From IMG/VR virus record IMGVR_UViG_3300020576_002947, positions 64,001 to 128,000 of that record: a stretch of DNA of 64,000 nt, one strand, 5' to 3'. The stretch's first letter is position 1. The number at the start of each line of letters is the position of its first letter. Origin of the DNA: a virus. Taxonomy: Duplodnaviria; Caudoviricetes. A program made the translations under genes and the position numbers. The notes under the pieces were generated by a model. The model worked only from the letters and a program-made list of their open reading frames with translations. It was not told the origin of the DNA and did not search any database. Positions 1 through 64,000 of the stretch are shown here, piece after piece.

Positions 1-1
1 A

Positions 2-1312
2 GATAACTCCATTGACGCTAAAGCTACTGAAATTAGAATTGGTCTTCAATCACATAAACTATCCGTTGTTGACAACGGAATGGGTATGACAACTGACCAA
101 CTAAGTACTGCCCTTGATATTGGATACAGTTCCAAGAAAGACTGTATTGGACGATACGGGGTAGGTATGAAGATTACTTCATTACGAATAGCTGATAACT
201 ATACTATTCAAACTATAAATGACAACAACCTTTGTTATACTACAGGGATATGTTCATCAGAGATGAGGCCTGAGATCATAACTGGAAATACTTCAAAGGT
301 TAATGGTACTTCAATTGTTCTTAATTTAAAAAAGAACATGTATAAAAAGAGATGGATGCGAGACGTGTTTGAAACACTATCGTTAATTTATTCTCCCGTA
401 CTAGCTACAGGAGAAGTAAAGATTCATCTCAATGCAAGAACGTTAGAACCTACAACGTTTCCTGTAGATCCATTCTTTACTGCAAGTTTTAAATCACTTG
501 TAGTAACTGCATTCGTATCTGATAACTTTGTTAAGTCTGATAGTTATCTGTATCGTGGAACATATGTTTACCTAATCGGTAAGAGATGTTTAACTACTGG
601 TACTGACTATCTTATTGAAGATCTTACACTTAAGAAGTACAATTATGATGATCTTAGAGTTATGGTAGGGATAATCCCTGGGCCTGAAATTAGTGCTAGT
701 ACTAACAAGTCTGGTTTCATTATTGAAACAGATCGAGAAGAGTACTCAGAATTCTTAAGCAAGGTCTCAGAAGAGATTACCCAAACCTATATCAAGATTA
801 AGGAAGAGCGAGAGAAAGAAGTTAAGGATAAGAAGGTTGAGCAAGCCTTGAAACAGATGAGCAAGCTTCTTAGTAAAACTCTTCAAGAACTTAATGAATC
901 ATTGGAACTCTTTAAGGAAGGTTCTTACTACACTGAACGAGAGGAGAAGGAAGTCAATCCTGAACCTAAGAAACAGGATGCTGAGGATCGTAAGGAAAGA
1001 GAAGACAAGGGCTCAGGCCGAAGTGTCAAGCTTGAACTAGCAAAAGCACCTTTAGGTGAAAACAATAGATGTTTCCAGATCGAAAGAGTTCCAGAAACAA
1101 ACTTGTTTAAAGTTATCTTGAACACTGATCATGCTTACTTCCAAAAGATCATTGAGGATCATGATACAGTAAATATGCCAAACTTTATGATTGGCATGGC
1201 TCCTAATATTCTTACAGAGGTTAGTTTCTATGAAACAGACCATACTGCTGACGAATTCAAGGACCGAACCAGCCATATGCAATCTAAATTGTCAGGCTTG
1301 ATGGAAAAGTAA
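2..1312 (+). CDS. GHKL (HSP90/MORC-like) ATPase, 5'-truncated by the window edge
   Basis: The frame is open from nt 2: DNSIDA (motif I), DNGMGM (motif II), GRYGVGMK (motif III), NGTSI (motif IV). A charged coiled-coil C-terminal region follows. Confidence 0.85.
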   Translation, partial: DNSIDAKATEIRIGLQSHKLSVVDNGMGMTTDQLSTALDIGYSSKKDCIGRYGVGMKITSLRIADNYTIQTINDNNLCYTTGICSSEMRPEIITGNTSKVNGTSIVLNLKKNMYKKRWMRDVFETLSLIYSPVLATGEVKIHLNARTLEPTTFPVDPFFTASFKSLVVTAFVSDNFVKSDSYLYRGTYVYLIGKRCLTTGTDYLIEDLTLKKYNYDDLRVMVGIIPGPEISASTNKSGFIIETDREEYSEFLSKVSEEITQTYIKIKEEREKEVKDKKVEQALKQMSKLLSKTLQELNESLELFKEGSYYTEREEKEVNPEPKKQDAEDRKEREDKGSGRSVKLELAKAPLGENNRCFQIERVPETNLFKVILNTDHAYFQKIIEDHDTVNMPNFMIGMAPNILTEVSFYETDHTADEFKDRTSHMQSKLSGLMEK

Positions 1313-2134
1313 ATGTCAACTCGAGAACTTGTAGTAATTAGTATTCATGGTATAGGCTATAAAGCCAAGCCAGGTTTTTCAAACTATTTAATATCAGGTA
1401 TCAGAAAGTCATTCCCCCACTTAACTTCATACGAGTTATTGTGGGGGACAGAACTAGATTCAGTACAAGACTTGTTCATTCAAGACGTACACAAATCAGG
1501 TACTTACTTTAGGGGTACTAAAGCACTACTAACTCGAGTTATTTCAGATGCTTTAGCTTATCAGCCTTATAGCTGTGAAGGAGAAAACCTAAGCTTTGCT
1601 GGTTTGAGTAACAACTCCATTTATGGATCTATACACCACCAGCTAGCCAAACTGATATATTCAATCAGTTTGATTCATCAGGACTTTGATCTAGTTCTAA
1701 TAGGACATTCATTAGGTACAATTATTGTTAATAACTTTGTCTGGGATTGTCTTCATGAATCTTCTGTAGGATGTTTTGCATTCAAACCATCAGAAGAAGT
1801 AAAGACAGTCATTAAAGATAATCTTACTAACATTATTAATTTAGGTTCTCCTTATAGTTACTGGGGATTACGTCATTATCATAATGACTTTCTTCCTGTT
1901 AACTATGATAGGAAGTTTACTATATCAAACTTCTATTTTCCTTCAGATATTGTAGCAGCTCCGATAAGCCCTCTTCCAAACCATAACCTGGTAAAGGATG
2001 AGGAGCTATATATGAGACATCCGCTTGATCTATTTTATTCATCACACTTAAGATACTTTAAATCCTCTCATTTAGTTGGTAGGATTAGGGAACATCTTAA
2101 TCTGTACGGTCGATCTTGCTATGTACAAACTTGA
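1313..2134 (+). CDS. alpha/beta-hydrolase fold protein (lipase/esterase-like)
   Basis: IHGIG oxyanion loop, GHSLG nucleophile elbow, LGSP, candidate Asp (SDIV) and His (SSHLRY). Confidence 0.8.
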   Translation: MSTRELVVISIHGIGYKAKPGFSNYLISGIRKSFPHLTSYELLWGTELDSVQDLFIQDVHKSGTYFRGTKALLTRVISDALAYQPYSCEGENLSFAGLSNNSIYGSIHHQLAKLIYSISLIHQDFDLVLIGHSLGTIIVNNFVWDCLHESSVGCFAFKPSEEVKTVIKDNLTNIINLGSPYSYWGLRHYHNDFLPVNYDRKFTISNFYFPSDIVAAPISPLPNHNLVKDEELYMRHPLDLFYSSHLRYFKSSHLVGRIREHLNLYGRSCYVQT

Positions 2135-3200
2135 AGAAATCGAAGAGCTTAGGGATTTAGGACTTTTAACTATTATCCCAAATCCAAATAATAAGTATCT
2201 ATGGCTTTTAAACTATACTGACAAGGCTCAGTTTGAGAAAGCTTGGTACGATTATCCTAACATTGTGAACTTTAGGGGAATGGTTATAGACTGGCGTACG
2301 ATGTCAGTAGTAGCTAGACCATTTCCCAAGTTCTTTAACTATGAGGAGTATCACAAAGATGATATTCCAAACACCAGAGAAATTGAAGTTACAATGAAAG
2401 TAGACGGTAGTCTGCTTATTGTGTTTCAATTTGAAGGAGTATTTATGGCTTGTACTAGAGGATCATGGAGTTCATGGCAATCTTTACAAGGGATAAAGTT
2501 ATTCAATGAAAGACTATCGTATGAGAACTTACCCTCATTCAGACCAGACTGTACTTATTTGTTTGAGTACATAGGACCTGAAAATATGATAGTAGTTAGA
2601 TATGATAAAGAGAATATCATATTCCTAGCTGAGATGTATAATAATTTCGGTTATCAGTCAGCTAAGAAATCAATTGAAGGATTTGACTCTGTAGAAAGAA
2701 TCAATGTATTCGGTGATATGCTTGGTCAAAGTCTGTATAGAAAACTAAAAGATCAGAACCTCAGAAATGAGGAAGGTTTTGTAGTTAGAGATATTGATAC
2801 TGACTGGCGTTGTAAGATTAAGTTTGAGGACTATATCTTCTACCATAAAACTGTTTCAGGTCTTAACCGTAAACGAGTATGGGAAGCCTTGTGTACTAAT
2901 AAAATGATTGATCTCATTAAGGCAATACCTGATGAGCTATATCCAATAGTACATCAATGGGAAGAAGAACTTCTTAAAGCTTTTGATGAGAAAGCAACAT
3001 TAGTAGAAGAGGCTTGGAATAACTCTAAGCACTTAGAAGATCAAAAGGAGTTTGCATTGTTCATACTTGAACACTATAAACCTCTTTCCTCTATGCTATT
3101 TGCTAAGAAATCTGGAAGAGACTACTCAGAGATTATCTGGGACGGTCTTAAACCAGTCTTCATTGACCCTCAAACAGAGATTAACAATGCAAAGTCCTGA
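2121..3200 (+). CDS. T4 Rnl1-family RNA ligase
   Basis: RG...ARPFPKFFN, KVDGS adenylylation motif I, LFEY, EGFVV, CKIKFEDY. Start placed at ATG 2121. Confidence 0.9.
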   Translation: MYKLEEIEELRDLGLLTIIPNPNNKYLWLLNYTDKAQFEKAWYDYPNIVNFRGMVIDWRTMSVVARPFPKFFNYEEYHKDDIPNTREIEVTMKVDGSLLIVFQFEGVFMACTRGSWSSWQSLQGIKLFNERLSYENLPSFRPDCTYLFEYIGPENMIVVRYDKENIIFLAEMYNNFGYQSAKKSIEGFDSVERINVFGDMLGQSLYRKLKDQNLRNEEGFVVRDIDTDWRCKIKFEDYIFYHKTVSGLNRKRVWEALCTNKMIDLIKAIPDELYPIVHQWEEELLKAFDEKATLVEEAWNNSKHLEDQKEFALFILEHYKPLSSMLFAKKSGRDYSEIIWDGLKPVFIDPQTEINNAKS

Positions 3201-3483
3201 TATCAATTTAAATTATAGTCTTTCTTATAAGTCTTTAGAGTTTTCCTATGTTAACTCTTCTCCTTGGAGTAGTTTCTACTTCGATAAAAGCTCTTATAAC
3301 CTATCATATACTGTTACTAAGGAGAACAACAAGTTTGCACTTCTTATTAACGATACTCCTAAAACTGGTTACTTGTTAAGTTTCAAGTGGTCATCTAACT
3401 ATAGATATGGTTCTTATAGTGTTGACTATCTACAAAAAGGCGATAAACCTTTATTGAACCTTACTATTAACCATAAGTTCTAA
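3187..3483 (+). CDS. hypothetical beta-strand-rich protein
   Basis: ATG 3187 overlaps the ligase end. Alternating aromatic/polar strands and a C-terminal Phe. Confidence 0.55.
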   Translation: MQSPDINLNYSLSYKSLEFSYVNSSPWSSFYFDKSSYNLSYTVTKENNKFALLINDTPKTGYLLSFKWSSNYRYGSYSVDYLQKGDKPLLNLTINHKF

Positions 3484-3487
3484 TACT

Positions 3488-3808
3488 TTGCAAAAGGAAA
3501 AGATGAAAAAACTCCCGAACCCTTATGATGATGCATTTAACAATATCTCAGATATTATTCAAACTAGGGCCATCAAAGAGTCCCAGGGTGATTATCTGAA
3601 GCTAATTGACCTTGACCAAAAGAGGTACACTATGTTTGACTTTTTAAGTTTGATTTCTAAGAGTCTTTGGGGTTGGAAGGGTGATGGCGAGCCTATTACC
3701 AAAGCAACCATTGATCCTTTCAAGTTGTGCTTAACTAGAGTTGCTGCTTATGCTATTTGTGGTATTGTCTGGTGCGAAGAGAAATCTAAGCGCAGCATTG
3801 AACACTAA
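3488..3808 (+). CDS. hypothetical protein, possibly a degenerate all-alpha NTP-pyrophosphatase (MazG-like)
   Basis: C-terminal FKLCLTRVAAYAI resembles the LxxVAAxAxA helix of phage MazG-like proteins. The acidic catalytic residues are not evident. Confidence 0.4.
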   Translation: MQKEKMKKLPNPYDDAFNNISDIIQTRAIKESQGDYLKLIDLDQKRYTMFDFLSLISKSLWGWKGDGEPITKATIDPFKLCLTRVAAYAICGIVWCEEKSKRSIEH

Positions 3809-3821
3809 AATTTGAATAACC

Positions 3822-4109
3822 GTGAATGACTTGAAGAACCTCGAAGAGTCCGTACAAGACATTATCATTACCTTTATTCAAAAACAAAAAAATAAATTCT
3901 CTGTGGATAGAGAGTATAGCGTGATACGAGAGACTTGGTCCGGGGCTTCAAAAGACTTGGATCAGGTTTCAGAAAAACTTTTAGGAGAGAAGAGTTCAGA
4001 GTACCATGTTTACTTATACCCAAATACTTTAGTAGTTATTCCACGAGAGTCGAGTAAGTCCCTTGTCTACAATCGTTTGACAAAGCAGTATAAGACAGTC
4101 AGGATGTAA
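3822..4109 (+). CDS. hypothetical protein
   Basis: ORF within a tightly packed operon. Confidence 0.6.
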   Translation: MNDLKNLEESVQDIIITFIQKQKNKFSVDREYSVIRETWSGASKDLDQVSEKLLGEKSSEYHVYLYPNTLVVIPRESSKSLVYNRLTKQYKTVRM

Positions 4110-4267
4110 TGGTACCATCCCCTTGTATTAAAAAGTGCATACTTGATAAGGGCGAAGTATGCACTGGCTGCTTTAGAACATTATTTGAGATTGTTAAATG
4201 GTCCTATTATAGTGACGAAGAAAAACAATCGGTATTAGATAGAATACAAAAGAGCAAAGAAGAATGA
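4109..4267 (+). CDS. DUF1289-family small Cys-rich protein (52 aa, not in the ORF track)
   Basis: Manual translation: MVPSPCIKKCILDKGEVCTGCFRTLFEIVKWSYYSDEEKQSVLDRIQKSKEE, matching SPCxxxC...CxGCxRTxxEIxxW. TAATG and ATGA overlaps couple it to both neighbours. Confidence 0.85.
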   Translation: MVPSPCIKKCILDKGEVCTGCFRTLFEIVKWSYYSDEEKQSVLDRIQKSKEE

Positions 4268-5733
4268 GTTTTACTGATAATGATCTTGACTTTTATATCA
4301 AGACTGAGAGAAACGTATTAATTAGAGGACCTAAAGGGGTTGGTAAAACCCATAAGATTTTGCAGGCTTTTAAAAGAGCTGGCTTAAATTATCTTTACTT
4401 TTCAGCAGCTACTATGGACCCATGGGTTGACTTCATTGGGGTACCAAAAGAAGCAACCGATGAAGATGGGAACACTTATCTTGACCTTGTAAGACCTAAG
4501 CAGTTTGCTAAGGATGAAGTGCAAGCTATATTCCTGGACGAGTTCAATAGAGCACCTAAGAAAGTAAGGAATGCTGTTATGGAGTTATTACAGTTTAAGT
4601 CGATTAATGGATTTAAGTTTAATAACTTAAAGATCATTTGGACTGCTGTTAACCCTAAGGAAGAAGGTGAGGAACAGTACGATGTTGAAGATCTAGATCC
4701 CGCACAGGCTGATAGATTTGAGATCCAGCTTACTGTACCCTATACCTTAAACATTCCCTACTTTACTGAAAAGTACGGTAAGGACACTGCCCTAACTGCC
4801 TCTAACTGGTGGAATGGTCTTAATGAGAAACAAAGACAAGAAGTTTCCCCTAGAAGACTTGATTATGCTTTGAGTGTATGGAGCGATGGTGGGAAGCTAG
4901 AGCATGTTTTGACAAGTACAAGTGATCCTAAGAAACTATCGAAAATGCTTAGTCAGAAGAGCCTCTTTGAAACAATCGAAAAGTTTGTTACAGAAGGTAA
5001 ACTAGAAGCATTGAAAGGAGTGCTTAGTGATCCTAACAACGTAGCATTTGTCAAATCATTTATTCTTAGCAACAAGGACCTAAAGGTTAAGTACACAGGG
5101 ATTTATTGCATGCCTTATGAAACACAGCACTCAATTGTTTCAGGTATGTCCAATACTCAATACACAGAATTTCTAAAAGTACTTGAGAATCTACCTCTTG
5201 ATAAGGAAATCCAGAATATTGTTTATTATACTAAAGACAAGAACTTAGATCTAACAACCAAGCTGTTAGACCAACAAGGTTATATTCCTCCAGCTATACT
5301 AAAGCCTGTTCTTACTCCATGTAGGGGAGATGATTTACAAAGTACTAACTCTAGAAGAGCTTATCTAGGGATTTTAAATGATAATTTTAATACCTTAATT
5401 CCTAGCTCTGAGACTCTTGACCATTGGGATCTAAAAACAGCTGTTCCATTAAATGAAGAGTTGTCATCTATATGTGAGTTTCTTGTACACTACCTAGTGG
5501 TAGCAAGAAGAAGTCATGCCGGCACTGTTAAAGGTGTATTAGGAACTGACAAAACAATTCGGTTGAGGAGAGTACAGGACTTGTTTAAACCAAAAGCTAA
5601 GTATGCTGCCACACTAATTAGCGATCTTAATATTAAAAAGGAAATGTATTACTCAGCTAAAGGTAAGTACTATAATTTCTTTCCTTACACAATTGATGCA
5701 GCTTACTTCTGGAGATCAGATTGGAAGGTCTAA
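4264..5733 (+). CDS. MoxR/dynein-related AAA+ ATPase
   Basis: Walker A GPKGVGKT, Walker B IFLDEFNRA, sensor-1 TAVN, LDPAQADRF arginine finger, VSPRR. Confidence 0.88.
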   Translation: MSFTDNDLDFYIKTERNVLIRGPKGVGKTHKILQAFKRAGLNYLYFSAATMDPWVDFIGVPKEATDEDGNTYLDLVRPKQFAKDEVQAIFLDEFNRAPKKVRNAVMELLQFKSINGFKFNNLKIIWTAVNPKEEGEEQYDVEDLDPAQADRFEIQLTVPYTLNIPYFTEKYGKDTALTASNWWNGLNEKQRQEVSPRRLDYALSVWSDGGKLEHVLTSTSDPKKLSKMLSQKSLFETIEKFVTEGKLEALKGVLSDPNNVAFVKSFILSNKDLKVKYTGIYCMPYETQHSIVSGMSNTQYTEFLKVLENLPLDKEIQNIVYYTKDKNLDLTTKLLDQQGYIPPAILKPVLTPCRGDDLQSTNSRRAYLGILNDNFNTLIPSSETLDHWDLKTAVPLNEELSSICEFLVHYLVVARRSHAGTVKGVLGTDKTIRLRRVQDLFKPKAKYAATLISDLNIKKEMYYSAKGKYYNFFPYTIDAAYFWRSDWKV

Positions 5734-6983
5734 ACCACGAAGACTATTATACAATGTTAAATAGGCTTGAAGATTATCATGACCTATTTGCATCGTTGTG
5801 GGCTGTAGGCGAGCCTTTATTTACTGATAACTCTAGCGTACCAACAGCTAGAGTTATCAAGTATAAAGACTCTGAGAATATTTCATTACAAATTAATAAG
5901 TCTTACTGGGAATCATTAGATGATTATACCAGGACTTTTTTAATTAGCCATGAGATGCTGCATGTATATCTAAAGCACTTAGTCTTTGGAAAGGAAGATG
6001 ATATTCCAGTACTGACCAACATAGCTATGGACATATCTATTAATCATATGTTATGCAACTCTTTTGGTTTTACCAAGGAGCTTTTGTGTAACTTTGAGGA
6101 GCTTTGCTGGGTAGAGAAATTTTTCCCAGGAGAACAAATAGATAATAATCTAAGTTGGAGGACTTACTATAATCTCTTACTAGAAAAGCTTGGTATAGAT
6201 CCACAAGGTATGCCAACTTATATTCTTCTTGGTAACCATGGTGAAGGGGAAGGTACTGGTGAGAGTTCTGATCAAGGCCAGGGTAAGCAGGAAGAGGACC
6301 CTGAAGGACTAGAGGATATTATTAATGGAATAATGGGGGACTGTTTTGAAACAGATCCTACAGACATTGAATCATTTAGTCAACAAGCAGGTACTACTGC
6401 CGGAAATCTAGCTATTACTGTAAAAGTAGAAGTTAAGAAGAAGCGGAAGTGGGAAACTGTAATTAGTGACTTCGTCAGAAGAGCTGTAAAAGAAACTACT
6501 AATGAGCAGTGGTCCAGAAAAGCTAGAAGAAATAACTTACTTACAAGTGACTTGTTTCTTCCTAGTGATCAGGAAGTTGAAGAGTATGATAAGGATAAGA
6601 TCGAATTATGGTTCTATCAAGATACCTCAGGTTCTTGTTATAGTCTAGCTGAAAGGTTCTTTAAAGCAGCCAGAAGTATTCCTGAAGATAAGTTTATAAT
6701 CAGAACTTTTTGTTTTGACACGAGAGTTTATGATGTAGATTTAAAGACTGGAAAGCTATTTGGATTTGGTGGTACATACTTCCATATTCTTGAACAGCAT
6801 GTTCAGCAGAAGATTAAAGAATATAAAGTTTCTTACCCAAAGGCAATCTTTGTAGTTACCGACGGATACGGGAGTGCTATTAAACCCGAAAAACCAAAAG
6901 CTTGGCATTGGTTTTTATCAACAAATGAAACATACTGTATTGATAAAGACTGTTTTATACATTATCTGAAGGACTTTGAATGA
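5721..6983 (+). CDS. DUF2201-like metallopeptidase plus vWA domain protein (MoxR partner)
   Basis: HEMLH zinc motif, NIAMDISIN, acidic linker, MIDAS DTSGS, GGT, VTDG. Confidence 0.85.
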   Translation: MEGLNHEDYYTMLNRLEDYHDLFASLWAVGEPLFTDNSSVPTARVIKYKDSENISLQINKSYWESLDDYTRTFLISHEMLHVYLKHLVFGKEDDIPVLTNIAMDISINHMLCNSFGFTKELLCNFEELCWVEKFFPGEQIDNNLSWRTYYNLLLEKLGIDPQGMPTYILLGNHGEGEGTGESSDQGQGKQEEDPEGLEDIINGIMGDCFETDPTDIESFSQQAGTTAGNLAITVKVEVKKKRKWETVISDFVRRAVKETTNEQWSRKARRNNLLTSDLFLPSDQEVEEYDKDKIELWFYQDTSGSCYSLAERFFKAARSIPEDKFIIRTFCFDTRVYDVDLKTGKLFGFGGTYFHILEQHVQQKIKEYKVSYPKAIFVVTDGYGSAIKPEKPKAWHWFLSTNETYCIDKDCFIHYLKDFE

Positions 6984-7687
6984 GTGTAATTGCAAGAACA
7001 AACGGAATTCAATATTATGTTATTGCTGATATGCATCTTAGGGATGATGATCTAGGTAAGTGGGGCAGACCTGACGGCTATACTTCTAGGATTGAATCCA
7101 GTCTTAAAAAGTTACCTTCAGACTCTATTTTAATAGACCTTGGTGATGTTGCTTATAGCAATTACATGACAGCAGGCAAGCTAGCTAACACTCTAAAGAA
7201 CTGTCCTGCAAAATTAAAGATTCTTGTTATAGGGAATCATGACGAAAAAAGTTATGAAACCTATATGAACAATGGCTATGACATGGTAGTAAGATGTTTT
7301 TCATTAGAGAACCTTTATTTTACTCATGCTCCAGAACCAGCTGATAGATGGCCGATAGGAACTGAGTATAACATCCACGGACATCTTCATACTAACACAG
7401 AAGACTATGGTTGCTTTGATATGCCTGAAAAACATCCAAGGCATGTATTGTTTTCTGTGGAAGAATGGAACTATAAAGCCGTTCACCTAAATTTCTTCTT
7501 AACTAAGAAAGGTGTAAAGGCCATTAGTGCGTATGATATCCTTCCAGTTATGAAAGGCGATTATGTAGTATTTGAAAGAGGTAATCCAACAGTCTATCAT
7601 AAAGCTGTTTCAAATGTAGATGCTAACTCTTTGGTTAGACGATTAGAGAGTCTAACCGGGAAAAGGCACGCTTATAAGAGGCTCTAG
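6980..7687 (+). CDS. calcineurin-like metallophosphoesterase
   Basis: DMH, LGD, GNHD, THAP and HGHLH motifs. Confidence 0.9.
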   Translation: MSVIARTNGIQYYVIADMHLRDDDLGKWGRPDGYTSRIESSLKKLPSDSILIDLGDVAYSNYMTAGKLANTLKNCPAKLKILVIGNHDEKSYETYMNNGYDMVVRCFSLENLYFTHAPEPADRWPIGTEYNIHGHLHTNTEDYGCFDMPEKHPRHVLFSVEEWNYKAVHLNFFLTKKGVKAISAYDILPVMKGDYVVFERGNPTVYHKAVSNVDANSLVRRLESLTGKRHAYKRL

Positions 7688-7730
7688 TTATATATAGGCA
7701 CCTTTGGTACGGTGCCCAAGAAAGGCTAAA

Positions 7731-8369
7731 ATGGATCATTTTAACATTGATTGGACACCTGTCATTGCCGCTGTTGGAGGCTTAATCTCTGGATTAGGCG
7801 CATTTGCAATTTCATGGCTTCGCTCAAAGTATCTGAATAAGAAACCCCCTATCACCTCAGCAGATTTACTGTTAGGGGTCTATGAGGTATTTGACGAGCT
7901 GTCTAGTCACTGTTCACATATGAAATCTGATAGAGGTTTAATACTTTACACCTCAAATGGTGGTGGTATTCCTAAAGCCGCTTCAATTGTAAATACTACT
8001 GTTCTTTATGAAGTAGTGCAGAATCATAGTCTAGAGCCTGTTAGATCAACCTTCCAGCATATAGCCTTAGATGAAGCATATGCTCATATGCTGCGAGAAG
8101 TTATTTTAAATGGGTATGTGTTTGGAAGAACAGAGGATCTAAAACCTGGCTTCCTTAAGTATCAATACGCTAAGGAAGGTGTTAAATGGTTTTATATATG
8201 GCAGATCCTAGTAACAGAAGATCGTTATTACTATGGTTCTATGATATGGTTAAATGAAAAGGATGTACCGGAGTTTGACGATCTTCATTCAACCACTCAG
8301 ATTACTACAAGCCTTATAAGCAATACACTAGTTAAAAGTTTAGAAGTCGAAAAGAATATTAATCAATAA
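7731..8369 (+). CDS. single-TM protein with GAF-like soluble domain; candidate T4 T-type holin
   Basis: N-terminal TM helix WTPVIAAVGGLISGLGAFAISWL, then SDRGLILYTSNGG and a GAF-like alpha/beta pattern. Confidence 0.5.
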   Translation: MDHFNIDWTPVIAAVGGLISGLGAFAISWLRSKYLNKKPPITSADLLLGVYEVFDELSSHCSHMKSDRGLILYTSNGGGIPKAASIVNTTVLYEVVQNHSLEPVRSTFQHIALDEAYAHMLREVILNGYVFGRTEDLKPGFLKYQYAKEGVKWFYIWQILVTEDRYYYGSMIWLNEKDVPEFDDLHSTTQITTSLISNTLVKSLEVEKNINQ

Positions 8370-9024
8370 AGATTCCTTCTAACTTCTTTCTAAGAGTTTT
8401 AGTCATTCTAACCTTTCTACCAAGTAGAATAAGTTTTACTACTTCTAACTCTTTAGGTGTACATACTTGTAGAATAGATATCTCAGTTAGTACGCTACTA
8501 TAAACGTTTTCATGGCTTTCGTCATGAACTTCCTTTGAGTCTTCATAAGGAATAACTTTATTATTATTACTATTCTTTATCATCTCTTCAACGAGATCAT
8601 GAAGTTTGATAATGATAGTACTAGCTAAATTACTTTCAGTTGATTGAATTGCTTGACGAATAGCAAGATCCATTGTTGCTACAATTTCATCAGAACCATA
8701 AATTGATAACTCTTTCTTTAATGCAGTAGCTACATTGATAAGAGGTGTTTTAGTTGAACAGAAATATCTTAGAAAAGATTGCTCAAAACTAGATTTAAAG
8801 TTATACTTCCCAGTCAGCAAAATTCTGACAAGACCCTTCCCAAGATTATAAAATCTTTGTACAAGCTCCTCCTCAGCTTCTTTGGATGACAAATTGTTGA
8901 TCCACCTGTATTCGTGAAGCTCAATTTGATTACCCTTAGTTCGACTGAGCAGAGGGTCGATCTCCCCCTGCTCAAATCGTTGCGTAGTCTTGTATTTATT
9001 TTTTATAAGTTTTTTCTCTGCCAT
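8359..9024 (-). CDS. hypothetical protein, possibly sigma-70-like
   Basis: EAEEELVQRFYNL (region 2.1-like), a helical core and TPKELEVVKLILLG (region 4-like). Start placed at ATG 9024. Confidence 0.45.
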   Translation of the reverse strand: MAEKKLIKNKYKTTQRFEQGEIDPLLSRTKGNQIELHEYRWINNLSSKEAEEELVQRFYNLGKGLVRILLTGKYNFKSSFEQSFLRYFCSTKTPLINVATALKKELSIYGSDEIVATMDLAIRQAIQSTESNLASTIIIKLHDLVEEMIKNSNNNKVIPYEDSKEVHDESHENVYSSVLTEISILQVCTPKELEVVKLILLGRKVRMTKTLRKKLEGIFID

Positions 9025-10060
9025 GAGTAGTTGGTATTTGTAGCACAGGCCTGACGGCCTTGGCGACAAAAGGGTTCAAAGTCTTTACTTTTCCATCTAT
9101 TAACCTACGCTCTTCTGGGAATACAGCTCCATCATGTAGAAGCATATCTACAGTTAAATCAACGTCTAAGTATAGATTAATGTAGTCAAAGTCTTTGATT
9201 TCTACTACTACGTCGAAAGCAGATGGAAAAGTTCTTTCTAATTTTGTCTTTCTTCCACCATTTAGTTTAGCATTTTCATCACTAATAGCAACGTCTTTGA
9301 CACCACCTAGAAGATGTTTCAAAGTTTTGTTGTCTACTACGTCTTGAAGAACATTGCCATGGCATGTTGCCAGGATCTGAACTCCACGTCGTCCTATTGT
9401 TAAAACAGAGTCCACTTCCTTTAGATCAGAAATTTCATCTACGATAATAACATTTGGCAAGTGATTCTCAACAGCCTCAAGTAAAACTTGGTCTTGAGTC
9501 CTTCCTTGTGGGACAGGCATCTTCCTAGCTCTACCAACTGAGGCATGAGGAATATTTCCAGAACCAGCTATCTCATCGGAAGTATCAACAATGATGACAT
9601 TGCGATTCTTCTCTATAGATAGATAGTTACTGCAGGATCTTAGAAGACTAGTCTTACCTGAGCCAGGTCGTCCTACAATAAGGATGCTCTTACCTTGATC
9701 AAGAAGATCTTGAATGAGCTTCTCACTTCCAGGAATCGGTTTTCCAATCCTACAAGTAAGTCCTATAACAGTGTGACCATCTCTAGCAATTATCCTAGAA
9801 ATCCTGTGTAGACAACCGTCTAAACCAGCTCGGTTGTCTGGTCCAAAATTAGTTAGATTTTTACATACATTATCGATGTCTCTTTGTGTAATGATTACAT
9901 CTGAATATTCTATTACACCGTCAGGATAGCGAAGTTGAAAAGGTCTACCAAGGTCCATAACGACCTCAATTAAATCATCTTCTTTTTCAATCAGTGCTTG
10001 GAATTTAGATCCTAGTGCGCGGTAAAGGTCTCGTAATTGATCCATATAGCGAATGCTCAT
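8996..10060 (-). CDS. ycf45: Ycf45/SpoIIIAA-family AAA ATPase without R3H domain
   Basis: EVVMDLGRP, DNRAG...LHRIS, IGLTCRIG, GRPGSGKT, VDTSDEIAG, EAVENH.P.VIIVDEI, ATCHG, LLGG, ER...FD: all characteristic Ycf45 blocks. Confidence 0.85.
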   Translation of the reverse strand: MSIRYMDQLRDLYRALGSKFQALIEKEDDLIEVVMDLGRPFQLRYPDGVIEYSDVIITQRDIDNVCKNLTNFGPDNRAGLDGCLHRISRIIARDGHTVIGLTCRIGKPIPGSEKLIQDLLDQGKSILIVGRPGSGKTSLLRSCSNYLSIEKNRNVIIVDTSDEIAGSGNIPHASVGRARKMPVPQGRTQDQVLLEAVENHLPNVIIVDEISDLKEVDSVLTIGRRGVQILATCHGNVLQDVVDNKTLKHLLGGVKDVAISDENAKLNGGRKTKLERTFPSAFDVVVEIKDFDYINLYLDVDLTVDMLLHDGAVFPEERRLIDGKVKTLNPFVAKAVRPVLQIPTTHGREKTYKK

Positions 10061-10353
10061 TTATTTATTGACCGGTACAGAGCGCCAACAATAGCACACT
10101 CATCTCCGAAACTCCAGTCAACTGTTTCAGGAGTTTCAGATATATGGTCATAAGTATGGATTAGTAGATAACTGTTAAAACCTTCTTTAGCTAACTCTCT
10201 AAGTATAAGTTCTATCATTACTATTCTTGGATCGTTTCTTTTTAAGGAAATATCTGGAGCATTATCAAGTAATTCGTCTTCGAATCTTTGTATAAAGCTA
10301 TCAAACTCATCATCGTTTTCAAAATTGAATTCACTATCTTCGTTATCATGCAT
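10057..10353 (-). CDS. hypothetical acidic protein
   Basis: ORF preceded by a GAGGGGGTGA SD-like sequence. Confidence 0.65.
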   Translation of the reverse strand: MHDNEDSEFNFENDDEFDSFIQRFEDELLDNAPDISLKRNDPRIVMIELILRELAKEGFNSYLLIHTYDHISETPETVDWSFGDECAIVGALYRSINK

Positions 10354-10519
10354 ATTGTTATCACCCCCTCTAGGTTAAAATTTAATAGGAATGCTATACA
10401 GAGCAGTCCAATTATAACAGTACCCGTCTAACCTAAATAGAGCTTTAGGCTTGAAGTATACAAATAAAATCTTTACCAATTAATAATGTAAATAAAATTT
10501 AAAGGTAACACCGAATAAA
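10354..10519. promoter_or_regulatory. divergent AT-rich intergenic region, probably holding back-to-back promoters
   Basis: Largest non-coding gap in the window, located at a strand switch. Exact promoter boxes could not be resolved. Confidence 0.5.
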
Positions 10520-10882
10520 ATGATTGAACAAGAACTTAGAGACTGTCTAAAAAATTACGAAAGTCTTATTATTGAAATACTAGAACTGGATCAGAAAATC
10601 AATGTGACTCAAGCTAAGCAGCTAGAAGCAAAAGATAAGTACGATTCCGCTAGACAAGCAATCCTTCTCAAGTATGCTGAGAATCCTAAGGAATTAGGCG
10701 GCAATGAGCATGCTCGTAACGCAAAGATTGCTGAACTGATTAAGGATGAGCAGGCTGCTGTTACAGCACGAACTGACGACTTAACTTGTCGCACAAACGA
10801 ACTAGCCTCAAAAACTAGAATGTTAAGGTCACTAGAGTTTAGACGAGATATCCTAATAGCTATCGCGTCTAGTACCAAGTAA
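10520..10882 (+). CDS. coiled-coil hypothetical protein
   Basis: Heptad-rich ORF. Confidence 0.7.
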   Translation: MIEQELRDCLKNYESLIIEILELDQKINVTQAKQLEAKDKYDSARQAILLKYAENPKELGGNEHARNAKIAELIKDEQAAVTARTDDLTCRTNELASKTRMLRSLEFRRDILIAIASSTK

Positions 10883-10918
10883 TAATTTTGAATAAATTGT
10901 TACATTACAAAAGAGCTA

Positions 10919-11323
10919 ATGAATACACTACTCTCAACAATCGCAATCGCTTCAACTCTTACATCAGGGATTGATGCTCCTGGAACTCGTTCCATCGACA
11001 CTGTTATCACACCTACCAAGATCACTGTTACGTATCTTAGGGATGGTCATGATAACTACGCTGCTATTACTGCTCCACTGTACACTATTGCAGGGACAGA
11101 TAATCGGCTCAAGATCGTATCTTTCGGAGCTGCGGACAGACTGAATACTCAGTATAGGCTTTATGTCGGTACAGGTTTGAGTTACGAGTTTGTTCGGACA
11201 GACAATATTAATCTTAGTCTCATCGCGGGTTGGAAGGGCTTCAATGTCTCTGACAACTTTAGATTGAGTGATAATGACCGAGCCTGGGTATTTGGCGTTG
11301 GTCTTTCATTTAAGATTGATTAA
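10919..11323 (+). CDS. secreted or outer-membrane beta-barrel-like protein
   Basis: Signal-like N-terminus MNTLLSTIAIASTLTSG, amphipathic strands LYVGTGLSYEF and terminal WVFGVGLSFKID. Confidence 0.55.
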   Translation: MNTLLSTIAIASTLTSGIDAPGTRSIDTVITPTKITVTYLRDGHDNYAAITAPLYTIAGTDNRLKIVSFGAADRLNTQYRLYVGTGLSYEFVRTDNINLSLIAGWKGFNVSDNFRLSDNDRAWVFGVGLSFKID

Positions 11324-11373
11324 TTAAAAAAAATAAGATTGACTAGGTAACTAGTCGTTATTTCATGTCAACT

Positions 11374-11401
11374 GGGGCCTCGAAAGAGGCCCTCTTTTTT
11401 T
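11374..11401 (+). terminator. intrinsic terminator
   Basis: GGGCCTC-GAAA-GAGGCCC followed by TCTTTTTTT. Confidence 0.85.
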
Positions 11402-11407
11402 CTTATT

Positions 11408-11614
11408 ATGGATAATTCCGGTTATTACAAAAAGTATGAGGTTTTCAAGCTCTCTCCCTATATGAGAGTTGAGGGCCGCACATTCGTTCTTGAGATTGAC
11501 AAGGACCCTGACTCTATTGCTATTCTTCGCGGTATTGCAAACTCACTTAGCCCTGAGCGTATTGCTCTAAAGGCTGACCTACTGAAGTTTGCCAATCAGT
11601 TTGAAAGCAACTAA
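11408..11614 (+). CDS. small conserved phage hypothetical protein
   Basis: GYYKKYEV...FVLEIDKDP pattern recalled from phage small proteins. Confidence 0.65.
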   Translation: MDNSGYYKKYEVFKLSPYMRVEGRTFVLEIDKDPDSIAILRGIANSLSPERIALKADLLKFANQFESN

Positions 11615-11620
11615 CTATGT

Positions 11621-11636
11621 GGGGCCGAAAGGCCCC
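11621..11636 (+). other. GC-rich GAAA-tetraloop hairpin without U-tract
   Basis: GGGGCC-GAAA-GGCCCC. Confidence 0.7.
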
Positions 11637-11651
11637 TAAATTATAAATATT

Positions 11652-11843
11652 ATGCCTAAATATAAAATTATTGTAATGAGGACTGTATCAACAAATAACT
11701 TCATTACAATCGATATTGACGCTGACAATGTTAAACAAGCAGAAAATCTAGCCATTGCTAGAGCAGATAAACTAGCATGGCCTGAACTAACAGGCGTTGT
11801 TAGCTATGATGCTTGGAGGTGTTCTTTAATTGATCCCGACTGA
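11652..11843 (+). CDS. hypothetical protein
   Basis: ORF in the early-gene cluster. Confidence 0.65.
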   Translation: MPKYKIIVMRTVSTNNFITIDIDADNVKQAENLAIARADKLAWPELTGVVSYDAWRCSLIDPD

Positions 11844-12180
11844 ATATGAACTAAACGTTCTTGTCAGGAAGCTAAAAGAAGATCATCAAACCTCTTTAAA
11901 AGAGTATAGCTTTTGGGAGAACGAGTCAGCTAAACTGGAAATAGAAGCAGTTAGACTGAAGAAAGAAGCTGATTTTATTCTTGACACTATAGATGATTTA
12001 GATTACGAAGTTTCAGAAGCTACATCAAAATTGGATCTTCTAGATTCACGCATTTGTGGTTTAGAGGAGGAGCTTAGTAATTGTATTGTTCAAGCTCAGG
12101 AATGGGCTTATGATCTAGAATCTTTTTATACTTATGAAGAATTAGAAGCTGCAGGACAACTGAAGCTCTTTTCGATTTGA
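11830..12180 (+). CDS. coiled-coil protein with C-terminal QLKLF (beta-clamp-binding-like motif)
   Basis: Ends AAGQLKLFSI. Confidence 0.55.
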   Translation: MIPTEYELNVLVRKLKEDHQTSLKEYSFWENESAKLEIEAVRLKKEADFILDTIDDLDYEVSEATSKLDLLDSRICGLEEELSNCIVQAQEWAYDLESFYTYEELEAAGQLKLFSI

Positions 12181-12497
12181 ATATGGAAATGCAAGAAACG
12201 ACAAGACTAGATCTTTCCCAATTTAAAAACTACACCACTGAACCTTGGAACGTTTTAATTAACAACGCATACAATATCAGCTATATTATTAGGGGTGGCA
12301 AATTACAAAACAAAATTGCTCAAGTATTTAATTGGCAAGACCAAGGTATGGACTGTAATGCAGAAGAGAATGCCAACTTAATTGCTGCAGCCCCTCTTCT
12401 ATTAAAAGAATGTTTATTGTTAAGAGAGGAGCTTGATCGTATGATCGCTTCTGAAGTTTTACGTAAACAAACATTAGAATCTTTGTGGGAAGAATAG
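12177..12497 (+). CDS. conserved phage hypothetical protein (TPGPW...NARLIAAAP type)
   Basis: YTTEPW...ENANLIAAAPLLL. Confidence 0.65.
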   Translation: MNMEMQETTRLDLSQFKNYTTEPWNVLINNAYNISYIIRGGKLQNKIAQVFNWQDQGMDCNAEENANLIAAAPLLLKECLLLREELDRMIASEVLRKQTLESLWEE

Positions 12498-12498
12498 A

Positions 12499-12978
12499 AT
12501 GAGTCCATCAAAACAAGAATTAATAGCACAAAAAAGAAGAGAGCTTGAAGAGCTCGAAAATGATATCAATACTAATCAACTTTCAGAAATAGCTGATAAA
12601 CTTAGAGAGGCCTTCCCACAGATACAGTTTACAATAGAACCTGCTTATGAGGATATAACTGCTGTTTTAGTACCTACTAACCTAAGTATTAAGTTTCCAT
12701 TTAATATTGAGTTAGTTCTAACAGTAGAAATAGAAGATGAAGAATATGTATCAGCTACTATTTGTAGTTCAATTACAGGTGAAGATGTTTTTGAAGATAG
12801 TGATACTTTAGATAATATTATTCAAGCTTTAAAAGATTTTTATGTAGATTACTCGTCTACGACTACTCCAGTATGGTATGAAAATGACCAAGAGATTACT
12901 GAAGAGGAGAGTTGTAGTACAGTTCAATACTTCTACTATCCATTTATAGATAAGCTAATTAAGCAAGAGCAAGAATGA
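12499..12978 (+). CDS. acidic hypothetical protein with N-terminal coiled coil
   Basis: N-terminus resembles those of the ORFs at 21209 and 24771. Confidence 0.7.
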   Translation: MSPSKQELIAQKRRELEELENDINTNQLSEIADKLREAFPQIQFTIEPAYEDITAVLVPTNLSIKFPFNIELVLTVEIEDEEYVSATICSSITGEDVFEDSDTLDNIIQALKDFYVDYSSTTTPVWYENDQEITEEESCSTVQYFYYPFIDKLIKQEQE

Positions 12979-13373
12979 CACTAACGCAATTTGAGGAAGT
13001 AACACGTTATTTATTAACGACATTTGGTAAGGCTGATGGTATTGGAGGAGGGTCTTGGGTATGGGATCACAGACAATTCTCTATATGCGCATCACTAGAG
13101 TATAGAAAAGACTTTTTTAAGCCAGGTATTTCCATGTTTTATAACTCTCCTACTGATGAAAAAGGAAGAGATCGATTTATAGGAGAGGAATGGGTTGACA
13201 CTGACTGGTTTATTGAAAGAGACTTGGAAAAGTTTATTGAAGAATACCAGCCAAAACCACTAAACTATAGAAAGGTAGTAATCCAGGTAGATCTAGAAGT
13301 ACCTGAAGATATGAAGATTGATCTAACTAAAACTAGCCCAATAGAGCTCGTTAGACAGTACGGAGTTAAATAA
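12975..13373 (+). CDS. hypothetical protein
   Basis: ATGA-coupled ORF. Confidence 0.65.
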   Translation: MTLTQFEEVTRYLLTTFGKADGIGGGSWVWDHRQFSICASLEYRKDFFKPGISMFYNSPTDEKGRDRFIGEEWVDTDWFIERDLEKFIEEYQPKPLNYRKVVIQVDLEVPEDMKIDLTKTSPIELVRQYGVK

Positions 13374-13597
13374 TGAAACCATTTCAGTTAGTTATAAATG
13401 ACGATAATGTCCAGGGCTTATCACTGAGAGCTTGGCAATGGTGTAATGAACAGAAACAAGTATCACTTAATTGGTCCCATTCTACATATACTACAACTGG
13501 TGTAGAAATTGTTTATTGTAATAGACAAGCACCTGAGACTATTAGCCACTTAGAGATAATTGGTTTAGCACTTTATAAGGGTTGGAAGGGCTTTTAA
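13373..13597 (+). CDS. hypothetical protein
   Basis: TAATG-coupled ORF. Confidence 0.6.
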   Translation: MKPFQLVINDDNVQGLSLRAWQWCNEQKQVSLNWSHSTYTTTGVEIVYCNRQAPETISHLEIIGLALYKGWKGF

Positions 13598-13598
13598 A

Positions 13599-13811
13599 TT
13601 GCCCAGATTCTTACTATTCCGTGGAGATAGATGGTATCCTAGTGGTGGTTGGAGGGACTTTGGTTCAAGCTCTGACGACCCTACTGAGTTACTACAAACT
13701 GTATTAGATGAAAAGTCTGATTGGTGGCATATTGTTGATTTAGAAACAGGTAACATGTATGTTGATGCTAAAGATGTTACACGTTTAATTGAGAGGTTGA
13801 GAAATGATTAA
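13599..13811 (+). CDS. conserved phage hypothetical protein
   Basis: RFLLF...YPSGGWRDF...DWWHIVDLETG, a recurrent phage small-protein pattern. Confidence 0.65.
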   Translation: MPRFLLFRGDRWYPSGGWRDFGSSSDDPTELLQTVLDEKSDWWHIVDLETGNMYVDAKDVTRLIERLRND

Positions 13812-14067
13812 TTTAGAAGAAATTAAATATACTATATCGGTAATAAATAAAGGTGATGGTACTGAAACCGAGTTCGTAGTTTACCAGGGGAGAGAGAACC
13901 TGGATGAGATGATAAAGCAGATTGAAGATACAGATGCTACTGTTATTATAAAAGCTAATCATCCTGCTACAGAGAAGACTGCTGGGATTCGATATACAGA
14001 CTTTAAGGTAGATAGTTTAAGATCAGCTGTGTCTGGTATTAAGGATTTATTTAGCACACTAGAGTAG
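13804..14067 (+). CDS. hypothetical protein
   Basis: Overlap-coupled ORF with GAGAGG SD. Confidence 0.65.
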   Translation: MINLEEIKYTISVINKGDGTETEFVVYQGRENLDEMIKQIEDTDATVIIKANHPATEKTAGIRYTDFKVDSLRSAVSGIKDLFSTLE

Positions 14068-14082
14068 GAGAATAGTACTAAT

Positions 14083-14397
14083 ATGAACTTACGCTATTGG
14101 AACGAAGTTAAAGCAGCAAAAACTCATATCTGTAGTGTTACAGGAGATTTAATTCCTGTTAAGCAGAATTATTATAAAAGACAGATCGCTAATAGTACTA
14201 TTTATTGTTACACTGTTTCATTTTTTGGGTACTGGTTAGTTTCTAGGTATTGGAAAGATGATCCTTCTTGCTGGGGAAAGGATACTTTTGTTGACGCTAG
14301 GCAATTAGCATTAAAGGAATTCGGAAGCCTTGATGAAGCTAGAACATATTGGCAGACGAGTTTAAAAGAAGTATTTATTATAAAGAGACCTGTATGA
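14083..14397 (+). CDS. hypothetical protein (degenerate AxKxHxC zinc-ribbon-like N-terminus)
   Basis: KAAKTHICSVTGDLI, with AGGAG SD. Confidence 0.6.
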   Translation: MNLRYWNEVKAAKTHICSVTGDLIPVKQNYYKRQIANSTIYCYTVSFFGYWLVSRYWKDDPSCWGKDTFVDARQLALKEFGSLDEARTYWQTSLKEVFIIKRPV

Positions 14398-14645
14398 TTG
14401 ATAAAGTATACTGTTTAGAATATAACGATAGATGGGAAGGAATTATGAGCTATACTCTTTATCACCAGTTCAGAGATGCTTTTGACGAAGGAGAAAAGGC
14501 TGCTAAGGACTGGGATTCAGAATATAAATTTACATCAGAGCCTGAGCCTACTCCTCTTAAATTAGAGGATGAGCATGTTCTAGGAAGCTGGTGGTGTCCT
14601 AGTTTACAGCAATCATTAATAATTAAGGCTATTAAAATAAAATAG
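14394..14645 (+). CDS. hypothetical protein
   Basis: ATGA overlap at 14394. Confidence 0.6.
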   Translation: MIDKVYCLEYNDRWEGIMSYTLYHQFRDAFDEGEKAAKDWDSEYKFTSEPEPTPLKLEDEHVLGSWWCPSLQQSLIIKAIKIK

Positions 14646-14671
14646 TCGTTAATGGTATATAAAGAGCTTAT

Positions 14672-15253
14672 ATGGAAATACGTTCTAAGGAAAATGTAAA
14701 GAATCATGGAGAAGTGTTTACACCTCTTCATATCGTAGACGAGATGTTAGATCTGTTTCCACAAGAAGTATGGGAAGATCCGTCTTACATTTTCCTAGAA
14801 CCAACTTGTGGTAATGGTAACTTTCTTAAGAAGATTGCTGTTAAAAGATTTCATCATGGTATATCACCAATAGAAACACTTAATACTCTGATAGGCTTGG
14901 ACATATCAAAAGAGAATATCTTTGATTCAAGGTGCTACCTAGCAAGAGTGTATGGGTGGATGCTATTAAAGAATGATGTAAAGGTCAATTCTAGAGACTG
15001 GATGAGAGCGGTTGTTTATGCAATGGCTGTACTAAAGAATAACTTTCTTGTAGTAGATGATAGTCTTAAAGTCATTAAAGAATATCCTAATGGTCTTTTA
15101 GGAGAAATGAAGTTTGTAGAAAACGACCCTACTGGGCATAAGGATGTAATGACTACTAAAGAAAGAAATGATTTACTTAAAAAATGTATTAGTATTTATA
15201 AACAACAGGACCATCCAATAACAAAGGAGTTTTATCACCATGTTAGAAATTAA
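14672..15253 (+). CDS. N6-adenine DNA methyltransferase, SAM-binding half
   Basis: GEVFTP (motif X), LEPTCGNGNFL (motif I), GLDI (motif II). No NPPY. Confidence 0.8.
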   Translation: MEIRSKENVKNHGEVFTPLHIVDEMLDLFPQEVWEDPSYIFLEPTCGNGNFLKKIAVKRFHHGISPIETLNTLIGLDISKENIFDSRCYLARVYGWMLLKNDVKVNSRDWMRAVVYAMAVLKNNFLVVDDSLKVIKEYPNGLLGEMKFVENDPTGHKDVMTTKERNDLLKKCISIYKQQDHPITKEFYHHVRN

Positions 15254-16556
15254 TGACTGGTACAAGTTCTTAGAAACTTGCTTAACACAACCAGTAACCC
15301 GACAAAGGATTCTTAAGTATATTACTGTTAGTGCTCCTGATAATTGGCAGAGTGTTCATACACCTTTTCACATTGTTCGTGAAATGTGTGACCTTATTCC
15401 AAATGAAAATGATCTTGGTTACTATGTATTCTTCTCTAATGAATTCTTAGAAGTACTTATACACGAACGAAATATAGATCCTAAGAAGGTTCTATTCTTG
15501 CCTGATAACGAGCTTGAAGGAAAGCTCATGAAAAAAGTCTATGGCTGTAATTATCATGTTCTTGACAAATCAATTCTCCAAAATAAAACCATTGACCTAT
15601 CGGGTATACCTATGAAGTTTGATAAGTTAGTAGTATTAGGTAATCCTCCTTATCAGGAGATGAATGCATTAGATGGTTCTGATAATCAAAATGCATCTCC
15701 TCTTTACCACTTATTTATTGATTCAATAAATACTAGACTTAATCCTTCCTATTTAAGTTTTATCATTCCAAGTAAATGGTTAAGTGGCGGTCGAGGGTTG
15801 GGTGAGTTTAGGGAAAATATGTTTAAGAGACGCCAATTAAGTGTTATTAAACACTTTCCAGGAGAAAGTTCTGTTTTTAAAGACGTTTCAATAAAAGGAG
15901 GAGTAATGTACTTTCTACAAGAAAGTACATTTAAAGCTGAGTTAGACTTTATTTATAATGATGTTATTAAAAAAAGAGTTCTTAATCAGTACGACATTTT
16001 TATACTTGATCATATTGGACCTGGAATTTTAAGTAAAGTACTTGAAAAATCTAAAAGTTTCTTATCTTCTACTTGTAGCCCTCAAACCCCGTTCGGGGTT
16101 TTGAGTAGTTTTAACAACTTTCAAAACAAAGGACAAAAGTGCTGGATGAAGTTCTCTAACTTGCAATTTATACCAGAAAGTAGTTATAAAGATCCTTTAG
16201 ATTTAAAAGACAAGTATAAACTTTTGATTAGTAAAGCAACTGGGCTAGCCTGTACGCCCATACCTATTATTCCCAGTATTATTGCACTTCCGGGAGAAAT
16301 TTGCTCTCAGTCTTATCTAGTTCTTAAAACTTTTAATAAGAAGAAAGAATGTGAAAATTTTCAAGTATACTTTAATACTAAGTTTTTAAGATTTATACTT
16401 TCTTTAAGAGCTATTACTCAATCAATATCAAGAGACAAATTTGCCTGGGTTCCTGACATGGAAGATTATTCCAAAGTATGGACTGATGAAGAACTGTACA
16501 AACATTTTGAGTTAACACAAGAAGAGATTGACTATATAGAGAGTAAGATAAAATGA
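15240..16556 (+). CDS. Eco57I-like N6-adenine methyltransferase catalytic domain plus target recognition domain
   Basis: GNPPYQ (motif IV), LYHLF, IIPSKW..GGRGL, IKGGV, C-terminal WTDEELYKHFELT. Degenerate SVHTP, and no FxGxG motif I. Confidence 0.85.
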   Translation: MLEINDWYKFLETCLTQPVTRQRILKYITVSAPDNWQSVHTPFHIVREMCDLIPNENDLGYYVFFSNEFLEVLIHERNIDPKKVLFLPDNELEGKLMKKVYGCNYHVLDKSILQNKTIDLSGIPMKFDKLVVLGNPPYQEMNALDGSDNQNASPLYHLFIDSINTRLNPSYLSFIIPSKWLSGGRGLGEFRENMFKRRQLSVIKHFPGESSVFKDVSIKGGVMYFLQESTFKAELDFIYNDVIKKRVLNQYDIFILDHIGPGILSKVLEKSKSFLSSTCSPQTPFGVLSSFNNFQNKGQKCWMKFSNLQFIPESSYKDPLDLKDKYKLLISKATGLACTPIPIIPSIIALPGEICSQSYLVLKTFNKKKECENFQVYFNTKFLRFILSLRAITQSISRDKFAWVPDMEDYSKVWTDEELYKHFELTQEEIDYIESKIK

Positions 16557-16571
16557 GTTTTGAGGTAAAAC

Positions 16572-17183
16572 TTGAATAACTTAGATTCAAACTTTATCGG
16601 TATTTTAGCTCTCCTAGGAGGAGCGTTTACGATAATAATAATATTTTCTATTGTAGGATTAAGAGGTAAAGCAAAAGCTAAGAGGGATGAGGTTTCTGTT
16701 TTAGATAGACTTAATAACCTAGAACCAAATATAAATTATAAACTTAAATTATTAGATGATATAATTAATCAAAAATTAAAATCACTAGAACTTGGACAAA
16801 GTCATTTAGTACTAGAAATAAATAGAATACTGAAAGAAACAAGTAAGATAATTCAAGACTTAGAAAAATCATCAAAGGTTTATAATACTAAAAATACTAA
16901 GACTTTGACTAATTTAAGTATAGATATAGAAGCTCAAAAACTCATTCTAAGTAAAATCGTTGATCAAATTAAAGATATATATCCGATTAATCTTGAGTTA
17001 ACTGCTTCTGAAATAAAGCATCTAAAATCGACAAAGATTTTAGATAACAAAGTAAAAAAAATACCGACTTATAAACAAGAAGTTAAAAGCAAAGCTGACA
17101 GAGATCAAATTGATTGTTTATGGGATGAGGAGGAATTTGACTCTTGGGCTTATGCTCAAGCTGAATTGCATTTCTATGAATAA
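16572..17183 (+). CDS. membrane-anchored coiled-coil hypothetical protein
   Basis: N-terminal TM FIGILALLGGAFTIIIIFSIVGL. Very AT-rich. Confidence 0.65.
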   Translation: MNNLDSNFIGILALLGGAFTIIIIFSIVGLRGKAKAKRDEVSVLDRLNNLEPNINYKLKLLDDIINQKLKSLELGQSHLVLEINRILKETSKIIQDLEKSSKVYNTKNTKTLTNLSIDIEAQKLILSKIVDQIKDIYPINLELTASEIKHLKSTKILDNKVKKIPTYKQEVKSKADRDQIDCLWDEEEFDSWAYAQAELHFYE

Positions 17184-17385
17184 TATTCCTGGAAAGATTA
17201 TAGCTATTACTACTTCATTCTTGCCAGCCGGATATAGCAATGGAAATTTTATCCTCCATACTGTTCTAACAGATCAAGGCGAGTTGTATGAGAATTATGT
17301 TAGCGATGGAAAAGCAAATGTACCTGATGATGGACTTTGGAGAAAAGTATCGTTAAAGGTATTTGATACAAACGATCATGTTTAA
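17176..17385 (+). CDS. hypothetical protein
   Basis: Start placed at ATG 17176. Confidence 0.55.
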   Translation: MNNIPGKIIAITTSFLPAGYSNGNFILHTVLTDQGELYENYVSDGKANVPDDGLWRKVSLKVFDTNDHV

Positions 17386-19204
17386 ATGGATTAAAGATTT
17401 ATTTATTAAACCAGAAGGTAATAATCCTCCTGAAATAGCACCACCTAGGCCATTACCAACTAACACTTCAGGTGTTGTTAGTGTTGATCTTCCTAATACT
17501 GAACCTCCACGATCTAGTTCTCCTCCACCTAAGGTTCCTAAAGTAACCTATCCAGAATCTGATTACAAAGACTGGAGTAGAGATGTTGTTAAGGTTGAGA
17601 AAGATAGGCCTTTGCTCATTCCAAATGATCTTGATTCAAGAGATAAGATATTTGAAGACTTCTATCAGACGTTAAGAGAGCACCAGAAAGATGCGTATCA
17701 CTCTCAACATACTGAAGACATTGGTCAATTAATACTTCCTACAGGTACTGGAAAGACAAAAGTACAGATAGCAATTCATGTAGACCAGATGATCGATAAT
17801 GAGCTTTATTATGATCCTCCTACAGTACATGTCATTGCAGCTCATAGACTAGTACTTTGTGCTCAGCTCTTAAATGAGTTAGTAGATCTAGCTGTTAAGT
17901 GTAGACTTGCTTTCAATATTCTTCTTGTTGGAAGTGACAGGGTAGATGAGTCAGAGTTTCATAAGAAGTTCTATGGACATAAGCTAGACAAATCAAATCT
18001 AGAAGCAATCTCAAGTACTTCTACAGAAGACATCAAATCATTTGTTGAGAAGAGTAAAGAACAAGGAAGAAACGTTATATGCGTAAGCACATACCATTCT
18101 TTCCATAAGCTTAAGGATGTAAAAGTTGACTTAGCTACATTTGATGAAGCTCATGTTCTTGTCAACTCTTCTGATAACTTTCTATCTAATATAGCTGAAG
18201 TTAACATAACTCGTAAGTTCTTCTTTACAGCAACTCGTAAAGTAATTAACGAAGAGTTTGGGATGAATGATGAAAGAATCTTTGGTCCCGTGCTTTATGA
18301 AGTCTCCCCTAGAGAGATGATCGATAAGGGAGAAATCGTTGCTCCAAAACTTCATATCATTCGACCTCTTGGGGAAGGTGATTGGAATAACGATTCTATG
18401 CTTGTTAAAAGCATTACTGATGGCTTTACACAGCATACGGCATTTGTAAAAAAGTATTCATATGACCCTTCTCTAATAGGTCCTAAACTGCTAGTAACTA
18501 CTACAGGTGCTAAGGAGTTAATGGAGATCGTTAAGTCAGAAGTATTTAGTGATTACTGCTATAAGAACAGTATCTGGGTGCTAGGCTTTAGTTCAACAGC
18601 AGGTTACTACTTACAAGTACCTGGTGATAAAAAAGTTAGATCAGTAAGCAGACAGGAATTAACAACAGTAATGAATACACTTCGTCCATTAGATGAAGCA
18701 ATCTTACTTCATATTGATATACTGACTGAAGGTATTGACCTTCCTGGAATCACAGGTGTTATGCCTTTTAGGGAACTTAACAAAACCAAGCTTCTTCAAA
18801 CTATAGGCAGAGCTGCTAGATTAGTTCCTGCAGACCGAGAACGATTGTATAGAAATACGATTGGCCCAAAAGAGCTTTCTTATTTCGTAAAACCTTATTC
18901 ATGGATTCTTATACCAGAATTCTTTAGAAGTTTGGGTAATAGCGAACAGATGATTAGTACTCTTACTACCATCTTTAATAGCTATGCCGTTCCAGTAGAA
19001 GAGTATATTGTTCCAGATAGGTTCTTAGCAAATAAGATACCTGACTTGGATAACATTACTAGTCTAGAAGACCTACGAAAGAAACTAAGTGAGTGTGATC
19101 TAGATCATACTATACAGAGTATCTTAATGGACGCTCTTGAAACAGCTTTTCATAACGAAGAGTTCCAAGACGTACTGGAGAAGTTTATACATGAGCAGCC
19201 TTAA
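17378..19204 (+). CDS. superfamily 2 helicase/translocase (Res III / Type ISP-like)
   Basis: LREHQ Q-motif, LPTGTGKT, STYHS, FDEAH, FTAT, LTEGIDLP, QTIGRAAR. Pro-rich N-terminal extension. Confidence 0.88.
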   Translation: MFKWIKDLFIKPEGNNPPEIAPPRPLPTNTSGVVSVDLPNTEPPRSSSPPPKVPKVTYPESDYKDWSRDVVKVEKDRPLLIPNDLDSRDKIFEDFYQTLREHQKDAYHSQHTEDIGQLILPTGTGKTKVQIAIHVDQMIDNELYYDPPTVHVIAAHRLVLCAQLLNELVDLAVKCRLAFNILLVGSDRVDESEFHKKFYGHKLDKSNLEAISSTSTEDIKSFVEKSKEQGRNVICVSTYHSFHKLKDVKVDLATFDEAHVLVNSSDNFLSNIAEVNITRKFFFTATRKVINEEFGMNDERIFGPVLYEVSPREMIDKGEIVAPKLHIIRPLGEGDWNNDSMLVKSITDGFTQHTAFVKKYSYDPSLIGPKLLVTTTGAKELMEIVKSEVFSDYCYKNSIWVLGFSSTAGYYLQVPGDKKVRSVSRQELTTVMNTLRPLDEAILLHIDILTEGIDLPGITGVMPFRELNKTKLLQTIGRAARLVPADRERLYRNTIGPKELSYFVKPYSWILIPEFFRSLGNSEQMISTLTTIFNSYAVPVEEYIVPDRFLANKIPDLDNITSLEDLRKKLSECDLDHTIQSILMDALETAFHNEEFQDVLEKFIHEQP

Positions 19205-19796
19205 GTGCTCAATGATATTTAGTTATCCTCAATATTACCTGGATTTATACACAGGCAATATATCTTCTTTTAGACAATGGTTAAATGAAATCCATAGAGT
19301 CTCAGACAAGATAGTGGATGAAGATGAAAGGTTAAAGTTTAGAGGAGATAATCTAGAAATATTCTCTGAAATGTTCTTTAACCTTTTTCAGAATCATCCT
19401 GCTTTTGGTGTAAGAGATTATACTCCTGTTAAGATCGAAAATGATTATGGTGTTGATGCTACTGGTGTTAACGTAAATGGTCATAAGTGTGCAATTCAGG
19501 TTAAGTATAGATCTAATCCAGAAGACAAAATCTCTTATGCTGATATAGCTAGAACATTTACTAGCGGAGTATTACAACTAGGTTTAATCGATCTAGTTGA
19601 TCATGATCATACAGTCTATCTATTTACAAATACAAATGAGGTAACATCTGCATTTACTAAAGTTCTTGGTAATAAAGCAGTACTAATTACCAAAGATAAA
19701 ATTGAATATTTAGTAGATGGTAATAAAGGTTTTTGGGATGGAACGCATGAGTTAATACTCAATACCTTAGATAATACAAAAAAAGGTAATCTTTAA
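19191..19796 (+). CDS. Mrr-like PD-(D/E)xK restriction endonuclease
   Basis: GDNLE...DYGVDA...AIQVKY, the E...D...QxK Mrr catalytic pattern. Overlaps the helicase stop. Confidence 0.75.
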   Translation: MSSLKCSMIFSYPQYYLDLYTGNISSFRQWLNEIHRVSDKIVDEDERLKFRGDNLEIFSEMFFNLFQNHPAFGVRDYTPVKIENDYGVDATGVNVNGHKCAIQVKYRSNPEDKISYADIARTFTSGVLQLGLIDLVDHDHTVYLFTNTNEVTSAFTKVLGNKAVLITKDKIEYLVDGNKGFWDGTHELILNTLDNTKKGNL

Positions 19797-19798
19797 TT

Positions 19799-20098
19799 AT
19801 GAAAGAATTAGAATATAGTCACGACCGATCTGACCCTACCAAACATGCATTAGATATTGCACTTCACTACGCTGGTATTGATGGTGGCATGCATAAGATG
19901 TGGGTTATAGATCAAATGATTCGTGCCCTTACTAACTGTCCTCTTGTCACAAAGGTCGGTTGGAATAAAGAATATACTTATGAAGCCTTAGGAGAATCTG
20001 ATGAGTACAAGAACTGGGTAAGAACCTATGAGTACGAAGATACTGAGGATGAATCCTGCGAGAAAACATATGAGTGGGATATTGGAACAGCTCCATAA
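19799..20098 (+). CDS. conserved phage hypothetical protein
   Basis: YAGIDGGMHKMWVIDQMIRAL...YEWDIGTAP. Confidence 0.7.
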   Translation: MKELEYSHDRSDPTKHALDIALHYAGIDGGMHKMWVIDQMIRALTNCPLVTKVGWNKEYTYEALGESDEYKNWVRTYEYEDTEDESCEKTYEWDIGTAP

Positions 20099-20106
20099 GA
20101 GGATTA

Positions 20107-20355
20107 ATGAATAACGAACTAATATTAGGTTGTTTGATAGGTTTAGGTATCTCAGCTCTTGCTACTCTATTCTTTTTTTCTTTAAGTAGTAAAAAGTCTC
20201 CTCCAGGACCTAAACCCGAAGACTTATATACAGCCAAAAAGAATTTTAATTATAATCCAACTTACTTATACCAAAAGATAATCTTTAGTAAGTGTGGAGT
20301 ACCTTACTATGTTTTAGGTGTTGGAGATAACGGGATTAGAGTAACACGATCCTAA
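20107..20355 (+). CDS. small membrane protein
   Basis: TM helix LILGCLIGLGISALATLFFF. Confidence 0.6.
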   Translation: MNNELILGCLIGLGISALATLFFFSLSSKKSPPGPKPEDLYTAKKNFNYNPTYLYQKIIFSKCGVPYYVLGVGDNGIRVTRS

Positions 20356-20358
20356 CGA

Positions 20359-20724
20359 ATGAAAATTTACTACGCCCATCCTATAAATACATATGGAACT
20401 GATCTTGAAAAGAAAGATCTAGATACCTTATCAAAACTAGGCTTTACTATTCTTAATCCTAATGAACTAATTCATCAAGAAGGTTATCAAGAAAGGAAGA
20501 AACAGAATCCTGATAATCCTATGAGTTACTTTATAGAATTGGTAGAGAGTTGTGAAGCATTTGCTTTCAGAACCTTTCCTGACAATACAATAGGAGCTGG
20601 TGTTGGTATTGAAATGGAGCGTGCTAATGAGCTCGGGCTTCCTATTATTCAATTACCTTCCCCAGAACCGGTAGTACTATCAGTAGAACAGACAAGAGTA
20701 ATTTTAAAATTACTAAAAAGATAA
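20359..20724 (+). CDS. nucleoside 2-deoxyribosyltransferase-like protein
   Basis: KIYYAHP, ILNP, GAGVGIEMERA (catalytic Glu position), GLPI. Confidence 0.7.
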   Translation: MKIYYAHPINTYGTDLEKKDLDTLSKLGFTILNPNELIHQEGYQERKKQNPDNPMSYFIELVESCEAFAFRTFPDNTIGAGVGIEMERANELGLPIIQLPSPEPVVLSVEQTRVILKLLKR

Positions 20725-20747
20725 TATTTATTTAATAAAATTTTTAC

Positions 20748-21212
20748 TTGGTTAGTAGCATGAATCAGTGGGTTGAAGAAGGTAACGATAAACTATTAGA
20801 ATCTATTGGATTTTCTTATGTAAAGAACGAAGATGTTTATTACAAGATAGTTCCTATTTATGGAAATCATTATTTGTTTATACAAGTTGAAAAACACTTG
20901 GACGAGTTTATAGTTGACACTGAATGTCATATCTTTAAAGAAGCAGGGTTACCTACTTTCAATGACTTAATTGATAAGCTTTCTATTGCAACAATCGTTG
21001 ATGCTGATTGGGATGGTTATTATAGTGATGTTGAATCAATAGTGGAAACACTAAAAGAAACGGTCATTCCTTTAAAACTAGGAAGAATGATTTATCTGTA
21101 TAGAGCAACTGATAATGATCCTGTAATAGATGACTTTGTTATTTGTGATACAGACATCTTGATTGTAGATCAGGAAAGTCCTATTGATGAAATCGAGATC
21201 AGGTTAGTATGA
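20748..21212 (+). CDS. acidic hypothetical protein
   Basis: ORF track. Confidence 0.65.
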   Translation: MVSSMNQWVEEGNDKLLESIGFSYVKNEDVYYKIVPIYGNHYLFIQVEKHLDEFIVDTECHIFKEAGLPTFNDLIDKLSIATIVDADWDGYYSDVESIVETLKETVIPLKLGRMIYLYRATDNDPVIDDFVICDTDILIVDQESPIDEIEIRLV

Positions 21213-21718
21213 CAAAAGAAGAAAAAGAACTAATTAATTTAAATAATCGTAAAAAGGAACTTGAGGAGATTATTGCAAGGAAGCAGAAAAGCAGCGTTGA
21301 TACTGTTCTTCCTAACCTAAAGCAACTTCACAGCGGCTGGAAATTAGATGAAGATAGAACTGATGGGGATGATGTCGCTTGGAATCTTATGCTTCATGTC
21401 GATAGCAACGAAGTCCCTGAAATCTATCAAGATGTAGAAGTTTTTGTTATTTTTAGCTTAGTCTATGGTTCATTTTCAGCAGGTATTTGTGATCAAGATG
21501 GAGAAGATATTACTAGTAAAGATGATATCTGTAGTTTAACAGAGGTAATTGACTATCTTGCTAATCTTGAAATACCTTATTGTGTAACTACTATGATTGC
21601 TTCTAGTACTTATGCTATAGATGAAATCGATCTTAGTGACTATAGTGTTAAACTTTTAAGTCGAAATTCAGTAGAAAAGTATTTTAGAATTTTTAACAAT
21701 TCTGTGGTTGCTATCTAA
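21209..21718 (+). CDS. acidic hypothetical protein with N-terminal coiled coil
   Basis: ATGA-coupled. N-terminus similar to 12499 and 24771. Confidence 0.7.
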   Translation: MTKEEKELINLNNRKKELEEIIARKQKSSVDTVLPNLKQLHSGWKLDEDRTDGDDVAWNLMLHVDSNEVPEIYQDVEVFVIFSLVYGSFSAGICDQDGEDITSKDDICSLTEVIDYLANLEIPYCVTTMIASSTYAIDEIDLSDYSVKLLSRNSVEKYFRIFNNSVVAI

Positions 21719-21957
21719 TGAAACCTTTTCATATTCAACTGTTTGATTCTCTGGATAAGAGATATGTAGGTCCTGTATACGTAGTATATAGTACCGATCC
21801 TGATTCTACTAAGGACTCTTTTACTGCAGACTGGGAGAGATCCTTATCGTTTGTAGTAAAAGAGCACCCAGAAGATTGGTCAATTCCTGATATCATTATA
21901 AATCTTCCTAGGTATTGGGTACTTGAGGAATTAGAAATTACAGAGATTAAATTCTAA
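21718..21957 (+). CDS. hypothetical protein
   Basis: TAATG-coupled. Confidence 0.6.
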   Translation: MKPFHIQLFDSLDKRYVGPVYVVYSTDPDSTKDSFTADWERSLSFVVKEHPEDWSIPDIIINLPRYWVLEELEITEIKF

Positions 21958-22367
21958 TGGCTTTAAAAACTAAGTATGAAACATCTTTTATAGTTATGCC
22001 GACAATGTGCAACTTTAGATTTCCACAAATCTTTGGTGGTGCATTCATGTCAAAACTAGATCTCTGTGCAGCTGCTACTTGTAGTCAATTGCTACAGTTT
22101 TCTAACTCGCCATGTGACAATGCAGTAACCTATAAAGTTCTTGATTTAACCTTTTTCAAAAGTGCTAGTCTAGGAGACTTAATCTTTCTAGAAGGAACTG
22201 TAGTAGAACTAAGAAATAACAGTATTACTGTAAATGTTAAAGCTTATAAACAGGACAGGCTACAAAAGTATCCTGAACCTATTTTGTGTGCAGAAGCTAC
22301 CTTTGTTTTTGTTACACTTAAAGATTCTAACTATACTTCACACGGACTGAAATTAAATGATTTTTAG
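21957..22367 (+). CDS. hotdog-fold acyl-CoA thioesterase (YciA-like)
   Basis: VMPTMCN...IFGGAFMSKLDLCAA...AVT...F.K..SLGDLI...ATFVFV. Confidence 0.85.
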   Translation: MALKTKYETSFIVMPTMCNFRFPQIFGGAFMSKLDLCAAATCSQLLQFSNSPCDNAVTYKVLDLTFFKSASLGDLIFLEGTVVELRNNSITVNVKAYKQDRLQKYPEPILCAEATFVFVTLKDSNYTSHGLKLNDF

Positions 22368-22770
22368 CGACCCAGTTATACCTACCCTTGTTATATTGCT
22401 TGTATATATTGCAGGTATGCTTGTTGGATGGATCTCAAAAGACCAGTTCATAGCAAAACCTACTGCAGTAGAGACAATAGTACAAGAGCGTAAACCAGTA
22501 CAAATTCGTACTTCTTTGTTAGGCTTTCCTTTTAAGATCTACTACGAAATTTATCTTCATAAAGATAAAGATGAGTCTTTTCATATTATAGATTTCTTTG
22601 TTGACGAAGAGACTGATGATCCTATGTACTCTGTAGGAATGCCAAACATTACTGAAGGTAGTAACATGGATCAAGATCTTGCTATCTTAATTGAAACACT
22701 TACAATTATTAATGAAGACTCTACAAAGACAGTATCGCCTGTTCTAACTATAGCAGAAGTAGATAAATGA
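22357..22770 (+). CDS. membrane-anchored hypothetical protein
   Basis: N-terminal TM helix. Confidence 0.65.
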   Translation: MIFSDPVIPTLVILLVYIAGMLVGWISKDQFIAKPTAVETIVQERKPVQIRTSLLGFPFKIYYEIYLHKDKDESFHIIDFFVDEETDDPMYSVGMPNITEGSNMDQDLAILIETLTIINEDSTKTVSPVLTIAEVDK

Positions 22771-23039
22771 AAATTACTAATAAAATTATTTTTCGTGGTA
22801 TCTGGGACACTCACACTGATACCTATTTCACAGGTACTTGTACTTTAAATGGTGCAAGTAGTTACTTGTATGACTGTCCTATCGAAGAACAGTATGATCT
22901 AAGAGATCTTCTTAATAGAGGACCAGTAACAATAGAGTTTATTGAATGTCAACTTACAGCCGAAGACGCTATAAAAGAATACTCTGATGAAACAGATGAG
23001 ATGACTGAGTGGTGTGGCAAAGAGGAAGATGATGAATGA
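22767..23039 (+). CDS. hypothetical protein
   Basis: ATGA-coupled. Confidence 0.6.
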   Translation: MKITNKIIFRGIWDTHTDTYFTGTCTLNGASSYLYDCPIEEQYDLRDLLNRGPVTIEFIECQLTAEDAIKEYSDETDEMTEWCGKEEDDE

Positions 23040-23169
23040 GTACTATTATGATGATGACTATTATGAATACTCTCGTGCAGAAGCGGAATACTATTCTTAT
23101 CTAGAACAAGAGTATGATGAGTATTGTAGAAGACTTCTTAGTGGTGAAGAGATTTTGGTGATGATATGA
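23032..23169 (+). CDS. 45-aa Tyr/acidic protein ending EILVMI (not in the ORF track)
   Basis: Manual translation: MNEYYYDDDYYEYSRAEAEYYSYLEQEYDEYCRRLLSGEEILVMI. Fills the gap, with overlaps at both ends. Confidence 0.7.
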   Translation: MNEYYYDDDYYEYSRAEAEYYSYLEQEYDEYCRRLLSGEEILVMI

Positions 23170-23501
23170 TTTGGACATCAAAGCTTATATTAGATTACGA
23201 AATTGATACTTTAGAAGTCAATGGAGATATTTGTTCTTTATACGATTTAGATGATAACATAGTTTATTTTACTTTGAGGTCTAAACAACTTATTAGACTT
23301 TCTAGATGGGAATCACACACTGAATTCGTTATTGAATCAGAAGGAAAATTCTATAGGTTTATGGTCTCTAACGGTTTAACCGAGAATGAAGATTGTGATC
23401 CAAAGGTTTATAACATTGAAGAAGTCTTTCCAGCTGAAGTTCTAGTAACTAGATACTTTAACACTGAAGAGTTATCTGTCTTAAATGGAGATGTAGAATA
23501 A
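23166..23501 (+). CDS. hypothetical protein
   Basis: ATGA-coupled. Confidence 0.65.
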   Translation: MIWTSKLILDYEIDTLEVNGDICSLYDLDDNIVYFTLRSKQLIRLSRWESHTEFVIESEGKFYRFMVSNGLTENEDCDPKVYNIEEVFPAEVLVTRYFNTEELSVLNGDVE

Positions 23502-23734
23502 TGGAAGCACCTAATACCTTCTTAGGAAAAGATCTAGCTGATTATCTTGAAGAAGCTCCTCAATTTATAATAATTAACAAGCTACGGAATAAGAATATGT
23601 ATATTCCTTATGTTAAGGAAAAGTATATTTTATATTCTATAATGGATATGAAGACTACCCTTACTACATGGTCTACTACTCAATTAAGGTGTAAACTGAT
23701 GGATGAGAAACCTGAGCTGTTGGTAATGATATGA
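23501..23734 (+). CDS. hypothetical protein ending ELLVMI
   Basis: TAATG-coupled. Confidence 0.65.
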   Translation: MEAPNTFLGKDLADYLEEAPQFIIINKLRNKNMYIPYVKEKYILYSIMDMKTTLTTWSTTQLRCKLMDEKPELLVMI

Positions 23735-23916
23735 ATCCTAATCTTTGGAATCGTTATGATATTACTGATGTCACCATTGATAGTGATGGTGACATACAAA
23801 ATGGTCTCTTATGGTATGCAAAAATGTTTACAACTATGAGTAGCGAACCTTACCATTATTTATATAAAGATTTTAGACCAAAAGATAAGGAAGAGGAGTT
23901 ACTGGTAATGATATGA
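23731..23916 (+). CDS. hypothetical protein ending ELLVMI
   Basis: ATGA-coupled. Confidence 0.65.
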   Translation: MNPNLWNRYDITDVTIDSDGDIQNGLLWYAKMFTTMSSEPYHYLYKDFRPKDKEEELLVMI

Positions 23917-24185
23917 GTACGTACGAAGAAGATCTTAAGTCTATTCAGATGTACACAATAAATCCAATACTAAAGTCTCTTTGTGAAGAGATCCTATCAC
24001 CAAAGCTCTCTAATTGCCTCTCAGAGGCTCAGAGAGACGTTGCGCGTATATTCCTTGGTGATAGGCCCCTTACAGCTGAAATGGTTGGATTAAGGTCAGA
24101 AGATCTATTAAATAAATTTAGAAAGCAGGAAGCAAAATCTTATTGGAAAGAAGTTAGAGAAAAAGAGTTCTATGAACAAGAGTAA
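23913..24185 (+). CDS. hypothetical protein
   Basis: ATGA-coupled. Confidence 0.6.
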   Translation: MSTYEEDLKSIQMYTINPILKSLCEEILSPKLSNCLSEAQRDVARIFLGDRPLTAEMVGLRSEDLLNKFRKQEAKSYWKEVREKEFYEQE

Positions 24186-24774
24186 TATTTTTATAGATTT
24201 TGAAACTACTGGTGTTAATCCTGATCAAGATCAGGTTATCCAGATGTCAGCTTTAAAAGTTGAGAATGGTAATAGGTTTCTATTTAATAAGTACCTAGTT
24301 CCTACAGTACCAATACATCCAATGGCTAGTAAGGCCAATGGTTTAACATTAGAGATGCTGAAGAAGATAGGCTCTAAGAGCACTATCTTAGCATGGGCTG
24401 AGTTTTTTGATTTCATTAGTTACGGTGATAAGATCATAGGTCATAATATCATAGCTTTTGATAATAAGTTTGCTGCTAAGGCAGCTTCTACACATCATCT
24501 ACTTTCTCCTATTCTAGATCATAAGATCATTGATACGGCTATGATTTGTAAAGGTAAAAACCTTGGCATATACCAACAAGAATGGGAAAGCCATGTGGAT
24601 TATTGTGCTAGAGTTCATAGTATAAGGGCTTGGGGTGTTAAGTACAACCTTGCTTACGAATGTTTTAAAAGAAAGATAGATACAACTAGATTTCATTTGC
24701 ACTCATCAGAACAAGATGTTCGTGTTAATGAATTACTTTATAACTGCTTGGTAAATGAAGGTCTTATTATATGA
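24172..24774 (+). CDS. DEDDh 3'-5' exonuclease (DnaQ/epsilon-like)
   Basis: IDFETTG (ExoI), GHNIIAFD (ExoII), HSSEQDV (ExoIII). Confidence 0.88.
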   Translation: MNKSNIFIDFETTGVNPDQDQVIQMSALKVENGNRFLFNKYLVPTVPIHPMASKANGLTLEMLKKIGSKSTILAWAEFFDFISYGDKIIGHNIIAFDNKFAAKAASTHHLLSPILDHKIIDTAMICKGKNLGIYQQEWESHVDYCARVHSIRAWGVKYNLAYECFKRKIDTTRFHLHSSEQDVRVNELLYNCLVNEGLII

Positions 24775-25277
24775 ACAAAGAACAACAAATCGAAGAACTA
24801 AAGCGTAGAAAAGAATTTATAGATCAAGAGTTAGTCAGACTATCCTCAGAGTCTAATGATCTAGAAGGTAAACTAAAAAGTCTTAATTTTATTTGTTTTA
24901 ATAATGGTTTTTGGGTTAGAACTGATAGGATGGGGAAGATCGAAGAAAAGTGGGGATTCACTATTGATTCAAAAGACCCTACTTATAGTCTTTCTTATAT
25001 TGAGCCTGCTGAATCATTTCTTATCTACCAAACAAGTGCTTTAGATAAAGCTTGCGAGATACTAGACATGTACTTTAAGGATCGAAAGCCTTATACATTT
25101 AAGTTTACTGGAGAAGTCTCAGTAATAACAAAAGCTGACGCTGAGACAACTAAGAAGTTTCTTACTAAGTCATTACAGGAGTTAACAGAAGATATAGGAA
25201 TGTCTTTTAGGGCAGATGTATCTGAACCTGTGTTTTATGTTAAGGACATCAAAGTAGATCAGGATATTCTACCATGA
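24771..25277 (+). CDS. hypothetical protein with N-terminal coiled coil
   Basis: MNKEQQIEELKRRKEFIDQEL. Confidence 0.7.
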   Translation: MNKEQQIEELKRRKEFIDQELVRLSSESNDLEGKLKSLNFICFNNGFWVRTDRMGKIEEKWGFTIDSKDPTYSLSYIEPAESFLIYQTSALDKACEILDMYFKDRKPYTFKFTGEVSVITKADAETTKKFLTKSLQELTEDIGMSFRADVSEPVFYVKDIKVDQDILP

Positions 25278-25576
25278 TTACGATCAAAGCATCACAATTC
25301 TATGCTTCTCTTCAAAGATATGTTTTTATTCCTTTAGATTGTGAGATGGACCCTAAGACAAGACTTCCTGTAGATACAAGTACTATAGTCATTATGGACA
25401 TCGATGATGTCTTAACTGTTGGTACTCCTATGGTTGATGACGAAGAACTAGTCCTACATGCTGTACTAGAACCTGATGAACTTCTTCCATTTGAGCTAGA
25501 CAGGGATAGGGATGACGATGAAGATACTAAGATTACAGAATGGTTTGAAGATCCAATAGATGACGACGATGAATAA
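25274..25576 (+). CDS. acidic hypothetical protein
   Basis: ATGA-coupled. Confidence 0.65.
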   Translation: MITIKASQFYASLQRYVFIPLDCEMDPKTRLPVDTSTIVIMDIDDVLTVGTPMVDDEELVLHAVLEPDELLPFELDRDRDDDEDTKITEWFEDPIDDDDE

Positions 25577-25654
25577 CAACATCAAAGTATCAAATTAGGG
25601 TTTTGAAAGGAGTTTAATAGTTATGTCAAATAAAAGTAAAATCAAAATATCAAC

Positions 25655-26110
25655 ATGACTAAAGTCATAAGTCTAAGTAACATTAGCCCTTTAAGCTACG
25701 CGTTTTCTATGCTTCCTAAAAATATACAGGAAAGGGCTTTATCAGATATAGTCTTAGCTGGAAACGCTTCTTGGGTTCATAACTACGACTCCTTTAGATA
25801 TCAAGATATTAATTATGATTACACTGATAATCCTCATGTAGCTTATACTTATCATTCTTTTGACAAGCAAACAACTCTTTTCTTACCAAAACAAGAAATG
25901 ACTGTTGATGTATGCATACATGAATTAGCTCATGTGATCCATGAATCTTTATGGTTTGAGGACTTTGATCTTGATCCATGTACCGAATATGCAGAACATG
26001 ATTACTATGAGTGTTTTGCTGAGGCTTTTACTGCTTACTTCTTTCCTAATTACGGGAATCTATCTAAACACTCTTACCAGACAATAGAACACATTTTACG
26101 AACATCATGA
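25655..26110 (+). CDS. zincin-like metallopeptidase
   Basis: HELAH...TEYA....ECFAEAF (HExxH plus downstream Glu). Confidence 0.75.
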   Translation: MTKVISLSNISPLSYAFSMLPKNIQERALSDIVLAGNASWVHNYDSFRYQDINYDYTDNPHVAYTYHSFDKQTTLFLPKQEMTVDVCIHELAHVIHESLWFEDFDLDPCTEYAEHDYYECFAEAFTAYFFPNYGNLSKHSYQTIEHILRTS

Positions 26111-26508
26111 AACCATCTCTTTCTCAATTAGACGAGTATAGACTTAAATTACAACTAGATAATATCTATTCTTCTGTAGCTGAATATGCTATTCAACATT
26201 ATGGTAGTAAACCTGAGTATGTTGCATGGGATACTGATTATGATGGGGAATACAACTATGTTTGTGACTTTTACATCCTTCTAGAAAATGGAGAAAAGAT
26301 TACCTTCAGAGCTGAGTATTCAGAAGATTCTAAAAAGACTGAATGGGATCTTGATGAAATGGATGAACGTATGGGTGAGGCTTATCAAGATTGGTTCTAC
26401 GAAATAAAGGATTATATGGAAACAGATTGTTCAAACTGTTTGTACCCTTTTAGATCAAGTCTTGAATTTGACTTGATCGTTGTATCTGCTGCTTCGGTGT
26501 GTATTTAA
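26107..26508 (+). CDS. acidic hypothetical protein
   Basis: ATGA-coupled. Confidence 0.65.
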   Translation: MKPSLSQLDEYRLKLQLDNIYSSVAEYAIQHYGSKPEYVAWDTDYDGEYNYVCDFYILLENGEKITFRAEYSEDSKKTEWDLDEMDERMGEAYQDWFYEIKDYMETDCSNCLYPFRSSLEFDLIVVSAASVCI

Positions 26509-26509
26509 T

Positions 26510-26827
26510 ATGTCAATTACAATTTTAACTATACTTAGTATTAGTGCTGGCGTAATCGCAAGCTTTTATGATAAATGGAAGAAATACTTTCTTTATAAAG
26601 AATCACTAGGTTTCCTTATCTTTAGTTTACTATGCTCTTTTAGTGTTGCGTCACTCTTCTCAATAACACCTTATAAGATAATCAATCCTTGGAGTGCTTC
26701 TTTTTACAGTACTGTAATAGCTTATGTCTTTTTTAGTGAGCTACATAAATACATTCTTACTTCTTTCTTAGTCCTAATGATTGACATGGAAGATGAGATC
26801 GATTCTTTCCCAGAGCTTAAAAAATGA
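26510..26827 (+). CDS. multi-pass membrane protein
   Basis: About three hydrophobic segments. Confidence 0.6.
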   Translation: MSITILTILSISAGVIASFYDKWKKYFLYKESLGFLIFSLLCSFSVASLFSITPYKIINPWSASFYSTVIAYVFFSELHKYILTSFLVLMIDMEDEIDSFPELKK

Positions 26828-27321
26828 GTGATTTCAAATACAAACCTTTAGAAGAGCATATACTAAAGACAGCCAAAGTTGACACAACAATATCTAGTGT
26901 TAGACTAGAGACCTTAAAGCCACTCTATGACTATACATGTAAGACATATCAAGAGGCTTCTTTTGAGTATGGAAAAGGTCTTAAAAGTTTTCTTGGTGAA
27001 GATCCTGATAGCTTGCTAGAGGATCATGACTTAGAGTATGACGATATATATGATTCAGATGGGATAGATACTAAGTATGTAGGTTTTATCTTAGAAGGTA
27101 CGTTTTTATTTGTGCCTACTGATAAACCAGGTATTTACAATCTTTTTTATGATAGCACTAACTTCATCTCTGTATGTAGACCAAGAGATGTTGACATTAA
27201 ACAAGCTACTTTCATTCAAGGAGATTTTACTATACTAGTTAATCTCTCAGAAGAGTATTTTGGTTATATAGATCGATATGAGTGTTACTACTATAACTAC
27301 TGTGACTTGGCAATGCTATGA
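26824..27321 (+). CDS. hypothetical protein
   Basis: ATGA-coupled. Confidence 0.65.
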   Translation: MSDFKYKPLEEHILKTAKVDTTISSVRLETLKPLYDYTCKTYQEASFEYGKGLKSFLGEDPDSLLEDHDLEYDDIYDSDGIDTKYVGFILEGTFLFVPTDKPGIYNLFYDSTNFISVCRPRDVDIKQATFIQGDFTILVNLSEEYFGYIDRYECYYYNYCDLAML

Positions 27322-27794
27322 AAGAAAACAAAGTAAACGTAATAATTATAGACGATAATCCTATTGTTTATACAGATGATGAAGCTTTCCTTAAAGCAAT
27401 AGACGAGCTAGATAACTCTGGTCTTGATTACGAAACGTTTATCAATTACCCTCTAAACGAATCCCCTGTACGACACTATACTCGAGTTAAGTACAGCTTT
27501 ATAGATGAAGTTATTGTTGAGACTAAGAAGATTACTGTACCTGCTCATTATCAATATCCAAGAGTGAATACAAATCCTGATTATGTAGAATTTGATATTC
27601 CTTCAGAGATTTATATTACTGAGGATATACCAGGTTCATGTAAAGAAATTCTTAACCAAATAGGTTTATATAATGAGTGTATAAGTAAAAGTCGTAAAAC
27701 TCTTATTGACACAAAAGATAACTATCAACCTAAAATATGGAATCTAGTAGAAGATTTAAAAACTATTCTAAAAGACAAAAAAGAAACGGCCTAG
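27318..27794 (+). CDS. hypothetical protein
   Basis: ATGA-coupled, last gene of the + strand block. Confidence 0.65.
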   Translation: MKENKVNVIIIDDNPIVYTDDEAFLKAIDELDNSGLDYETFINYPLNESPVRHYTRVKYSFIDEVIVETKKITVPAHYQYPRVNTNPDYVEFDIPSEIYITEDIPGSCKEILNQIGLYNECISKSRKTLIDTKDNYQPKIWNLVEDLKTILKDKKETA

Positions 27795-27810
27795 TAATAA
27801 GGCCGTTTCT
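27777..27810 (-). terminator. terminator at the convergent strand junction
   Basis: 11-bp stem AGAAACGGCCT/AGGCCGTTTCT. The U-tract follows on the minus strand. Confidence 0.8.
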
Positions 27811-27871
27811 ACCGATTAATGACAGACTACAAAGATCTAAACTGTTTTATCTATTATTCTCTCTTTCTCTG

Positions 27872-28258
27872 TCATTCTCCTAGCTCTCCAACAATCCTAG
27901 TACTATAAAGAACGACAGTACGTCCAGCATCTTCAAAAAGCTTGCGGATCTTTTGATACTCGGTCCATCCATATACCTTTAGGTCAAGCATAAAAGAGTT
28001 TGGATCGTCTTCAGCACTAATCAGGATTATATACTCAGTATCAAGAACAGCGTTTGCTAGCTCGTCCTCAGTTAGTGGAACCTCAACGGTAAACTCATAT
28101 TTAAACGTTCTGACAAGTGACTTATCATCTTGATTAAATGAACCTTCAATATCATTAAAAGCATTTCCAAAACCCCATGCAAAGGAAGGCTCGCCAATTT
28201 CTTTTACCTTAGCAAGAAACTCTTCTAGAGCTTCATGCTGCCAATCAGTATACTTCAT
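27872..28258 (-). CDS. hypothetical protein
   Basis: ORF with AGGAG SD. Confidence 0.7.
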   Translation of the reverse strand: MKYTDWQHEALEEFLAKVKEIGEPSFAWGFGNAFNDIEGSFNQDDKSLVRTFKYEFTVEVPLTEDELANAVLDTEYIILISAEDDPNSFMLDLKVYGWTEYQKIRKLFEDAGRTVVLYSTRIVGELGE

Positions 28259-28292
28259 TAAAAACCACTCCTATATTCAAAATTTTTATTCA

Positions 28293-28952
28293 TTATATTA
28301 ATACCCAGCCTTTCGCTGTTTTTACTTTTCCTCTTAATAAATCACCTAAGTGTGTTCCAGATATTCCTAACTGGTTACTTAAAGAACTTATATCACTATC
28401 TACTACAATAATATCAGAGCCTCTCTGTATTTTTTTACCTAAGTATTTAGCTCTAATTGGTTGATAATCTGATGTACTTAAAATCCAATTACCTGTAGAT
28501 TTAAGATTACCTCTAAGTACCTCAGCCAAATGGAATTGATCCAACTTAAGCTGTTGAGCTAAAGACGAGATAGAGCCTTGGTAATTTTCGATTACTTCAC
28601 CAGATACTACATTTTTAATACTTAGAAGAATTGAATATTGCTCTTTCTTCAGACCACTAAAAGCAGAGTTAGCCTTTTTATTGAGATTAAGACAGTAATC
28701 ATCAGCTCCAAATAAATCAATGTATTCCTGCTCTCGATCAAATTTTATATCTACTGGAACTTCTTCTAGTACCATAAAGTTAGGTTTACCATATTTCTTA
28801 TAGCATCTGTCAACTCTTGTATTATGATGGGTTCCACTTTTAAGCTCCACAAGATGTTTTGCGAATCTAACTTTAGGAAATTGGCTGGTACTTCCTATGT
28901 AATAGTAGGAAGTACCAGGAAACCACAAAAGATAAATACAAGCTTTGACCAT
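28293..28952 (-). mobile_element. free-standing GIY-YIG homing endonuclease gene
   Basis: CIY...YYIGST, R..KH, HHN, REQEYID, LN. Two C-terminal NUMOD1-like repeats (SISSLAQQL..HLAEVLRG..KSTGNW and DISSLSNQL..HLGDLLRG..KTAKGW). Start ATG 28952. Confidence 0.85.
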
Positions 28953-28956
28953 AAAC

Positions 28957-29550
28957 TTAGAAACCGCTTTTAGAAAAATGCATAGCATCACAACGACTGC
29001 CTGACCATCTAGCGCCTGCTGTCCAGCCATAGCTTTCAAAGATCTTAATTACCCACTCAGGCATGGTATATCTATGATTCCCAAGTCCGTTCTTTACAGG
29101 GTTAATATCAATAGCAATACCCCACGAGTGTGAAGATAGCTTACTACCACCACGAACAAGTCGATGGTTATATGTACCACCAAACTCTCTAAGACCTAGC
29201 TTATCAAGCTCCTTAAGAGTAAGCAGATCATAGTCCATTGTAGTAAGACCAGGATTTTCTGCTTTTACTACGAACCTTATATTAAGTGCAATCTCATTTA
29301 GGATATGAGGAAGATCAACAGCCTTCTTATGCACAGTTGCTGTAGTAACGTATGTCTTACTATCCCAAGCAAGTCTCATACTATAAGGCAATACAACCTT
29401 AACAAGATTTTCCTTTTGCCATGAAGCAGATGCTTTTGTGCCTGGATCTCCATATACACGATAGCACGCAGCTCTGGAAGTTGTAGCAGGCTCCAAGTTT
29501 AAAGCTTTAATAGCTTCCAAACTAAATCGTTTAGGGTTATTAATTACCAT
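28957..29550 (-). CDS. endolysin, peptidase M15 family
   Basis: GGTYNHR, SSHSWGIAIDIN and DAMHF zinc-ligand motifs. Confidence 0.88.
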   Translation of the reverse strand: MVINNPKRFSLEAIKALNLEPATTSRAACYRVYGDPGTKASASWQKENLVKVVLPYSMRLAWDSKTYVTTATVHKKAVDLPHILNEIALNIRFVVKAENPGLTTMDYDLLTLKELDKLGLREFGGTYNHRLVRGGSKLSSHSWGIAIDINPVKNGLGNHRYTMPEWVIKIFESYGWTAGARWSGSRCDAMHFSKSGF

Positions 29551-29773
29551 CTTCTTTCACCTTCTTAGAAGCTCGCTTCTTAATAGCATTAACTGCTTTC
29601 TCAATTACAACATTTACTTCTTGCTTTACTTCCTCTTTAGCAAAATCAATAATGACTTCCTTTAGTGGGGGAGTCTCAGTATTCTTCTGCTCTTTCTGCA
29701 GAGTTTTAACTATCTTAGACTCACTACCCCATTTAAATAGAATAGTGAGCCACCTTTTAATCTTTTCAAACAT
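29540..29773 (-). CDS. small basic protein with amphipathic N-terminus, upstream of the endolysin
   Basis: MFEKIKRWLTILFKW. Overlaps the endolysin start. Confidence 0.6.
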   Translation of the reverse strand: MFEKIKRWLTILFKWGSESKIVKTLQKEQKNTETPPLKEVIIDFAKEEVKQEVNVVIEKAVNAIKKRASKKVKEDGN

Positions 29774-29776
29774 AAT

Positions 29777-30370
29777 TTATACCAGCAAATCACCAGCCTT
29801 AGCAGCAATAGGAGTGGTCTGTGCAGCATTGCTAGCACCACTAAGAAACATTGCTGTTAGAATAGCAGTCTTAACCATCTCTTCAGTAAACCTAATATTG
29901 GTGCTGTTGAAGAAGTTTGTAAGGCCAGCACTACGAATAAGCTCATTCATATCCATAAGCTCGTACTGCTTAGCAGTCAGAGTCCTTACGAAGATCTGAA
30001 ACTCATTCAGTCCTTCAAGCTGTTCGGGAGCAGAAGGCATAAAAGCACCAATCTTTTCAGACTGTACCTGAACCTTCTTGAGGTCGTTATTAAGTCCATC
30101 AATGATTGGAGCAAGCTCTTCATCAGTTGGATCTTCATTGATTACACTACGAATAAGCTCAATTGTAACAAAGTTACCTGCTAGCGTATGCTGAATAGCA
30201 GGGCAGAGCTCCTCAATAGCAATTACTGTTAGGATAGGGTCCTTTAGAAGGAAACTACGAATTAGTTCAGGGAGTAGAACTGTCTGAACACTCAGAATCT
30301 GAGCTTCCAGGTCCTGTGTTAGGATCTCCCAACTTTCTTTTCTTGCTTTTACTGCGTCTAGGCTTGTCAT
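29777..30370 (-). CDS. hypothetical helical protein
   Basis: ORF track. Confidence 0.7.
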   Translation of the reverse strand: MTSLDAVKARKESWEILTQDLEAQILSVQTVLLPELIRSFLLKDPILTVIAIEELCPAIQHTLAGNFVTIELIRSVINEDPTDEELAPIIDGLNNDLKKVQVQSEKIGAFMPSAPEQLEGLNEFQIFVRTLTAKQYELMDMNELIRSAGLTNFFNSTNIRFTEEMVKTAILTAMFLSGASNAAQTTPIAAKAGDLLV

Positions 30371-30449
30371 CTTTCAGTACCTTTGGTCTAAGAGCATCTT
30401 CTGCTCTCACTAAATTTCCTTTAGTATCTCTAATGTATATCTCATCCAT
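30267..30449 (-). CDS. possible small hypothetical protein
   Basis: Bridges 30442 to 30370 but overlaps the next gene by about 100 nt. Confidence 0.35.
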   Translation of the reverse strand: MDEIYIRDTKGNLVRAEDALRPKVLKDDKPRRSKSKKRKLGDPNTGPGSSDSECSDSSTP

Positions 30450-30903
30450 TGTTTAATATACGACTTTTGGCAATGTCGTACTCCTTAATTCTTCTATTAG
30501 TCTCAGCTCTGGGAAATCCAAAACCTTTTATTATTTCTTTTACAGTAATCTCTGAGTCTTCAGTAGCTTTCATTACCTCAGGAAGTAGTTTTACTGTATT
30601 TAGAATGTCTTCATAACTCCTTCCTTCAAACTTAAACACTATATCCATGATCCTAGATATATTTGAGATAGAAAGACTTGCTGTTACTGAGGCTCCAGTA
30701 CCTTTAGAAGTACCATACATGATTTGAGGAATCCCATTTGAAACAAATATATCTTCATTAAAGATTCCAACAAAGTTAGTTTTTATACTCTCTCTTTCTG
30801 CAAGGTATAAAATTAAATTGATTGTATTCTCATCAGTTATCTTATACACCTTTTTCAATAAAAATATAGATGCCTGATAACGAGGAGTGGAAAGCTTATT
30901 CAA
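30442..30903 (-). CDS. hypothetical protein with possible C-terminal HTH
   Basis: ITVKEIIKGFGFPRAETNRRIKEY. GAGGTGAT SD before a TTG start. Confidence 0.6.
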   Translation of the reverse strand: MNKLSTPRYQASIFLLKKVYKITDENTINLILYLAERESIKTNFVGIFNEDIFVSNGIPQIMYGTSKGTGASVTASLSISNISRIMDIVFKFEGRSYEDILNTVKLLPEVMKATEDSEITVKEIIKGFGFPRAETNRRIKEYDIAKSRILNNG

Positions 30904-31294
30904 TAATCACCTCTTCCACAACGTTATCTGATACTATACTATACGTTATCTTAGGTAAAATCTTATTAATATAAAGCTTTTGCCCATCTTTCCTAACCAT
31001 GTTGTATAAAGGGGCGGACTCATCGTCTGGGTTACAGAAGAAAATATGCACCTCCTCAGCAAGAGGAAGATTCTTTATTACCTGAACTAAATAATCAAAG
31101 TTTTTAAAATTGATTGTAGTAAGAGGATCTGTTTCATACAGAGTATCTTTTGAGAACTTAGTAAATGTAAAAGTAGAAGCTACTTGTTTTACTTCCGCTA
31201 TTTGGATTTCCTCGCCAGGGTAATTCCCAAGCATAATTCTAGCACTTCTAGATAAGTCTTTTAAGAAATAGCCTATATAGTTATTTTCGATCAT
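30896..31294 (-). CDS. hypothetical protein
   Basis: ATGA-coupled. Confidence 0.65.
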   Translation of the reverse strand: MIENNYIGYFLKDLSRSARIMLGNYPGEEIQIAEVKQVASTFTFTKFSKDTLYETDPLTTINFKNFDYLVQVIKNLPLAEEVHIFFCNPDDESAPLYNMVRKDGQKLYINKILPKITYSIVSDNVVEEVIIE

Positions 31295-31614
31295 AATACA
31301 ATTCCTTCATTTAATGTCATTATTATTACTCTGGAAGTATTACCACCAAAGTTGTACATGTAAGGTATCCGAGTCAGGTACTTATTAGCTCTGATCTCAG
31401 AACTACAAACACCAACAGCTTTATCTAAGTTAATAAAGTGCTTATTTCGTGAACATAGCCACGAACCTTCCTTTTTAAGGTAGGTAGATTTTTTTTGATA
31501 TTTTAAAATATTAAACTTTCTAGACGCAATTTCATCTAGATCAGTAAAATAATCTATCCGTTTACTGTAAAGTTGAGGTGGTATTGCTGAATGAGATTGT
31601 TCCATTGTATTCAA
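31291..31614 (-). CDS. hypothetical protein
   Basis: ORF track. Confidence 0.55.
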   Translation of the reverse strand: MNTMEQSHSAIPPQLYSKRIDYFTDLDEIASRKFNILKYQKKSTYLKKEGSWLCSRNKHFINLDKAVGVCSSEIRANKYLTRIPYMYNFGGNTSRVIIMTLNEGIVL

Positions 31615-32203
31615 ACCCGTAAATCTTTTTTATATCTTCTGAGATAAAATCTAAGTAATCGTTTAGTCTAATATGGTCTAAGGATTTTTCCTTAGCCTTA
31701 ACTAGCTTAACTCTTGTAATCTTCTTATCATTATTTTTCTTTAGCCGGTTACTATATAGTTTTTCTATTTCTGGTGTAAAGTAACAAGGGGTAGAGTATT
31801 CTCTTCTTAGAGTATCAGTAAGTTGGTAAGCCTTGTTTGGTATGGGTATGTGTTTAAACTCAGTAGTATTAAACAAAGCCTTATGTCCGTAGTAATAGTT
31901 TACTGTAAATACAAGCGGTTGATTAAACTTAGGAGCCTGCTCTAAGTAGTTTGCAAAAGATAAATGTTCCCACCAACTCATTAAAGCAGGGGTCTTTGAT
32001 AGAGCTTCTACATTTCTAATTGCTGAATTAAGACCCTTTCCTGTTATAGAAGCAGGATTTAGATTTGGAAATATTAGATTTTCTGCGTTAAATCTGGCAC
32101 TTAGCATAGTAGAGATAAGGGCCTTCCCACTTTTAGGAAGGCCCGATATTTCTATTAATATAGGAGTACTAATAGGCACTTTATTCGTCAGTAGTACCTG
32201 CAT
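31562..32203 (-). CDS. divergent thymidylate-kinase-like P-loop protein
   Basis: IEISGLPKSGKA (atypical P-loop), IFP, G..L, LSFANYLE. The TMK DRY motif appears replaced by VNY. Confidence 0.55.
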   Translation of the reverse strand: MQVLLTNKVPISTPILIEISGLPKSGKALISTMLSARFNAENLIFPNLNPASITGKGLNSAIRNVEALSKTPALMSWWEHLSFANYLEQAPKFNQPLVFTVNYYYGHKALFNTTEFKHIPIPNKAYQLTDTLRREYSTPCYFTPEIEKLYSNRLKKNNDKKITRVKLVKAKEKSLDHIRLNDYLDFISEDIKKIYGFEYNGTISFSNTTSTLQ

Positions 32204-32477
32204 CTAGTTCCTCTGAAAAAGCATCAGGATTTCCATATAGACGCTTTATCCTATTATAAATTACCCAAGATCTTGTAGGGATAACAATTATTACTCCATT
32301 ATCCATAAGAATAACAGAACCAAATTTAGTTCTAGTTGTTGTAAAATCAATAACTAGATTTGGATCAAGCTCTCTTTTTTCTTTAATCAATCTTTTAGTT
32401 TGACGTATTGGATGATTAAAAATTGCTGTTATTCGTCCAATAGGAATAAGGTGTTTTGATGGTAGTACTAGAAACAC
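32181..32477 (-). CDS. remA: RemA/DUF370-family regulator homologue
   Basis: RITAI...KRLIKEKRE...VIDFT..R...SVILMDNGVIIV...I.NRI aligns by eye with RemA RIIAI...IKRIIQEAR...LIDAT.GR.TRAVII.DS.HVILS...TV..RL. Confidence 0.7.
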   Translation of the reverse strand: MFLVLPSKHLIPIGRITAIFNHPIRQTKRLIKEKRELDPNLVIDFTTTRTKFGSVILMDNGVIIVIPTRSWVIYNRIKRLYGNPDAFSEELDAGTTDE

Positions 32478-32863
32478 TAAGCATCCTCAACTTCTATTTT
32501 AACATCATTTTGTACCATAAAGTCTTGAAGTTCTCTTACAGATTCTCTGTACTGCCTATCCCTTTCCTCTTCTAATATAGGATCATACGTTTGAACATTG
32601 TCCTCATTATTGAAGTAAGAAGCATTCATATGATCTTCTAAAACTCTCATATGGTACTGGTAGTCTTCACCAACTGAAGGCTCGGGAACATATCCACCCA
32701 AATCCCTCTTATCAGAAGGTCTTGACTCACACCTATTACAGATAGAATTATTCCTATCATAGTTCTGACATTTCTTAGTTAGTTTACAACTATGAAACAT
32801 GCAGCACCGACTCTGCTGGTCAGTGTTATAGTAAAACCCTCTGATAATTGTTGATGTATTCAT
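32477..32863 (-). CDS. Cys-rich putative zinc-binding protein
   Basis: CCMFHSC.....C........CNRC. Confidence 0.65.
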   Translation of the reverse strand: MNTSTIIRGFYYNTDQQSRCCMFHSCKLTKKCQNYDRNNSICNRCESRPSDKRDLGGYVPEPSVGEDYQYHMRVLEDHMNASYFNNEDNVQTYDPILEEERDRQYRESVRELQDFMVQNDVKIEVEDA

Positions 32864-33291
32864 TATAGGTCGTTAAGATCGGTTCTAGGTAAAGCCTTAT
32901 TCCTGATCCTAGTATCACAATGACCGAACATAAGACTTAGCTCTCTAATAGGTTTATTAGTCCAAGCAAGCTCTTTCTGCAGATCTTCGTCTGTCATCAT
33001 CTCACTTTGCTCCAAACTCATCCTAAATATCTGTAGCGATTGAAGTACCTGACTAGCTAAAATCCTTTTAACTATGTAGTACATCAGAGAATCATTCTCA
33101 GTCTCAGCCTCACACATATTCTTAACTAACTGGACAGCTCTGGGCGCGAGCTTATCAATTAGTCCTAAGATTACCCGTAAGTTTTCATCCCTATTCTCTT
33201 CACTAGCCTGCTCAATAGGTATCACACTTTCCCAGTCAGAGATAAACTCTTTTGAGAACATTTCTTCTAAAATTTGATCTAACGTTAACAT
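32863..33291 (-). CDS. hypothetical protein
   Basis: ORF track. Confidence 0.65.
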   Translation of the reverse strand: MLTLDQILEEMFSKEFISDWESVIPIEQASEENRDENLRVILGLIDKLAPRAVQLVKNMCEAETENDSLMYYIVKRILASQVLQSLQIFRMSLEQSEMMTDEDLQKELAWTNKPIRELSLMFGHCDTRIRNKALPRTDLNDL

Positions 33292-33902
33292 TCTGCCATT
33301 CCCAGCTTAATCATTTTACTTGCAATACTAGCCTTAAACTTTTCATATCTTTTAATAGATAAACCTACTAGTTCCCTGATCTCATTTGCTTTGTATCCTT
33401 GAATATGCCTAGTTATAATGTCTACTTCAGTAGGACAAAAACCTAACCCTGGAAGCTCTGCTAAAAACATTGTATCAGTCGATGTATTATCAATATCCCC
33501 CTTTTCATGGGAATGAACTAACATCCTCTTACCTACTTCCAACTCCTTCTTCGTCTTCTCTATCGCCTTATACACCTTTGTCTTTGAACCGTATCCATAC
33601 TTGAACTTCAAACTAACCCGGATAAAATTGTTAATTAACTTCGATTTTTCAGCACTTGTAGCTTCAGCAGGAAACTTAACTCTAGGTAAAATGTCCTTAA
33701 AGACTGTAACTTTCATATTCTGAACAACATCTTCATAATCTTCCAATCTCTTATCACACAGTACTCTAATCTGTCCTTTTTGAATCATTGACTTAATGAT
33801 CTTGGTGATTAGTACATACATAGTTTCTCCATGAACTGTGGGATTCTCCAGCCATAAGGAGTAAACGTCAAAAGGCTCTGTATTGTCTTTTCCTCTTTTC
33901 AT
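33285..33902 (-). CDS. sigma-70/ECF-like RNA polymerase sigma factor
   Basis: YEDVVQNMKVTVF (region 2.2), NNFI (2.3/2.4), and region-4 HTH PTEVDIITRHIQGYKANEIRELVGLS. Confidence 0.65.
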   Translation of the reverse strand: MKRGKDNTEPFDVYSLWLENPTVHGETMYVLITKIIKSMIQKGQIRVLCDKRLEDYEDVVQNMKVTVFKDILPRVKFPAEATSAEKSKLINNFIRVSLKFKYGYGSKTKVYKAIEKTKKELEVGKRMLVHSHEKGDIDNTSTDTMFLAELPGLGFCPTEVDIITRHIQGYKANEIRELVGLSIKRYEKFKASIASKMIKLGMAEC

Positions 33903-33945
33903 ATTAAATTTGTAGTAGCCTGGATGTCCAGGCTGTTGTTTTTGC

Positions 33946-35046
33946 TTAACTTTGTTCTTGTATAAGCACTCCTGTGATTACAGGAGTAACGCCAGTAGAC
34001 TGTCTACTAAGTGTTATAGTAGCGTCTGTATTATTTATGATGACTGGAAGCTCTGATAATGTTAGCAGGTCTTTGCCTTTTAGGGCTAAAGTACTAATAT
34101 CAAGACCCCAAGGATTGGTTACCTTTAGTACTCCAGTATTGTCAAAGGTCTGACTTAAAAGTCTAACCTTACCAAGACCCATTACTATATTCTCATCAGC
34201 ACTTAGTTTAATTCTAATAGCTGACACTACAGTACCAGGCATGAAAACTCTTAGAGGGCCAGCATTGTTTACCCAAGCATTTGAGTAAAGATCTTGATTA
34301 TACCCAGGAAGGTATGACAAGTCTAGTGTGGTCCAAGTAGATAGATTGCTTGCTTCTGCAGTAAGATAACCTATCTCCTCAATATTACAAGCAAATGCAG
34401 GAAGAGGGTATATCTCTAGACATGTAGGAGCTTTATATTGAGACCCATAAGGAATATCAATTCTAACCCATAAGTATCTTTTAGTACCAGAAATAGTTTC
34501 TAGTTCCTCAACTAAAGGCTGCTTGCATTCTATAAATAGTTCACTATTAGGAGCTTCCCTATAGTCATTCAATGAGTGAGCACTTCCACTTGATTGTGCT
34601 GTCCAAACTCGTATATCTGAGGAAGCTCTTGTAAGTCCATAAAGATCTGTATAGTTTAACAGATCAGTCTCTTCTAGTACGGGAAGAGTAGCTTGCCCAA
34701 AGACTGTTGAGATAGAGCATGTCGTATCGCCCGTCACAACCTGTGAAGAGGAGTGCATGCTTATTAGTGCCATTCCAGAGCTAGAGAGGCTAGAAGCCCT
34801 GCTAGAGAGCGAAGAAACCATGTTCTGTATTCCTAGTGCTGACGCACTGGTAGCTTCTGATAGATCTAGATACGCATTCTGAGCTAAGGTAGCAAAAGCT
34901 TTAAGCTCAGCCGTATCATTAAAGATACCATTAATAAATGATTGTAGCTGCTGACTATTTGAAGTGGCACCACTGCTTACTGTAAGAGGCAGATAAGCCC
35001 CGAATTTTAATGATAAAAATGATCGTTCTAATCTATTCATAGCCAC
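33946..35046 (-). CDS. virion structural protein (baseplate paralogue family A)
   Basis: N-terminal coiled coil, ISTVFGQATLP, C-terminal TPVITGV. Confidence 0.6.
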   Translation of the reverse strand: MAMNRLERSFLSLKFGAYLPLTVSSGATSNSQQLQSFINGIFNDTAELKAFATLAQNAYLDLSEATSASALGIQNMVSSLSSRASSLSSSGMALISMHSSSQVVTGDTTCSISTVFGQATLPVLEETDLLNYTDLYGLTRASSDIRVWTAQSSGSAHSLNDYREAPNSELFIECKQPLVEELETISGTKRYLWVRIDIPYGSQYKAPTCLEIYPLPAFACNIEEIGYLTAEASNLSTWTTLDLSYLPGYNQDLYSNAWVNNAGPLRVFMPGTVVSAIRIKLSADENIVMGLGKVRLLSQTFDNTGVLKVTNPWGLDISTLALKGKDLLTLSELPVIINNTDATITLSRQSTGVTPVITGVLIQEQS

Positions 35047-35390
35047 TTTCTCTTAGTAGTTTTTAGTTGCAGATATTCTTGAAATTCTATCTGAGCTCTT
35101 AAATGAGCTAGCTCTGCTAAAACTGCCGTACTATAAGACAGTCTTGAATTAATTGTTTCGGAGTATGTCACAATACTATCAGCTAAGGTTAAAAAGTTAA
35201 GAACAAAAGCCTGTAGATTCTTTTGGATTAGTGAGAACTTAAATGATTCTCTAGGTCCGTTAAATCTAAATGCAGAGATTGGTATAAACGGAGAGTTTTT
35301 TGCCTCTGCTATATACCAATTATCAACAACGATGTTTTCGTTTCTGACTTGGTAGGCCCCTAAGGTTTCTTTTACTTCGGTTTCGAACAT
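35037..35390 (-). CDS. virion structural protein, putative
   Basis: FRFNGPRES motif followed by a coiled coil, in the structural operon. Confidence 0.55.
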   Translation of the reverse strand: MFETEVKETLGAYQVRNENIVVDNWYIAEAKNSPFIPISAFRFNGPRESFKFSLIQKNLQAFVLNFLTLADSIVTYSETINSRLSYSTAVLAELAHLRAQIEFQEYLQLKTTKRKWL

Positions 35391-35391
35391 T

Positions 35392-37575
35392 TTACTTTGT
35401 TAGTATCTTCACAGATCTGAGTTTTGGTGTAAGTGTGTTTGATTGGTTTGTTCTTAACTCAAACTTATAATCAATAGTAGTTGTATTAACTAAGTCTGTA
35501 ATGCTAGAATTGAATCCTGAGTACTTCACACTTAAATTAGGTTGATTACTTAATTTAGAGCCAATAAAACCGTCAATAATATCAGACGAATTTTTATTTA
35601 AAGCGATTTTGTTAGGATAGCCTGTGTCTTTCCAAGCCCAGTACTTAAAGGACTTTGGTAAATTAAAACCAAGGTCGAATTCTGATACTGGATCAAAGGT
35701 GCCTGTCCCAACAATATCTGTTACTTCATAAAGTCTTTTAAACTCTGTGTCTAAGATGTTTGGATAAAGAGTAAGCTGTAAATACTTTTCAGTTGTAGAG
35801 TTAGCATCATTAGCAATAGCTGGTAGCTCAGGGCAGTAGAAGTACAACTCGAAAGTATTCCAGCCCTTGTTTATCATAAAGGACCAATTGGTGCCTACAC
35901 TTGCGCCAGATTGTGAGCTTCCGTCTGTATAAAGGGTAAATGGACTTTGTGAAGAACAGACCCTAATATCATTAATATATACAGAGAAAATTCCATAGGA
36001 CAGTCCTAGCTGCTGAAATGTTCTTGTACTAGGAGTTCGATGTCCCTGTAAAAACCAATACTTACCAAAATCAATAACAGAATCTTTATTAGCAAAAAAT
36101 TTATATTGGATTTTATATATGTAATTCTCTCTTGCAGCAGATGATTGCCCGTTGTGAAGAGGAAGGATTGATAAGCTTGTGTATTGAAATTCAGAGTCTT
36201 GCTCACCAATAAACAACTGGTTGTCTTTTGTTAGTGAGGTATGCTCATCACCATAAGGCACTAACTGAACTTCGACACTCTCTGAAGAAGTAGACAACTG
36301 ATCAACACTAGATATCGTTTCCCAGCAGACTAAACTCCCTGCATCTTTAAATAGGCCAGGGTGTAAATCAGGGTAGAAGCTTCCTTCATCTGTGGGGATC
36401 TTTTTGATCGTTGAGATTTCGACTTGATCTCTTCCTATTGTAAGAGTACCTTCTCGGGAGTTTGAGATATTGTCAAAGGTGTTTGTGTAATAGTAAAGTC
36501 CATTAGGTTCTAATGACGCCACTGTGATCGGATACTCTGTGGTCTCCGGTGTTGTATTAACTGTCCAGGCATCAGGTTTAACCTTTACCCACGCACCTGA
36601 GTCTATCTTTACATATGGAATCACATATGTTCCTTGTGGTACATCAGCTTCATAAGATACTTTATAAGAACTGAATTTACTTGAGGGTGTAAAAGAAGTG
36701 CTTACAACTAAGGATTCATCATTATATCTAAGTGCAACAAGTTCAATACTTTCTGTTCCAAAAACGCTATTTAAGGTATCTTCGACAGGAGATAACTCTA
36801 CAAGCATCTTTGTAGCTTGCTGAATAAGAACAGGGTAAGATCCCTTTATCTTTGTAACTGCATTTACTACAGAGTGCCAGTTTCCTTCTCTTAGGAGCTG
36901 GATCTTTATATGAGTATTTCCAACAGGATTAATAACTATCTCGGTAACATTAGTTTCTTTGATATCTATCGTAGCTTTGATCTTTGAATCTTTGCCACTA
37001 GCAAGGAATTTAGCTCCTGTGAAAACATTATTCCTTACCCCAAAAACAGTACAATTTTCAAGATTAATATAATAATTATTAAAATCAAGGGCTTCTGTAT
37101 GAACTAAAGAATAGGGAATATACGCAGCCTGCAGCTCAGAATCTATGATAGAGTTTGTCTCTTCAAGATCAAGCCAGTTTGTATTATAGAATGTTTGAAG
37201 ATGGGCCCATGAGGCATATCCTTGAGAGATAGATGTTAGAAACTCACTTGTCTTTCTATACTGCTCAACTCTCTTCATACTAAGAGACATCTTATTAAGA
37301 ATTAGCTGGTAGCTCTGATTAGTATTCTTAGTTAGATTATTATAAGCTGTAATAGCAATATTTGTATCCAACTCTATGGAAGTAACATAATCTTTTAACT
37401 TTTTATTATCTATGTTCTCATAAGGGACTGCTTTATATAAACTAGCACTAGGCTTACCTAAGATGATCTTAGCATCTAGTGTCGTATTGAAAGTAACAAA
37501 GTCCCCTGAAAGAAAAGATCTTTGAGCTCTCTTATCAAGTATGTATTCTTTTTGAGCTGCCGTAATTAATGACAT
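35392..37575 (-). CDS. virion structural protein (baseplate paralogue family A)
   Basis: Coiled coil, IDSELQAAYIP, C-terminal TPKLRSV. Confidence 0.65.
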   Translation of the reverse strand: MSLITAAQKEYILDKRAQRSFLSGDFVTFNTTLDAKIILGKPSASLYKAVPYENIDNKKLKDYVTSIELDTNIAITAYNNLTKNTNQSYQLILNKMSLSMKRVEQYRKTSEFLTSISQGYASWAHLQTFYNTNWLDLEETNSIIDSELQAAYIPYSLVHTEALDFNNYYINLENCTVFGVRNNVFTGAKFLASGKDSKIKATIDIKETNVTEIVINPVGNTHIKIQLLREGNWHSVVNAVTKIKGSYPVLIQQATKMLVELSPVEDTLNSVFGTESIELVALRYNDESLVVSTSFTPSSKFSSYKVSYEADVPQGTYVIPYVKIDSGAWVKVKPDAWTVNTTPETTEYPITVASLEPNGLYYYTNTFDNISNSREGTLTIGRDQVEISTIKKIPTDEGSFYPDLHPGLFKDAGSLVCWETISSVDQLSTSSESVEVQLVPYGDEHTSLTKDNQLFIGEQDSEFQYTSLSILPLHNGQSSAARENYIYKIQYKFFANKDSVIDFGKYWFLQGHRTPSTRTFQQLGLSYGIFSVYINDIRVCSSQSPFTLYTDGSSQSGASVGTNWSFMINKGWNTFELYFYCPELPAIANDANSTTEKYLQLTLYPNILDTEFKRLYEVTDIVGTGTFDPVSEFDLGFNLPKSFKYWAWKDTGYPNKIALNKNSSDIIDGFIGSKLSNQPNLSVKYSGFNSSITDLVNTTTIDYKFELRTNQSNTLTPKLRSVKILTK

Positions 37576-39464
37576 TATTCTTTAAATCCTTTCAATGCAT
37601 AATAAGCTACTGATGGAGTTTGATGGAGATCGCTAGCGTTCCCTTTGATCTCAATCTTCATCATAATAGAGTTAATCTGCTTATCTAACTTAACTGAGTT
37701 ATCGAAGTCCCCACCCTTAGATGGTTCAATAGATTGCCATGTAGCGCCATTGTCTATAGAGAAGGAATAAGTAACCCAACCTTGTGTACCCCAGTCTGTA
37801 GGAACATGGAACTCAGATACAAGTGCAACTCTATTTACAGCCTTACCAAACTTTAAGACTTTAGAGACATATACGCCTGCACTAGAGTACTGAACTTTCT
37901 CTAAAGCAATAGTTTTAATTGCTACTGTAGATCTATATCCATTAAATAAATCATAGCCTTGTCTTTGATCAGTGACTGTAAACGTTCTGTTGAAAGATCC
38001 AATACTTATTAAGTTCTCTACTAAACCTGAACCAACTCCAAGATTAATTAGGAACTGCATATAAGGATTAGCTACACTAATCTGAGAAGCTGCTTGGGTA
38101 GCAATTGGTGCTAACCCTGAAAGAATAGTTCCTTTATTCTCAGAGCCTATTACAGCACCCTCAGCAGGATAACTTCCTTTCTCTGGGTCGAAGGTAGGCG
38201 TAATATTCTCAGTCTTTTGAGTAGCTACAGTAGGTCTTGTCTTTGCAAACAGTTCTACTCTTTTCGGAATGTCTTCATGATCTACACTCTTGAATAGACC
38301 ATAGTTTCTTTCTGATCTTCGATGGACGTTAACCCATACGAAAGGATGACCAAAGAGAACATCCTCTGAAGCACTGCCTTCAAAATGTAGAAAGACTGAC
38401 TCTACTCTTCGACTGCTGTTAATTGGTATGAACTTACCTGATGAGCTTATCTTTGTCTCAAACAAGTTAAACTTAGTCGCTGTTGTCTCACCAGGATTTA
38501 ATACAAAGTCCTTGGCTATGGTAACAGGCTTCTCTAAACCTTCTAACTTAACAGTAGCTAGCTTTACTTTAGAAACATTCTTTTTATGCCTAATAAAAGG
38601 ATCGAGTCTCACACCTGAAAGAGTCATAGGCTCATTCATAGTTAAAGTAACTGCAAACTCTGCTGAACTACTAAGGTTAACTCTAACCTCTGAACTAGCA
38701 ATTGGCTGGATGAACTCTGCGATAGAGTATCCCTTCTTATCAGCACCTTCATCTAACTGAAGAGCTTCAGGCCAGTAAAGATTCACATTCCAGTCAAAGT
38801 TATTAGTAACATTTAGGACATCAATCTCTGAACCTGAGATGTCTGAAACATAGGCTTTACCTGACTGCTTAGCTTTTTGTTTAGAATAAATAAAGTTTCT
38901 TTCTACTTCAAAATGAGTTGTCTCTTTGTTATCGAATAGATGCAGAAGATTGGAGGAGTCATTAGTGTCAAACTCAGCCTTAGGCTCAGTGTTCTCCCCT
39001 CCAGGTGTCACTCTTAAAGCGAGAAGATTACAACCTGGGAATGTCTTTGTCTTCTTCATTACCTCTTCGTTTAACGTAGGAGTAAAACTGGTGACAGATA
39101 GATAGCTAGTAGGTGTTAAAGTTAGAAGACCTCTGTCAGTATTAACTAAAGCTGTTGTGGCTTTGTCTGTGTTATCTCTGGTGGCAAACGTATCAGAAAC
39201 CCAGACAAAGTCTGTAATCTCATTAGCTTGATTGTATATTACGTTGCTGACTTTTGAGGATAACTCCTTTACACCAAACTCTAAAATATTAAGAGCAGCG
39301 TCTAAATTATTATATTTATTAACAATACTAGATTTTACAGTGTTAATATTATCGCCTAGGCTTGTTATCGCAAAAGTGACCGTATCAATATGGTCACCAG
39401 CATAGTCAACAAGGTTAGATGTAACAGCAAAATCTGATATCTGAGGTAAAGAAATTTTATCCAT
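37575..39464 (-). CDS. virion structural protein (baseplate paralogue family A)
   Basis: Coiled coil, VNTDRGLLTLTP, SIDNGATW Asp-box, C-terminal TPSVAYYAL. Confidence 0.65.
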   Translation of the reverse strand: MDKISLPQISDFAVTSNLVDYAGDHIDTVTFAITSLGDNINTVKSSIVNKYNNLDAALNILEFGVKELSSKVSNVIYNQANEITDFVWVSDTFATRDNTDKATTALVNTDRGLLTLTPTSYLSVTSFTPTLNEEVMKKTKTFPGCNLLALRVTPGGENTEPKAEFDTNDSSNLLHLFDNKETTHFEVERNFIYSKQKAKQSGKAYVSDISGSEIDVLNVTNNFDWNVNLYWPEALQLDEGADKKGYSIAEFIQPIASSEVRVNLSSSAEFAVTLTMNEPMTLSGVRLDPFIRHKKNVSKVKLATVKLEGLEKPVTIAKDFVLNPGETTATKFNLFETKISSSGKFIPINSSRRVESVFLHFEGSASEDVLFGHPFVWVNVHRRSERNYGLFKSVDHEDIPKRVELFAKTRPTVATQKTENITPTFDPEKGSYPAEGAVIGSENKGTILSGLAPIATQAASQISVANPYMQFLINLGVGSGLVENLISIGSFNRTFTVTDQRQGYDLFNGYRSTVAIKTIALEKVQYSSAGVYVSKVLKFGKAVNRVALVSEFHVPTDWGTQGWVTYSFSIDNGATWQSIEPSKGGDFDNSVKLDKQINSIMMKIEIKGNASDLHQTPSVAYYALKGFKE

Positions 39465-42448
39465 TATGCTGACCTTTCAAAACTTGCTGAAGCCGCCCTA
39501 TATCCGAATGATAGACTTTGCAGTCTAGTAGATCTTGTTGGATTAGTCCTAACAAGATAACATGCGAACCTTGGTGATATATCTAGAGTCTCGTACTCGA
39601 CCCTTATTTTAGCAGGAATGTCTCCATACATCAAAAATGACTTATTAAAGACTAACTCTGAGTCTGGTGTTACATAGTATTCAATTACAGGATAGAAAGA
39701 GTCACTTAGAACATCAGGCTCAAACTCTCTTAGAGTAGGCTGTCTTCCAAACTGATAATCAGTAACATTTCTTGTAATAAATTTATTGGATGAGAAAAAG
39801 TCATTGATATCTGACTGACTAGCAGCACTTTGGTCCTTTTGATACAGCTTATTGTAGTACAGGTAATCAGCTGTTACTGTAGCTCCTTCACCAGTTAACC
39901 CAATCAAAGTTATCAAGCCTAAATCAGAGTCAATACTAAACTCAGTCTGTCTTAGTTTCCTTCTAGTTACCGTAGACGTTGAGTAGTACACATTTACTAG
40001 ACTTAGATCCTTTGCAGTTAGAATAGGCTTGTTAGCCATCTGGAAGATGTTCTTTACCTGAGAAGCAATGATCGTTGTTGAGGTGATAGGAGAATTAATA
40101 CTAGTACCACCACTAGCCGCAATCTTCTTAAATACTGTTTCAAACTTATCTCTGTCAGCACCATTTTGAATGAGGTTCTTTATAGTTGTTGATAAGTTAT
40201 TAACTTGCCAAGCAAATCCACCTGTTGAAAGAGGTAGATGATAGAACTCAGCTGTATAAAGACCATCTGCAGTTTCTTGATAGTAACCAAGAGTCTTTAA
40301 CGCACTAAGAGAAGTCGTTCTAGTCCACTCTTCAAACCCCGATACATTTTCTTGTAGAAGTCTTGTTTGCTCTTCTGCAGTAACTAGTTTAAGAGTTTCT
40401 CCTGTAACTGACCTAATTAACATATTATTAGGTGCTCCTAGATTATCAGGATAAGCAACAAAGCTATCAGCCTCAATAGTTACGGATATAGGAACGTATC
40501 CTTCAAACGTTAGAATATTCCCTGATGTAATGGAAGCATTAATACTTTGGAAACTGTAGTCAGACTGCCTTATAGAAGATACAACATCAGTAGTTAATCC
40601 ATAGACTGTCTTTGCGTTAGAATCCCAGAAGTAGTCATTGGCACCATAAGTAGTTAAGAACTCGTTTGTATCTGCGATCTTTTTCCTTCTTAGATGGATA
40701 GGTCTTGACAGAACGACTGACTGATTTGAGTTTGTGCCATTGAATAGCTCCACTCTAGTTCTAGGAGTTACCACATACTTAATTGTGTTGGGATCTTGGT
40801 TATAAAGATTATTTGTATACTCCTCATCAGTAACAAACTCCACCAACTCCCCATCAGTATAATCCTCTGTAGTAGTATTGAATGTCGAAGGAGCTAAAAG
40901 AACTCTACTATCAAAGTCATCCTCATAAGGATAAACCACAAACTTTGTTGACGCTGCATTGTAAGAATCTAGTGCAGCACGAAGCCAAATCTTCCTAATC
41001 TCTTTTCTAGTTTTAACGGGTTTACTAAGAAGTAGGCCTCTTGGCATAAACTCCTTGTATCTGATATCCAGTTCTTGGATGGCCCATTTATATGCGAGTT
41101 GATTATTAACTGTTAGCGTGTTTGTCTGGTTTAGAACCAATGATACTCTAGAAGTAGTAGTTAAGAAAGGTAGCTGAATATAAGTAGGGCGGTCTATATA
41201 CTTATTAACAGAATATTGATACTCCCCATAATATCCGACTATATCATCAATCTGTAGACTTCCTTCCTCTCTAAACAGTCCAATCTGTATCATTGCTGAT
41301 ACTGCATTGTTTGGGAAATAGAATGATTTTTGATGCTGCGCTGCCCATGATTGAGCATTAAAATTAACTGACTCGTTAGATACAGTGTAGCCTGATGAAT
41401 CTAATGACAGTACCCTAATTTGAGCTGCTACAGCTTGTCCTAGGCTTCTCCAACGTAAGTCTAGTCTATTATCAACTAAGTAACTACTACTGCTTAATGA
41501 TAAGGCATTAACCATTGAGCTGGTATAAGCAGAAGCTAAGTCAATTACCTTTGTTACGTAAGAGTTGTAGCTACCATCTGATTCGATTAAAGCGTAAGCA
41601 CCATCCTCAAAACCACCACTAGCTACTACGGAAGCACTCGCCAAACTCCAGCTTCCAGTAAGAATATTTTGCTGATCCTTAGGAGACCAGCGTATATCTT
41701 GCACATAGAAACCGAGATCAGATGCAGGCTGGATGAACACTTCACTAGCTTTTATTGATCTCTCGCACCAAAAAGTAAGATAATCAAAAGTACCTAAGTT
41801 ACCAGAGTTAATCCAATGGAACTGGTTGTTACTATTTAGTACAAGAGGTTTATTAGAATAACAGGCTTTCTCTACGAAAGTATCAGGACTTGAATCAATA
41901 GCATTTGTAAGATTTCCAATAGATCCTTCGTAACTAGTAAACTCATGCTCTAGTACTGCCAGCTCCTTAGTAAAAGATCTAATACTAGAGAACTCACCAT
42001 GGACTGGTAGAGTAAAGTCATTCTGGTCGTTATCGAAATGAAGAGGTTTAAAGACCTGGTAGTAGTCATCATTCGACTCAATAAAGGATTGGGTTCCTGA
42101 GTCTAAAGTAATGGATAAGTAATCTGTATTAGATAGAAGCTTACTACTCTTAAGTTTATTTTCTACCGTATTAATAGACTCTGTTAAATCTCTTAACTTA
42201 GCGGATAGCTTTGTTGTAAGATTTAAACTCTGGTTATTAACATAATCAATCTCAGAGAAAATACCAGTAAGGTTTGATAGCTGGTAATCAGTTACAGTAT
42301 TCCAGTTGTTTGAGGAGTTTAAGGGTAGGAAAGGTATGTTAGTAAAAACAAAGTCTCCGCCAGTACTCTGAGTGGTAGGTCTTTGGCTATAATTATAGAC
42401 ATTCTTAGCCCAATCAAAGACAGAACCTAGTGTTAAGATATAGCTCAT
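39464..42448 (-). CDS. large virion structural protein (baseplate paralogue family A)
   Basis: Coiled coil, FDNDQNDFTLP, a carbohydrate-binding-like beta domain, RNVTDY, C-terminal STRLQSL. Confidence 0.65.
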   Translation of the reverse strand: MSYILTLGSVFDWAKNVYNYSQRPTTQSTGGDFVFTNIPFLPLNSSNNWNTVTDYQLSNLTGIFSEIDYVNNQSLNLTTKLSAKLRDLTESINTVENKLKSSKLLSNTDYLSITLDSGTQSFIESNDDYYQVFKPLHFDNDQNDFTLPVHGEFSSIRSFTKELAVLEHEFTSYEGSIGNLTNAIDSSPDTFVEKACYSNKPLVLNSNNQFHWINSGNLGTFDYLTFWCERSIKASEVFIQPASDLGFYVQDIRWSPKDQQNILTGSWSLASASVVASGGFEDGAYALIESDGSYNSYVTKVIDLASAYTSSMVNALSLSSSSYLVDNRLDLRWRSLGQAVAAQIRVLSLDSSGYTVSNESVNFNAQSWAAQHQKSFYFPNNAVSAMIQIGLFREEGSLQIDDIVGYYGEYQYSVNKYIDRPTYIQLPFLTTTSRVSLVLNQTNTLTVNNQLAYKWAIQELDIRYKEFMPRGLLLSKPVKTRKEIRKIWLRAALDSYNAASTKFVVYPYEDDFDSRVLLAPSTFNTTTEDYTDGELVEFVTDEEYTNNLYNQDPNTIKYVVTPRTRVELFNGTNSNQSVVLSRPIHLRRKKIADTNEFLTTYGANDYFWDSNAKTVYGLTTDVVSSIRQSDYSFQSINASITSGNILTFEGYVPISVTIEADSFVAYPDNLGAPNNMLIRSVTGETLKLVTAEEQTRLLQENVSGFEEWTRTTSLSALKTLGYYQETADGLYTAEFYHLPLSTGGFAWQVNNLSTTIKNLIQNGADRDKFETVFKKIAASGGTSINSPITSTTIIASQVKNIFQMANKPILTAKDLSLVNVYYSTSTVTRRKLRQTEFSIDSDLGLITLIGLTGEGATVTADYLYYNKLYQKDQSAASQSDINDFFSSNKFITRNVTDYQFGRQPTLREFEPDVLSDSFYPVIEYYVTPDSELVFNKSFLMYGDIPAKIRVEYETLDISPRFACYLVRTNPTRSTRLQSLSFGYRAASASFERSA

Positions 42449-44325
42449 ATGTTAGTTACTGGTAAATTCGCATTTGATGTATTAGCCATACTAATCAAAA
42501 ACTTAACCTTTAAATCTAAAGTAGAGTCCTCAGGTTCCGTTGAATCTGGCTCTGTAACTGCGTAAGACTTAATATTAGAGAAAACCATCTCAGATTCTGA
42601 CATCTGTGAACCTGTGTAAGACTTGTTGTAAAAAGCTGATGGTATTTTTACTCCGCTACTATAAGTAAAGGGGTCAGAATCTACATAGGTCAAGACTGTT
42701 GTCCAGCTAGAACCATCTGTAGACCTTGATAAAGTCAAAGTATCCCCAACCATTTCAAATCTCCAGTAATGAAGACCTGCAAAGTACCAAGAAGTGTTTG
42801 CTGGGTTTAGTTGGAGGATTGGATCATACGAGCCAGTGCCTGAAACATACTCTGTTACAGTACTAGCAAGAACTTTATACTCTGCAGGTATGGTGTCTGA
42901 TTTGTAGTAGCCATCACTATTAGTTCCAGTAACGTAAGTACCCCACCACCCACCATTTCCTAGTAAGTTGGCATTTGATAAACCATTAATATAAACTAAC
43001 GAATAAAGATTATCATCGTAGCCAAAGTCATCGTAACGAAACTTGACAATAGCAACAGACCCAGCAAAAACAATATCTTTATTATAAGATCCTGGTGCGT
43101 TGTTGAAATCATTAATTTTAAGGGTCCTATTATTTGGATAAGCGAAGAACTTGACTGCGTAACCGTAATACTGAGTTCCACTAGTATAGCCACTTACAGT
43201 TTTCGGAGTAGTATGAGATGATACTCTTAAAGCAGGTCCTGCAATATGAAAGTGAGGGTAGTTTTGAACCCACAGAGTTGGAAGGTTCCATGAGTGCCAG
43301 CTAAATTCAATCCCAGTGTCTTCATAAGACTGGTTGTATACATCCTCATGATAGATTAATCCGCCTGCTGTACTATAAGGAGGATATGAACCAGACCATA
43401 TAGCACTACCTTTACACTCTAAGCGATTTAAAGACCCTGGCACTGCTGTGATATTATCTAGTCCGCCATTAGGATACGCCGTCCCTGTGCTGCTCGCACT
43501 AGCTGTATACCAAAAAGAATAACTACTTGTATAACTGCTCTTTACCAAAGTTCTAAGAACACTTGTTGAGTCAGTGTTAAACTCATTACCAGCCAGATTT
43601 TTAGTAATAGTCCAAGGATACTCGACCTCAATGCTTGAAGAAGATGCTGGGGTCATAGAAGTCATTTTACTGAGTACTATATGATAATTAAACTGTGTTA
43701 GGCTTGACCCTGGTGCAGTCCCTACCCAACCAGTATATGAACCTCTTGCCTTCTCAAGAGCCTGTGCATCGGTAGAAGCTTCAAACCAACCTTTATCAGA
43801 ACTTCCTTGTACTTCGATAGAACCGACTACATTAAAGGATCGATTAGCATACGGATCAGAGCCAAAAACAGCTGGAATACTGACTGTACCTGAGATAGAC
43901 ACAGCACTAGTTAAAGAAGATGTTACTGTAGCACCTGTGTGAGTTACCTGAGTAAACGATACTAAAGTATCGTCTTCTGCTAGTACTGATGCTGGGGTCG
44001 TGTAAGTAAGTGTATTGCTATCTAGTGTTGGAGATACACAAAGAGATACTTCCCCTGATGAAGTGAGCAAGTAAATATTACCATGCTTCTCTTTTAGATA
44101 ATGCTGTAGAGAGACGATTGAATCAGCATAAGAGTTTAAATCACTCGCTCTGATAATCCTTCCAATAAAAGGAACAAGAGGTTTCTCGTCTTCTCTTAGC
44201 CAGTTAGTATCGTTTACACGCTCTGCATTATGAGGCCACTTGATAGTTAAACTATCATAATCAGTAAAGTCTGATGTTGCAAAAGTGTTTACTAGTTTTG
44301 CTTTATCATTTGGTCGATACTTCAT
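42445..44325 (-). CDS. tail fibre / receptor-binding protein with lectin-like (LamG-type) C-terminal domain
   Basis: IRASDLNSYADSIVSLQHYL attachment-like motif, S/T/Y-rich, WRFEMVGDTLTLSRSTDGSSWT. Confidence 0.6.
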   Translation of the reverse strand: MKYRPNDKAKLVNTFATSDFTDYDSLTIKWPHNAERVNDTNWLREDEKPLVPFIGRIIRASDLNSYADSIVSLQHYLKEKHGNIYLLTSSGEVSLCVSPTLDSNTLTYTTPASVLAEDDTLVSFTQVTHTGATVTSSLTSAVSISGTVSIPAVFGSDPYANRSFNVVGSIEVQGSSDKGWFEASTDAQALEKARGSYTGWVGTAPGSSLTQFNYHIVLSKMTSMTPASSSSIEVEYPWTITKNLAGNEFNTDSTSVLRTLVKSSYTSSYSFWYTASASSTGTAYPNGGLDNITAVPGSLNRLECKGSAIWSGSYPPYSTAGGLIYHEDVYNQSYEDTGIEFSWHSWNLPTLWVQNYPHFHIAGPALRVSSHTTPKTVSGYTSGTQYYGYAVKFFAYPNNRTLKINDFNNAPGSYNKDIVFAGSVAIVKFRYDDFGYDDNLYSLVYINGLSNANLLGNGGWWGTYVTGTNSDGYYKSDTIPAEYKVLASTVTEYVSGTGSYDPILQLNPANTSWYFAGLHYWRFEMVGDTLTLSRSTDGSSWTTVLTYVDSDPFTYSSGVKIPSAFYNKSYTGSQMSESEMVFSNIKSYAVTEPDSTEPEDSTLDLKVKFLISMANTSNANLPVTNI

Positions 44326-45593
44326 TAAATTATTGCCTCAGGAGGAGTCTGCTCTCTTAGTATTGCTGTAATACGTACTTCAAAGTTCTCTGACCCACTA
44401 GAATATAGTGCGCCCCTAGATAAGGTTAGGTTTGGAAGTGCTGGGGCTGCTCCAGTTGTAATTGTAGATGTAAATCCAGTACCAGGAACCAACGGCATAA
44501 AACGGAAGCCCATACAATGTCCAATAATTTTGTTCTTATAGTAGCTGGTACTATTATCCCAGTCAAGGAAAAACATACCATAACCAGTAGCATGTACTGG
44601 AATTTTTGTGCTTCCTGAAACAACCCATCCTGTCGTACTAACAAAGTCTGCTATTAAAGTCTTAAACGTAACCCCATCTTCTGCAGTAAGAGCACTTGGA
44701 TTTAATACTGTTGAGTAAAAACCAGAGCTGAACCTACTTGACTCTGCAAACACATCATTAACAAAGTAAGTATTTCCAGATGTCTGCTGTCTTTCAAAAT
44801 AAGCACTATAGAAGTTTTCAGGTATTGAGACACCACTTACTACACAGGTAAGTAAGTACATATCCTGCCTTAGTCCGCTAGAAACATCTCCTTGAAAACC
44901 AACTTTTAGAAGACCAGGACCTAAGTCGTTTAGAACTTCTGCATCTAATGTAGCTAATCTTTGTACTTTAATGATAGCGTCACCTAGATTATTCATCAGT
45001 TCAGATCTAATAACGTAGCTGTCGTCATCTACAAGAGGTTCTGAAGAGTCTGTAACTGTTACAAGTGTATCTCTAGTTGTAGGAAATGATGATGTTTCAC
45101 CAAGTAGAATATTCTGTTGATCATAATTGATTTCTACTTTAACATTTCTAAGCTTTATCTCATTATTCAGATCAGTATGAGGACGTACTAAAACACTAAA
45201 GTTCTCAGTACGTAGATCATATCTATTAATTAAGAAGCCTGTAATATCACAAGTAAAAGTAAGAACAACATCTGTAGTACTTTGATAGCCTGCAGGTATG
45301 AACTTTTCTTCGGTGACTAAAGTCGTTCCATCATAGCTTAATCCTGCTTTAAGTAGGGTAGTAGAATCGGCTGTTGTACTAGATTCAAGACTAAAGGTTA
45401 CATCTATTGACGTAATAGTAGATTTTGGGTTTCTGAACTGATCTACTAATCCATCAAAATCCCACAATCGTAAACTACCCGTTGACCAAGACGCAGGTAA
45501 AGTAGTATAGGTAGTAGAAGTATCACCTATAATATTAGCTGTATCAGTCCAGTCTATTCCAGAAGCTTGCTGGCAGTAAGTGGTAAAAATCAT
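44325..45593 (-). CDS. tail fibre-associated protein (paralogue family B)
   Basis: SSFPTTRD...IRSELMNNLGDAIIKVQ. Confidence 0.55.
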   Translation of the reverse strand: MIFTTYCQQASGIDWTDTANIIGDTSTTYTTLPASWSTGSLRLWDFDGLVDQFRNPKSTITSIDVTFSLESSTTADSTTLLKAGLSYDGTTLVTEEKFIPAGYQSTTDVVLTFTCDITGFLINRYDLRTENFSVLVRPHTDLNNEIKLRNVKVEINYDQQNILLGETSSFPTTRDTLVTVTDSSEPLVDDDSYVIRSELMNNLGDAIIKVQRLATLDAEVLNDLGPGLLKVGFQGDVSSGLRQDMYLLTCVVSGVSIPENFYSAYFERQQTSGNTYFVNDVFAESSRFSSGFYSTVLNPSALTAEDGVTFKTLIADFVSTTGWVVSGSTKIPVHATGYGMFFLDWDNSTSYYKNKIIGHCMGFRFMPLVPGTGFTSTITTGAAPALPNLTLSRGALYSSGSENFEVRITAILREQTPPEAII

Positions 45594-46321
45594 GTTGTTA
45601 TTGACGTTAACGAAACGTTAAGTATGACCCCTTGCATTGCAGTTGTGCCGAAGATTTCTCCTCCACCAGCACTCTCAATAGCATGAACAAAACCTCTTAT
45701 TAGAAAGTGAGTTGTAGTTCTAATTGCAAAACAACTTACTAAAAGATCAGTCATAGTAGAAAAGTACTGTGGGCTTGTAAATGAAGGTGTGAGCCAAGCA
45801 CTTATAAGAACTTCCTTGCCGTCGATATATGTGTCCCAGAAACTTGAGTCTTGTGTTAAGAAAGCTGAAGGGTGGTTAGTGTAGTCTCTAAACTCCTCAC
45901 TAGTAATTACAACTTCAAAAGGAAGACAGTTTCCGCTTACTCCTGTAGTAATTCCTGATAGAAAATCATTACGTATATCAGCTAAGTTTCTTTGGTACAC
46001 GTAAGGTTTTAAAAGAGCACTAACACTAGCATCTCCACTAGTACCTAAGGTTGTACTTGCTACTGGGCATGAAGGAGCATAAATAGGTTCACCATAAGTA
46101 CCACTGGATGATGGTGATGCAGCAACGAAGGTAAACCACTTTTGTAGCTCTGTCGTTGCTAAGGATAGTTTGTTGTAGTACGCAGCAAAAGCGATCTGTG
46201 ATTCTAATACCGAAGTAACTCGAAAGCTATCAGTTAGGTCTGCAAATCGATCTACAGCACTCTGACTTAAGTCTGTAGTACTAGGGAATGTTAGGGTTTC
46301 GTAATTTGCAAGCTCTGACAT
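45590..46321 (-). CDS. tail fibre-associated protein (paralogue family B)
   Basis: TFPSTTD...AAYYNKLSLATTELQ. Confidence 0.55.
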   Translation of the reverse strand: MSELANYETLTFPSTTDLSQSAVDRFADLTDSFRVTSVLESQIAFAAYYNKLSLATTELQKWFTFVAASPSSSGTYGEPIYAPSCPVASTTLGTSGDASVSALLKPYVYQRNLADIRNDFLSGITTGVSGNCLPFEVVITSEEFRDYTNHPSAFLTQDSSFWDTYIDGKEVLISAWLTPSFTSPQYFSTMTDLLVSCFAIRTTTHFLIRGFVHAIESAGGGEIFGTTAMQGVILNVSLTSITT

Positions 46322-46323
46322 TT

Positions 46324-47856
46324 CTACTCCGTATACTGAATAAAGTAATCCATACCGACAGGTATATGGAACTTAACGATATTATCAACCTCTTCCTGGG
46401 AGAACTGGTCTAGAACTGTTTTAGCTATTTCGATCTTTACAATACCACCTTGGTGTAAAGAAACACCACCCCAAGTTCCTAAGTCAAAGAACTGTTGAAG
46501 CTGCCTAAACAGAGTATCAGAGTACTTAGAACCTTTTAAGCTTTCTATAGAGTTAATACCACCGCCTCTGTTTCTTAGATCAATAATACTGATCTGGTCA
46601 TTCTTACCACCACGAGCCAATGTTATCTTACCGATTGGAGCCATGCTAGGTAGATATGTTGAAAACACATCATTTGTGTTTGGACCAGCACCTAAATCAT
46701 CATACTCAGCCTGACCTAAGACTGTAGTACCCCAGTAGTTAAAGAACTCTCTTACAGTTAAACTATAATCTTCATTAAAGTCTTCATCCAATGGACCCAC
46801 ATAGTGTCTCACAAAATGAGTCTCTCCATAGTTGAAAGCAGACTTAAACTCAATACTACCAGTAAAGACTCCTTTACTTGTTTCAGTAAAGTTAAGTTTA
46901 GCAGCAGCTACAGGAACTAAGTAGATCTGGACTTCGTCATACAAAGCTTTTAGACTAGAGACATAAGCAGATGATACATCTGAATAAGATCTCCTACCAT
47001 ACTCAGGATTTAAGTCTAACCCTTTATAGACAGTATTTGTGCCATCATAAAATTTAAAACCTTTATAATTATAAGTTTGTGGCTGAGTAAGGTAGGTTAC
47101 TGTAACTTTAGTATCTGGATCAAGACTACATACTAGATTAACAACTCCGTTTGCAGTGAAGTCTCTAATCTCTGCCGAAGTCTCTCCTACTTGTAACTTA
47201 CCAGAGTAAAGAGTGCTACCTTCTGCTACAACACTAATCAAGTACTCAGGAACATGTTTAAGATTAATAGTAGTTGGAGTAGCTGGATAAGTATCTTCTA
47301 TTACTTGAGATAGACAAGCAGTGTTTGGGAAAAGAGTGTCTGTAGAGCTCGGAGCAGTAAAGGTTTGGTAGCTTACCTCAGGAACACCGTAGACAAGCAA
47401 AAGTTTATCACCTTCAGCAAAACCAGCTCTAGGTAACCAGCTCCAGGCTGGCTCACTTTGCATTGTATAAGTTCTTAGGAAGTTACCTACTCCAACACTA
47501 GGAGTAAAAGACTTATCAGGGTTTACAAAAACACCATTTATCAGGATAGGAGATGATAAGTGCTTAAATGTAATAGCATTGTTTTCTACAGATAGATCAC
47601 CAAGACTAAGACTTGATGCTGAAATCCCTAAACTAGAAATTGCCTCAAAGCTTACTGAGGCTGTTGCTGATATAACAGACATCCCAGACGGATTAAAAGA
47701 TAATGATCTAACTCTAGGAATGTTATCAACAACATACTGCTGTTCTGAAAAGATTGCAAGTGATTCGGGATTAAAACCAGCAGACGAAATAAAAGCTATT
47801 GGTAGACAATTTTCTACTAGCTGAGGTCCTATCTGTAACTGTAGATTATTGTCCAT
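46324..47856 (-). CDS. virion structural (baseplate) protein
   Basis: LDLNPEYG, IDLRNRGGG and C-terminal IVKFHIPVGMDYFIQY, a wedge-type terminus. Confidence 0.6.
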   Translation of the reverse strand: MDNNLQLQIGPQLVENCLPIAFISSAGFNPESLAIFSEQQYVVDNIPRVRSLSFNPSGMSVISATASVSFEAISSLGISASSLSLGDLSVENNAITFKHLSSPILINGVFVNPDKSFTPSVGVGNFLRTYTMQSEPAWSWLPRAGFAEGDKLLLVYGVPEVSYQTFTAPSSTDTLFPNTACLSQVIEDTYPATPTTINLKHVPEYLISVVAEGSTLYSGKLQVGETSAEIRDFTANGVVNLVCSLDPDTKVTVTYLTQPQTYNYKGFKFYDGTNTVYKGLDLNPEYGRRSYSDVSSAYVSSLKALYDEVQIYLVPVAAAKLNFTETSKGVFTGSIEFKSAFNYGETHFVRHYVGPLDEDFNEDYSLTVREFFNYWGTTVLGQAEYDDLGAGPNTNDVFSTYLPSMAPIGKITLARGGKNDQISIIDLRNRGGGINSIESLKGSKYSDTLFRQLQQFFDLGTWGGVSLHQGGIVKIEIAKTVLDQFSQEEVDNIVKFHIPVGMDYFIQYTE

Positions 47857-49462
47857 ACTTAATTAAAACCTCTTTTGAGAGTGAAGTGGAGCTATTAGCT
47901 ATTACCTTAGAGTCTGTCGTTGATGAGACACTTATCTTATCTGATAAAGCAAATATGTTAGATACCTCTCTAGTCGTAGTTACAGAAATAGAGTTATTAT
48001 ACTCAATTCTACTTACATCAGGGATTATAAACTTAGAATCTGAATCACACTTTAATTGGATAGTCTGAGATTTAGGATAACCATAGCCCGCTATTCCACT
48101 AGTATAAAGTACAGGAGCATTTTCTGCACCTAAATCCTTTACACCAAGCAAGAGCACACTCCCTGAATGTACTTTAGCATTATCCACAGGATTGCTTACA
48201 TCTATCAGAACAGAAGCTGATACTGAATCACTAATTGCCCAAACCCTAGTAGTCTGTGTTGGTGCTAAGCTAATTAGCATCTCACCCTTTAAGTCTGTTA
48301 AAGTAGATGACGGATAAGCATATGTAATGAGTGAGGAGCTAAAACTACTAGTACCTGCAGAATTCGTTAGAAGTATCGTTACATCTTTCTGTGGTATAGG
48401 TAACAGGTTCTTATAAAGTACCTGAACTCTAACACTAACTTCCTCTTCCCATCCAGAGCAGATAGAAGTCTTTGAACTAGTAATGTTTATAGTGTTAGTT
48501 GTTCTACTATCAGCCAAGCTACCAGATGTAGAATGGTGGAATAGATAGCCTGTTCTAAAACTGTTTGGCAGGAGTGGATTAAAGTTTGCTCGACCAGCGG
48601 CTATGCTAACTTCTGGCATAGCTAAACTAAGAGAGTTAGCACTCTCCCATTCGACCCTAACAGTATCGCTAGCAGCAGAAGTAAAGACTAGAATTTGATT
48701 TGACTGAGTACCTAATGTCCATGAGAAAGGTACGTAGTATTCAGCTCTAACCCATTGACCATCTTCTCCTGAGAACGGAGATGTAATAGTACCAGAGGAT
48801 AGTCCTGAGTAGCTTTGTGAGCTTGAGCCTCTTACCAGAGTAGTGTTGTATCTATGATAGTAAGTAGGGTAGACATAGCCCTCAGTGATTCTCAGAAGCT
48901 CGCTAATAAGAAGAGTGGAGCTTGTCTGAGATATATCGAAGAATAGAGAGGATGCTGGTGTTGTTTCTGACTTAACCTGAACAGTTAGGCCTGAAACATA
49001 ATAGCTGTAACTATCTAGATCTTGTACTCTCGGTACTGGGTAAAGATCCCAATACAATCCTCTAGCACCTAGAATTGAAGTACCAGAGCTTAGTGTAGAT
49101 TCCCATATGCCTGAAGATACTTCAGTCCATGATAGATTTTGAGCCGCTCTTAGATAATTAAGTACAGGAACATACTGGTAAGCTGACCCAAACACCTCTA
49201 GATCGGAGTTGTATCCATTTAAAGATTCCGTTAAGGTTACTGTGTTTGATCCTGATACAAGTGCTGAGGTTAGGGTAGACGCTGAGATAAAGAGCCTTTT
49301 CTCAATACCATCTAAGTCATAGTAATGGCCGGGCTTTAAAGTTAGATTCCACTCACAGTTAGGACCTAGAATAACTCTTGGCTCGAGTGAGGACTCTTGT
49401 GAAATGCCAATACTAGGGTATCCTAAACTAGTTAAATCACTTGTTGTACGATTTCTATTCAT
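47846..49462 (-). CDS. virion structural protein with Ig-like C-terminal region
   Basis: S/T-rich, FNPL..GYLF, TDLKGE Ig-like turn. Confidence 0.55.
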   Translation of the reverse strand: MNRNRTTSDLTSLGYPSIGISQESSLEPRVILGPNCEWNLTLKPGHYYDLDGIEKRLFISASTLTSALVSGSNTVTLTESLNGYNSDLEVFGSAYQYVPVLNYLRAAQNLSWTEVSSGIWESTLSSGTSILGARGLYWDLYPVPRVQDLDSYSYYVSGLTVQVKSETTPASSLFFDISQTSSTLLISELLRITEGYVYPTYYHRYNTTLVRGSSSQSYSGLSSGTITSPFSGEDGQWVRAEYYVPFSWTLGTQSNQILVFTSAASDTVRVEWESANSLSLAMPEVSIAAGRANFNPLLPNSFRTGYLFHHSTSGSLADSRTTNTINITSSKTSICSGWEEEVSVRVQVLYKNLLPIPQKDVTILLTNSAGTSSFSSSLITYAYPSSTLTDLKGEMLISLAPTQTTRVWAISDSVSASVLIDVSNPVDNAKVHSGSVLLLGVKDLGAENAPVLYTSGIAGYGYPKSQTIQLKCDSDSKFIIPDVSRIEYNNSISVTTTREVSNIFALSDKISVSSTTDSKVIANSSTSLSKEVLIKYGQ

Positions 49463-50955
49463 TAGAAGTATGCAAATTCGGGATTATTAGCTTCGTTATT
49501 ATCCCATTGTTCGTGTAGAACAGGCCTATTTATAGTAGAGCCTACTACAGTTGATTGGTGAAGAAATCTATTATAGAGGATTGGATTATTAAAAGCTGGG
49601 ACGTTAGTAGTCGTAAACATTTGACTTAGAGTTGTTATTGAACCGTACTCTCCCTTTGCATCTAGCGTAGTATAAATATCTTCTTCAGTATCAACTCTAA
49701 TCCAAGACGATGTTCCAAACGTGTTTGCAAAGTAAGAACCGTCTCTATAGTTTAAACCTGTATATGACCTAGTAAACTTAGGTAAACTCAGAACCTCATC
49801 AGTGCTACTAAGAGTCGTACTAGATGCTACCGAACTTGCTGAGTACGTTGCTGTAGTGAAAAGCAAACTCATTTTAGAGCCTAGTCTAGTTGATTCTGGG
49901 TAAAGCTGAAGAATCCTCTCCCAATCTTCTAAGCTATACTTACTCAAATTTAACTCAGGAGTAATGACTTTTAAGAACCACAAAGGATTTTCGTCTAGTG
50001 AGTAATAGTGTTCTGTAGATACTTTATTATCTATTTTTAAGGTTTTATTAAGTAAACAACTTTTTAGATAGTCAGACTGATAGTAGATTGCATAAGTACC
50101 TTCTTGCATAGTAAGAGTTGAGTTCTGACTACTATAAATCAGGTCTGTTGTTCTTATGACCTTTCCCTCTCCTACTGAGTCTACTACATAAAAATAAGAG
50201 TAGTCTGTAATAGGATTGGATGCCATCTCACTACTCAAATCAATTACACCACTAACAGTTCTCTTTACAGTACTAAACAAGTCTGCATTTTTCATTACTA
50301 CTCTATTATCGTAGATAGTAACGTAGGGCTTTAATGGGTATGTTGAGGAGCCTTCCCAATCCACTCTGCTTGGAAGCCAGTGTTCTGTATTCATCACTTC
50401 AACCTCTGAAATAACATCATTAATAGATAGTGGAATATTTAAGTTTTCACATGTTAGTTTAAAAGGCTTAAACCAGTCAGTGAGATATAAAGTGCCCCAT
50501 GACAACCAAGAGTTAACTGACTTCACCAGAGCATGTTCAAGCTTAACTAAATTATTGTTTTGTACCCACTGAGGGATGATGTACGGGCTCAGTGTATTTA
50601 AGTTATAGGGTATTACAGTAGGTTTAGTAGGCAATACTTTAGTCTGCCATCTAATACGAACCCCCATAGCTGGAACAGGTATAGGATACTCAACATCGCA
50701 AAGATAAATTATTTCATTAGAGTCATCTGAAACTACTAACCATCTAACCACACCCTCAACATAGCTAAAATTAGTAGCTTCTACAGAACCTGTAACAGTA
50801 AAAGTAAGGGGAGCTTCAGAAAGGATGAAACCAGATACATCTGCATATGTATGAGTTGATATTGGTTGATACCCCGGATTGATAAGGAAAGCTTTAAACC
50901 CTTGCTCCCAATCAGTGATAGGCCCTCCACTGTAGCTAGTATAGGTAAGGTGCAT
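49462..50955 (-). CDS. virion structural protein (paralogue of 54386-55630)
   Basis: C-terminal QWDNNEANNPEFAYF. Confidence 0.6.
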   Translation of the reverse strand: MHLTYTSYSGGPITDWEQGFKAFLINPGYQPISTHTYADVSGFILSEAPLTFTVTGSVEATNFSYVEGVVRWLVVSDDSNEIIYLCDVEYPIPVPAMGVRIRWQTKVLPTKPTVIPYNLNTLSPYIIPQWVQNNNLVKLEHALVKSVNSWLSWGTLYLTDWFKPFKLTCENLNIPLSINDVISEVEVMNTEHWLPSRVDWEGSSTYPLKPYVTIYDNRVVMKNADLFSTVKRTVSGVIDLSSEMASNPITDYSYFYVVDSVGEGKVIRTTDLIYSSQNSTLTMQEGTYAIYYQSDYLKSCLLNKTLKIDNKVSTEHYYSLDENPLWFLKVITPELNLSKYSLEDWERILQLYPESTRLGSKMSLLFTTATYSASSVASSTTLSSTDEVLSLPKFTRSYTGLNYRDGSYFANTFGTSSWIRVDTEEDIYTTLDAKGEYGSITTLSQMFTTTNVPAFNNPILYNRFLHQSTVVGSTINRPVLHEQWDNNEANNPEFAYF

Positions 50956-50961
50956 CGTTAT

Positions 50962-50996
50962 AAATAAAAATAGAGCCCTAGAATAGGGCCCTATTT
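50962..50996 (-). terminator. intrinsic terminator after groEL
   Basis: Minus strand ATAGGGCCCTA-TTC-TAGGGCTCTAT followed by TTTTATTT. Confidence 0.75.
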
Positions 50997-51015
50997 GACT
51001 GGTTGTTATTTAGAG

Positions 51016-53589
51016 TTATTTTGCAGCACGCATTAGCTCTAAAAGTTGTTCTCGATTATTAGTAATCAGACCTTCAGTAGTTGTGATCTGACCGGCGATA
51101 CTTGAAGCAGTACGAACAGCAGATCTAACTACTACTAGTGGATCAATAACCATGATTTGGTCGTAAGGCACTACTTCTAGTGTCTCAATATTATACGTCA
51201 TCTTAGGATCTACGGCACCTAGGAGGCTGATTAAAAGATTTTGAATCTCATCAGTACTCCACCCGTAGTTGGTAAGGATTTTATACACAGGTGTGCAAAG
51301 GGCTTCATACAAGCTCTTCCTCATCTCGTGTGGAATATCCTCAAGAGTTGGGTCACTATAAGCTGTGATACCAGCAAGAGCCAGCATTATACCACCACCA
51401 GGAAGAATTCCATGCTGTAGAGCAGCTCTGGTAGCATTTACAGCATCTTCGTAGCGATATCGCTTTTCAACTAACTCAACAAAGTTATTTGAGCCAATCT
51501 TAATTTCTGCTGCTTTACCAGTAAGTCTTGATATTCTCTTCCTATAATAGTCAGGGCTAGTGTCTAGTTTACTAGTCAGATAGTCAATTCTTGCTTGGTA
51601 GCCTTCTCCACCATTGCCAGAAATAAAAGTAGTCTTATTCTCTAGAATGATAACCTTTTTGGCTTGACCGCACATAGCTGGCTTAATCTGAGACACATCT
51701 GTCATTAGGTCAGGTGTAATACTTACACCACCCAAGAAAGCAGCCATATCTTTCATAGACTCTCTTCGCTCATCGCTATAGTCAGGAGCCCTAACAGTAG
51801 CAATCTTTAATCTGTTGTTGAGCTTGTTCTTAGTTAAGAACTCCAAAGCCTCTCCAAACACTCCAGCAGTAACAAGAATGATTGGTCTTTCAGTACCGAA
51901 ATGGCTTCTAATAGTCTCAAGCATTTTAATTAGGTGCTGAGACTTCTCTAGTGATTGATCCATCGTAACAACAATTGGATCATCATACTCTACAGACATC
52001 TTATTGATATCAGTAATGAAGAAGGGACTCTCATAACCATTATCAAATGAAAATCCGTGAGTGTACTCTATTGTAGTATTTGCAATGTCACTCTGCCCTA
52101 AGGTAATAGCTGCATCAGGACCGACTTCTCTAAAAGCCTCTCCTACAATCTGACCTACAGTCTCATCATTACCAGCAATTTTTGCAACAGCTTCTACCAT
52201 TGGCGAAGCTAGATCAACAGGAATAGCATTGCTTTCTAGATAGTTAATGACCATTTCTGTAAATCTTTGAAGATCTACTTGTCTCTTATACCTATCCTTG
52301 TTGATAAAAGGAAGCATTGACTTGATTAACTCATAAGTCAAAAGAGTAGTGGTTGTCGTATTGTGTGTAAATACAAAATTATCTGTTACGTAAAGATTAT
52401 CAGGATTGCTTACAGAGATACACTGCATTTCTGTAAATCGACCAGTAGGGACAATTCTCAAAATAGAGTTTCCATACTTATCTCCCTTTAACTCTGTAAC
52501 ACGATAAATTGTTGTTTCAGAGTAAGAAGCTCCAGGTTTCCTTACATATTCGTAGCAAGAAACAGTCTTTCCTAGGCTTCTCATTAGCTCAACAACATCT
52601 TGTGCTAGTTGGTAACTAACTGTACCGTACTCTAACCGTCCTCTTGAATTTATATGCCCATCTGTATCAGCTAATCCTCTTAAGAGTTCTTCCCGATCTT
52701 CTATGCTCGCATAGAGATACTGTGTAGGAATAAACTTAGTTTCACTTTTTGTACCAAGTAAACCTATTTCATCAACAAGACGATGCATCGTCTTACCATC
52801 TGGAGTAATACCTCTTAACTTTACTCTGTGATAATGTTTATTCTCATTATAAACAGAGTAAGCCTCAATCCCATCAGGAAGCGGCAAGCTATCAATAATA
52901 TGTTCCTGGTCTTCGGCTAGTGATAATTCTATACTACCTGTACCACTTAAACTACCATCTCCTATTAATAGACCTACTAGGTAAGGGTGTAAAGTTTGGT
53001 TACTAGTGTGAAAGTCTACCCACGATTGAGGAGTAAAAAAGCGTGTGCCATCCCTATGCTCATTAGAGTGCATTTCATCTAATATTCGTTTTGTAGTTAA
53101 AGTTTTGACTTTACCCCAACTAGTAGTTACTGTCCATAGATGATCTTCACAGCACTCTACTACACGGTCACCTCCTAGGTACACCTCGTAAATTTCTTTT
53201 TTACCTTTAGGGTAGATTCCCTCAACTTCCTGAATCGTACCATTGGCCCCACATACCACATCACCTACTTTTAAAGATCCCATCGTTACCCATCCTTGCG
53301 GGGTAAGAATTTTACTATAGAGAGGCTGTGGTCCATCGCCAGCAAGCTCATTAGCTTTAATAGCCGCTTGCTTAACTAGCTGAGCACCCATGTTCTCCGC
53401 TTCATCTAGCAGAACAATATTCCGTGCTACTGTTACTCCGTCTTTTGTGGTAAGGGGGAATTGGTCCCCATAAAGTACTGAACCTCCACCAGGCCCCATA
53501 GTGCATGAAACGATGTCAGATAACTTCTTAGCGCCTTCAATAAGTGGATTGCGTGCAAGCTCACCATGCCGAATATCTTTTCCAGTCAT
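51016..53589 (-). CDS. groEL: chaperonin GroEL precursor containing an intein (533 aa after splicing)
   Basis: TMGPGG, TKDGVTVA, AGDG|intein|TTTTT, FDNGYESPFF, EDAVNATRAA, GILPGGG, VIDP. Confidence 0.93.
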   Translation of the reverse strand: MTGKDIRHGELARNPLIEGAKKLSDIVSCTMGPGGGSVLYGDQFPLTTKDGVTVARNIVLLDEAENMGAQLVKQAAIKANELAGDGPQPLYSKILTPQGWVTMGSLKVGDVVCGANGTIQEVEGIYPKGKKEIYEVYLGGDRVVECCEDHLWTVTTSWGKVKTLTTKRILDEMHSNEHRDGTRFFTPQSWVDFHTSNQTLHPYLVGLLIGDGSLSGTGSIELSLAEDQEHIIDSLPLPDGIEAYSVYNENKHYHRVKLRGITPDGKTMHRLVDEIGLLGTKSETKFIPTQYLYASIEDREELLRGLADTDGHINSRGRLEYGTVSYQLAQDVVELMRSLGKTVSCYEYVRKPGASYSETTIYRVTELKGDKYGNSILRIVPTGRFTEMQCISVSNPDNLYVTDNFVFTHNTTTTTLLTYELIKSMLPFINKDRYKRQVDLQRFTEMVINYLESNAIPVDLASPMVEAVAKIAGNDETVGQIVGEAFREVGPDAAITLGQSDIANTTIEYTHGFSFDNGYESPFFITDINKMSVEYDDPIVVTMDQSLEKSQHLIKMLETIRSHFGTERPIILVTAGVFGEALEFLTKNKLNNRLKIATVRAPDYSDERRESMKDMAAFLGGVSITPDLMTDVSQIKPAMCGQAKKVIILENKTTFISGNGGEGYQARIDYLTSKLDTSPDYYRKRISRLTGKAAEIKIGSNNFVELVEKRYRYEDAVNATRAALQHGILPGGGIMLALAGITAYSDPTLEDIPHEMRKSLYEALCTPVYKILTNYGWSTDEIQNLLISLLGAVDPKMTYNIETLEVVPYDQIMVIDPLVVVRSAVRTASSIAGQITTTEGLITNNREQLLELMRAAK
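52360..53331 (-). mobile_element. class 3 intein (Pro1) with LAGLIDADG homing endonuclease, 324 aa
   Basis: Block A PQPLYSKILTPQGW, block B CCEDHLWTV, blocks C/E LVGLLIGDG and LLRGLADTDG, block F MQCISV, block G FTHN with Thr+1. Confidence 0.92.
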
Positions 53590-53606
53590 ACTTATAATGT
53601 ACGTAA

Positions 53607-53643
53607 AAGATTAAAGGGGTCTCACTAGGAGACCCCTCTTTTT
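53607..53643. terminator. bidirectional hairpin/terminator upstream of groEL
   Basis: AGGGGTCTC/GAGACCCCT stem (53615-53637) with T-rich flanks on both strands. Confidence 0.7.
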
Positions 53644-53674
53644 GCCCAGGAGATCAAGGAAGGAAAAACTGAAG

Positions 53675-53926
53675 CTACTCTTCTGGCTCAGGCTTGGAAA
53701 GTTTACTAATATGCTTCTTAAAGGTATTGAAACTCATGTAGTTTCCAATAACTGCGAGCACGACGGCAATGATTAGATACTTCAGATACTCTAAAATGGT
53801 ATCTGAACTCTCAGGAAACAGGTTCTTCGTTAAGAATAAAGCCGAGACGGTAACGATGAACACACCTACCATCTTCAACAGCTTATCGACCTTAAATTCA
53901 ATTTTTTGTTCGCTCATAATAATCAC
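53675..53926 (-). CDS. small two-TM membrane protein (holin candidate)
   Basis: Two hydrophobic helices and a charged C-tail. Confidence 0.55.
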   Translation of the reverse strand: MIIMSEQKIEFKVDKLLKMVGVFIVTVSALFLTKNLFPESSDTILEYLKYLIIAVVLAVIGNYMSFNTFKKHISKLSKPEPEE

Positions 53927-54465
53927 CTACTGGCGGTATATAAAACTAAGCAGTCACACACAGTCTCTCTCAAGTACTTAGGACAACTCTCTATCTGTTT
54001 ATAACTAGAGGGTAGGATCATTAGCACACTTGTCATTATTTGAGTTTTATCTAAGTTTCCATTACCAAAAACTTCTTTCTTAGCTGTTTTAGGTTGTATT
54101 GGAATAAATAAGGTAATCTTTTTATTAAGCAAAAGACTGTAGACTAGTCCTTGGCAGAAGCTTAATGCTTTCACAGCAGAGAAACTTTGAGACCCTACAG
54201 GAGTCTCTGTGATGATAGTAGTTATATCGTGCTTATTGATTACTTCATCAATTGTTTGAAGGAAATTAACAGCAGTGGTTTCGAGATTCTTGCTATCTCC
54301 TTTCATTGACCCCCAGTCAACGAGATTATAGTCGTTAACTACAGCCCACCCAAAACACGATATGCTTGGGTCTAGAACGAGTATATTAGAAGAATGCAAA
54401 CTCTGAGGGATCTTGGATATCTGCGTCCCAGAGGGTTGCGGTTTTCGCACGGTTTTGGTTTTCAA
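53923..54465 (-). CDS. ruvC: RuvC-like Holliday junction resolvase
   Basis: LVLDPSISCFGWAV, IITETP, P..AKKEVFGNGNLDK, C-terminal ETVCDC. AGGAG SD before a TTG start. Confidence 0.8.
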   Translation of the reverse strand: MKTKTVRKPQPSGTQISKIPQSLHSSNILVLDPSISCFGWAVVNDYNLVDWGSMKGDSKNLETTAVNFLQTIDEVINKHDITTIITETPVGSQSFSAVKALSFCQGLVYSLLLNKKITLFIPIQPKTAKKEVFGNGNLDKTQIMTSVLMILPSSYKQIESCPKYLRETVCDCLVLYTASR

Positions 54466-55630
54466 TATTTACTCCTGAGTACTGCACAGCACTAGGCATT
54501 TCTTGCTCAGAAAGCTGCCAAACACCTGTATCAGAAAACACCTCACATAGAGCAGACTTTCCTTGGAAAGAGCCCCTATCCCAACCGAACTCTCCAATAG
54601 TAGCTTCTTTGATTGTGTTATCTATTGTAATGTCATCAGTTGAAAAGTAGGTTAGAGATAAATACTTTGGATGATTGATACAAAAGTTTTGTGCTGAGAC
54701 TGACGGGGTATAAGAAGACGCTAAATTAAAAGCACCGGCTAGAATAGCTTCGTAGTATTGGGAACTTGGTTGAAACTCTAGCTTTAGTATAGGGTCTAGT
54801 CGTAAGCTAAGCTGATAAGAAGTTTCAGGTTCAAGCCTATGAAGATTGTAAATCAATCCAAGACTGTCTACGCTTGTCCACATTTTTTGCCTTTCAGCAG
54901 TTACAGTAACACTATTGTTAACTAGTATATCAATATATCTTTGCTGATAACCTGAGCGTTTATACATAAACTCAAATATACCTGACACACCTAAGCTTCC
55001 AGCTCTCATAACATTTGAGGATATAGTTACAAAGTTATTAGTATGTCCAGGGTGCCTAGCAAAAACAAAACTTTCTCCACTCCATAATCCGTCAGGCAAG
55101 GTTGGGATAGTGGAGTCATCTATAATAGCAGATGCATAACCAACTGAGAAAAGAAAGATTCTATCATTATCCCAAACCCAAGCAGTCTCAGGAGTTACTA
55201 AAGACTCATAGTAGTTCTTATTTCTACAAGTTAGAAACGTGTTGTTTACAGATAGTTTTACAGTGGTAGGGTAGTCTTGGTAGTTAACGACCCATCCAAA
55301 ACTTTCCTCATCAAGATTATATCCTAACCCAATATTAAAATATTCTCCTAGTATAAAAGACTTCATGTTCTGAGTCTGATTTGCTAGATTAACTAATAAA
55401 GAGTTTAATAAATCAGGACCTAAAAAGCTTGTACCAGCATTAGTTATTACTGTGCTAGGTAATGTTGTTAGGGATGACACCGACCCTTGATCTAGCGTAA
55501 TAGGCGTTGTAGGATCATAAAAAACAGCATCCTCAAAAGCACCTTCTACTCGATTGATTGAAAACCATCGAGGTAAGTAACCGAAACTAGGCACCCAGTT
55601 AGGTGCGAGTATGTTGCCAAAATCTAACAA
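54386..55630 (-). CDS. baseplate wedge-like structural protein
   Basis: Follows baseplate J. VDSLGLIYNLHRLEPET..L..R motif and C-terminal LWDADIQDPSEFAFF. Confidence 0.6.
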   Translation of the reverse strand: MLDFGNILAPNWVPSFGYLPRWFSINRVEGAFEDAVFYDPTTPITLDQGSVSSLTTLPSTVITNAGTSFLGPDLLNSLLVNLANQTQNMKSFILGEYFNIGLGYNLDEESFGWVVNYQDYPTTVKLSVNNTFLTCRNKNYYESLVTPETAWVWDNDRIFLFSVGYASAIIDDSTIPTLPDGLWSGESFVFARHPGHTNNFVTISSNVMRAGSLGVSGIFEFMYKRSGYQQRYIDILVNNSVTVTAERQKMWTSVDSLGLIYNLHRLEPETSYQLSLRLDPILKLEFQPSSQYYEAILAGAFNLASSYTPSVSAQNFCINHPKYLSLTYFSTDDITIDNTIKEATIGEFGWDRGSFQGKSALCEVFSDTGVWQLSEQEMPSAVQYSGVNIENQNRAKTATLWDADIQDPSEFAFF

Positions 55631-55631
55631 A

Positions 55632-56741
55632 TTATTGAACTGTTATTGTGGAAGGGAAGACTTTATCTCCAATATTAAGTTGAACAGAGTCCTGATTCCC
55701 TACTCTGACTCCGTCAAGGTAACAATCAAGCCTTGTTGACAGAACGCTAGGACTTACAGCATATATTCTACTAGTAGCTTCTGCGAAGTTAATTGTAGCT
55801 GTTCCAGTGCCGTCTTCGATTGGCAACTGCTCGATAAAGCTTGTAAGTATCTGCTTAATTTGATTCCTTATACCTTCTCTCTGATTTTCAGTATTAGGTT
55901 TAAACTGTAAGGAGACATCAAATTTAACGTATCTAATTACTGGTGAAATAGCTTTAGCAGAAAGTCCAATAAAACTGTAAGTATCTAGCATCTCTTGTGC
56001 AATAGATCTTAAATTCTCTGAGTCAGCAACTGAGTGAGGTACTATAATACAATCGAAAGTACCATAACCTCTTCTCATCGGAAGTACAATAGTATCCTGA
56101 ATGCCAGGAATCTGGCGAAGTAAAGCAACTACAACATCCTTGTTAAATACAGCTCTGTGTCTCAAAGCTTGAATAATACGCTCTCTTAAAGAATCATCAG
56201 ACTCTAAATAAGAACCTGAGCCTAGTGGAAGTAAGTTGGTTACTGTAATAACGTTTGGTGCGTAGTTTGTAGAATCGATATAGCCTGCAGGAATGTTATA
56301 AGAGTCGCCTACTTCGTCGGCAAGTACATGTGCCGTTTCATACTCACCTGCTGCAAGTGTTAGTGCTTCTGTAGTATAGTAAGCAAGTTGAGGATTACTC
56401 TTACTCCAAACTCTAGTCTGAGCTGGGATAATAACCTGAGATCCACCAAGGTTTGTAAATCTTACTGATCTCGCTGATCCAATAGTGGTTGATCTAATTG
56501 CAGGCTTACGACGAATACCTAGATTCCTAGCCCATAGGTCTAAACCTTGACCAGAAGCTGTATGAACATCCATTTGAAGGGACAACTCTTCAAGTTGAAG
56601 TGCAAGTTTATGAGTCTCAGAGGCGAATATTTTTACTAGAGTACCAAGAACTGTGTCGTCAATTGATCCAGTTATATCAGTAGCCTCTACAACCTTCTGC
56701 CAAAAACTGTTCTCAATATCTTTATATGAGGGAGCTACCAT
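55632..56741 (-). CDS. baseplate J / Mu gp47-like protein
   Basis: TASGQGLDLWARNLGIRRKPA, G..YNIPAG, ESDDSLRERI, RGYGTFD. Confidence 0.88.
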   Translation of the reverse strand: MVAPSYKDIENSFWQKVVEATDITGSIDDTVLGTLVKIFASETHKLALQLEELSLQMDVHTASGQGLDLWARNLGIRRKPAIRSTTIGSARSVRFTNLGGSQVIIPAQTRVWSKSNPQLAYYTTEALTLAAGEYETAHVLADEVGDSYNIPAGYIDSTNYAPNVITVTNLLPLGSGSYLESDDSLRERIIQALRHRAVFNKDVVVALLRQIPGIQDTIVLPMRRGYGTFDCIIVPHSVADSENLRSIAQEMLDTYSFIGLSAKAISPVIRYVKFDVSLQFKPNTENQREGIRNQIKQILTSFIEQLPIEDGTGTATINFAEATSRIYAVSPSVLSTRLDCYLDGVRVGNQDSVQLNIGDKVFPSTITVQ

Positions 56742-57145
56742 TATATTACTTTAGAGGGTTCAAAAGAAGTTGTTTCTAAGGTTGTATAGTCTAGAAGATA
56801 GACCACCAATTCCCCATAAGTTTCAACTAAGTCAAGCACCCGACTATCAGAGTTGAGCACTTTAGTCATTTTTGTTAGCACTATTCTAGAACTAAACAGT
56901 TTTGCGTTGCCATTAAAAGCAACGATTTCAAACTTATCAAACCTATAAGGAATCCCAAGAAGTCTCTTTTCCTTGTGCCAGACAAGGCACTGCGTATCAC
57001 TAAAGGATACGCAGTTTAATCCAATGCCACAGGGGACTCTCTTATCCTCTGACAAACCATAAATTGATACTGAAGTTATATCTAAAACATCAGGCTTCTT
57101 TTCTGACTTTTTAAATATTCCTTTAATCTTTTCTAGTAAATTCAT
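56741..57145 (-). CDS. hypothetical protein with amphipathic N-terminus
   Basis: MNLLEKIKGIFKK. Confidence 0.6.
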   Translation of the reverse strand: MNLLEKIKGIFKKSEKKPDVLDITSVSIYGLSEDKRVPCGIGLNCVSFSDTQCLVWHKEKRLLGIPYRFDKFEIVAFNGNAKLFSSRIVLTKMTKVLNSDSRVLDLVETYGELVVYLLDYTTLETTSFEPSKVI

Positions 57146-57149
57146 TATT

Positions 57150-58502
57150 TTATCCCCATGCCTTGTAGTATGAATTCTTATACTTTACAGGATTCTCTGG
57201 ATCTGCTTGGATAGGACAAGGCTGGTTTCTACCATACTTACCATACTCCTGATACTCACTTTTAGGTAAACTAACCAAAGGAGGTCCGACATGACCTGAT
57301 CTAACTCTAGTCTCAACCTGCATCCAAGAATTAACCCAGTCTTGAATATGACCCTCCATAGATCTATTTTTGAATACCCATTCTCTAGACTCAGACGCAA
57401 GAGACTTTCTTTTCTCTGGATTCTCAATAAGATAACTTAAAGCTGAGGTCCAAGAAGGAAAACATTCCTTTGACTGCCCAACTAAAAGTAGCTTACCGCC
57501 CGTTTCAAAATGTGTACGAGCATAAGGAGCACAAGAAGTTCCTACAAATGCAGCTCCTGACGCGGAAGCTTCTAAGTACTTTAAGTCTGACTTTGCCATA
57601 TTAAACTGGTTAACTACTAGCGGACCTATTTGGATATCCATACCCTTGAGTCCTACAGGATGGTCTAAGAAGTGCCTTCCTGGAATATAGATGATTCTAT
57701 CAGGAGTCAATAAGTTATCCTTATCAAACTTTTTAATAAACTTTGTAAATAAGTCTTGTATGGTTGGGGATGAGTAGATAGCAAATACAGTGTTAGGGTA
57801 CTTTAAAAGAACTCTAGTGATCTCTCCAGCCATCGAGTCAAAGTCTTCAATGTGTGTATTCCCACAAGAATATCCAATGACTATCTTATCTCCATACTCA
57901 GCCGGACGTTCAATCGGTAGCAATGTTGCGTGAATATTATTACCATCCCACTTAATATCAGCACTCCAATCACGCTGAGAGAAATCTATATGATTGAGAA
58001 GCTTAAATACATTTTGATTATTCTTCTTATACCACTTACCAAGCTCAAGAGTTGAAACAGTAACACCTGAGCACAGCCTCATGGTCTTGTCTATGTATTC
58101 AAGCTCTTCTGTTCCTTGATGGTATACAGAGTACGATGGATTCTTAGGGGAGACATGGTGCAGATCGTCGTCAATCTCATAAACTACTGTCTTTCTTAGC
58201 CACATTGCCTCTGTTAGTAGACCATTAATATCTTTTCTATGCTGTCGAGGAGCTAGTATAGTAGGGTACTCCATCATATCAAGATAATTAAGAGTTGATG
58301 CTACCTTTACGTTAGCCCCAAGCTGTTTCAAGATATTTAATGGTAGGATGATTCGGTAGTACCCACAGGCACTCCAGTCACCCACAAGACCTAAAACTTT
58401 TAACCCATTATATTTATTACCATGAACTTCACTTGGTAGTGTGTGTTCAGGATTAAGTATCCTCTTGGAGATACTATCTGAGTACTCTTTATCAAACAAC
58501 AT
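57150..58502 (-). CDS. GT-B glycosyltransferase with degenerate C-terminal SEC-C-like tail
   Basis: ACGYYRIILP, YEIDDDL, VTVST..L, THIEDF, DIQIGPL...FN.AKSDLKYLE. Tail GRNQPCP...KYK. Confidence 0.8.
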   Translation of the reverse strand: MLFDKEYSDSISKRILNPEHTLPSEVHGNKYNGLKVLGLVGDWSACGYYRIILPLNILKQLGANVKVASTLNYLDMMEYPTILAPRQHRKDINGLLTEAMWLRKTVVYEIDDDLHHVSPKNPSYSVYHQGTEELEYIDKTMRLCSGVTVSTLELGKWYKKNNQNVFKLLNHIDFSQRDWSADIKWDGNNIHATLLPIERPAEYGDKIVIGYSCGNTHIEDFDSMAGEITRVLLKYPNTVFAIYSSPTIQDLFTKFIKKFDKDNLLTPDRIIYIPGRHFLDHPVGLKGMDIQIGPLVVNQFNMAKSDLKYLEASASGAAFVGTSCAPYARTHFETGGKLLLVGQSKECFPSWTSALSYLIENPEKRKSLASESREWVFKNRSMEGHIQDWVNSWMQVETRVRSGHVGPPLVSLPKSEYQEYGKYGRNQPCPIQADPENPVKYKNSYYKAWG

Positions 58503-58515
58503 TACTTATTAATGT

Positions 58516-58914
58516 CTATCTTTGAGCAACTTCGCCAGTAACTAAATCAAGATCAAACTCGAGAAACGTTTTAGTAAGTATATCCTCTACTGAATAAAAC
58601 TCAATACCAATAAAAATATGGCCTTCTGTGATTTCTGCCACAATAACATCACTAATAGCGGCCCCAGAAATACTGCTAACCTCTGTTATGACCATTGACC
58701 TAATATTATCTAAGACATCATCATCTGCGGGCTGTCCAATAAAATCTTCTAGCCTAGTTCCTAAGCCAGGAGTAACTAAACAATCCCCTTTGTATGTTTT
58801 AAGACGAAATAGCATTGCCTGTGCAATATAATCATCCCCAGAAACTAAGGTTTCTCTGCCTGTAGTAGCATCAAGAACTAGTTCTCCTGTTGAAGTAATT
58901 TTTAAATCTCTCAT
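58516..58914 (-). CDS. gp25/GPW-like baseplate wedge protein
   Basis: DLKIT..GEL...LVSGDD.IAQ....RLKT.KGD....P.LG..LEDFIG. Confidence 0.8.
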   Translation of the reverse strand: MRDLKITSTGELVLDATTGRETLVSGDDYIAQAMLFRLKTYKGDCLVTPGLGTRLEDFIGQPADDDVLDNIRSMVITEVSSISGAAISDVIVAEITEGHIFIGIEFYSVEDILTKTFLEFDLDLVTGEVAQR

Positions 58915-59498
58915 TTCTTTTTGTTCTCCACTTTAGGTTTGCTTGAAAGTCTTTTTACTACCTTTGGAATATCATGACCAATTGCGTTTGCTAGTCTACT
59001 AACACGGTCAGCAGACTCGGTCATTACTTGATTAGCTATTGTTAAAGGACGACTCTCAAAAATTGACGCTAGTGAAGAAGTACCATGAATTTTCCCAGCG
59101 TTATCAACCTGTGTTAATGAAGTTATAAGCTTATAGTTTGAAAGATCTTCTTTACTATTGCTTACTGTAAGCACTTCTTTCACACCATAAAATAGTTCAG
59201 AGTCAAAGTAGCGACCTAGTAGAACCAAATCCTTTATTGACTGAGTAGATATCTCAATATCCCCGCACTTAAGAATACAGGTTTTAGACTCAAGTCCAAT
59301 ACCATTGTTAATATTATCTACAACTAGATAACTACTACCTGCATATAACTGAACATTGCCATCATTTTGAACTAGAACTCCTGACGGGGTTCTAGGATGG
59401 CGTAATCCTTGGTCTTCATCTAAGTAGTTAAGACCGAAACGTCGTGCTACTGTAGACGTAAAGCCTGTAATAAACGTATCTAAAAAGTTTTTTATCAT
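58911..59498 (-). CDS. putative baseplate spike/hub-associated protein
   Basis: GLRHP..SGVLVQNDGNVQLYAG beta-strand run, upstream of the gp25-like gene. Confidence 0.5.
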   Translation of the reverse strand: MIKNFLDTFITGFTSTVARRFGLNYLDEDQGLRHPRTPSGVLVQNDGNVQLYAGSSYLVVDNINNGIGLESKTCILKCGDIEISTQSIKDLVLLGRYFDSELFYGVKEVLTVSNSKEDLSNYKLITSLTQVDNAGKIHGTSSLASIFESRPLTIANQVMTESADRVSRLANAIGHDIPKVVKRLSSKPKVENKKK

Positions 59499-60613
59499 GG
59501 AAGTCTCGTTGGGATCGTCTTGTTATAAGTGCTCTTTCTAGCCCACTCACCAATAACATTCAGTCTTTCATCAACACCATTTACAACACGTGAGCTATCT
59601 CTTTTTTGGACTCCCTTGTCTTGATTAGTCATCTCTGGTCCGATAGGGCCTGTTAAACTAGGAGGGTTACCCTGAGAGACACTAGCAGGGGTATTGGAGG
59701 AAACACCAGGATAGTATATTTTTCTAGGACCTAAGATTTTTACATCATGTACAGAAATGTAGTCGATATAGTCTACATCAGTTAGAGATGTTATAACATA
59801 AACAGACACATCTCGATTTACTATAGAATATAGGTTATCAAAGTTGGGATCATTGAGCTCTCGTTTATATAGGGTTAGATTTCTTAATACTCTTTGCACA
59901 TAAACTGAAGTATTTTTCTTAACTGTAATTGGTGTTGTTTGTAAAGATTCATCACCCGTAGTCTCATTAAACCAAAGTTGAAACGAAGGTGTATCTCTTA
60001 CAACAGTCGCTTCGTAAGCTAATGTATGATCAGCCCCACTCTTATACTGAGCAAAACCTTCCTCAGGTACTGCACTATAAGTTTTAGATTCGATAACTAC
60101 AGGCTTCGTACTAGCTGCTTGTTTTTCTTTTGCATCCGGGACAGCATTCAAAGTATTAATCTGATCTGAACTATAAACTTGAGAGTCAACGGCCTGGGTA
60201 AAGGATGTTTGACCTGAGATTAATGGAAGGAATGTGTTTCCTCCTATCAAAGTTAAGTCTACTAATGCTTGACTACCTGCGGAAGGACTTACACCTACTT
60301 TACCACTTGCGTCTGAGGTTGAGAATGGTTTTGAGCTTCTAGGTGCAATTGATCCAATAGCATCCTTCCCTCCTCTAGGGTCCTTAAACCTAATTACGCA
60401 GCCAGAATTATTAGTATCAGGCCCAGCGGTTAAAGCTAAAAACTGCCCTTTAGATGAAGCACCTTTGACAAATATCTCAGAAGTCTCCTCACTACGCATC
60501 TGAGTAACGTACTTCTCAAAGGAGTCGAGATACCCAGTTACATTACCAGGACTCTGGTTTACTGTAAGTTCGCTAACTTCTTGCGAAGATCTTTTTAAAT
60601 ATCCTGGAATCAT
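59495..60613 (-). CDS. putative baseplate protein
   Basis: Position in the tail module. No diagnostic motif. Confidence 0.45.
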   Translation of the reverse strand: MIPGYLKRSSQEVSELTVNQSPGNVTGYLDSFEKYVTQMRSEETSEIFVKGASSKGQFLALTAGPDTNNSGCVIRFKDPRGGKDAIGSIAPRSSKPFSTSDASGKVGVSPSAGSQALVDLTLIGGNTFLPLISGQTSFTQAVDSQVYSSDQINTLNAVPDAKEKQAASTKPVVIESKTYSAVPEEGFAQYKSGADHTLAYEATVVRDTPSFQLWFNETTGDESLQTTPITVKKNTSVYVQRVLRNLTLYKRELNDPNFDNLYSIVNRDVSVYVITSLTDVDYIDYISVHDVKILGPRKIYYPGVSSNTPASVSQGNPPSLTGPIGPEMTNQDKGVQKRDSSRVVNGVDERLNVIGEWARKSTYNKTIPTRLP

Positions 60614-61287
60614 TTACCGTGGTACTCCCAATGCCAAGCTTCTTCAATCTTTCGGCCATCTCTAGCCCAAGCTGGGTGAATAAAACCAAAAGAAGGCGCA
60701 TTTGCTGCTAGCCATAAGTAGAGCTTAGATCCACGCATTCTAGCATTAGAAGCTACTCCAAACGGGTCTTTTCTCGGCCACAAACCACCAATATCAATCG
60801 CTCTAGCCCATCCATGTACAGAAGTTCCTGGTCTAGCTACTCCTTTTCCACCCCTTGCTCTATGTAGATCTGCTTGATGCTCGTAAGTACGATAAGCCGA
60901 GGATATTCTAAGGTTTATACCCTCAGTCTTAGCTTTTGCTACCATAGCTAGCCAAGCATCCGCTGCAGCAGGCATCATCCACGATTGGTTCTGATAACCA
61001 TATCGTTTACCATTGCCGCCACCAATCGGCTTTAAAGATGAAATAGGAATCCTACCATTTGCATGGCCTCCCCAAGCTAGTTGACCTGATGTCAAAGCTG
61101 GTTGGCTAGGAGTAGGCATTGTTTGTGGTACTGTAGTTATTGAGACACTTCCATCAAGGTATGCCTCATCAGTTCCTATCATACTATCAGGATCAAATAG
61201 AAAATTTGTTTTTTCGCTAATCAGACCAATTCTATAAAAATCCTGTTCTGCTCTACTCCTCATTACATCGATAAGATCTTCAAACAT
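60610..61287 (-). CDS. tail-region peptidase M15B (VanY-like D,D-carboxypeptidase fold)
   Basis: NGRIP, SAYRTYEHQ, PGTSVHGWARAID, EAWHWEY. Confidence 0.88.
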   Translation of the reverse strand: MFEDLIDVMRSRAEQDFYRIGLISEKTNFLFDPDSMIGTDEAYLDGSVSITTVPQTMPTPSQPALTSGQLAWGGHANGRIPISSLKPIGGGNGKRYGYQNQSWMMPAAADAWLAMVAKAKTEGINLRISSAYRTYEHQADLHRARGGKGVARPGTSVHGWARAIDIGGLWPRKDPFGVASNARMRGSKLYLWLAANAPSFGFIHPAWARDGRKIEEAWHWEYHGK

Positions 61288-61290
61288 ATT

Positions 61291-61893
61291 CTATAGCTTA
61301 TACCCCACAATGCCACCTAGTGATTTAATACGTCCAACTATTACTTTTACGTAGTGCCGTGTTTCATCGAATGGAGGAATACCTCCATGCTTTCTAACGT
61401 TCCCAGGCCCAGCATTATAAGCTGCTAGAGCCAATGGAATATTATTTTTATGTAGATTCAACATCATCTTAATATATTCCGCACTACCCATTAGATTTTC
61501 TCTAGGGTCCATAGGATTTTTTACTTTAAGCCATGCAGCTGTTTTTGGCATTAACTGCCCTAGACCCATAGCACCAGATTTTTTATTAACATCATTAGGG
61601 TTAAATCTGCTTTCTTGCCAGATAATAGATTCTAGAAGTAGATAAGGCACACCATGTTTTTGAGCAGCTTCATCAATTAACTTGGCTATTGCAGGAGGTG
61701 CATTTTCACTAGGACCTGCTATATAACCTGCTGATGAACCGTCAGCAGGTTTAACTACAGGTGCATTAATACCTGCTGCAATCTCAAAATTAGTTCTGGG
61801 AGATCTATCCGCACCTCCTCCGATTAAACCAATTCTGTAAAAGTCTTCAGTTGCTCTTATATGTAGAAGATTTCTTAATTGATCAATATCCAT
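61291..61893 (-). CDS. tail-region lytic transglycosylase (SLT domain)
   Basis: QESRFNP, GAMGLGQLMP, ALAAYNAGPG, ETRHYV. Confidence 0.92.
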   Translation of the reverse strand: MDIDQLRNLLHIRATEDFYRIGLIGGGADRSPRTNFEIAAGINAPVVKPADGSSAGYIAGPSENAPPAIAKLIDEAAQKHGVPYLLLESIIWQESRFNPNDVNKKSGAMGLGQLMPKTAAWLKVKNPMDPRENLMGSAEYIKMMLNLHKNNIPLALAAYNAGPGNVRKHGGIPPFDETRHYVKVIVGRIKSLGGIVGYKL

Positions 61894-61895
61894 TT

Positions 61896-63998
61896 TTATT
61901 GTACCGGTAAATCAGTATTGGAGACGTTCTCCGCCTCTTCACGTAATTTCTTCTCTTCTACACTTGGTTTTGTATCAGGGATCTCAACACCCATGAAAGC
62001 ACAAGAAAGTGAAAGCAATTGCCCCCAGCCGTCCTTTTCAATCCACTGATCAATCCAACCAGGTTCATCCCCTACAACAGCGCCAGCGTGTCCTAGAATA
62101 CCTGCAGTATAAGGAACACCTCCTGAGAACAATGGGTAGATTGTTACGACCTGTCTAGCCTTAAGACGGTAGTTTATTGTACTTACAACAGACTCTCCGA
62201 GACACATCCAGATTATCTCTTTAGCTGCTGCTAGTAGGAATTGTGGTCCTACTAATGAGCCTATTCGAAGAGCCGTAGAGGCTTTCTTAGCATCATGACC
62301 AAGGGCACCTAGCAAGTCTACTTGCTTTACAGCATTCTTGGCTGCCTCAATAGCCCCAACTCCTGCTTCTCCTGCTTCCTTAGCAGCGTCCAGAATTTCA
62401 GCAGGATTTTGCTGTGGCTTAAAAGGAAGCAGATTGTAAGGATTTAAAACTGCCTTTCTAAGACCTCTTGACCAACCCCAGATAGCTCCAGCACCTGCCT
62501 TAGCAGTAGCTAGTGTTTTAAAACCACCTGTCGTTCTTCTTATTTTCTTAGCATCCCTATAATTTTTAATAACACCCCAAATACCACTATTTAAAAGGTT
62601 ATCACCCAAATATTTTCCCCACAACTTCCAGCCACTCCATTTAAACCCATATTTATTAAGATCTCCAACGTCAGTTCCAATCTTGTTCATGTCTATAGTT
62701 GCCATTCTAAGGAGATCTTCAATCTCTTCTATAGTTATGTTATTCAATTCGTTGATTAGTTTAGTCCTTGCAGCTGCATTTTTTATAGGATCTACATCAA
62801 TTCCACGAGCTTTAGCAATAGCATCTATCTCAGGATCTTCAAAGATATTCTTTTTGGTATCTCCTATTATTGTTGTTACCCAATCAGTTAGCTCAGGATC
62901 AGCCATTGTATTCTCAAAAGCATTCTCCCATATTCTTGCTAGCTGGATAGTTACTTTTTTCTTAATATCCTTAATAAGAGATTTTGAAACAGAGCCAACT
63001 TTGTGGGGGTCTACATCTTCTTTAAATACCCACCACCCACTTGTTCTTTTGATTGACTTTCTAGTACCATTATAATGACCAATCAGTATATCGGTAATGT
63101 CTTTTTCTAGGGCCTGGAATTTTTCTAGGGTATCTGCTTCATCAATCGTATCTAACAGATTAGCAAGTTCTCTCTTACCCTCGTTTCCAACACCACCTTC
63201 AGCAAATTGTATAATCTCCTCAAGATGCAGAATTATAGAGTCTTTAAGTGCCTTCTTCATCCTAGCATTATAAAGCTTAAGTTGTTCTTTACCTGCACCG
63301 TCTTTTGCAAGGGTCTGTAGTAGTTTTTTTGCTTTTTCGGTACTAAGTAGCTCCTTTAGCTTGACTAACTCAGCTGCTTCTTCAGCCGTAGCCTTACCTG
63401 TGTCCCTCAACTCAATTAATCTACGATATCTAATTACTTCAGGCTCTAATGAACTGCCTTCTAAAAGACTAAATCTATTCTGGATAATATTTAGTCTATC
63501 CCTAGTCCCAGCCTGCATAGCAATTACTAATTTATCTAGAAAGTCTAATTTCTCTCCAGGTGTCTTTAACTCACCAAATTTCTCAGCCAGGTCAGTCTGT
63601 GTGTTAAGAAACCCAATGATTTTTCGGTATGGTACAAGAGATGCATCATCAACAGGTCCTTGAGCTAACCTAGCCAATTTAGCATCCATTTTTTCTCGAA
63701 GAGTGGCTTTTCTAGCTTCTCGAGCAGCTAAATCTCTTGCCTTTTTATCAGCGTCTGCTTGTTGTGCTGGAGTTAGAGTAGGTGGTATAGCTCCCCGTTT
63801 GGCAGCTAAGGGAGGTTCCTTAGGTGCAGGAGCTAAAACTGCTAGTCTTTTCACATAATCTTTAGCAATCTCTGCAGACTTGTTAACATTTGTCTGTGCA
63901 ATACTCTCAGAGATTTCCTTAGCGACCTTATCAGTATCTTCAAGAAGCTTTGCTGCTTGAGCCTCTTGCTCACATAATTCAGCAACTGTGTTAATCGA
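61896..63998 (-). CDS. large tail protein (hub or tape-measure-like), 5'-truncated by the window edge
   Basis: The frame stays open from 63998. Ala/Lys-rich helical body and C-terminal QVVTIYPL...GVPYTAGI.GH.GAV. Confidence 0.6.
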   Translation of the reverse strand, partial: SINTVAELCEQEAQAAKLLEDTDKVAKEISESIAQTNVNKSAEIAKDYVKRLAVLAPAPKEPPLAAKRGAIPPTLTPAQQADADKKARDLAAREARKATLREKMDAKLARLAQGPVDDASLVPYRKIIGFLNTQTDLAEKFGELKTPGEKLDFLDKLVIAMQAGTRDRLNIIQNRFSLLEGSSLEPEVIRYRRLIELRDTGKATAEEAAELVKLKELLSTEKAKKLLQTLAKDGAGKEQLKLYNARMKKALKDSIILHLEEIIQFAEGGVGNEGKRELANLLDTIDEADTLEKFQALEKDITDILIGHYNGTRKSIKRTSGWWVFKEDVDPHKVGSVSKSLIKDIKKKVTIQLARIWENAFENTMADPELTDWVTTIIGDTKKNIFEDPEIDAIAKARGIDVDPIKNAAARTKLINELNNITIEEIEDLLRMATIDMNKIGTDVGDLNKYGFKWSGWKLWGKYLGDNLLNSGIWGVIKNYRDAKKIRRTTGGFKTLATAKAGAGAIWGWSRGLRKAVLNPYNLLPFKPQQNPAEILDAAKEAGEAGVGAIEAAKNAVKQVDLLGALGHDAKKASTALRIGSLVGPQFLLAAAKEIIWMCLGESVVSTINYRLKARQVVTIYPLFSGGVPYTAGILGHAGAVVGDEPGWIDQWIEKDGWGQLLSLSCAFMGVEIPDTKPSVEEKKLREEAENVSNTDLPVQ

Positions 63999-64000
63999 TC

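Follow-up and report, generated by a model that had tools for sequence, protein, structure and literature searches.

A predicted class-3 intein with a LAGLIDADG homing endonuclease in the GDG/TTT loop of a jumbo-phage GroEL

Most hosts recorded in intein surveys are ATPases of replication, recombination, repair and packaging. A large in-frame insert within the ATP-binding motif of a chaperonin gene, located in a 64,000-nt stretch of a Caudoviricetes record (IMG/VR IMGVR_UViG_3300020576_002947, positions 64,001 to 128,000; hereafter the window), raises the questions whether this insert is an intein, from where it reached GroEL and whether it is mobile. Below, a slash within a motif marks a splice junction or the corresponding insertion point.

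Structure of the precursor gene and features of the insert

The precursor gene (Table 1) is a single uninterrupted open reading frame of 857 aa with no internal stop, and it is the sole Cpn60 gene of the 239,691-bp record, which represents a jumbo phage. Regarding the chaperonin parts, the C-extein matched PHROG 5725 'chaperonin groEL' (6.9e-81, profile positions 90-537 of 540) and GroEL in the PDB (2.4e-66, alignment residues 89-527), the alignment with T. thermophilus GroEL spans the C-extein including the motif (E)DA(L/V)NATRAA...GGG, and Pfam Cpn60_TCP1 was detected in two stretches, the second from residue 411 (101.7 bits, cut-off 34.3). The Asp of the AGDG that terminates the N-extein is equivalent to E. 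coli Asp87. Because the C-extein's alignment to solved GroELs begins at E. coli Thr89, the insertion point lies between Gly88 and Thr89 of GDGTTT, and excision of the insert in silico restores this motif within a 533-aa GroEL. The extein without the intein is, by its alignments, still a sound group I chaperonin (GroEL/Cpn60) with its ATPase motifs kept, and it forms a very long branch in the tree (1.43 changes per site). Most of the large ORFs adjoining the gene had no match in PHROGs. Base composition was ruled out as a mark of foreign origin of the intein (GC 0.386 vs 0.409 in the exteins).

Table 1. Features of the intein-bearing GroEL gene in window coordinates. Single residues of the blocks are in intein numbering, with block positions in brackets; residue ranges are in precursor numbering.
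Feature	Coordinates	Strand	Extent or residues	Basis
Precursor gene (GroEL N-extein, intein, C-extein)	51016..53589	-	857 codons and stop
N-extein	53332..53589	-	residues 1-86, ends ...AGDG	separate tblastn piece matching phage GroELs
Class-3 intein (predicted)	52360..53331	-	324 aa, precursor residues 87-410	motifs, relatives, fold
Block A, PQPLYSKILTPQGW	53290..53331	-	Pro1, non-nucleophile	conservation among 120 homologues
Block B, VECCEDHLW	53134..53160	-	Cys60 (B6), Cys61 (B7), His64 (B10), Trp66 (B12)
First LAGLIDADG motif, PYLVGLLIGDGSL	52948..52986	-	residues 202-214	model and PI-SceI match
Second LAGLIDADG motif, ELLRGLADTDGHI	52651..52689	-	residues 301-313	Pfam LAGLIDADG_3, Hom_end
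Block F, TEMQCISVSNPDNLYV	52387..52434	-	Cys304 (F4), predicted initiating nucleophile	invariant Cys
Block G, NFVFTHN/T	52357..52380	-	Thr322 (G5), His323, Asn324, Thr+1	conservation
C-extein and stop codon	51016..52359	-	residues 411-857	PHROG 5725 and PDB GroEL matches

Regarding the insert itself, its junctions read ...NELAGDG/PQPLYSKILTP and FVFTHN/TTTTTLL. Taking the definition of class-3 inteins in PMC2807308, the insert has no Cys, Ser or Thr at residue 1, and has the Trp at B12, the Cys at F4 and Thr-His-Asn from G5 followed by Thr+1; in precursor numbering these are His150 and Trp152 (HLW), Cys390 (MQC), THN 408-410 and Thr411. In an alignment of 120 sequences including that of the window, Pro1 and Gln2 were each present in 120 and Pro3 in 119, the block B His was present in 120 and the Trp in 117 (Phe in three), Cys304 was invariant, and the Thr, His and Asn of block G as well as Thr+1, which is the first Thr of GDGTTT, were each found in 120 of 120. 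In sequence alignment, Cys304 also falls on the Cys engineered at F4 of gp41-1_WCT (PDB 6riz).

Endonuclease features were detected by Pfam as LAGLIDADG_3 (5.6e-9, residues 301-356) and Hom_end (9.8e-6, residues 287-348). At least 90% of the 120 relatives retain the Asp of the first LAGLIDADG motif, and at least 90% the Thr-Asp-Gly of the second. The two motifs, these Pfam matches and the structural matches to PI-SceI and I-DmoI agree with a monomeric two-motif enzyme, a type defined by two LAGLIDADG helices, each with an acidic residue at its end, and the I-DmoI/PI-SceI core fold. The AF2 model of the intein (pLDDT 91.8, pTM 0.90) has a predicted HINT fold and was matched by Foldseek to PI-SceI (1e-15), TliVMA, PI-PfuI, I-DmoI and the class-3 MchDnaB1 and Msm DnaB inteins; by sequence, the N-lobe resembles gp41-1 and MchDnaB1 and the HEN resembles PI-SceI. 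PI-SceI (yeast VMA1) and the archaeal VMA inteins, the best structural matches to the whole model, also combine HINT and LAGLIDADG parts and are hosted by a catalytic subunit of an ATPase, but are class 1 inteins (Cys1) with 13-17% sequence identity. The Pfam Intein_splicing model had no match in the GroEL intein, although it does match three further inteins of this phage; motifs, relatives and fold are therefore the grounds for assigning the GroEL intein to the HINT group.

The earlier note had placed a 324-aa insert between AGDG and TTTTT at 53331-52360, and these coordinates hold to the base, as does its statement that removal of the insert leaves a 533-aa GroEL. Pro1, HLW, QC, THN, Thr+1 and two LAGLIDADG motifs, all of which it listed, are present, and the class-3 marks among them are near-invariant in the 120 homologues. 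Its reading of a class-3 intein with a LAGLIDADG endonuclease in a phage GroEL is backed by motifs, family conservation, fold and relatives; thus the evidence supports a probable Pro1 class-3 intein with a predicted LAGLIDADG homing endonuclease that splits GDG/TTT of this phage GroEL.

Distribution, origin and mobility of GroEL inteins

All 119 best database relatives have an insert at the identical site, and because all 120 proteins, the window included, share GDG/PQ...THN/T at the homologous position, the insert in GroEL is not a matter of chance. In IMG/VR, 51 of 51 pattern matches, on 51 contigs, were true GroEL/intein junctions. A wider search returned 176 clusters at 50% identity with E<=1e-30, and at least 88 further complete cases (85 Pro1 and three Cys1 inteins) were found among the best 150 clusters listed, with about 100 clusters at 50% identity in all; the homologue lists were ranked by score and favour similar inteins. 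Full, partly deleted and mini forms coexist, with eight mini-inteins among the GroEL inteins. None of 50,697 GenBank phage records has an intein-bearing GroEL, and among the matches listed in 185,579 species genomes there was no cellular chromosome with a GroEL intein; the matches listed were two short MAG contigs, one of them plainly phage and carrying terminase and portal genes. The GroEL intein is a metagenomically common family, seen at one site in far more than 100 GroELs of uncultured phages, and not a curiosity of one phage.

Regarding origin, the GroEL inteins group in a single clade (SH-like support 100) next to the inteins of the Walker-A site (support 93), in trees that were all built with FastTree at deep divergence and in which supports of the nodes adjoining the GroEL clade ranged from 36 to 93 by sampling. 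The nearest relatives, inteins carried by phage genes for helicases, terminases and PhoH-like proteins, are 31-37% identical over their full length and have the junctions GxGK/A...THN/T. By this placement, the GroEL inteins are shown to have, as judged from sequence, one origin among the Walker-A (GxGK/T) inteins of phage ATPases. The classic P-loop inteins (Walker-A Lys/Thr), which are the nearest kin both by sequence and in the tree, include those of mycobacteriophage TerL1-a (PMC5050341), Vibrio phage 1.161.O, Eggerthella phage LE2-3 and Klebsiella phage N1M2. Common to these inteins and the GroEL intein are the block A motif in the pattern xQPLYSKVLTP...THN/T and a +1 Thr that itself binds nucleotide within a Gly-rich phosphate loop, whereas the P-loop inteins have Ala1 (rarely Ser) after Lys or Arg in place of Pro1 after Gly and target the P-loop NTPase fold in place of the GroEL equatorial domain. 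A Walker-A intein lineage seems to have moved to an unrelated fold in which Thr likewise follows a similar phosphate loop rich in Gly, and such a jump from Walker-A to GroEL is in line with 'extein switching through nucleotide-binding sites' (bioRxiv 10.1101/2025.01.02.630785). Pro1 was ruled out as a mark of shared descent with the PhoH 'LPG/P' inteins, which form a separate clade.

Intein and extein were found to have different histories. Identity to the window sequence was 47-59% for inteins vs 28-37% for exteins (119 of 119 comparisons), and across all homologue pairs the correlation between intein and extein identity was low (rho = 0.17). In one pair of homologues (P0064/P0111) the inteins are 96.7% identical and the C-exteins 65%, and in another (P0010/P0011) the C-exteins are 99.6%, the N-exteins 97.7% and the inteins 71% identical. 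The extein tree requires at least 22 changes between presence and absence of the intein, and within the sample an intein-less allele reaches at most 81% identity to an allele with the intein. These data indicate that intein and GroEL evolve separately, which points to homing. Recent mobility is a property of the family rather than of the window copy, because the window GroEL forms a very long branch and no close intein-less allele was found, none of its intein-less relatives exceeding about 36% identity.

The search for intein-bearing Cpn60 proteins and the comparison of intein and extein phylogenies, both proposed in the earlier note, thus gave many cases in metagenomes and IMG/VR at the same site and separate histories, respectively. 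Its proposal of a new insertion site stands as far as checked, with no precedent found in the literature searched or in the GenBank phage records. A literature search returned no paper linking inteins to GroEL, chaperonin, cpn60, Hsp60 or thermosome as host, GroEL is absent from the main text of the intein survey of Novikova (2016), and papers on magroviruses and on Staphylococcus jumbo phages refer to both inteins and GroEL, though not together. Inteins of this type are known; GroEL as their host and insertion at this site appear undescribed.

Predicted splicing course and alternative readings

The GroEL precursor is very probably split in its phosphate-binding loop by a full-length class-3 intein that is spliced out and capable of homing. 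By analogy with the mycobacteriophage Bethlehem DnaB intein, the class-3 prototype (PMC2807308), Cys304 would attack the Gly86-Pro87 peptide bond to give a thioester branch, assisted by His64 and Trp66 of block B; the N-extein would then be transferred to the hydroxyl of Thr+1, cyclisation of Asn324 would release the 324-aa intein, and an O-to-N shift would restore GDGTTT and the 533-aa chaperonin. The Bethlehem intein is also phage-borne, full length and of LAGLIDADG type (341 aa vs 324 aa here), with the same Pro1, Trp/Cys/Thr triplet, terminal Asn and Thr+1, but is inserted in a DnaB-type helicase after Gln in place of a chaperonin after Gly, and is distantly related (in phage records, every match to the window intein stays below 60% identity, the best at 31-37%). 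An intact ATP site would be expected in the spliced protein only, and a precursor that is dead as an ATPase is plausible. The freed intein would be a LAGLIDADG homing endonuclease, predicted to cut intein-less groEL in co-infecting phages at about GCN GGN GAY GGN/ACN ACN ACN, after which the intein would be copied in by repair; in the window phage, the predicted intein-less site lies around GCTGGCGATGGA/ACGACAACCACT. Splicing, the branch at block F, the endonuclease activity and its target are all predictions from sequence features.

It is unlikely, though with a real chance, that the intein still splices while its endonuclease is dead or idle in this phage, leaving vertical inheritance only. 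Consistent with this, no close relative of the window GroEL was found with or without intein (best extein identity to any relative 37%), the partly deleted and mini forms point to endonuclease decay within the family, and the window copy differs from the family in three of 82 highly conserved columns. None of these three departures is catalytic, however, and all lie outside the LAGLIDADG motifs, both of which are intact together with their Asp residues; the endonuclease domain is modelled confidently, and in near-identical inteins of diverged GroELs it is conserved like the splicing lobes.

Somewhat more doubtful is a regulatory reading in which oxidation, metal or temperature, for example through a Cys61-Cys304 disulfide, restrains splicing and the chaperonin is switched on at a given stage or host state. 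Precedent for redox control via the block F Cys comes from DnaBi1, as the class-3 P-loop intein Msm DnaBi1 is reversibly blocked by a disulfide to this residue (PMC6195587). The DnaBi1 mini-inteins of M. smegmatis and M. chimaera (PDB 6bs8, 6rix, 6riy) have the same class-3 active site, match the model of the GroEL intein in structure (TM by target 0.72-0.80) and also occupy an ATP-binding loop, but are bacterial chromosomal, lack an endonuclease and have Ala1 (shown for MchDnaB1) and Ser+1 (shown for Msm DnaBi1). In the GroEL inteins, Cys27 (at least 90%), Cys60 (119/120) and Cys61 (92/120) are conserved beside Cys304, the precursor is the only chaperonin of the phage and its gene sits among baseplate, tail and virion genes. 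On the other hand, the B6 Cys is shared by the class-1 gp41-1 intein and may have a structural role, 28 of the 120 sequences have Ser at B7, and the patchy presence of the intein, with 76 of the 76 viral GroELs nearest by C-extein similarity being intein-less, is a better fit to a selfish element; a redox role for the block B 'CC' is a weak proposition. The fuller scenario of a redox-, metal- or temperature-gated, Cys-dependent splicing timer that releases the chaperonin at virion assembly, and/or of an endonuclease that cuts host or rival-phage groEL, is improbable; if true, cleavage at a near-universal groEL site would mean host shut-off or inter-phage competition.

That the insert is never spliced and stays in an inactivated or repurposed GroEL, or that the gene is a decaying pseudogene, is very improbable, since the splice-junction residues are invariant in 120 diverged sequences, the ORF is intact, the exteins retain the ATPase motifs of GroEL and can be aligned to solved GroELs over their whole length, and 324 aa retained within GDGTTT would destroy the nucleotide site; the missing Pfam Intein_splicing match and the unusual divergence of the window GroEL are the points in its favour. 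An artificial joining of a GroEL gene to an unrelated intein-bearing gene, conceivable in a metagenome assembly, is hardly credible given the continuous reading frame and the recurrence of the same in-frame junctions in over 150 contigs that are independent and come from several sources.

GroEL as a probable host of inteins

With a spliced and homing-capable class-3 intein as the preferred reading, a protein-folding machine would be a new class of intein host and, if splicing is true, this GroEL would be a natural case of a chaperonin ATP site formed only after protein splicing. Phage-encoded GroELs (PHROG 5725), for example from Flavobacterium, Vibrio and Bacteroides phages and, in the literature, from the Pseudomonas phages EL and OBP, are about 30-34% identical to the window extein, and all GenBank phage GroELs are intein-less, unlike that of the window. 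The GroEL inteins provide a large natural series of full, decaying and mini forms with either Pro1 or Cys1, and compact class-3 inteins at a Gly/Thr junction may serve protein engineering. Regarding detection, intein-bearing proteins of 840-930 aa are annotated as plain 'chaperonin GroEL' or are unnamed. The universal cpn60 barcode primer H279 anneals to a stretch that contains the insertion point, and because the intein interrupts this stretch, amplicon surveys are blind to intein-bearing groEL.

Structure of the interrupted groEL gene and class-3 character of its intein

The GroEL ORF of the window (51016-53589, minus strand) is open throughout its 857 codons, and its Pfam Cpn60 domain is split in two, the second piece beginning at residue 411, with LAGLIDADG_3 and Hom_end located between the two pieces. 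The junctions of the intein read AGDG / PQPLYSKILTP ... FVFTHN / TTTTTLL, and removal of the insert leaves a GroEL of 533 aa. Starting at the position of E. coli Thr89, the C-extein, the GroEL part downstream of the intein, aligns with solved GroELs through to its end (2.4e-66 to T. thermophilus GroEL), which puts the insertion between Gly88 and Thr89, in the phosphate-binding GDGTTT loop.

Class-3 inteins are defined by a residue 1 without a nucleophile, Trp B12, Cys F4, Thr G5, and Thr or Ser at +1, as set out for the Bethlehem DnaB intein (PMC2807308). All of these marks are present in the GroEL intein, namely Pro1, His64-Leu-Trp66, Cys304, Thr322-His-Asn324 and Thr+1. When 120 homologous inteins are aligned, the catalytic columns are almost invariant, with Pro1 and His in 120/120, Trp in 117/120, an invariant F4 Cys, and Thr, His, Asn and Thr+1 in 120/120 each; the window intein differs at only 3 of the 82 columns that are highly conserved across the family, and none of the three is catalytic. 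The acidic residue is intact in both of its LAGLIDADG motifs, as it is in at least 90% of its relatives.

An AlphaFold model using the 120-homologue alignment as input was confident (pLDDT 91.8, pTM 0.90), and its top PDB matches were PI-SceI (E 1e-15), the Thermococcus and Pyrococcus VMA inteins and PI-PfuI. The splicing lobes match the class-3 MchDnaB1 and Msm DnaB inteins and the inserted domain matches I-DmoI; at the sequence level, the N-lobe resembles MchDnaB1 as well as gp41-1 and its engineered WCT form, and the middle part resembles PI-SceI. The sole negative against intein identity is that the Pfam Intein_splicing model does not match the GroEL intein. Motifs, conservation among the 120 homologues and fold support the claim of the earlier note that this phage GroEL carries a Pro1 class-3 intein with a LAGLIDADG homing endonuclease, and the coordinates and motifs given in that note all proved correct. 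The mechanism proposed here is, by analogy, that of known class-3 inteins.

Regarding the insertion-site DNA, the predicted endonuclease target, the joined flanks of 37 distinct intein-bearing alleles read GCN GGN GAY GGN / ACN ACN ACN, with codon positions 1 and 2 fixed and position 3 free, and intein-less alleles are alike. The insertion point lies where H279 (GAIIIIGCIGGIGAYGGIACIACIAC), the universal primer for cpn60 barcoding, binds; intein-bearing groELs are therefore not amplifiable with this primer, and the overlap is a sign of how widely conserved this stretch is.

Features of the window and intein hosts elsewhere in the same phage record (L220 to L222 are separate DNA loci)
Feature	Position	Strand	Remarks
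Intein	residues 87-410; window 53331-52360	-	324 aa; insert of GroEL ORF
Joined insertion site	window 52348-52359 + 53332-53345	- (gene)	H279 annealing site
RuvC-like Holliday junction resolvase	53923-54465	-	PHROG 159, 8.9e-19
Baseplate wedge gene	55632-56741	- (block)	near GroEL
Virion structural gene	37575-39464	- (block)	same block as GroEL
Ribonucleotide reductase large subunit	L221 ORF 517-3465		intein host; 982 aa; LAGLIDADG_3 present
Family-A DNA polymerase	L222 ORF 88-2964		intein host; 958-aa ORF
807-aa protein	L220 ORF 10-2433	-	intein host

Distribution of the family and separate histories of intein and extein

The best 119 matches in a set of 5.8 billion proteins are all GroELs of 839-930 aa with GDG/PQ...THN/T at the same position. 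An exact DNA pattern for GDGPQPLY retrieved 51 contigs from IMG/VR, many of 100-390 kb, each of them with a true junction. Searching with an N-junction profile gave 176 clusters at 50% identity with E<=1e-30, and the best 150 of these yielded 88 further complete cases: 77 of full length, 3 with the endonuclease partly deleted and 8 mini-inteins (139-164 aa); residue 1 is Cys, not Pro, in 3 of the 88. A GroEL with this insert was found in none of 50,697 GenBank phage records. Among the matches listed for prokaryotes (185,579 species, one genome each), two short MAG contigs have the GroEL intein, one of which (L005) also encodes a terminase and a portal. The database check for intein-bearing Cpn60 proteins revealed a same-site family that is large and seen only in uncultured phages. 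Both the host protein and the insertion site appear to be new, and so does a family of this size and liveliness.

Comparison of inteins and exteins, also raised in the earlier note, revealed separate histories. Identity to the window is 47-59% for inteins and 28-37% for exteins, the intein being more alike in 119/119 comparisons, and intein-less GroELs are equally near the window's extein (29-36%). Over 7,140 pairs, from a homologue sample biased to similar inteins, intein identity stays at about 51% while extein identity ranges over 25-50% (rho = 0.17). The inteins of homologues P0064 and P0111 are 96.7% identical and their C-exteins 65.2%; for P0034 and P0070 the values are 85% (intein) versus 53% (extein). 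P0010 and P0011 have C-exteins 99.6% and N-exteins 97.7% identical, yet inteins of merely 71%. GDGTTT is uninterrupted in 76/76 of the IMG/VR GroELs nearest the window's C-extein, and within the sample the identity between an intein-less and an intein-bearing allele reaches at most 81%. An extein tree of 245 rows (FastTree, as for all intein and extein trees) requires at least 22 presence/absence changes, versus 71-87 with shuffled labels. The decoupled identities and patchy presence, with full, decaying and mini forms side by side, are the pattern expected of spread by homing followed by loss. The short N-exteins of P0064 and P0111 are 81.5% identical versus 65.2% for the C-exteins, an excess that homing may have left as a co-conversion tract.

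Origin among Walker-A-site inteins and variation at residue 1

The nearest non-GroEL relatives are inteins of phage helicase, terminase and PhoH-like genes (31-37% identical, full length), inserted between the Walker-A Lys and Thr (GxGK / AQPLYSKVLTP ... THN / T), the 'classic' P-loop intein site (PMC5050341); many bacterial genomes also have members of this intein family at Walker-A and PhoH sites. The GroEL inteins, Cys1 and MAG cases included, group together in two intein trees as a single clade (SH-like support 100) placed among Walker-A-site inteins, with the sister relationship supported at 93 in the larger tree. In some Walker-A relatives the C-extein starts with TTTA or TTL, e.g. GTGK/TTTARIIA in locus L032. 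The simplest reading would be that the intein moved once, from a P-loop site into the similar Gly-rich loop of GroEL, and then spread through phage groELs, in agreement with the comparable route proposed for terminase-to-Cas4 intein switching (bioRxiv 10.1101/2025.01.02.630785).

Across the class-3 family (loci L005-L084, proteins P0221-P0311) residue 1 varies with the residue at -1: after Lys or Arg the intein starts with Ala, rarely with Ser (GxGK/A, MRGR/A), and after Gly it starts with Pro, as in GDG/P (GroEL), LPG/P (PhoH-like proteins), ADG/P, SDG/P and GTG/P. The Pro1 groups of GroEL and PhoH-LPG are separate clades in the intein tree, and the Gly/Pro1 pairing therefore seemingly arose more than once. 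P0238, P0239, P0292 and P0275 have Cys1 at the GroEL site (CQPLYS..., CQDLNS...) and retain block-B His-x-Trp/Phe and THN; P0275, the only Cys1 case in the tree, nests within the Pro1 clade. On sequence grounds, the Cys1 inteins may be class 1/3 intermediates. The metagenomic PhoH-like proteins P0221, P0234, P0241, P0285, P0300 and P0308 contain two class-3 inteins apiece, in combinations of three sites (Walker A GxGK/T, LPG/T and MRGR/T).

Phage record and neighbouring genes

The window covers bases 64001-128000 of a 239,691-bp IMG/VR virus record (estimated 94% complete), in which the GroEL ORF is the only chaperonin gene. At least three more inteins are present in this record, all outside the window, and Pfam Intein_splicing matches all three, unlike the GroEL intein. 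The GroEL gene lies within a minus-strand block holding many large ORFs without matches. GroEL may have a part in folding virion proteins. The large ORFs 49462-50955 and 54386-55630 (both minus strand), flanking the GroEL region, had no PHROG match and may encode fibre or baseplate proteins. They adjoin the baseplate wedge gene and have similar aromatic C-terminal tails (...PEFAYF and ...PSEFAFF). The RuvC-like resolvase gene is two genes upstream of the GroEL gene and overlaps the end of ORF 54386-55630 by 80 bases.
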